A DNA stretch of 63,722 bases, counting the filler, from Octopus bimaculoides (taxonomy: Eukaryota): assembly GCF_001194135.2 (NCBI RefSeq). It is 4 parts of 4 records of this genome, joined end to end, with 100 filler letters (N's around TTAATTAATTAA, not from the genome) between each part and the next. Parts side by side here need not be neighbours in the genome. Positions count along the whole stretch, not along the records: positions 25,739 to 49,167 come from NC_068984.1; positions 49,268 to 60,043 come from NC_069001.1; 2 more parts are not named here. One strand, given 5' to 3'. The notes under the pieces are model-generated. The model did not search any database. It had not been told where the DNA came from and saw nothing but the letters and a program-made list of their open reading frames with translations. Of the stretch, positions 1 through 63,722 are shown one piece after another. Within the stretch, counting starts at the first letter, position 1, and each line of letters opens with the position of its first letter. Made by a program: the position numbers and the translations under genes.

Positions 1-14451: not shown

Positions 14452-15278
14452 AATGTCATCATCATCATTATCATCATCATCTTTAGCAGCAGCAGAAGCA
14501 GCAGCAGAAGCAGCAGCAGAAGCAGCAGCAGTGTCTCTTTTGCTCAAAGTTTGTTTACAGCAGTTACCATGGTTATCAGCTAAACACATCAATCAAGAGA
14601 AATGATACAGCTGAAACATGCTACATAAAACGTGTGTGTGTGTGTGCGTGTATATATGCACGCGTGTGTGTGTGTATGCATACGTGTGGGTGTGTGTATA
14701 TGCATGTGTGTGTATATGTGAATGTGCATGTGTATGTGCATGTGGGTGTGTGTATGTGCATGTGGGTGTGTGTATATGCATACGTTGGAGTGTGTATATG
14801 CATACGTGTGTGTGGGGGGTGTTTCTATCAGATTAAACATAAGAAATAGTGAGATAATTGAATTAAACAGGAAACAATGTAACAAGTAAAATAGACAAGA
14901 TTTTTGCCTTTCTTTTCTTCTTTGTTTATTTTATAAATGTGTGCATGTGCATGCACACACATATGTGTGTGTGTTTCTATATGCATGTGTCTCTGTATTT
15001 TTGTTACACTTGTCCCATACAAATCTTGATGACCAATCATGGTTTGTTTGAGCCCAAATAAAGATGGTGTAATCATATCCAGGTTGCTTTTGATCATAAA
15101 TATGATCGATCAGGGTTGACCTGGGGTTAAAGAACAACAACCACAACAACAATAATTACAACCATTGTTATTGTGATAACTTAACAAAGTTTTTGTTAAT
15201 TGCATTACTCTTTCCTATTCATTTCTGGTCACAGATGGCAGCACTTTAGCATGATGACCAGTAAAAGAGCAATTCACT

Positions 15279-15630
15279 TCTGTTCTGAGGTCGACTTTGC
15301 CTTTCATCCTTTCAGGGTTGATAAATTAAGTACCAGTTACATACTGGGGTCGATCTAATCGACTGGCTCCCTCACCCAAAATGTCGGGCCTTGTCCCTTG
15401 AGTAGAAAAAAACATTAAACTGTCTTAAAGCGGCGAGCTGGCAGAAACGTTAGCACACTGGGTGAAATGCTTAGAGGTATTTCGTCTGTCTTCATTCTCT
15501 GAATTCAAAATTCTTCCCTTGCATCCTTTTGGGGTCGGTAGATTCAGTACCAGTTGCATACTGGGGTCGATCTAATCGACTGGCCCCCTCCTTAAAAACT
15601 GTGGGCCTTGTGCCTAGAGTAGAAAGGAAT
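15279..15630 (+). mobile_element. Two tandem SINE family A copies (partial 15279-15410; near full 15429-15630)
   Basis: gaggtcgactttgcctttcatcc and gcggcgagctggcagaaacgttagcac motifs; the second copy is re-duplicated at 15784-15985. Confidence 0.8.
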
Positions 15631-16146
15631 TCACTTTCGTTTCCATATTTTTTTTGTATATTTTTTGTCAAGAAAGAAGGATGGACCCCTGACCTCTAAA
15701 CCCAGTAATTTTCAACCAGTTTTTTTTCTATGGNNNNNNNNNNCCTTGTCCCTTGAGTAGAAAAAAACATTAAACTGTCTTAAAGCGGCGAGCTGGCAGA
15801 AACGTTAGCACACTGGGTGAAATGCTTAGAGGTATTTCGTCTGTCTTCATTCTCTGAATTCAAAATTCTTCCCTTGCATCCTTTTGGGGTCGGTAGATTC
15901 AGTACCAGTTGCATACTGGGGTCGATCTAATCGACTGGCCCCCTCCTTAAAAACTGTGGGCCTTGTGCCTAGAGTAGAAAGGAATTCACTTTCGTTTCCA
16001 TATTTTTTTTGTATATTTTTTGTCAAGAAAGAAGGATGGACCCCTGACCTCTAAACCCAGTAATTTTCAACCAGTTTTTTTTCTATGGACCCCTTTGATT
16101 CTTATTTTACAATTAGACATTATTAGGAGTTCTTTTATTCTTTTAT

Positions 16147-16372
16147 TTGTTTCAGTCAGTTGACTGCGGCCATGCTGGAGCACTGCCTTTAATCAAACAA
16201 ATTGAACCCCAAGACTTATTTTTTGTAAGCCTAATACTTATTCTATTGGTGTCTTTTTGCTGAACCACTAAGATATGGGGATTAAACACACCAACATCAG
16301 TGTCAAGTGATGATGTTTGTGTGTGTGTGTGTGTGGGGGGAACAAACACAGACACACAAATACATACTTACA
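16147..16372 (+). mobile_element. SINE family C (CpG-decayed)
   Basis: Homologous to 63455-63660. Confidence 0.8.
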
Positions 16373-16904
16373 TACATACATACATATATATGTGTGTATT
16401 TCATTGTCATCGTTTAAGGTCCGCTTTCCATGCTAGCATGGGTTGGACGATTTGACTGAGGACTGGTGAACCAGGCGGCTACACCAGGCTCCAATCTGAT
16501 TTGGCAGAGTTTCTACAGCTGGATGCCCTTCCTAACGCCAACCACTCTATATATATAGAGAGAGAGAGGGAGAGAGAGATACATCATCATCATCATCATC
16601 ATCATCGTTTAACATCCGCTTTCCATGCTNNNNNNNNNNGCCAGTCCAGGGGCACTGGCAACGATCTCACTCGAAAATCCTACGGGAGCCAGTCAGGCGG
16701 TACTGACAACGGCCACGCTCAAAATGGTGCATCTCATGTGCCACCCGCACAAGAGCCAGTCCAGGGGCACTGGCAACGATCTTACTTGGCTTGCCGGGTC
16801 TTCTCACGCACAGCACATTTCCAAAGGTCTCGGTCAGTAGTCATCGCCTCGGTGATATATAAATATATGTATGTATGTATGTGTGTGTGTTTGTGTGTGT
16901 GTAG

Positions 16905-17060
16905 GACATGTTTTCCAGTTTCTGTCCACCAAATCCAATCACAAGACTTTGGTTGGAGCAGGTCTATAGCAGATGACACTTGCCCATGGTGCCATGCAGT
17001 GGGATTGAACCCAAGAACCGTTCAGTCAAGAGGAAAATTTCTTACCACACAACCATGCCT
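16905..17060 (-). mobile_element. SINE family B (CpG-decayed)
   Basis: Homologous to 62490-62655. Confidence 0.7.
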
Positions 17061-17794
17061 AAGTCGATTCCATCACAAATACTTCACCACAGATATCTTT
17101 CCATACTGAAGACAATAGGATAGAATTTGAGGTTGCAACTTATTTCTTCTAGGCCAAGCAACTGTATAAAGCAGGACTGTAAAAATGGTAAAAAATCTTC
17201 GAGTCACATGCAGTCTTTGTGAATCTTAAGCACAACCTTCTGGATTTTGCATTAAAATATATATTGTTTGATTACAGGTTATTATATTTATTCATGTTCT
17301 CTTAAAATTCTTAAAAATCATTAAAAATGTCAGTTTACAATTTTATCTCTTACTTTAATATTTATAATATATAATATATAATTACATTTTTCCCAATAAA
17401 TATAATTATATTTTCACAATAAATTTAATTACATTTTTCTGTATATTTAATAATATTGCATTTAACATCACCTTTTTAGTTTATACTTAATTCAATAATG
17501 CTGCCTTCAGCAAAAAAAAAAAACGCAAAATGGTAAAAAGTAGTCACCTACTCCTGGTGTAATGCTTCCATCATTGACTCGTAGACATGAGTCCAGTTTT
17601 TAATCATTTTTAACCTGCCTGATTATCACACCTGGTTCTATGACACAAATTCCATGTTTTTAAATGATTTATATTAAAGCCTTTCATCAGAAATTCATGT
17701 TGTGTTCCAAGTACCAGCTTAATAATGGTTTCAAATTTTGGCACATGGTCTACAAGTGTTGGAACACACACACACACACACACACACACGTTTA

Positions 17795-17925
17795 ATTACT
17801 CTTTTACTCTTTTACTTGTTTCAGTCATTTGACTGTGGCCATGCTGGAGCACCTCCTTTAGTCAAGCTAATCAACCCCAGGACTTATTCTTTGGAAGCCT
17901 AGTACTTATTCTATCGGTCTCTTTT
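17795..17925 (+). mobile_element. SINE family C, 5' part
   Basis: ttgtttcagtcatttgactgtggccatgctggagcac..ggacttattctttggaagcctagtac. Confidence 0.8.
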
Positions 17926-19506
17926 TGGAAATGAACCCAGAACCATGTGGTGGGTAAGCAAGCTACTTACAATACAGCCATTTCTGCAATATTTTTAAAG
18001 CATTGAATTGCAATGGGAATAAAAGGGGTCCATAGACAAAATATGGCTAAGAATCACTGCTGTAGATTCCCTCTGCTCCTTTGGTTTAATGTTAGACTGT
18101 CCTTCCAGGAGGCACCTATGAAGTAATTTCTTTTAAATTTTTAAGAAGTTGCTCAGATGCAGAAGAAGCTATAGATCATAACTTATAAAAACAGCAGGCA
18201 AAAAAAATTCTGACATATTATGAGCTATTATCTATATGTATTTCGATATTTCATAATTGATCCACTTTCAGTTCGGTTCACAATCTGATAAATTGAAAAT
18301 CACATTTGAAAACCTTGGAATACTTTTACCCTTACAACAAATATACTGATTTCGAAATTGCTAACTTTATTGACTCACATATCACAATGCAGCAGCAAAA
18401 TTTGAAAACAAAATTATGAATATAACAATTTAGCACCTTAAACTTTGAATGATGCGATACTTCTCCGTGTGACCATATGAACATCACAGTTATGATTAAA
18501 ACTGTTGAAAGAATTGTCAGTAAAATAAGAATTAAGGAAGCCATTTTCATCCTAAATCCCCTTGAAGCAGAGCTTATGAATTGCTCTGAGCTGCAGTGGC
18601 TCCTTTCGTTGGTAAGCTTTGAACTTTGTGTACAATTGGTGTATATCATCGTGGTTATATTTTGTGTTGTCAGTTATTACAGCTTATTTCACTATCATAT
18701 TGTGGCTAATGTATACGAAGACAATTTACTTTATTTCTTTGACAGCATTATTTTGGATTTTAACTCCATAATATATCTCCTTATATTCATTAAGCACTGC
18801 TTCAAGCAAATTGCCATATTTTATTCTCCTCATTACATCCAAACCAGGATAATTTTACCATCACAAGGGATTTAATACGTGGAGAGAAAATTGAATGTCT
18901 GCTGAAATTTTTAAAATATTTACTGTCAAGTATACTGTTATTCCAAAAACATGTACCTGTCTTGTAGAAGAACATTTAGACCTTGTATCAAAGAGTGGGG
19001 CCTCTACATTACTGTTTCTCAATCAGAGTTCATATGGCCCTCTGGGTTCTATACAGCCCTTTGGGGTCTTTATAAAAGTTTCCTGTTAAGGTTTATGTGC
19101 AATTAAATGCTTATAATTCTACAGTACACAAAATATTTGACAATTTTTTTTTATTCAATTCTTAATATTTAATTATAAAAATTATTGAATTTTTTAAGCA
19201 TCAAATGAATGTGAGAGTCCTTCTGAATAAAACAGGAATTGAAGGGGTCCCTAGGTAAAAAAAATGGTTCAGAACAACGGCACTACATAGAAAATAATTG
19301 CTAAATTTCCTTCAATCACAACCTTATAAAAATATTAAGGACATATTGAATGATTGAAACAGGACCAAGATCTTTGGTATCATGTTGTGCTTGAGAAGAA
19401 GACCCATCAAGCCAAGCAAAATCAGGCGTGGCAGATACCGGTGTCACGCATATGGCGCTTGTGCTGGTGGCATGTGAAAGCACCCATTACACTCTTGGAG
19501 TGGTTG

Positions 19507-19600
19507 GAGATAGCAGTGGGTGGAGAGCAAGGAGGTAGCAGGTGGAGAATAAGGAGTTAGCAGCGGATGGAGAGCAAGGAGATAGCAGCGGGTGGAGAGC
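19507..19600. repeat. 22-25 bp minisatellite
   Basis: gatagcagcgggtggagagcaagga, ~4 copies running into a gap. Confidence 0.8.
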
Positions 19601-19700
19601 NNNNNNNNNNNNNNNNNNNNNNNNNNNNNNNNNNNNNNNNNNNNNNNNNNNNNNNNNNNNNNNNNNNNNNNNNNNNNNNNNNNNNNNNNNNNNNNNNNNN

Positions 19701-20805
19701 CGTTAGTTTCCACTTTCCGTTAGTTTCCGTCAATTTCCGTTAGTTTCCACCCTTCCGTCAATTTCTGTTACTTTCCTTTAGTTTACGTCAATTTCCGTTA
19801 CTTTCCGTTAGTTTCCGTCAATTTCCGTTACGTTCCTTTAGTTTACGTTAATTTCCGTTAGTTTCCGTCAATTTCCGTTAGATTCCGTTAGTTTCCACTT
19901 TCCTTTAGTTTACGTCAATTTCCATTAGATTCCGTTAGTTTCCAATTTCCGTTACTTTCCTTTAGTTTACGTCAATTTCCGTTACTTTCCGTTAGTTTCC
20001 ACTTTCCGTTAGTTTCCGCTACTTTCCTTTAGTTTACGTCAATTTCCGTTACTTTCCGTTAGTTTCCAATTTCCGTCAATTTCCGTTAAGTTCCTTTAGT
20101 TTACGTTAATTCCCGTTAGTTTCCGTCAATTTCCGTTAGTTTCCGTCAATTTCCGTTAGTTTCCATCAATTTCCGTTAGTTTCCACTTTCTGTTAGTTTC
20201 CGTTAATTTCCGTTAGTTTCCACTTTCCGTTAGTTTCCGTTACTTTCCATTAGATTCCGTTAGTTTCCACTTTCCGTTAGTTTCCGTTGCTTTCCTTAGT
20301 TTACGTCAATTTCCGTTAGATTCCGTTAGTTTCCGTCAATTTCCGTTACTTTCCTTTAGTTTACGTTAATTTCCGCTATCCGTCAATTTCCGTTAGATTC
20401 AGTTAGTTTCCACTTTCCGTTACTTTCCTTTAGTTTACGTCAATTTCCGCTACTTTCCTTTAGTTTCCGTCAATTTCCGGTAGTTTCCGTCAATTTCCGT
20501 TAGTTTCCACTTTCCGTTAGTTTCCGTTACTTTCCTTAGTTTACGTCAATTTCCGTTAGATTCCGTTAGTTTCCGTCAATTTCCGTTACTTTCCTTTAGT
20601 TTACGTTAATTTCCGCTATCCGTCAATTTCCGTTAGATTCAGTTAGTTTCCACTTTCCGTTACTTTCCTTTAGTTTACGTCAATTTCCGCTACTTTCCTT
20701 TAGTTTCCGTCAATTTCCGGTAGTTTCCGTCAATTTCCGTTAGTTTCCACTTTCCGTTAGTTTCCGTTACTTTCCTTAGTTTACGTCAATTTCCGTTAGA
20801 TTCCG
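19701..20805. repeat. ~10-bp satellite (TTCCGTTAGT variants) with a 240-bp higher-order repeat
   Basis: Monomers ttccgttagt, ttccgtcaat, ttccgttact, ttcctttagt, ttacgtcaat. Lines starting at 20341-20521 recur identically 240 bp later. Bounded by N gaps. Confidence 0.95.
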
Positions 20806-21534
20806 NNNNNNNNNNNNNNNNNNNNNNNNNNNNNNNNNNNNNNNNNNNNNNNNNNNNNNNNNNNNNNNNNNNNNNNNNNNNNNNNNNNNNNNNNNNNNNN
20901 NNNNNNNNNNNNNNNNNNNNNNNNNNNNNNNNNNNNNNNNNNNNNNNNNNNNNNNNNNNNNNNNNNNNNNNNNNNNNNNNNNNNNNNNNNNNNNNNNNNN
21001 NNNNNNNNNNNNNNNNNNNNNNNNNNNNNNNNNNNNNNNNNNNNNNNNNNNNNNNNNNNNNNNNNNNNNNNNNNNNNNNNNNNNNNNNNNNNNNNNNNNN
21101 NNNNNNNNNNNNNNNNNNNNNNNNNNNNNNNNNNNNNNNNNNNNNNNNNNNNNNNNNNNNNNNNNNNNNNNNNNNNNNNNNNNNNNNNNNNNNNNNNNNN
21201 NNNNNTGTTGGTACCATTATATTAACATCTCTCATGATATCCATCCTAATTACCATGTTTTCTGCCATGCAAATTGATAAAGTACATAGTGTAGGCATTC
21301 AAACATCGTCACTACCTTTCCAAATCCTGCTACCTTATCGCATGAAATTTTTAGTCCTCCATATTTGTCTTGGTGTATAAAATGACCCACCGTTTTGGGC
21401 TGCAAATTTTGTTGGAAAATTTTCACTTGTCTGTTGGGATACATGATATTTTAACCCTTTGGTATTCAGATTACTCTGTCAAAAATAATTATTTCTACTA
21501 TAGGCACAAGGCCTGAAAATTTGGGGGGAGGTAA

Positions 21535-21697
21535 TAATCGATTACATTGGTCCCAGTGTTTCACTGGTTGTTAATTTATTGACCCTGAGAGGATGAAAAC
21601 AAAGTCAACCTCGGCAAAATTTGAACACAGAACATAAGGACAGACGAAATACTACTAAACGTTTTGCTTGGTGGGTTAACGATTCTGCCAGCTCACC
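21535..21697 (-). mobile_element. SINE family A
   Basis: Reverse complement of the family A core. Confidence 0.75.
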
Positions 21698-21754
21698 AAC
21701 TTCTCTTATGATACATTTACACATGCATGCATACAGACATACACCTGCCTACAT

Positions 21755-21939
21755 GTGAATGTCATCTCTGTCCTCTCTTTCACTTTATCTAGTTTCTCTC
21801 TGTGTCTTGCTCTCACTCTCTCTTCCCTCTCTACTCTCTCTCTTTCACTTTATCTCAGTCTCTGTCTGTGTCTCACTATCTCTCCCTCAGCTCTCTCACT
21901 CTATTCTCTCTCCCTCTACTCTCTCTCTCTCTCACTCTA

Positions 21940-21970
<31 letters not shown>

Positions 21971-22370
21971 CCTACTCTCTCTCACAACTCTCTCTTGCTT
22001 TCACTCTATCACAATTTCTCTCTGTATGCTCTTTCTCTACTCTTTCTCTCTTTCACTCTCTTTCTCTCTACTCTCTCCTTCTACTCTCCCTCTCTACTAT
22101 CTCTCTCTACTTGCTCTCTCTACTCTTTCTCTCTCTCTTTCACTCTATCTCAATTTCTCTCTCTCTCTCTCTCTCTTTCACTCTATCTCAATTTGTCTCT
22201 CTCTCTCTCTCTTCACTCTCCCTTCCTCTCTCTTCATTCTCTCTTTTCCTGTCTCTCTCTCCCTCTTTCTCTCTCTATCTATCTCTCTCTCTCTCCATCT
22301 TCCTCACTCTGTCTGTCTTTCTGTCTCTCTCTCTCCCTCTCTCTCTCTCACACTCTCTCTCTCTCTCTCT
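21755..22370. repeat. Degenerate (CT)n polypyrimidine tract, ~620 bp
   Basis: Near-pure pyrimidine plus strand with recurring tctctttcactctatc.caatt. Confidence 0.9.
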
Positions 22371-22649
22371 CCACATATATGAATTTAGGTGTCCTGTTGT
22401 TTCTTCACTGTGACAAATTCAATTTCAAAGTGACAACAACCAAAAGAAAATAAATTCTACAGAAGTAATGACGACAACAACAACAACACCTACAACACCA
22501 ACAAGGGTAGCAACGACAGCATCAATAACAAGAACATTATATTTCATTCTCTTTGAGAGATTCCATGCAGAATTTGAATCAAATTTCTTCAGTTATTTCA
22601 TTTCTCATTTCAGACTGAACCAATCTGTTTTCAATCCCTGTGATTAACC

Positions 22650-22698
<49 letters not shown>

Positions 22699-23516
22699 AT
22701 TGCATGCATGTATGTATATGTGTGTGTATGAATGTAGGTATCCATCTTTTATTAGTTGTGTGAATGGTATCAGGTGTGAGTGGTGTGTATGTATGTATGC
22801 ATGTGTANNNNNNNNNNNNNNNNNNNNNNNNNNNNNNNNNNNNNNNNNNNNNNNNNNNNNNNNNNNNNNNNNNNNNNNNNNNNNNNNNNNNNNNNNNNNN
22901 NNNNNNNNNNNNNNNNNNNNNNNNNNNNNNNNNNNNNNNNNNNNNNNNNNNNNNNNNNNNNNNNNNNNNNNNNNNNNNNNNNNNNNNNNNNNNNNNNNNN
23001 NNNNNNNNNNNNNNATAACATTTTTGTGCATAAGATATTTTCATCCTGCCTTGGCTTTTAAAAAATTCAAACATCTATGACACTAACAGCTAAGAAACTA
23101 GTTCCTACCCCATCACCCAATGCAAAAACAATATCCACATACCAAAAAACACAAAAAAAGCTATCCGAAAGAGGAAAATAGAAACAAAAGAAATAAAAAT
23201 ATAAATATAAATTCAGAATTTTTCATTTTATTAAGTCATCTATTATTATTATTTATTGTTGTTGTTGTTGCTGCTGTTGTTGTTATTGTTTTATCATTTT
23301 CGTACGCTGGAATGGTTAATAAAGTTCCATAAGAAAGATAAAAGGAAAGAACAGAGCGTTGACAATATTTTTGTCTTTGAGAAATCTATTTTGGCTTGCT
23401 TGGAAATAATAATATATAAGATGATGAAACAAACAATAAATATATTATAATATAATAATAATATAATATGATATGTTATTAATAACATAAAAACAAAAGC
23501 AACGTGGGAGGAACAT

Positions 23517-23547
<31 letters not shown>

Positions 23548-24344
23548 TACTTACAAAAGTTATAAAAATGAAACAGAAAATAATGTAAATAAAAAATATT
23601 ATTGTGAAGAAAAAGAGCAATGACAAAGCAGAGGATAGGACAAAATATTAATAAAAGGACAGCCTGTTGTCTCATCATCCAGCTCCCTAATTTTCTAAAT
23701 CTAAATCTAAGAATATTCTGATTAAGGAGAGGGGAGAAAGGGGGTAGAGGGAGAGAGGGGGGGGAAGAGGAGTTAGTGAAGAAAAGTGGAAAAGAAGAGA
23801 AAACTATTTCGTGACAGAAAAAAAAATTTTAATATTTTAAACGAATCTAAATATGAAAGATATGAAATGTATTAACGAAGAAATGAGAAATTTGTCGATT
23901 CATATTGCTTTTCATCATCGTCGTCCTCATCACTGTCGTCGTTGTCATCACCGTCGTCGTCATCATCATCATCGTCAATGTTGTTGTAGTCAACGTTCTC
24001 AACATCACCACCACCACCTCCACCACCCCTTTGATGACGAATCCAACCACCTTCATCGCCGTCATCATCATCATCTTCATCATTAATACAAGGTGGTTGG
24101 TGGAAGGTCTGATGACAAAGAAGAGCACATGTAAAAATACCTTTGTAGCATTTTGTTCAATCTGTTTTACATTTTCAGTTTCAAATCCCACCAGTTACCC
24201 ACTTTGCCTTTTTTTTTAACCTTCCATGGTTAAGATTGATGATGTGAATACCAGATATGCCCAAAGCTCAGTATATCCTCGATTCTTTCCTCCCAAGTGT
24301 CCATTCTAATGGTCAGTTGAAAATTTTACACAAATTAGATGGTC

Positions 24345-24480
24345 AAAGACAGTGAGCTGGTCGTATTGTGAGAGCACTGGCAAACAAATAACTTGTGGTA
24401 TTTATTCTAGATGTTTATGCACTAAGTTCAAGTTTGACTGAGGTCGACCTTGCTTTCATCCTTTTGGGATTAATTAAACA
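24345..24480 (+). mobile_element. SINE family A, decayed
   Basis: gaggtcgaccttgctttcatccttttggg. Confidence 0.6.
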
Positions 24481-25205
24481 AAATACTCATCAACTGTTTT
24501 AAGTTTCATACTTAATGACATTCTTACTGAAATGTGAAATTAATGACTGTAGACTACATTTGCATATATTAATAACTAATGAAATATTTTGGGTAATAAT
24601 ATAAGAGAAATGAGTTTTAAATTGTTTGGTGCGTGCTGCAGCGCCTCTTTTGATGTGTTCACTCCCTCTAACTTTAGAACCTGGATGCGCTTGTCGGTAG
24701 CTTTTGTCCATCCACACTGCCATGTATGAGGCCAGATGCTGTGACTATGGAGTATAACATAGCTGTGTGTATAACTGGACACAACGGCTACACACCATCA
24801 CATAGCTATGTATATAGCCAGACACCTTTGGTTACACATTGTCATATATCATCATCATTCCCACCACCATCCTCCTCATCTTCCTCATCATCATCGCCGC
24901 TGCTGCCACTTCCACCACCACCACCACCATCATCATCATTTAACGTCCATGGGATAGTTTGACCAGGGCTAGTGAGCTGCACCAGACTCCAGCCTGCTTT
25001 GGCATGGTTTCTACAGCTGGATGCCCTTCCTGATGCTAACCACTTCGAGAGTGCAATGGGTGCTTTTGCATGCATGCCAGTGACACGAGTGCCAGTTGTA
25101 TGACACCAGTATATTCCATGACTCCAATTTCTCTCGGCTTGATGGGTCTTCTTCTCAAACATGGCATATTGATTATAATTTCTTTTAGTTCAAGAAAGAT
25201 GGTTG

Positions 25206-25415
25206 CTCTTTTACTTGTTTCAGTCATTTGACTGGCCATGCTGGAGCACCACCTTTAGTTGAGCAACTCGACCCCAGGACTTATTCTTTGGAAGCCTAGT
25301 ACTTATTCTATCGGTCTCTTTTGCCGAACCGCTAGGTTATGGGCACGTAGACACACCAGCATTGGTCGTCAAGCAACATTGGGGGGACAAACACAGACAC
25401 ACAAACATATACACA
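25206..25415 (+). mobile_element. SINE family C; an inverted 5' fragment lies at 25574-25635
   Basis: Homologous to 63455-63660. Confidence 0.8.
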
Positions 25416-25443
25416 CACATACATAAATATATACATATATATG

Positions 25444-25573
25444 ACAGGTTTCTTTCAGTTTCCATCTACCAAATCCACTCACAAGGCTTTGGTCGGCCCG
25501 AGGCTATAGTAGAAGACACTTGCCCAAGGTGCCATGCAGTGGGAATGAACCCAGAACCATGTGGTTGGTAAGC
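25444..25573 (-). mobile_element. SINE family B
   Basis: Homologous to 62490-62655. Confidence 0.8.
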
Positions 25574-25638
25574 AAGGTGGTGCTCCAGCATGGCCGCAGT
25601 CAAATGACTGAAACAAGTAAAAGAGTAAAAGAGTAGTG

Positions 25639-25738
25639 NNNNNNNNNNNNNNNNNNNNNNNNNNNNNNNNNNNNNNNNNNNNTTAATTAATTAANNNNNN
25701 NNNNNNNNNNNNNNNNNNNNNNNNNNNNNNNNNNNNNN
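25639..25738. other. Artificial scaffold spacer N44-TTAATTAATTAA-N44 (also 49168-49267 and 60044-60143)
   Basis: Three identical 100-bp constructs; the 12-mer has stops in all six frames. Confidence 0.95.
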
Positions 25739-25930
25739 ATATATATACACTAATACATACATACATACATGCATGCATATATATATTATCTATATATATA
25801 CACTAATACATACATACATACATGCATGCATATATATATTATCTATATATATACACTAATACATACATACATACATGCATGCATATATATATATTATATA
25901 TATATATACACTAATACATGCATGCATGCA
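25739..25930. repeat. ~53-bp compound minisatellite
   Basis: atatatacactaatacatacatacatacatgcatgcatatatatattat, about 4 copies. Confidence 0.8.
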
Positions 25931-26606
25931 TATATATATATATATATATATGTGTGTGGATATAACGTTAATAGCTATTATGTATATATATAAATGAATA
26001 AGTGAGAAAACAGTTGAATGCCTGAGTAACATTGCTTCACATTTGACGCTTCGATGAAGCAAAAGGTGTTATTGCGGTACTCAACTAAGAGTCCACTTCA
26101 TCTATAGCAGAAACAGCTGTAAGGTAATGACGTTCATAAGATAATCGCTTATTATTTTATTTGTTTGTCATCTTATCATCTTATGTTATTATTACCGCCC
26201 TGTACTCGACTGCATGTTGAGTTCTGAAGCATATCTATGTTGAGTTCTACACCAGGTTATTAGTGACGAAATGCCTAAGCCATATATATATATATATAGA
26301 CATGTAGCAGGTTTGCTCACGGGCTTCTCATAGGTTCTATAAATAGACATTCACACCCGAAAAGGAATAAGTTTTCACTTAAAATCTGCATTATGTAAAT
26401 TGTATATGGAAGAGGGAAAGCATTTTTAACTATTTTTATTGTTTGTAAATGTTGAAAGTACAAATATTATTTTTGTTATTGTTAGATGACAAATATTTAT
26501 AATGTAAATATTTCGTAAGAATTTGTGAATAGTGAGCGAATCGATTGATTTGGTATGTATTGAGATAATGTGGTAAATACAAGTTGATGAACAAAACCAA
26601 ACACAC

Positions 26607-26660
<54 letters not shown>

Positions 26661-26683
26661 TATGTATAAGTATGTATGTTTGC

Positions 26684-26721
<38 letters not shown>

Positions 26722-26797
26722 NNNNNNNNNNNNNNNNNNNNNNNNNNNNNNNNNNNNNNNNNNNNNNNNNNNNNNNNNNNNNNNNNNNNNNNNNNNN

Positions 26798-26833
<36 letters not shown>

Positions 26834-40284: not shown

Positions 40285-40400
40285 TTGTTATCATTATATG
40301 AAAACTCAGAACTTATTTTGTTATTTTGCTGGGTATGGATGAAAAGTATCAGCAGTCCACAGTCAGCAGACTAAGGTGATACTAGTTTACTGATCATATT
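40285..40400 (-). mobile_element. Isolated 3' UTR copy of the same LINE family
   Basis: Matches 38710-38800 (gaaaactc..ttattttgctggg..cagcagactaaggtga.ac..gtttactgatcat) with a degenerate AAT tail. Confidence 0.65.
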
Positions 40401-42589
40401 ACTAATGCTTGCCCGGAGTTTTGTGAAGGGGATTTGATCAATCGCAGCAGTTGACTCTAAGTTCAAAATATGAACAAAAAACGACATTTGTAAATATCAA
40501 TAAGGCATTTTGTTCCGATAGTAGACTGTGGCTGCTAATTCACATTCAACCGTTCTCCATTTTAGAATCACATGAATAATTACAAATGTTTAGCATTCGT
40601 TTGACCCAATCTTATCTTGTCCCCATATCTGAGACAGTATTGTGACTATACATACAGACATTCTGGATTCCATGAAATATACTATTTAAGAGACTGGCTC
40701 GAAGTTCCCCACCAATACACCCAAACTATACGTGATATTTCCCCGCTCTGCCCTTCGTACCGCTTCTATTGTGGTCTCTGCCCCCTTCAACTAGCTAATC
40801 TCATTCCACACTCACTTAGAGTTTTCCCAGCATAATATCTCTTTGTGAAGCCTAGTTACCTTGTGATTGAGCTGTCCGTCTCGCAATCATAAAGTTATGG
40901 GATCAAATCCTGCCTCGGAGGACGTGTTGCGTTCATGTGCAAGACACTACGTTTCATGCTGTTTCACTTTCGTCAGCCATAAATAAGTACCAGCTGGCTA
41001 CTGGTGTAGCTTTCTCCTTCTTCTCCTCCCACTTACGTCCTTGATATGCTAGCTGGGTCAATTACGATAAGACTGAGTGGTTGTCTATGTCTGCACACCA
41101 CTACATAACCAACAAAAACATAAGAATATAATACACGTCACTAAGCCGCACTCATTCACCAGTGAAGGCTCTCTATATTACACTACACCCATCTCTTCTC
41201 TTGCCAACGAATCTACACAACGACTGTGTCAAAATGTTCCCGCTATAACTTTGTCCCTCTGGAATTCGTATCTGACCATATCTTTCCTGCAACTATTAAC
41301 TTTTAACTGTTCAAAACGAACACCAGCATTATCAATCTCGTTAATCTCGGAGGATATCAAATCACAATATCACAATTTTAAAACCGAGCTGGTAGCATTT
41401 AGAATCACTTGATTTACATAGCATAATAAGAGTGAGGTCTACGTGGTCATCGGAATTACTAGAGAGAGCAGCACCGTTTCTTTTAACCAGACATTACTAA
41501 TTTAAAGAAAAATACTTTGGTTAATGTAGATTCCAAGATACGTCTTCCTGAATGGTGAGAATGTTATGGCTTGGATTTTTCTGAAAATAGGTTTGAGAGG
41601 TCAAAGATTGACCTGAGACTGAATGACAATAAACATTAATTTAAATATTGTAAATATGCAAAGAAATTCAATTTTGAAACTATTTTATACATATACAATC
41701 CAACCTTAATGTAAATGCGAGCATATATATATATATATATATATTCATTTATAAAAAAGAAGTTTGAAAACGCCAATATATAAAAAATGAATTTTAATTT
41801 AAAATTTTCTCAGAGATAATTTACATGTTTCGGTTCTTGAAAAAACGAACCTTATCAAAAATACATATTTAAAAAAATGTAATTAAAAGAAAAGTTCCTA
41901 ATTGTTCCTGACTGGTGTCAAGAGTCCACGTGGGAGCGTTTTTTGTATGCGTTGACTTGAATCGTTGGTTGTAGTAGTAGTAGTAGTAGTGACCGTGTTG
42001 GTAATGGTAAATGGCAGTGACCTCTCAGGTCCTACACACGACGGAAAGAGGATCAGAGTAACTGTAAACCAAATCCCTTTTTTTACTATCTTCATTTGTC
42101 CCTTGTTTTTTCCCCTCTTAACTCAGTATGACAGAAACTTTGATGATATTCATTTCTTATCGATCATTACTTATACTAATGAGCTTTGTACATTCAAACA
42201 AATTGATGCACAGTTTTATTATCATTGACTGTTATGAACATTTAAGCTTGTCAACATCGAAATTTCTGAACATGTTTTTCTAATTCATAATTCTAAATTT
42301 GTCTGTTTTGAACATTTTAATTTGTCAACATTGATACTTTTAAAGATGTTTTTCTAATTCAAAATTTTNNNNNNNNNNNNNNNNNNNNNNNNNNNNNNNN
42401 NNNNNNNNNNNNNNNNNNNNNNNNNNNNNNNNNNNNNNNNNNNNNNNNNNNNNNNNNNNNNNNNNNNNNNNNNNNNNNNNNNNNNNNNNNNNNNNNNNNN
42501 NNNNNNNNNNNNNNNNNNNNNNNNNNNNNNNNNNNNNNNNNNNNNNNNNNNNNNNNNNNNNNNNNNNNNNNNNNNNNNNNNNNNNNNNN

Positions 42590-42632
<43 letters not shown>

Positions 42633-42829
42633 CTAGTTTATTCAATATATTGTTGAACCAATCTATGACATGCATACATAGGTATAAACATATTTATATA
42701 CATACACACATATGAAGAAAAAGATAGAGAAAAAGGAGAGGGATAGAAAGAAGGTGGAAGGGCACAAGAAGTTTATACATAGAATACCGGAGAAACTGAC
42801 TAGCGAGATGACAATCATAGAGTAATATG

Positions 42830-43230
42830 AAAGATCACTACACCAACTTCTTGAAAGATCTAATTTAGTTCACCCTGCGAAAAACGAATTGGGTGATGTG
42901 ATCAAAAAGTTTTAGAGAAGGGATGAAATTGGTGTAACAGAAGAACAGGACACTTGTCATCGATTGGTCCAACAAAATATTGAACAAACTAGTCTAAAAA
43001 TTCATGCAACTCGACATGTAGAATTTTATCCATCGTTTGGAAAATCCATGCTCATAAAAGCCTTCAGCTTTGTAAAAATATTCCCCATCAATGAACAAAG
43101 AATCATAAAAGGCATGAGAAAGTTCTCTTTCAATAACATAACCCTGGGTTAAGGAAGAAAGTGAACAACATTTCACTGTAATCCTCAGATGATATCTCGA
43201 AGCAGAGTCATGCGAAGAAGCAAAATTATA
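42830..43230 (+). mobile_element. Possible heavily decayed Tc1-like transposase fragment
   Basis: Broken frames resembling the RRIL...KxHxYKxQL segment (RRILSIVWKIHAHKSLQL); weak. Confidence 0.3.
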
Positions 43231-43426
43231 CACTCTTGAAAAATCATTCTAAAAGTGTATTATACTGAGACTTGCAATCTCTCAAAACACGGACAAATTG
43301 AAAGTAATAGAATGAAAAGATGACAGTTTAAATATGAAATGCATCAACTTGAGATATAAAATAAAAAATTATGAAGTTGAGAGAAGGACAACTTCAGGAC
43401 AACAGAGAGAAACAGCACAATTACTG

Positions 43427-43493
<67 letters not shown>

Positions 43494-43590
43494 ACACACA
43501 CATAGGGAAATACCTATGCACAAACATAATACATATACACACACATATATGTATACATATGCATGTATGCATAGGTAATTGCATATTTTG

Positions 43591-43629
<39 letters not shown>

Positions 43630-44136
43630 ATTAAATCTTGGGAGAGGCATTATGCCGGTAATAAACACACGCACTGGTTCAGTCCTTTATATATATATAT
43701 AATAACAATAATAATCCTAGGATTGAATTTGTAAACATTTAAAGCATCGCTTCGCGCGTTTCCACAGATCATATGACTCTTAGGATCACAGTCCGTATTC
43801 CTGGGATGGTTACAGTGTAGTCCGTAGTATCCGAGGGTATCCGGTTGATAATCATCCTTGACTTGTGTCTTCAGGCGATATAACATTGGTGGATGAACCA
43901 CAGAGAGATGTTTTCTCTCTTTTTTTTTACCAGTATGAAGGTCGAGTGAGTTAAGTAGGTATTTCTATGTAGACTGGGTAGAAATGCTTCTTGTCCATGG
44001 TACGTAGATTCCGATATTTTGTTATTACAAGCACATAGTGTGGAGACATAAATTCCATGTGCTGTTCATTCAAAGGAGTCTTTCCAAAATAACCCCTTAT
44101 ATTGAACTCTACTATTTCCGTCTAGTTAACTCTCTC

Positions 44137-44192
44137 ATATCGTCTCTGATGAAGGGATATCCCTAGTATCCCAGAAACAACTGTAAGAATAT
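44137..44192 (+). ncRNA. Candidate minimal type-I hammerhead ribozyme
   Basis: CTGATGA (44146-52), A, stem II GGGATA/TATCCC, A, GAAAC (44174-78), stem III ACA/TGT, GTA cleavage triplet (44183-85), stem I TCT/AGA extended by ATAT/ATAT. Confidence 0.6.
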
Positions 44193-44254
44193 CTTTCTCT
44201 GTGTAAATGTCCTATAAATTCCACACAGCCTTGGTTTTGATGTCTCATCTTATT

Positions 44255-44320
<66 letters not shown>

Positions 44321-45293
44321 GTTTACCATATTACATTTTAGATTTATAAAGCCTCATACCTTGATAGTGTGAGGACTAAGCCCTCCGTTGACAGGCCTCT
44401 TGTACAAACGACCTATTATTGATATTTATTTGACGTCCGGTCAGCAGAGACCCGTCGACTATGACAAAGGATATTACAGTTATGATTATTGAGACTCTCT
44501 ATACGAGGGATTCTACCATCTAAAGTATCCGTCTATATTTAACAATGTATTGTGTAATTTGGTGTACATGTGGTTGCTATTTCTAGTTTTATAGTTGTGC
44601 TTGCTTGCAAAATATATATTTGACAGAAGCAAACACCTCGTTAGCTGAGGATGATAAATGGTCGACTTTAGTGCCATATTAACGGCGATGCAACATCAAG
44701 ATTCTATAGAAGAAGTTGATTTATGCACCCATAACTCTCCGAGCCATTTTAGTTTTACAGATGCATATCACTGTTGTGATCGTCAGCTTTTTTTTACAAC
44801 GATTATGTGTCTCCGTCACGCATGCGATTCATTAGTACAGGGGATTCTAGGACACTGGTGTTTCGTAATGTGTCTTATTAACAAAAAGCACCCGAATACT
44901 TCTGACTGAACACAGAGTCGAGGTAAAGAGGAACTATTTTCGTATGACAAACACAGTTTATTTTGGAATCTGCCGGAAGGTATTGAGAATAAAGACAAGT
45001 CAATATTTCTATCATTTCCATACCATTCTTCCAATTCTCTTATTTGTTTTCTTGTCTAAGCTATATTCGGGGTATTTAGTTAAGGGAGAGTAAGGCTTAG
45101 GTGTACTGTTGTCAATAATCATTTTACATCCGCATGTTTTTTGTGCAAGCTACGGCAAGGCTTGATATGCCCCCGGGTTCACTGGAACAATATTTTATAG
45201 ATGCAGAGAGCAAATCTGGGTATTAAAATGGTAATTTCTTTGTTCGGAACTAAATCACACTAACGCACGACACACATGTACATCCACACACAT

Positions 45294-45338
<45 letters not shown>

Positions 45339-45823
45339 NNNNNNNNNNGAAAGAGAGAGAGAGAGAGAGAGAGAGACGACATAAATATTAAAACGTTTGG
45401 TGTCGAATAAGCCAGCGTCGATTCAGCGACGCCGATTAGTCGGCGTCAAAACGGCCGTGCCAAAACGACCGCACCAAAACGTCTCCTACTCGACTTAATG
45501 GTGTAGTTTTGGAGTCATTAAGCCGTGCCACTTCAGACTGAAACGTGTGGCATTGGAGAAATAAAGGTGTGATATTAATCATTTTTTTGAATATCTCATA
45601 TTATTGATTGCATTTGTAAGTGAATTCGAATTGGAAATGCAACGTTCCAGTGATGCTGCAGTGCGTAGTAAATGCATGCTACTGCACCATAGCATGGTTT
45701 GGTTGTAGTTGCATCATGCTGTTCGCCAACAATCTTATCTCAATAACTGCTCTGACATTCATTAAGAGCTGACAGAATCCTAATAAACACATACAAAGAT
45801 ATACATGCGCATAAACGCACACT

Positions 45824-45862
<39 letters not shown>

Positions 45863-46108
45863 TTACATCACAGCAGTTGACGATTATTCTGTATATTAGC
45901 TTACACTTATCACGTCTATGTTCCTACATCGATATTTACTTACCAAACATCATCACCGTCACAGCCACAAACCGTCACCGACACCAACTAACCCGACCGA
46001 ATGAATACAGAGATGTATTCGCCGAAATATAACCAAATAATTATATATACATATATATACATTACATACATACCCACATACACATATGTACATCATGCAA
46101 ACAAACGT

Positions 46109-46151
<43 letters not shown>

Positions 46152-46260
46152 CATGCACATAGGCATATACACGGATTCACACACATATATAAATATATAG
46201 GAATGCTTATATGTACATATATGCATATAAATACACCCCCCCCACACACACGTATATATA

Positions 46261-46319
<59 letters not shown>

Positions 46320-46759
46320 GACCGTGTATTGATATACTTTTGCGTCTCCCGCTTAAATGTGTGTATTTGTTTGTGTGCATGAGCATCTGTGCGCGCGGGC
46401 GGGTGTAAGTGTGTGTGAGTGTCACCTGATATTTTGAAACTAATATTACCCCAGTTTAGCTGTTATTATAACATATCGATCGCTCTAAAAGTTGTAGTAG
46501 AAATATACCTACATATTAACATGCAAACGTACGCCGTTGTAATATTATAATAGGCACATAGGAATGTATATATGTGTGTGTGTGCGCGGCGTGCGCGCGC
46601 GTGTATATGTACATGTGTGTTTGTGCGTATGTATATATATGTATATGTTTGTATATGTGTATACATCTATGTATATATATGTTTATCTGTATTTCCATCA
46701 CTCTCCACACACACGCGCGCACACCCACCCACATATATACATAAATATAATTGGAGCAT

Positions 46760-46828
<69 letters not shown>

Positions 46829-46925
46829 ATATAAGGTAATATTTATTCTTACTCAAAAGTGGGTTTTGTGTTAGAACACAGAAGAATGCGATAGTTAGCA
46901 TGGGAATAGATGTGATGTTGGTACA

Positions 46926-47308
46926 TAAGCGCACTTGTTTGCGTCACTAGCGGGAAGATAAGTGACTCGCGCTCGGCACTGCCGAGACCACCCGACCACG
47001 CGAACTCGGCCTTCCCTGGCCGCTCGGGGGCGCTGCAGATAGCAGCGATATCTCCAACACAATGTTCACTTTATGTGGGATAGATATTAACTTCTGGTGC
47101 TAAAAATGATATTTTAATAATTCCACTGGCTATTAGGCACACCCGCTATCTATTTAGGCACTGCATATCGCTAGCACAGCTATTGTTGCTATATCCAGCG
47201 TCCAAGCATCTACCATTGACAAGGCCAAGGAAAGCTGAAATCACATGATCTAGTGCCGATGGTGGGGTTTTTTTATCGCCCCGCTAGCGATGTAAACAAG
47301 AGTGCTTA
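46926..47308. mobile_element. MITE-like element, ~383 bp, with imperfect terminal inverted repeats
   Basis: Left taagcgcacttgtttgcgtcactagcgggaagataa versus reverse complement of right end taagcactcttgtttacatcgctagcggggcgataa (29/36). Inner tcggcact/agtgccga; GC/CpG-rich core. Confidence 0.7.
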
Positions 47309-47399
47309 CATGCTCCATAAACCAATATGCGAAGTTTCTCTCATGCTGTATATATCTATATCTATATCTATATACTGTTGAGGCTCAGTCTGTTTATTG

Positions 47400-47800
47400 C
47401 TATGTCTGTAGGCTTTGTAATCTCTCTAAGTGTCGGTTCTATGCGTCGATAATACCTTAGCCCCTATGCTAATAATCGAGCCTCTATGTTCTGCTTGAGT
47501 ATGTTGGTAGAGTACTGACGAGCCTTTCTCGTCTTTGAACTCTCGGCAGTGTTCACCTGTACGCTCCCCCATGTTGCATCCAGTCTGGCCAATATATGTT
47601 GTTGTCATGTTTCTGCACTGTCCTTCAGTGCATCGTAATCTATACACTATATTCCTAGCCTTATAGTTAACCCGTGCGTTCATCCTACATACAATACAAT
47701 TGTTCTCCGTACATTGGGTCCTACCAAAGAGTTAGGTTCTACAGATCAGGCATTTTATAGGGACACCAGGCCTTTCTACTACTTTAATCCATAGAATTAA
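47400..47800 (-). mobile_element. Penelope-like element remnant: Cys motif + GIY-YIG endonuclease
   Basis: QCTENNCIVC followed by NIVYRLRCTEGQCRNMTTTYIGQTGCNMGERTGEH (track ORF 47426..47683), matching the VY..C..C...YIGQT...R..EH pattern. Confidence 0.8.
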
Positions 47801-48206
47801 AGGGTCGAAGGAAAGTGTTACAAGTCTTTTGACGGGTTTGAAGAAAAATGTTTCAAGTACAACAGTTGTTTCCGGGATTTCAGTGGTCCAAAGTAATGCT
47901 TGTAAAGTGATTCTATCGTCGCATGAGACGGGTCTCCGGTGTCAGGGAAGAAATCCAACAGTTGAGATGTTGACATAAAGGAGTTTAAAGATGGGATGAT
48001 ATGTGAGAAACTATATATATATATGTATATACACGTGTATGTATGTATGTATATATATAGTTGATGTCATAAAATATGAACTTAAAGAACGCATGTGAAA
48101 TTATTCCTTTTTTTTTGGAACAGTGAAACTCGAAGCAGATAAAGGTATAAATAATAGCGTATAAACTTGGGGTGTATAACACCCTTTCGGTAGAATAAGT
48201 ACAAGG

Positions 48207-48249
<43 letters not shown>

Positions 48250-48250
<1 letters not shown>

Positions 48251-48530
48251 AAATCCCCCCAAAAAACGAAGAATAAACACAAAATAACAACAACGCGAGG
48301 ACGAGGTACATGTAAAGTATTAGCAGACGCTCAGGGAAGGAGAGAAATATGGTCTAACGTTTCGAGCAAAGCTCTTCTTCAGAAACAGAGGAAAGTCCAA
48401 TAGAAAAGGAAGACGGGGGAAGAAAATCGCTAATGATTCACATGTTACATTTTGAATATATATATTGATGGAAAAGGTAAGACAACAAAAGAAAGAAAGA
48501 GACCTCGATATTCTGTAAATAAAGGGATTT
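48250..48530 (-). mobile_element. Small non-coding PLE-terminal-repeat-like element carrying a hammerhead motif, in (TA)n context
   Basis: Contains the motif at 48352-48386. Lies between (TA)n at ~48208-48246 and, after an inverted repeat, (TA)n at ~48652. Same strand as the GIY-YIG remnant. Confidence 0.55.
48352..48386 (-). ncRNA. Candidate minimal (dimer-type) type-I hammerhead ribozyme
   Basis: Minus strand: GTTT-CTGAAGA-A-GAGC-TTT-GCTC-GAAACGTT-AGAC. Stem I GUUU/AGAC, stem II GAGC/GCUC, loopless palindromic stem III ACGU, GUU cleavage between 48356 and 48355. Confidence 0.65.
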
Positions 48531-49018
48531 ATCTGTAAATAATATGCGACAATTATTCGGTAGTTATGAAAAACTCCGAGTTTCCGCTCCTACATCCAAA
48601 ACTCGGAGTTTTATCATGGCTACCGAATAATTGTCACACATTATTTACAGATATATATATATATATATATATAATAATTTCCCAGAGGATGTAGCAACCG
48701 TTACCAATATAGCATAAGAACTTACCTTAGGAGATCATTAACTAGATTCCTTAAGGGTCGTTCTCACAGTTTATATTTATATTATAAAGTTTTTAACTTT
48801 TAAATTTTCATATTCAAAAGAGACAGACATCAAACTCGATATATCGATTTATTCACCACTCTATGTTAACATTTCTGTGCCAAACTTATCCAGTGACTGG
48901 TCCATTGGATTTAGACATTTGGCACTTCTTCAGGAGTCGTTACCATTCGAACAAAACACGAAAAAACACATACATAAATATTATTAAATCTTTAGAATCT
49001 CGTTAGATTTCGTCTTTG

Positions 49019-49053
<35 letters not shown>

Positions 49054-49267
49054 TATTTATTAAAAAAAAAATTTTTTTTTAAGTTTCAGCTTAGAGCTAC
49101 GGCCATGCTGATGCACCACCATGTTGCTACACTGTTATTACAGGGAGCCTCTTACAATATGTGGTACNNNNNNNNNNNNNNNNNNNNNNNNNNNNNNNNN
49201 NNNNNNNNNNNTTAATTAATTAANNNNNNNNNNNNNNNNNNNNNNNNNNNNNNNNNNNNNNNNNNNN

Positions 49268-49300
<33 letters not shown>

Positions 49301-49304
49301 TCAG

Positions 49305-49440
49305 TTCTACAGATGAGTGAACTGGAGCAACGTGAAATAAAGTGTTTTGCTCAAGAACACAACACAGCCCAGTCCAGGAATCGAACTAACTATCTCATGA
49401 TTATGAGTCCGGTGCTCTTACCACTGAGCTATGCGCCTTC
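49305..49440 (-). mobile_element. SINE family D, 5' part
   Basis: Minus strand gaaggcgcatagctcagtggtaagagc..gttcgattcctggactggg. Confidence 0.75.
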
Positions 49441-49789
49441 ACAAATATGTATATATGTATATAATGAGAGAAAAAAAGAACATGGACTTGCACTTGGTAC
49501 TAGTTTATTTAATCTGTTACATGTGTTTCAGTATTTGGTAACACATGATATCACACTATAGATGCTGTCTGTAGATGCATCTCATAAGGGCAGCATGCAT
49601 AACACAGGAGATGTGTTTTCTTATACTAGTGAGGTACTGGAGTCGACGTAATAGACTACCTGCCACTTATCTCAAAATTGCTGGCTTTGAGCCGAAATTA
49701 GAAGCAGTCATTTTGGTCTTGAAGGTTATTAATTAAAATAATTGATAGATTTTACGTGCAACAGAAGCAGTATTAGATTCAAATAACAG

Positions 49790-50274
49790 TCTGTGTATCA
49801 TACTTAATGTAAATACATGGCTGATAGACAAATTAACTGTGATATTCGTCAGTTGGTAATATCTCTTATGGAGGTACGGTGTTAACAACAAATATATAAG
49901 TAGCAGAGAAAAATTGTCCAGCAACGATAGTGAGAATGCTTGATGCATATTTCTGCTTTGTTGAGCTTTTTCAATAGCCTATACTCACTACCAACGGCAT
50001 GATAAGACAAAATCCGTCGCTAGTGATAGAGGAAAACTGACTGAAAAATCACTGATGTTGCAAGTAGCCGCCCGACTGAATAAAAATTCTGATAAATCTC
50101 ACGAACGTTAAATATACATCTAGCAATACTACTACAGTTGCTGGACGATTTTCGTTTGCTACTGTTATATCTTTGCGTTATTTAACACAGTATGTCCATA
50201 AGAGATATGTTCAGACGAATACCGCAGTGAGTTTGGTTTTGAGCGATGTGTTTGCTTCAAGTATGATACACAGA
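49790..50274. repeat. Long imperfect inverted repeat (arms ~49790-49952 and ~50110-50274), probably an old fold-back element
   Basis: Matched blocks tctgtgtatcatactt, atatctcttatgga and aaaat.gtccagcaac occur in reverse complement. Confidence 0.8.
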
Positions 50275-50594
50275 TCGCTAACTGATGTACTACGTTTACA
50301 TAGCTTGACTGAGAATAAGTCAAAATTTGGATTTTACACGCCACCAAAATATATGTTCCTACACGATTGCACTCACGATTGCTAGATCATGGTTTCGATT
50401 CCCAGATTGGGAAGTGCGTTGTGTTCTTGAGTAGAACACTTCATTTCGTGTTCTTTTATTCCACTCAGCTGTAAATAACACTGCAATAAATTGGCATCCC
50501 GTTTAGGAGGAATGATATGATTGTGGTGATGCGGTCATACTGGGGCACCACATTGAAGAATTCTGGGCCGAATGAAGCGAGCCAGTATTTATGT

Positions 50595-50720
50595 TTTTTT
50601 TTAAAGTCTGGTACTTTGTATATCAGTTTCTTTTGCCGAACCGCTAAAGTTACGGGGACGTAAACATACCAACGCAGATAAGGGGATAAATACAGACAGG
50701 GGCACAAACACAGACAGAAA
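50595..50720 (+). mobile_element. SINE family C, 3' part
   Basis: cttttgccgaaccgctaaagttacggggacgtaaacatacc. Confidence 0.7.
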
Positions 50721-51084
50721 GATACATCGTGCGTGCACGAGCGTGCGCGCACACACACGGTTCGAAATTGCAGGGAGAAAAAAAAACAGAAGACAGAGAC
50801 AGGCGAGGGAACAACAAACAAGTTGTATTAGCTTGACGATCAGGGAAGATGGAACAGTCTTTGATGTTTCGAACCTACGCTCTTCTATAGAAAGGAATAA
50901 GGAAAGAAAACATGGAGAAAAGCAAAAAAAAAAAAAAAACGTAGAGAGAAAATAAGCGTATCTGAATTTAGGGTTTTACATGTTGCACACACACAAACTC
51001 ATGTATATATGAGTATGTGTGTGTATGGGTATGTGTGTGCGTGTGCGTGTGTGTGTGTGTGTGTATACGATGTGTGTGTGTATA

Positions 51085-51215
51085 CGATGAACTTATTTCA
51101 GTTTCCGTCTGCCTAATCCACTCTCAAGTCTTTGGTCAGCTTCAAGCTGTAGTAGAAAACACTTGTCCATGGCACCACGCAATAGGACTGAACCCAGATC
51201 CATGTGGCTGCGGGG
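51085..51215 (-). mobile_element. SINE family B
   Basis: ttcagtttccgtctgcc..aacacttgtccatggcaccacgc. Confidence 0.7.
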
Positions 51216-51317
51216 NNNNNNNNNNNNNNNNNNNNNNNGGGGGGGGGGGGGGAGCAAACTTCTTATCATTCAGTCACGCCTGCGCTTGACTCGATACAGT
51301 AATGTTCGGCAGTTGAA

Positions 51318-51352
<35 letters not shown>

Positions 51353-52680
51353 GGTGGAGGAGGAGGATGAGAAACGTGGTGCTCGAGACTATCTTATTAT
51401 GTTTATTCCTCATAACCCAAGTTTCGGCTCCGTAGAGAATATTGTCATATGTCCAAGCTCTCACAAAGCCGGGACTGGATGGTCACTGCCAGAACGCCTT
51501 TGATCACAGATTTAATCGATCAGAGTTGAGCAGAGGTTAAACAACAACAACAACAACAACGCAGAAGTAATCAAATCAAATATGGTTTCATTAAGGATCT
51601 AATTAACCGAGATTTAGTATCAGAAAATTGTGGTTATGACTTTTCGCATTAAATAACAATCCACCACTACCGCCACTTCAATCACCGCCACAACCACCAC
51701 CACCATGACTACTACTACTACTGCTGTCATTGCTCGCCCCCACCACCATCACCAACACCATTACCCCCAGCACTACTTCGCCCACGATGTCCATCACCAC
51801 CACTACCACTACCACCACCACTACTACCACCACTACTACCTCCACCACCTCTACCACAAGTGCCTCTGAGCCCAAACCATCAGCTCCACAGTATTCCCAT
51901 CACCACTACCACCACCACCAATATATAATCACCACCGCCACTATAACTACCACCACACTTGCCGCCACCACCACCATCACCACTACAACTATTAAGAACA
52001 GGTCGACGGCGGTCACTGCTTAGACCATCATCACTATCACAAACCCCAACCATTCTCTCTACTACCACTACCACCAATACAACAATACTTTCAATATTTC
52101 CACTACTACTACTACCACCACCACCACCACTGAGACCACCAATACGATGACGGCTACAACAACTTCAAGACAACTGACGCCACCCCACCACTACTACCCC
52201 CACCATCACCACCAGCGCCGCCACGACAACGACGACGACCACCACCACCACCACCACCAACACTACCACCACCACCACCACTACCACCACCACCACCACC
52301 AACACTACCACCACCACCGATGTCACTACATTTTCGACATGGACTCCATCATCGCCATCCAATAACAATGAATCAACGACGAACGAACCAATCAGCATTG
52401 AGATCACCACCGCCACAGCCACAGCCACCGTCAAATCACCACTACCACCACCACCACCACCACTATCACCATCGCTATTGTGCCTCTCCTATCATTGTCC
52501 TACAGTAAATATTTCAGAGATCCATAAATCGTTTAATTAACCTCTCAGATACTACCGTTGAATATGTGATTCCCCAACAGTCTTGCACCCCACCCCACCA
52601 CAAACACCCACAAACACAAGCACACTTATTCATACATGGTTTTGCTTCAGCCTCACTTCTTTCTTTCTTTCTTTCTTTCT

Positions 52681-52727
<47 letters not shown>

Positions 52728-52734
52728 TATTATT

Positions 52735-53177
52735 TTCCCTTTCATCCTTTCGGGATTGATGTTAGCATGAGTACCAGTTGAGCACTGGAGTCGATGTAAT
52801 CGATTAACTCCCTAAAACCACAGATCCAGGCCTCGTTGTCTACAGTAGAAAAGGAAGTCCTAGCTTCCACAGTAGATATTCTAAAACAGAAACGATACAC
52901 AGAACATTAGCATGGCCATACGCAAGGACGACACGCAAATTCATGATGCCATGAAGCGTTTAATATTTTAAGGTGGAGAGCTGGCAGAGTCGTTAGGACA
53001 CTGGGCAAAAAGCTTAGTGGCAGTTCGTCTGTCTTTACGTTCCGACAAATTTCACTGAGGTCGACTTTGCCTTTCATCCTTTCTGGGTCGATAAAATGAG
53101 TACCAGTTAAACACTGTGGTCGATATAATCGACTTGCTTCCTTCCCCAGAGTACAAATATGCGAAGCCCAGTATACC
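52735..53177 (+). mobile_element. Two SINE family A copies (3' half 52735-52857; near full 52971-53177)
   Basis: ttcatcctttcggg..gtaccagttgagcactggagtcgat and gaggtcgactttgcctttcatcctttctgggtcgataaaatgagtaccag. Confidence 0.75.
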
Positions 53178-53650
53178 CGCTAAGATTATCCGTCTGATAA
53201 GGGTATACCAGGCACATGCATCACAACTATTGTTTAATATAGATGTTTTCGATCTAGTTTGGATTTTTGCCATCAAATTTGAATTCTTTGCCATCAAGTT
53301 TGATGGCAAAGAATCCAAACTAGATCGAAAACATCTATATATTTTTGTTTAATACATTGTTAATGTTGCTTTTTATGTTCTGTTACAATAAAAACGATTG
53401 TACATTAATTTGATGGATTACTGTATAATTTTGAATAGTGCAAATTTATCATTCTTAAACAAGAATATTATTGACTGTAGCTTCGAAGTTTCGGCTAGTT
53501 AAACCATCGTTTGACTGCCAATTAAGACATCGTCCGCCGATGGCTTAACTAACCGAAACTTCGAAGTCACTGTCAATAATATACTTTGTTAAGAATAATA
53601 TACACACACACATACACACGCGCACACACACACACACACTCACATACACA

Positions 53651-54130
53651 CAGGGTGCGATGGGTAAATTGTTGCCATTTTATATTTTTAATTTCGGGCA
53701 TGCTTATTGTTTGTTTTTCATTTTGTTGACTACACAGTATAGTAGGATCAGTTGGGCACCGTCTGCGAGAAAGACAGCACCATGATGCAATTTACTCAGC
53801 CAGGAATTTGGAAACGGCTTCTTGTACAGCTTGGCATTCGTGCTCGAAGCTCCAGTACGAACAGATGGTGAACACACAGAACAACCGTTGGCTTGCTGTG
53901 TCCCCAGAACATGTACCAAGAGTGATAAAAACCACACATCCAGTTTGGAGTGATTTCTAGTGATGGTGACATCATGCCTCAATTCGTCTTCCTACACGGC
54001 CTCAGACTCAACACACAGATCCTACATCAAGTGCCTGGACGAAGTAGTGCTTCCCTGCGTTAAGAGAGTGGCTGTTGGAAGACCCCATGTTTGGCAACAG
54101 GACTCTGCACCATGCCACATAGCCGTATAA
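53651..54130 (+). mobile_element. Tc1/mariner transposon remnant (catalytic-domain fragment)
   Basis: Starts CAGGGTG (TIR-like). Frameshifted FGVISSDGDIMPQFVFLHGLRLNTQ/YIKCLDEVVLPCVKRVAVGRPHVWQQDSAPCHIA with the QQDSAPxH second-D motif. Confidence 0.8.
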
Positions 54131-54134
54131 GCAG

Positions 54135-54345
54135 CACTTGTTACTGTACGAGGTCAACCGGATTTTCCTTTCCACACATCACACACTGCTCCAGTGTTTC
54201 GAACGTATCGCCAATCCGTGAAATTGTCAGGCGTATTGGAGGCTCTGTTCTAAACTCACGTCTCTATTACTGCTGAATTGTGACAACATTCTCAAATTTG
54301 AAATACCACTTTAAAATGGTCTTATGTTCCGTAAACAACAACCAT
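54135..54345 (-). mobile_element. Second Tc1/mariner-type remnant, N-terminal HTH region
   Basis: MVLFTEHKTILKWYFKFENVVTIQQ**RREFRTEPPIRLTISRIGDTFET/GAVCDVWKGKSG*PRT resembles the N-terminus of DUF4817-type transposases. Confidence 0.7.
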
Positions 54346-54739
54346 AATTCTGCCATTTTGTCACATTTACTTACAATAGCACCAAGAAGTCATAAGAAAG
54401 TTTCTAGTTTTTTTTTTAAATCTCAAAATAACACCCATTGACTATGCTATACATCAACAGTTGCTCAAGTGCAAAATAGCTTTTTCAGTATCACATCTCA
54501 CCAACAGCAAAAATTACGGTATTTTTAAAATGAAAAAGTTTTTGAGTACTTTTCACTTAAATTCTAAAAGAAATTAAGGATACCCAACCACTTTGATAAA
54601 GGTCAAAAGAAAAAAAAAACAAAAACAAAAAAGAGGCGGGGCAAAAAAAGGTTAAAGGTAACTTAATTAATTCCTTAATGTTTGAATAAATTTACTATCA
54701 AAATATCTTTTGGCGGATTATATATATGTATATATATAT

Positions 54740-55061
54740 CACACGTCAAAGTCACCAGCCCTCTTCCACGCACATATACATACTCTCTTATACACGGCCA
54801 CACGCGCCTTCGTTTTGGGATCACCACTACTTTATTATCTCCCCTTCTTCCTAGCTCCCCTGTGTGACCCCTCTGTCCGGCATTCGCCAAGATAGATCGC
54901 TATCCACTACACATTCTTTATTTTCTTTCCTTGTTTCTTTCCGTGTTCTTTTCTGTGGAAGAGCGTAGGCTCGAAACGTTAAAAACTTTTTCACTTTCCG
55001 AGCGTTAAACTAATACATCTGTCTTCGTCTTTTGTTGTTTTTTTTTTGTGAATTCTACCCC

Positions 55062-55062
<1 letters not shown>
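54740..55062 (+). mobile_element. Small non-coding element flanked by (TA)n carrying a hammerhead-like motif; related to the 48.3-kb element
   Basis: (TA)n on both sides. Pyrimidine-rich leader, hammerhead-like motif, then GAGCGT-N4-CTAATAC shared with the 48.3-kb element. Confidence 0.55.
54949..54984 (+). ncRNA. Candidate variant-core hammerhead ribozyme (CUGUGGA instead of CUGANGA)
   Basis: TTTT-CTGTGGA-A-GAGC-GTAG-GCTC-GAAACGTT-AAAA. Same architecture as 48352-48386; predicted cleavage after 54980. Confidence 0.5.
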
Positions 55063-55126
<64 letters not shown>

Positions 55127-55345
55127 TGGCGTTTGCTGAATTTTCTTGAGAACAATCTTTTCTTAGTGGTCAGACGATAGGTGGTCTTCTTCTAGCATAA
55201 TGGATGTCCAATTAGTGGTCATCCCTCTTATATGGATGTAATATAATTTTTCTGAATCTTCAGATTTTTCAGTATGCTAGGCCACTGTTTTTAAATTGAT
55301 ATTAATTAAATTAATACTCAATTTTTCACCCTTATTATTTAAATT

Positions 55346-55417
<72 letters not shown>

Positions 55418-55722
55418 GCATGCATGTCTAATACGAACCAAGCGAGCATGTGGCCACTGTAGCGATAGAGATGAGACGCACTTCTGATTGAATTCGATTT
55501 TTAATTAATTTTAAGTAATTAAAAATCTCTGGTTTCTTAACCAGTCGTTTAGAAAATTATTGCCTCGACACCAATAGTGTAATTTTTATTAATTAAAATA
55601 TTTTGGTTTAATGAATTAAGCCTGTGTGTCTACATGCTTGCCTCTCTGCCCACCTTTCTCTAAGTTTCTTAATCTATCTATCTATCTATCTATCTATCTA
55701 TATCTAACTTTCTGCCTGTCTG

Positions 55723-55755
<33 letters not shown>

Positions 55756-57171
55756 TTGTCCATCTATTTATCTACCTATTTATCTATTTGTCCATCTATC
55801 TATCTAATTATTGCTCTACACTTGCCTAACAAACACTTTGCTCGTAAAATATTTTATATTGACCAACTTAAAATACAGAAACACACATAATAATAAATAC
55901 AGCCCGCCATCATTTGGATATAAATTCCGCCATTCAACTTAACCCAAGTAGCGAGAGTTTCCCCTTAAGTTACGTAGTAATTACTTCGATCAACAGTTTA
56001 AATACTATAGGATTTTAATAAGAGAAAATAAAACATTTTTACTTTACCATATCAAATTTTGTACGCAGTAACTCCTTATAACTTACATAAGTTTAGTTCA
56101 CAACCTTATGGTAACCCTGATTATAACTAGAGCCTTAATACTAATTTCTGTAATATTAACCCTAGTAATGTCCTCTAGACTTGAAATATCTAGATAATGA
56201 TACAGTTTATATGTGCAACATAACGAACAATTTATTACTCATATACGTATAGACCTGACTGGTACACCTTTCAAGTCACAACCTTATAACCATAAGTACA
56301 CTTTTAGGAACTTTAATAGCAAAAAATTAAACTTCACCTTAAAAAATTATAAGATGCCTGAAAAATAGGAACATTAATTACATAATTAAATAGAGCATTG
56401 TTTTTAGAGCTAAGTCATACATCGACAACAAGAGATCGTGCAATTTCTGCACTACGGAAAGTTTAGAAACCAATTCGCCAAAGGAGCTGTCCGAAATAAA
56501 CATATTGAAAGAACTTCTTTCTGCAAAGATAAGTCCTTGAAAATGTTGCTCATTATAAAACCAGATAATTAGCAATATGCTACTACTAGCTGAACCCTAC
56601 AACCTTTTTTCCTTTATTTTATTGGACTTTTGTCACACTGATTCATTCCAAATTTCAGAGTATAAACCCCTTTTTCTTTGTTTATTGATTTACACTAGAA
56701 CTTAACTCTGTGATGCTTGTAATTTAATGCCTCTTTGTCTCACATAACTTCCAAGATTATTATTATTATTATTACCATTATTATTATTATTATCATTACC
56801 ATTATTATTATTACCATTATTATCATTACCATTATTATTATTATTATAGAAAGGATTGAGGTAACTCCTCCTGAAGATATAGAGTCAAAATTAAAAGAAG
56901 AGTGCCATTGTTATGTAGTGAACGATATTTCGACATCTTGTGTATCTTCAACTGGTTCAAAAAATAAATTTGTCAATCTACTTCATTTTGGTTAATATAT
57001 TATTATTTTTTAAATTTTTATTATTATTATTATCATCATTATTATCATTATCATTATCATCATCATCATTATTATTATTATTATTTTTATTATTATTATC
57101 ATTATCATTATTATTATTATTTTTATTATTGTTATTATTATTTTTATCATTATTATTATTATCATTATTAA

Positions 57172-57365
57172 GTTGAGCAGGCAGAATCATTAGCACGCCG
57201 TACATTATGCTTAGCGGCGTTTCCACAGTCTTTGTTCTGAGTTCAAATTCCACCGAGGTCGATTATGCCTTTCATCCTTTCGGCGGCGATAAATTAAGTA
57301 CCAGTTGAGCGCTGGGGTCGACGTAATCAGCTTACACTTCCTGAAAATTTCTAGCCTTGTGCCTC
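57172..57365 (+). mobile_element. SINE family A
   Basis: gcagaatcattagcacgccg..gttcaaattccaccgaggtcga..gataaattaagtaccag. Confidence 0.8.
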
Positions 57366-57845
57366 ACTCCCACTCATTTACCGACTCAATTTCACTCACA
57401 CTTAATTCTCTAGTCCACACTGAACTCCTACCAGCACTATTATCACCACCGCCATCATCACCAAAACTACTACCATCATTATTATGACGACGACGTCGAC
57501 TACCACCACCACCACCACCATTCTATATGAGACTGGGAGACGCCATCTTGAATGACTTGTGAAACCAAACTAGCAATATGTCAGCGACAGTGAATAATTC
57601 AAATCGAGTAAATATATCAAACGTTGGGGGTTAAAACATTGCAGCATGGTCATTATATCAACACACGGACACGTACACACACACTAACACACACACACAC
57701 ACACACATTCATGCGTACATATATACGCACACAACCCCAAATATGTGCGAATGCATCACATACAGATATTTGCGTCAGAGTATCGTTTTCTCTCTCCCGC
57801 TTTCTCTTTGTTCGTCTGCCTGTGTATGTACACCCACACACACAC

Positions 57846-57890
<45 letters not shown>

Positions 57891-57989
57891 GTTTGTTTTG
57901 TATCACTATTTATCTGTCTCTTTCCTTCCGCTTTCGTATTCCTTATTCTGATTTATAAATACTTGAAAAAAATATATATATATAGATAG

Positions 57990-58054
<65 letters not shown>

Positions 58055-59349
58055 TGTATGCGTGCATGTGTGTGCGTATGAGTGTGTGCATATGTGTATT
58101 TATGTATGTATGTGTATATGCATGTATATGTATACATACATATATGTAAATATACATATATACATATATATATGCATATATGTGTGTGTGTGTGTGTGTG
58201 TGTGTACTGTTTGTTTTCTAGCACCTTTGAATCCTTCGCTTTCCACCCACCTTCACATTTTTTAACTCTGATATAGAAATAAATCTCAAAATACTTCCAG
58301 CGTAAATATATTTAGCAACAAAGGCTCCGGGCTTACTTCCGGTAATGGACACCGGAAGAAACTTCGATCATTTTAAAGACATGTCTTGTCAAAAATTTGT
58401 ATAAAGCAGGCGGCAGAGAAAATGGAAGTATTTCGTTATTGTTGTTGTTGTTGTTGTCATTGCACAGCACACATTCAGTTTGATAGAGCAGATTTAACGA
58501 TCAAAGAGATTCGCCTTGTCAAAATCCCGTCATTTGTATTCACACATTGTATTTAGAACGACGTTGTTCAGCGAATTTTTCTTTATTTAAGACAATATGG
58601 AAAAGATGTGGGATATTTAACTACTATTTCTTCTACGACGAGCGACTACTTTGAGAATTCCAATGTTTGATCGATATACACACTCCCTGTGGAATTTAGG
58701 CTATCGATGATTTATCTTCACTGTTCTTCATCCAGCGCTGTCTTTTCTGCTTCTCTTCAGTTGGATCACTGCTTTTCGGCTCTTTCTCAACACCCCATAT
58801 GCTTCCCCAAGAGAAGACCTTCCTCTTACAGGCTCTGTTAGTTTTGAATTACACTGTGCAACACGATGTTTGTCCTTGGGTAGCAATTGTTAGTTCCTAT
58901 TTGCTTAACCCTAGGAAGTATGAAAAATGGCTAATATTCCCTTCAAACTTTTCTTTTGTTACATTTATTCAAACCCCAAAAGAATGCCTCTCAACACATG
59001 GCTATAATGCTCCCACACTACCCCTGCTCATGATTAAAGATGCACATATTGTCAGCTACTAAGGAACATAATCATGTGGTTAAAGTCAAGCAACTGTGGT
59101 ATTGAGCAGAATATTTGCTATGACGATATTTCTGCTTCAACAACTCAGTGATGAATCTGTCTGAAATGTACAGGAAAATTCGTCAGTTTCAAAACATTGA
59201 TGTCGAGGTCACAAAAGCAAAGTTTGAAGGGAATAGTAGTCCTTTCATTTGATTTCTAGATAGAAGCAAATAGAAAATAACACTTACTGACCAAAGAAAA
59301 ACATATTACGCAGTTATCGTCGAAGCTTCCGTAACTTTGCTTTCTTTCT

Positions 59350-59545
59350 AGATAGGAGTGTTGGTCTTATGTAAACCCATCTTTACCTCTGGGCAAAAGA
59401 GGTCCATATTAGTCTGGCCTTTATCCTTTGACCTGTCCGACATAGGTGTCTCTACCAGGAGCTTGCACTCCACAGGCATGGCTCTCAAGGTCATTGAAGG
59501 CACACAAGCCACCACGTCACAACAGGGACTGAACACTGTGGTGTT
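59350..59545 (+). mobile_element. RTE-type LINE 5' UTR-like fragment
   Basis: ggcatggctctcaaggtcattgaaggcacacaagccaccacg resembles a motif I recall from RTE 5' regions; no coding part follows. Confidence 0.4.
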
Positions 59546-59785
59546 CGGATCAATATGCCACACTTCTGTTACTGGCTCCACCGCCAGGAAAGAGGGATTT
59601 GAATAAAAGAGGTCGTTTGGTTTTCTGTGTAATCAAATTCATGTTAAATATGACGGAAAGGAAATTGGGATTTGTCTTTGTTTTTCTCTGCCTGCCTGTT
59701 TCTCTCCCCACTCTCTCTTTATGTATGCACCGATTTAGGTTTTATTATTCAATTTTCTCTCCAAACAAACAGGAAGAACTGGCCT

Positions 59786-60043
59786 CCAACCCAGATGCAC
59801 AGCTGCCTCAATGGAATGTGAAGCAGCTGTGCATCAAACGTTAGGGCCAAAACATTGTAAGATAGCCATTATATCAAAACACGTATACAATCACACACAC
59901 ACACACACACATACACGTACGTTTGAATGTGTGCGTGTGTGTTTGTATACGTGTTTTGAGAAAATAACTATATTACAATGTTTTAACCCCAACCCAGATG
60001 CACAGCTGCCTCAATGGAATGTGAAGCAGCTGTGCATCAAACG
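59786..60043. repeat. Hairpin H + 154-bp palindrome + second direct copy of H (203-bp period)
   Basis: 59786-59840 equals 59989-60043; 59840-59993 is a fold-back. Confidence 0.85.
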
Positions 60044-60280
60044 NNNNNNNNNNNNNNNNNNNNNNNNNNNNNNNNNNNNNNNNNNNNTTAATTAATTAAN
60101 NNNNNNNNNNNNNNNNNNNNNNNNNNNNNNNNNNNNNNNNNNNCCCCCACAAGAAAAGCTCTGCTTTGTAATTTGTCCATTTTCTGTATTTAGCCCTGTG
60201 TGGCTATAATAAAAAGATATCTATCTATCTACCTATCTATCTCTCTATTATCCATCTATCTATCTATAATCTGTCTATCT

Positions 60281-60510
60281 TATTTATTTATTGCCCACAA
60301 GGGGCTAAACATAGAGGGGACGAAGAAGGACAGACAAACGGATTAAGTCGATTATATCGACCCTAGTACGTAACTGGTACTTAATTTATCGACCCCGAAA
60401 GGATGAAAGGCAAAGTCAACGTCAGCGGAATTTGAACTCAGAAGGTAACGACAGACGAAATACCGCTAAGCATTTCGCCCGGCGTGCTAACGTTTCTGCC
60501 AGCTCGCCGC

Positions 60511-60511
<1 letters not shown>
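60281..60511 (-). mobile_element. SINE family A, near full length, CpG intact
   Basis: ggcggcgagctggcagaaacgttagcacgccgggcgaaatgcttagcgg..gttcaaattcc..actttgcctttcatcctttcggggtcgataaattaagtaccagt; multiple homologous copies in the window. Confidence 0.85.
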
Positions 60512-60551
<40 letters not shown>

Positions 60552-60571
60552 GTCACATATATGTATATATA

Positions 60572-60715
60572 CACGACGGGTCTGTGTAGAGTTTTTCCAT
60601 TTACTAAACTCACTCATAAAGCTTTGGTTAGACTTATGCCCGTGGTGCTACGCTGTGGGATCGAATCTGAAGCCACCTAGTTGCAATGAGATCTTTTTAA
60701 TCACACAGCCAAGCC
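60572..60715 (-). mobile_element. SINE family B, diverged
   Basis: acgacggg..aaactcactcataaagctttgg..cacagcc. Confidence 0.55.
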
Positions 60716-62489
60716 TTCACGTATATATATATATATATATATATCATACACAGTTATATCACTATTCATTAGTTTAGGGCGGTCTGTCATATGTGCGTCT
60801 CGGAAATTGCTCAGTGTTTAAGCTCAATGTGATTCTAATATGCATGCAGCGCATTTCGGGTATGTTATGGTTTGTTATATACACTGTAATACTTGATATA
60901 ATATTTAGTAAAAGCGTAACCGAATGGTTAAGCTGTTTACTTCAGAATCATGAGGCTACGATTCAATTCTCAACTGGTGTTATTCTGAAGCAAGAGGCAT
61001 TTATCACATTCATGATCCCTTTAATCATTATGAGTCGAAGTGGGCAATTGGGGAATATATTGAAGCTCATTAGATGAAATGTATCTGTAATTCTTCCATG
61101 TTTGTCGAATAATCGACCACATTTTATGTTAAATATACAAATAGGCTGTTCTATTGGTCGAGCAATTGAAACACTTGTCATCAAGAGCGAAGGAAGTCCA
61201 CTTATCTATTTTTCGTTTATTGTATTGACTCCTGAACGGGGACATAACAAATTGAGTTGAACGTGAACTGAGAGTTTAAAAAGATTTTGCAGCTTTACCC
61301 TTTTTTTTCTACCCGCCTCCATTTACTAGGAGCCGACGAGATATCCTCTTCGTGGTTGCTTAAAATGCTCGACATAGCAGTCAAACTTTCCTTAAATTTC
61401 CCATCCCCTAATATGTTCAGCAAGATGATACACATGATTATAACACTGCGCAATACAGCATACAAACAATGAATATTTCTTATCCTGTCATTGTTAAACA
61501 TGCAATAAGTGGATAAAAAACGGAATAGCAATAACTGCATCGTTTTTAATAATAAGTATATTTAAACAGTTTAACTAGGATTAAACAGAAACAGCGACAG
61601 TTTTCCATTTATCCAAACTAATAAATTCTTCAGAACACATTCATCAATACGATGTTAAACGTAGTATCTGTTTCTTTACCAGAACTATTTAACAGAATAA
61701 CACCCTTCTCCCCTTCTTGTATAGGTACCATATAGATTCCTATATGGTATTTGTTCAACCACTGGCTTCAAACAATTTTTAATGAATTAAACGATATTGG
61801 TATCAAAATATTTCTGTCATTCACTATAACTCGAATATTTGGCATAACCGTGATCACCCTCCTCTTGGAGCATAATTATAACAATATAATGGTTATAATT
61901 AACAATTAATGTTGTTATGATTATATTACATGACATTCTACTTTCTTTACAGGTGAGATATTATCAAAACTGTGAATAATAAATCTATTCCAAATTTAGT
62001 TTGAAACAAACACTAATATAACAGACTTGCAAACGTGCTTAGCACCTCTGTTCAAGAGCCAAACAAGGAACACTTATGCTGTCGCCCGACATGATATAAT
62101 TAGAAACCCGCTGTCTTAGAAATTTATGATTTATGACTGTACTCTATATGTCATAGAATAGAGGACATGGTGGTGAAGCCTGCAAGATAAAACGCGCTGT
62201 ACAAAATCATACAGGGATCACTCAAATAGACTATTCTGCATCAAACGAACACTGAAACCCTTAAAAGATGTTTACTTCATTTAATGGAAGAACAATAGCG
62301 CTAGACATGCGATGTTCTGTTATAATTATCTCCCATCTTTATGTCAATGACCATCGAACAATACAAATGGTGTTTTGATTATATTACATGACATTCTACT
62401 TTTTCCACAGGTGAAGCATTATCAAAACTGTGTATAATAATTCTATTCCAAATGTATTAACACGTCGCGCAGAAATTGAACTTGGCTGT

Positions 62490-62655
62490 GTAGGCGCAGG
62501 CGTGGGTTTGTAGTAAGAAGCCTGCTTCCCAACCTCATGGTTCCACGTTCAGTCCCACTGCATGGCACCTTGGGCAAGTGTCTTTTCTAGCTTGGGGTCG
62601 ACCAAAATATTGTGAATGGATATTGTAGACGGAAACTGAAAAAAGCCCGTCATAT
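62490..62655 (+). mobile_element. SINE family B with (TA)n tail
   Basis: ggcgcaggcgtgg..ggttccacgttcagtcccactgcatggcaccttgggcaagtgtc..gtagacggaaactgaaaaaagcccgtc. Confidence 0.8.
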
Positions 62656-62668
62656 ATATACATATACA

Positions 62669-62754
<86 letters not shown>

Positions 62755-62799
62755 AGTGTGTGTGTGTAGGAGTGGGTGCTTGTATGTGTGTGCGTGTGG

Positions 62800-62965
62800 T
62801 GTGTTGTGTGGGGGGCGGGTTACGTTCCCGTAATATTACCAGTTCGGTAATAAGAGATCGATAGAATAAGCACAATGCTTAACAAATAATAAACATTGGG
62901 GATCGATTCATTCGACTAAACACCCTTCAAGGCGATGCCCTAGCATGGCTGCAGTCTAATGAATA
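62800..62965 (-). mobile_element. SINE family C
   Basis: gatcgatagaataagcac..cgattcattcgactaaa..aaggcgatgccctagcatggctgcagtc. Confidence 0.7.
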
Positions 62966-63454
62966 AAACATGTACAAAATAAAAGATAAAAGATTACAAA
63001 AACAAATATAAAATACACTGATAAAGTATAAAATGTTATTCTCAGAAAGGTGTTTTTGCACGGATAATGGCCAAGACATTTATGGAATTACAATATAGCA
63101 CACTACCTTAAGAAATTGGACGGACCATACTACCACGGGAGTGGACTCATAACATATGTAAAATCATGCATCATATACATAGATACCACAAACGTCATTG
63201 GAAGAGTGACAAGGCACAACAATGCACTCAAAGTGTAAGCATACAAATAACAAAGCAACACGTTAATGTAATAAACACCTTCACATAGAGATGAATGGAC
63301 CGTGCGTCAATGAACAAGTGATGTAGTCAATATATTTGCTAGAAATAGCAGCAAAATCACGCCTAATTACAGCGTAACGTCTTAAAAGTGGTCACTTTTG
63401 ATAACGCAATCACACACATATACACAAGATACAAACATGTACACCTTTTATCCT

Positions 63455-63660
63455 TTAATTGTTTCAGACATTAGACTGCGGCCATACTGGGGCACTGCCT
63501 TCAAATACTTTTCGTCCAGTGAGTCGACCCCGGGACCTCTCTGTAAAGTCAAGTACTTATTCTATCGTTCCCTCCTTCCGAACCGCTAGGTTACGGGTAC
63601 GTAAACACACCAACACCGGCTGTTAAGCTGTGGTTGGGAACAAACACAGGCACAAAGACA
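63455..63660 (+). mobile_element. SINE family C
   Basis: ttgtttcag..gactgcggccat.ctgg.gcac.gcct..cgacccc..gtacttattctatcg..gaaccgctaggttacggg..cgtaaacacacc. Confidence 0.75.
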
Positions 63661-63688
63661 CACACACATACACACACACACACGCACA

Positions 63689-63722
<34 letters not shown>

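Follow-up and report, generated by a model that had tools for sequence, protein, structure and literature searches.

Penelope-like elements (PLEs) that carry minimal hammerhead ribozymes at their ends are already known. In metazoans, these type I hammerheads cleave weakly and as multimers only, and the core variant reported for them in the available text is U3-A8 (PMC4209133, Cervera and de la Pena 2014). Whether PLE minimal hammerheads cut in vivo, and for what purpose, is left open in the accessible parts of that paper and of PMC8557442. A natural hammerhead with an A6C change occurs in phage Bcep176, and the available portion of its description gives a low but detectable activity, with a kobs under 0.1 per min (PMC3088659, Perreault 2011). 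It has also been reported, in the part available, that chimeric RNA ligated by RtcB can be retrotransposed, as in the U6/LINE-1 chimeras (PMC6789731, Moldovan 2019).

The window analysed here is a stretch of 63,722 nucleotides, filler included, from Octopus bimaculoides (GCF_001194135.2), made of four parts joined end to end. It contains the following features, where H1, A and B are three elements with a minimal hammerhead each:

43700 to 43970, plus strand: 5′ UTR piece of the PLE H1; in other copies it leads into an ORF similar to the N-terminal part of PLEs
43965 to 44082, minus strand: inverted 3′ UTR piece of H1, in the geometry of an inverted-truncated PLE insertion
44081 to 44257, plus strand: H1 terminal repeat followed by a (CA)n tract, about 90-92% identical to dispersed copies, which are often inverted pairs
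44142 to 44189, plus strand: minimal hammerhead of H1, with a standard first core box and a predicted cut after 44185
47375 to 47795, minus strand: GIY-YIG endonuclease remnant of an older, fourth PLE family, 79-86% identical to its other copies
48250 to 48465, minus strand: element A, 5′-truncated 3′ end of an autonomous Neptune/Nematis-type PLE, flanked by TA tracts
48317 to 48332, minus strand: downstream motif of A, retained in sister families whatever their stem II sequence
48352 to 48386, minus strand: minimal hammerhead of A, with a standard core, A at position 6 and a predicted cut after 48356
49168 to 49267, no strand: joint between two parts, filler rather than genome; A lies on contig C4 and B on contig C21
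50821 to 50933, minus strand: decayed copy of the B lineage, core from 50890, with U at position 6 and a mutated G5
54740 to 55062, plus strand: element B, 5′-truncated 3′ end of a sister Neptune/Nematis-type PLE, flanked by TA tracts
54949 to 54984, plus strand: minimal hammerhead of B, with U at position 6 (54956), the state of its family, and a predicted cut between 54980 and 54981
55000 to 55016, plus strand: downstream motif of B; in the window copy it is able to base-pair with stem II's 3′ strand, but the pairing is not conserved

The three hammerhead-like motifs noted in a preliminary description of this DNA are present, with cores from 44146 (plus), 48382 (minus) and 54953 (plus), and all three carry the extra A between positions 9 and 10.1. 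The CUGANGA first core box ascribed to them is standard in A and H1, but B has U rather than A at position 6 (hereafter U6). The decayed copy at 50821-50933 is a fourth hammerhead-type copy that had gone unmentioned. A permissive search pattern for minimal hammerheads has 10,737 matches genome-wide, compared with 37 for a reversed control, which is far above chance, and no hammerhead family appears among the 150 of 288 Rfam matches listed.

The three motifs are the 5′-truncated 3′ ends of three different PLE families. They had been placed within 11 kb of each other, but the joint sits between A (G000:C4:479704-479984) and B (G000:C21:13495019-13495341), and thus there is no local cluster of three related elements. 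Nor do they form one family. As had been noted, stem II is shared by A and B, and so are the second core box, including its 4-nt palindrome, and the downstream motif (48332-48317 and 55000-55016). The motif at 44146, on the other hand, comes from an unrelated family, whose stem II is 6 bp long with an extra A on either side and whose palindrome is 8 nt, with one change in the window copy. In A, stems I and II are 4 bp each and the palindrome is 4 nt.

Elements A and B are best read from their sequences as the truncated ends of sister Neptune/Nematis-type PLEs, the type being assigned by features rather than by an RT tree. We take Neptune to be the likelier clade label of the two. ORFs with RT and GIY-YIG domains lie colinear upstream of A ends (L522, L526 and L527) and of B ends as well. 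The homologs of these ORFs carry RVT_1 and GIY-YIG, while the decayed genomic pieces by themselves fall below the Pfam cut-offs. A CX2-5CxxC linker precedes the endonuclease in L012, L118, L122, L126 and L133. Eight of the best 25 ORF loci reach the B-lineage ribozyme, seven of them with U6 and one with a deletion at position 6. In addition, a full-length B-lineage copy at G000:C19 (L542+L602) has two U6 ribozymes, one in each terminal repeat, around an ORF that matches aa 1-904 of an RT+GIY-YIG homolog. It is the one copy with both repeats recovered for this lineage, and none was recovered for A. The colinear ORFs and the full-length copy argue against the non-autonomous retrozyme family that had been proposed.

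The elements are also not fixed units of about 300 bp, as first thought. Homology in A covers 48250-48465 only, and copies of both families extend upstream by varying lengths, into long 3′ UTRs and ORFs. The 3′ end is fixed and followed by TA repeats, which points to microsatellite targets, and the 5′ truncation is variable. The assignment of the ribozymes as minimal type I hammerheads of PLE terminal repeats, with a palindromic stem III, held up, and stems I and II covary: in 23 hand-picked rows, 91% of cells are paired, with 29 double changes and 0 of 500 shuffles reaching the score.

The H1 ORF piece gives a weak profile match (L062, PLE positions 225-333, iE 6.5e-4), and its 3′ UTR piece lies on the same strand and immediately upstream of the ribozyme end in L069, L070, L075 and L078. 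The endonuclease remnant, around which the elements had been grouped, represents a fourth PLE family and is unlinked to A, B or H1. It has 33% identity over 40 aa to the endonuclease of A. Of its 24 other copies, none lies within 1.5 kb of an A-type end, and a B-type end accompanies a single one, on the opposite strand. Homolog searches with the H1 ORF piece and with the remnant found nothing.

The U6 change is the rule in the lineage of B, which accounts for about 86 of the first 100 of the 10,737 pattern matches. Copies of the family were gathered regardless of their ribozyme, and 3 of 30 loci were left out as truncated. Among the remaining 27, position 6 is U in 26, C in one and A in none. 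C3, G5, G8, A9, G12-A15.1, U16.1 and position 10.1 are kept in all 27 of these copies, and C11.1 in 26. The dominant and youngest lineage is fixed for U6. In six U6 groups that are 69-92% identical, the only differences in the ribozyme consensus are at position 7, in loop 2 and at position 17, where G never occurs. U6 has been maintained through six or more subfamilies with changes almost confined to free positions.

One U6 subfamily has 997 exact copies, compared to 46 with A6 and an identical stem II. These 46 may be back-mutants of old U6 copies rather than an ancestral A6 subfamily, because U6 is the state of old copies that bear an ORF and share the flanks. Another subfamily, which combines U4A with A6U, has also spread (4 among the first 100 matches of one pattern search), which shows that further core decay is tolerated. 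A separate count of this subfamily (8 matches) is an undercount because the flanking filter excluded its usual base. In the literature searched, no natural A6U hammerhead and no cross-family PLE cut-site chimera was found; such variants may be described by Arkhipova et al. 2017 and by Lunse et al. 2017, whose subject is reportedly variation among PLE hammerheads.

Two genomic chimeras (L369 and L370) bear on the activity of the U6 hammerhead. Their two loci are G000:C3:138886264 and G000:C6:22845798. Each joins the 5′ half of another PLE family's hammerhead to the 3′ half of the B lineage, and both junctions fall at both predicted cut sites, after position 17 on either side, without microhomology. 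The partner families run on differently past their own cut sites. A pattern that allows any junction, with a spacing of 45-105 nt, returns exactly two fusions, and both of them (2/2) are joined at both cut sites. The chance of this is roughly 5e-8, or 3e-5 with 2 nt of slack, in a calculation that ignores the structural equivalence of the junction places. These chimeras suggest, indirectly, that the U6 ribozyme of the B lineage is likely still cut in living cells. They are known from the assembly, as no read in the raw data of three runs and no listed contig spans the L369 junction.

There is no A-family chimera of this type (three matches, all slips), and no reciprocal chimera with the halves swapped among 13 matches. 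A partner-side pattern gives 130 matches against 111 in its control, and in a second such pattern another family dominates the first 100 of 1,010 matches. Since the 5′-end pattern filters would exclude fusions to U6 snRNA, the U6 snRNA copies were examined separately, and 0 of 44 (of 48 listed) are fused to a PLE cut site.

Taken together, we consider it probable that A and B are the ends of sister autonomous PLEs and that the U6 hammerhead of the B lineage is still cut, probably as a dimer, with its products likely re-ligated in vivo. In a transcript covering both repeats, the two 4-nt palindromes would pair and form stem III. Cutting after position 17 would then leave 2′,3′-cyclic-phosphate and 5′-OH ends, which RtcB or the ribozyme could join into a circle or, rarely, to the cut RNA of another family. 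The RT/endonuclease of the element would copy the joined RNA into TA microsatellites, and the RT would usually drop off within about 200 nt, leaving stubs like A and B. Such ribozymes would be slow, with positions 4 and 6 (the uridine turn) relaxed and the catalytic G8 and G12 retained. We lean slightly towards the wider proposal that the dominant PLE lineage uses a hammerhead without A6 that is cut and ligated in cells, and that cross-family cut products were joined before reverse transcription, leaving fusions.

The alternative that survives best, though unlikely, accepts the PLE ends but holds the U6 hammerhead to be catalytically dead and retained as a folded signal for an element protein, with the chimeras produced when the RT switched templates, or through recombination, at equivalent structures. 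Position 6 changes reduce activity in the published tests available (PMC3088659), core changes at positions 3-6 are found in many families of this genome, and Naiad PLEs are described in the accessible text of PMC8557442 as having spread without canonical hammerheads. The 5′ ends at the cut sites that the preliminary description had proposed to look for also do not accumulate, either among genomic copies or in RNA reads. Among truncated genomic copies, 8 of 63 5′ ends lie at the cut compared to 1-8 at each of ten neighbouring positions, in a tally read by eye from the first 100 of 154 matches. In RNA-seq from unstranded libraries (about 6% of three runs), depth is smooth over the ribozyme, with no pile-up of ends at the cut. 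A homology-led switch, however, would be expected in the shared second core box, and the junctions are not there; they lack microhomology and follow position 17 on both sides. G8, G12 and the exclusion of G at position 17 have moreover been preserved through the subfamilies.

A more doubtful idea is that the downstream motif is an off-switch in single copies, where it would sequester stem II's 3′ strand, as suggested earlier, or else the palindrome of stem III. For A and B, the minimum-energy and centroid folds do pair the motif with the 3′ strand of stem II, but these folds are no better than shuffles (z -1.9 to +0.8). The helix lacks covariation, its score being reached in 157 of 500 shuffles, and it is broken at one pair in all nine rows with an altered stem II. 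The idea fails because compensatory changes in stem II, from family to family, leave the downstream motif as it is; a young sister family of A (8 copies) is one such case, and an older family is missing the motif altogether. In 91% of cells the motif could pair with the palindrome instead, but both sides are invariant and hence 500 of 500 shuffles reach the score. The presence of the motif in both A and B reflects simple homology between sister families. Since A and B themselves allow the pairing, an off-switch effect may be limited to their lineage. The motif was also considered as a second cut site and dismissed because, by inspection, A and the youngest subfamily would not be able to form stem I.

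In size, most copies are near 200 bp, and 5′ ends often fall 60-90 nt upstream of the core. The youngest subfamily reaches about 130 nt upstream in only 87 copies, as against about 2,800 by extrapolation, and has yielded no ORF-linked copy, and RNA reads show head-to-tail pairs with a TA spacer. Yet it is very improbable that the short copies are a non-autonomous retrozyme-like element transcribed and copied by itself, since the 5′ ends are graded rather than fixed, long young copies either enter the same 3′ UTR or meet assembly gaps, ORF-bearing copies occur in A's and B's own subfamilies where the parent of a retrozyme has no coding capacity, and the copies are dispersed singly without tandem arrays, pairs being occasional. 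At the back-joints in RNA, the TA spacers differ in length, a pattern that fits head-to-tail pairs in the genome better than unit-length circular RNA.

The fixation of U6 in a lineage of thousands of copies broadens the natural hammerhead core consensus, and descriptors that require the standard first core box would miss this lineage. The U6 and A6 sister families are a ready test pair, and chimeras joined at two cut sites make cutting and ligation in vivo directly testable. If the proposal is true, cross-family fusions record ribozyme activity and provide a route for swapping element ends.

These elements resemble described systems in several ways. Like the PLE minimal hammerheads in the available text of PMC4209133, the ribozymes have an extra nucleotide at 9/10.1, a G10.1-C11.1 pair, a palindrome for helix III and a short helix I, and they lie in terminal repeats, mostly as single copies left by truncated PLEs. 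Both the additional A and the palindrome at stem III have been published as PLE traits. In contrast, all 44 alignment rows examined of the 56 in that paper have A6 and none is from a cephalopod, while U6 is the majority state of the largest lineage here. The accessible part of PMC4209133 also contains no evidence of cutting in vivo.

The single ORF with RT and C-terminal GIY-YIG, the CX2-5CxxC linker, the partial-tandem terminal repeats and the microsatellite targets are shared with Neptune/Nematis PLEs, as far as these are described in the text available (PMC8557442). Metazoan non-LTR retrozymes are likewise short, hammerhead-bearing, PLE-related repeats; in the portions of the reports available, however, they are tandem non-coding units with mostly canonical hammerheads and circular RNAs, whereas the copies here are dispersed stubs of coding elements (PMC7229834; bioRxiv 10.64898/2026.07.22.740005). 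As in the U6/LINE-1 chimeras, a cyclic-phosphate end would have been joined to a 5′-OH end and the product retrotransposed, but in the octopus each of the two ends would derive from a ribozyme cut, in different retrotransposon families, and ligation is presumed (PMC6789731, available part). The Bcep176 hammerhead is also a natural motif changed at core position 6. It has C and is a single phage example in the text available (PMC3088659), whereas the octopus motif has U and is present in thousands of copies of an animal retrotransposon.

What is new here is a hammerhead core in which position 6 is fixed as U (U6, distinct from U6 snRNA), together with double-cut-site chimeras; both bear on whether the hammerheads of Penelope-like elements (PLEs) work in vivo. 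The three hammerhead-like motifs of the preliminary description were all found in the window. Their clustering within 11 kb does not hold, as the window is joined from parts and the joint at 49168-49267 separates A from B; the two map to different contigs (A to G000:C4, B to G000:C21), so their nearness is without meaning.

48250-48465 (-): element A, hammerhead-bearing PLE 3′ end
54740-55062 (+): element B, hammerhead-bearing PLE 3′ end
44146 (+): motif of a third PLE family, whose insertions occur as inverted pairs
50821-50933: decayed further copy of B's lineage (B and related subfamilies), absent from the preliminary description
48531-48652: MITE-like inverted-repeat element adjoining A

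Element A itself was confirmed, while about 65 bp of the range once assigned to it are not A. Genome-wide, these are high-copy repeats, with 4,174 first-look candidates for B, 4,286 for A and 3,420 for the 44146 element. Genome matches to a loose minimal-hammerhead pattern number 10,737, compared to 37 for the reversed control.

The 3′ point of B copies is fixed and followed by TA repeats, and their upstream extent varies. Upstream of a C/A-rich 3′ UTR, long B copies contain an ORF with an RT catalytic motif, a CX4CxxC linker and a GIY-YIG domain. A copies have the same arrangement, with an RT and GIY-YIG ORF upstream of the ribozyme end, and RVT_1 and GIY-YIG are present in homologs of the ORF. 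The endonucleases of A and B are 57% identical across 44 aa, which makes the two elements sister families and their common downstream motif (48332-48317 in A, 55000-55016 in B) homologous; the linker points to Neptune or Nematis as the clade. A colinear B-lineage ribozyme is reached by 8 of the 25 best ORF loci extracted, and L542 and L602 form one full-length locus whose ORF spans aa 1-904 of a homolog.

L542 + L602: ribozyme-bearing upstream terminal repeat, 5′ UTR rich in pyrimidines, ORF, ribozyme-bearing downstream repeat

This is the canonical PLE layout as given in PMC4209133 and PMC8557442. In the full-length element, a long pyrimidine tract with a splice-acceptor-like end, at L542:3690-3760 (-), directly precedes the start codon, as would be expected for a 5′ UTR intron like that of Penelope. 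Among minimal hammerheads of PLEs, both the extra A and the palindrome count as conserved features, and truncated PLEs supply most genomic motifs, as single copies (PMC4209133). The PLE-terminal-repeat reading of the elements stands; given the colinear ORFs upstream and the full-length locus, they belong to a known class, and the separate non-autonomous, retrozyme-like family once proposed is not supported. The endonuclease remnant at 47375-47795, once taken as the hub of A and B, belongs to a fourth family and shares 33% identity with the endonuclease of A. Two short motifs, 110-140 nt upstream of the core, recur throughout A, B and their sister families; 5′ truncation points are frequent directly downstream of the second. 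A promoter or an RT pause is possible.

The uridine turn of the hammerhead takes in core positions 4-6. B's first core box had been taken as standard; its position 6 is actually U. Among the first 100 of the 10,737 loose-pattern matches, judged by eye, position 6 is U in about 86, A in 11, C in 2 and G in 1, and exact copies of a single U6 subfamily number 997, compared to 46 for the A6 version with an identical stem II. In a census anchored downstream of the ribozyme, 27 of 30 loci reach it; position 6 is U in 26, C in one and A in none, and C3, G5, G8, A9, G12-A15.1 and U16.1 are invariant in all 27. Because every outgroup family examined carries A6, U6 is derived. Six U6 groups share 69-92% mutual identity over about 160 nt and diverge from their own consensus by about 13% down to 3-4% (the groups are small, and similarity played a part in their choice). 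In these groups the consensus of the ribozyme varies only at position 7 (U, C or G, with A among loose-pattern matches), loop 2 and position 17 (A, U or C), which are the places left free by a hammerhead. One exception, a subfamily of B's lineage (L225, L226, L261-L268), has U4A in addition to A6U. G8 and G12 are catalytic residues, and the hammerhead contains a uridine turn (PMC6155905); PMC3088659 gives the activity of a natural A6C hammerhead as low yet detectable.

Stem pairing was assessed on 23 rows picked by hand, namely three A/B-type copies from the window and 20 that represent related families and subfamilies. Pairing in stems I and II covers 91% of cells, and 29 double changes were counted; these figures, which kinship of the rows inflates, exceed 500 of 500 shuffles and every slid control. 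The downstream motif had been proposed as an off-switch that pairs with the 3′ strand of stem II; this helix is 77% paired, its covariation is no better than shuffles, and its pair 29-63 is broken in all nine rows with altered stem II. In a young sister family of A, pair 10.2-11.2 has changed from A-U to G-C and the motif is intact in seven of eight copies. Most of it is retained in an older family that has a third stem II sequence, and another family is without it. The competing pairing does show up in the folds predicted for A and B, whose z-scores are near zero. The lack of covariation, and retention of the motif through stem II change, argue that it is conserved for a reason other than an off-switch.

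The distribution of 5′ ends near the cut, after position 17, is flat, with 8 at the cut among 63 truncations (first 100 of 154 matches). Two of these are fusions with other hammerhead-bearing families.

L369: hammerhead 5′ half of family K up to its position 17, then the first post-cut base of the youngest U6 subfamily
L370: 5′ half from family K2, related to K; same type of joint; 3′ half from an older U6 subfamily

Microhomology is absent at both junctions. Family K has 479 pattern matches, a 5-bp stem I and an 8-nt palindrome with compensatory variation, and K2 has GIY-YIG upstream. A genome-wide search for a K-type core with the B-lineage 3′ motif, allowing any junction at 45-105 nt spacing, returned only L369 and L370. 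A rough calculation puts the chance of both double-cut-site joints at 5e-8, rising to 3e-5 when 2 nt of slack are allowed, for these two cases (n=2) and with structural equivalence of the sites disregarded. For U6/LINE-1, PMC6789731 describes a cyclic-phosphate end ligated to a 5′-OH end and then retrotransposed; an end-to-end template jump would likewise require both cut ends. Pattern searches returned no further fusions from any longer-palindrome family and no such cut-site fusion for A. RNA reads (three runs, about 6%, unstranded) showed no end pile-up at the cut, no read was found across the L369 junction, and U6 snRNA was fused to a PLE in none of 44 copies examined.

Several other variants were observed. 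Family K (L399-L413) is young and PLE-type, with C for U at core position 4 and, ahead of the second core box, a U in place of the normal spacing; C at position 4 also occurs in two copies of an A/B sister family (L146:1800-1879, L003:2196-2275). Many K2 copies (L459-L468) have C where the extra A after position 9 is usual. Family K3 (L479-L508) consists of near-identical copies, most of the 1,010 pattern matches among those listed, with an extra A between core positions 3 and 4. A U6 snRNA pseudogene (Rfam, 56.3 bits) followed by a SINE lies at 52860-52962 (+) in the window, and SINE-like repeats are fused to most of the 44 other U6 snRNA copies (L562-L606). Reads of the three runs also rejoin element end to start across 8-12-nt TA spacers (L322:1261-1456), probably reflecting genomic copies paired head to tail, in which two ribozymes would lie about 200 nt from each other.

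From the layout, stubs and fusions observed, we infer dimer cutting, ligation and circles. A transcript over both terminal repeats would bear two ribozymes, whose 4-nt palindromes could pair as stem III, extrapolating from PMC4209133. Both would cut, and joining of the ends would give a circle with a single intact repeat. A nicked TA tract would then prime reverse transcription, which would pass the joint into the 3′ UTR; the usual early stop would leave stubs with sequence from both sides of the cut, so that no 5′-end pile-up would form there. Continuation beyond one full round would give a partial tandem as in L602, and rare mis-ligation a cross-family fusion.

Neither a natural fixed-U6 hammerhead nor a double-cut-site PLE chimera was found in print, within an incompletely covered literature on PLE hammerhead variants. 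In the published PLE hammerhead alignment, all 44 of the rows examined have A6, whereas B's lineage has U6.
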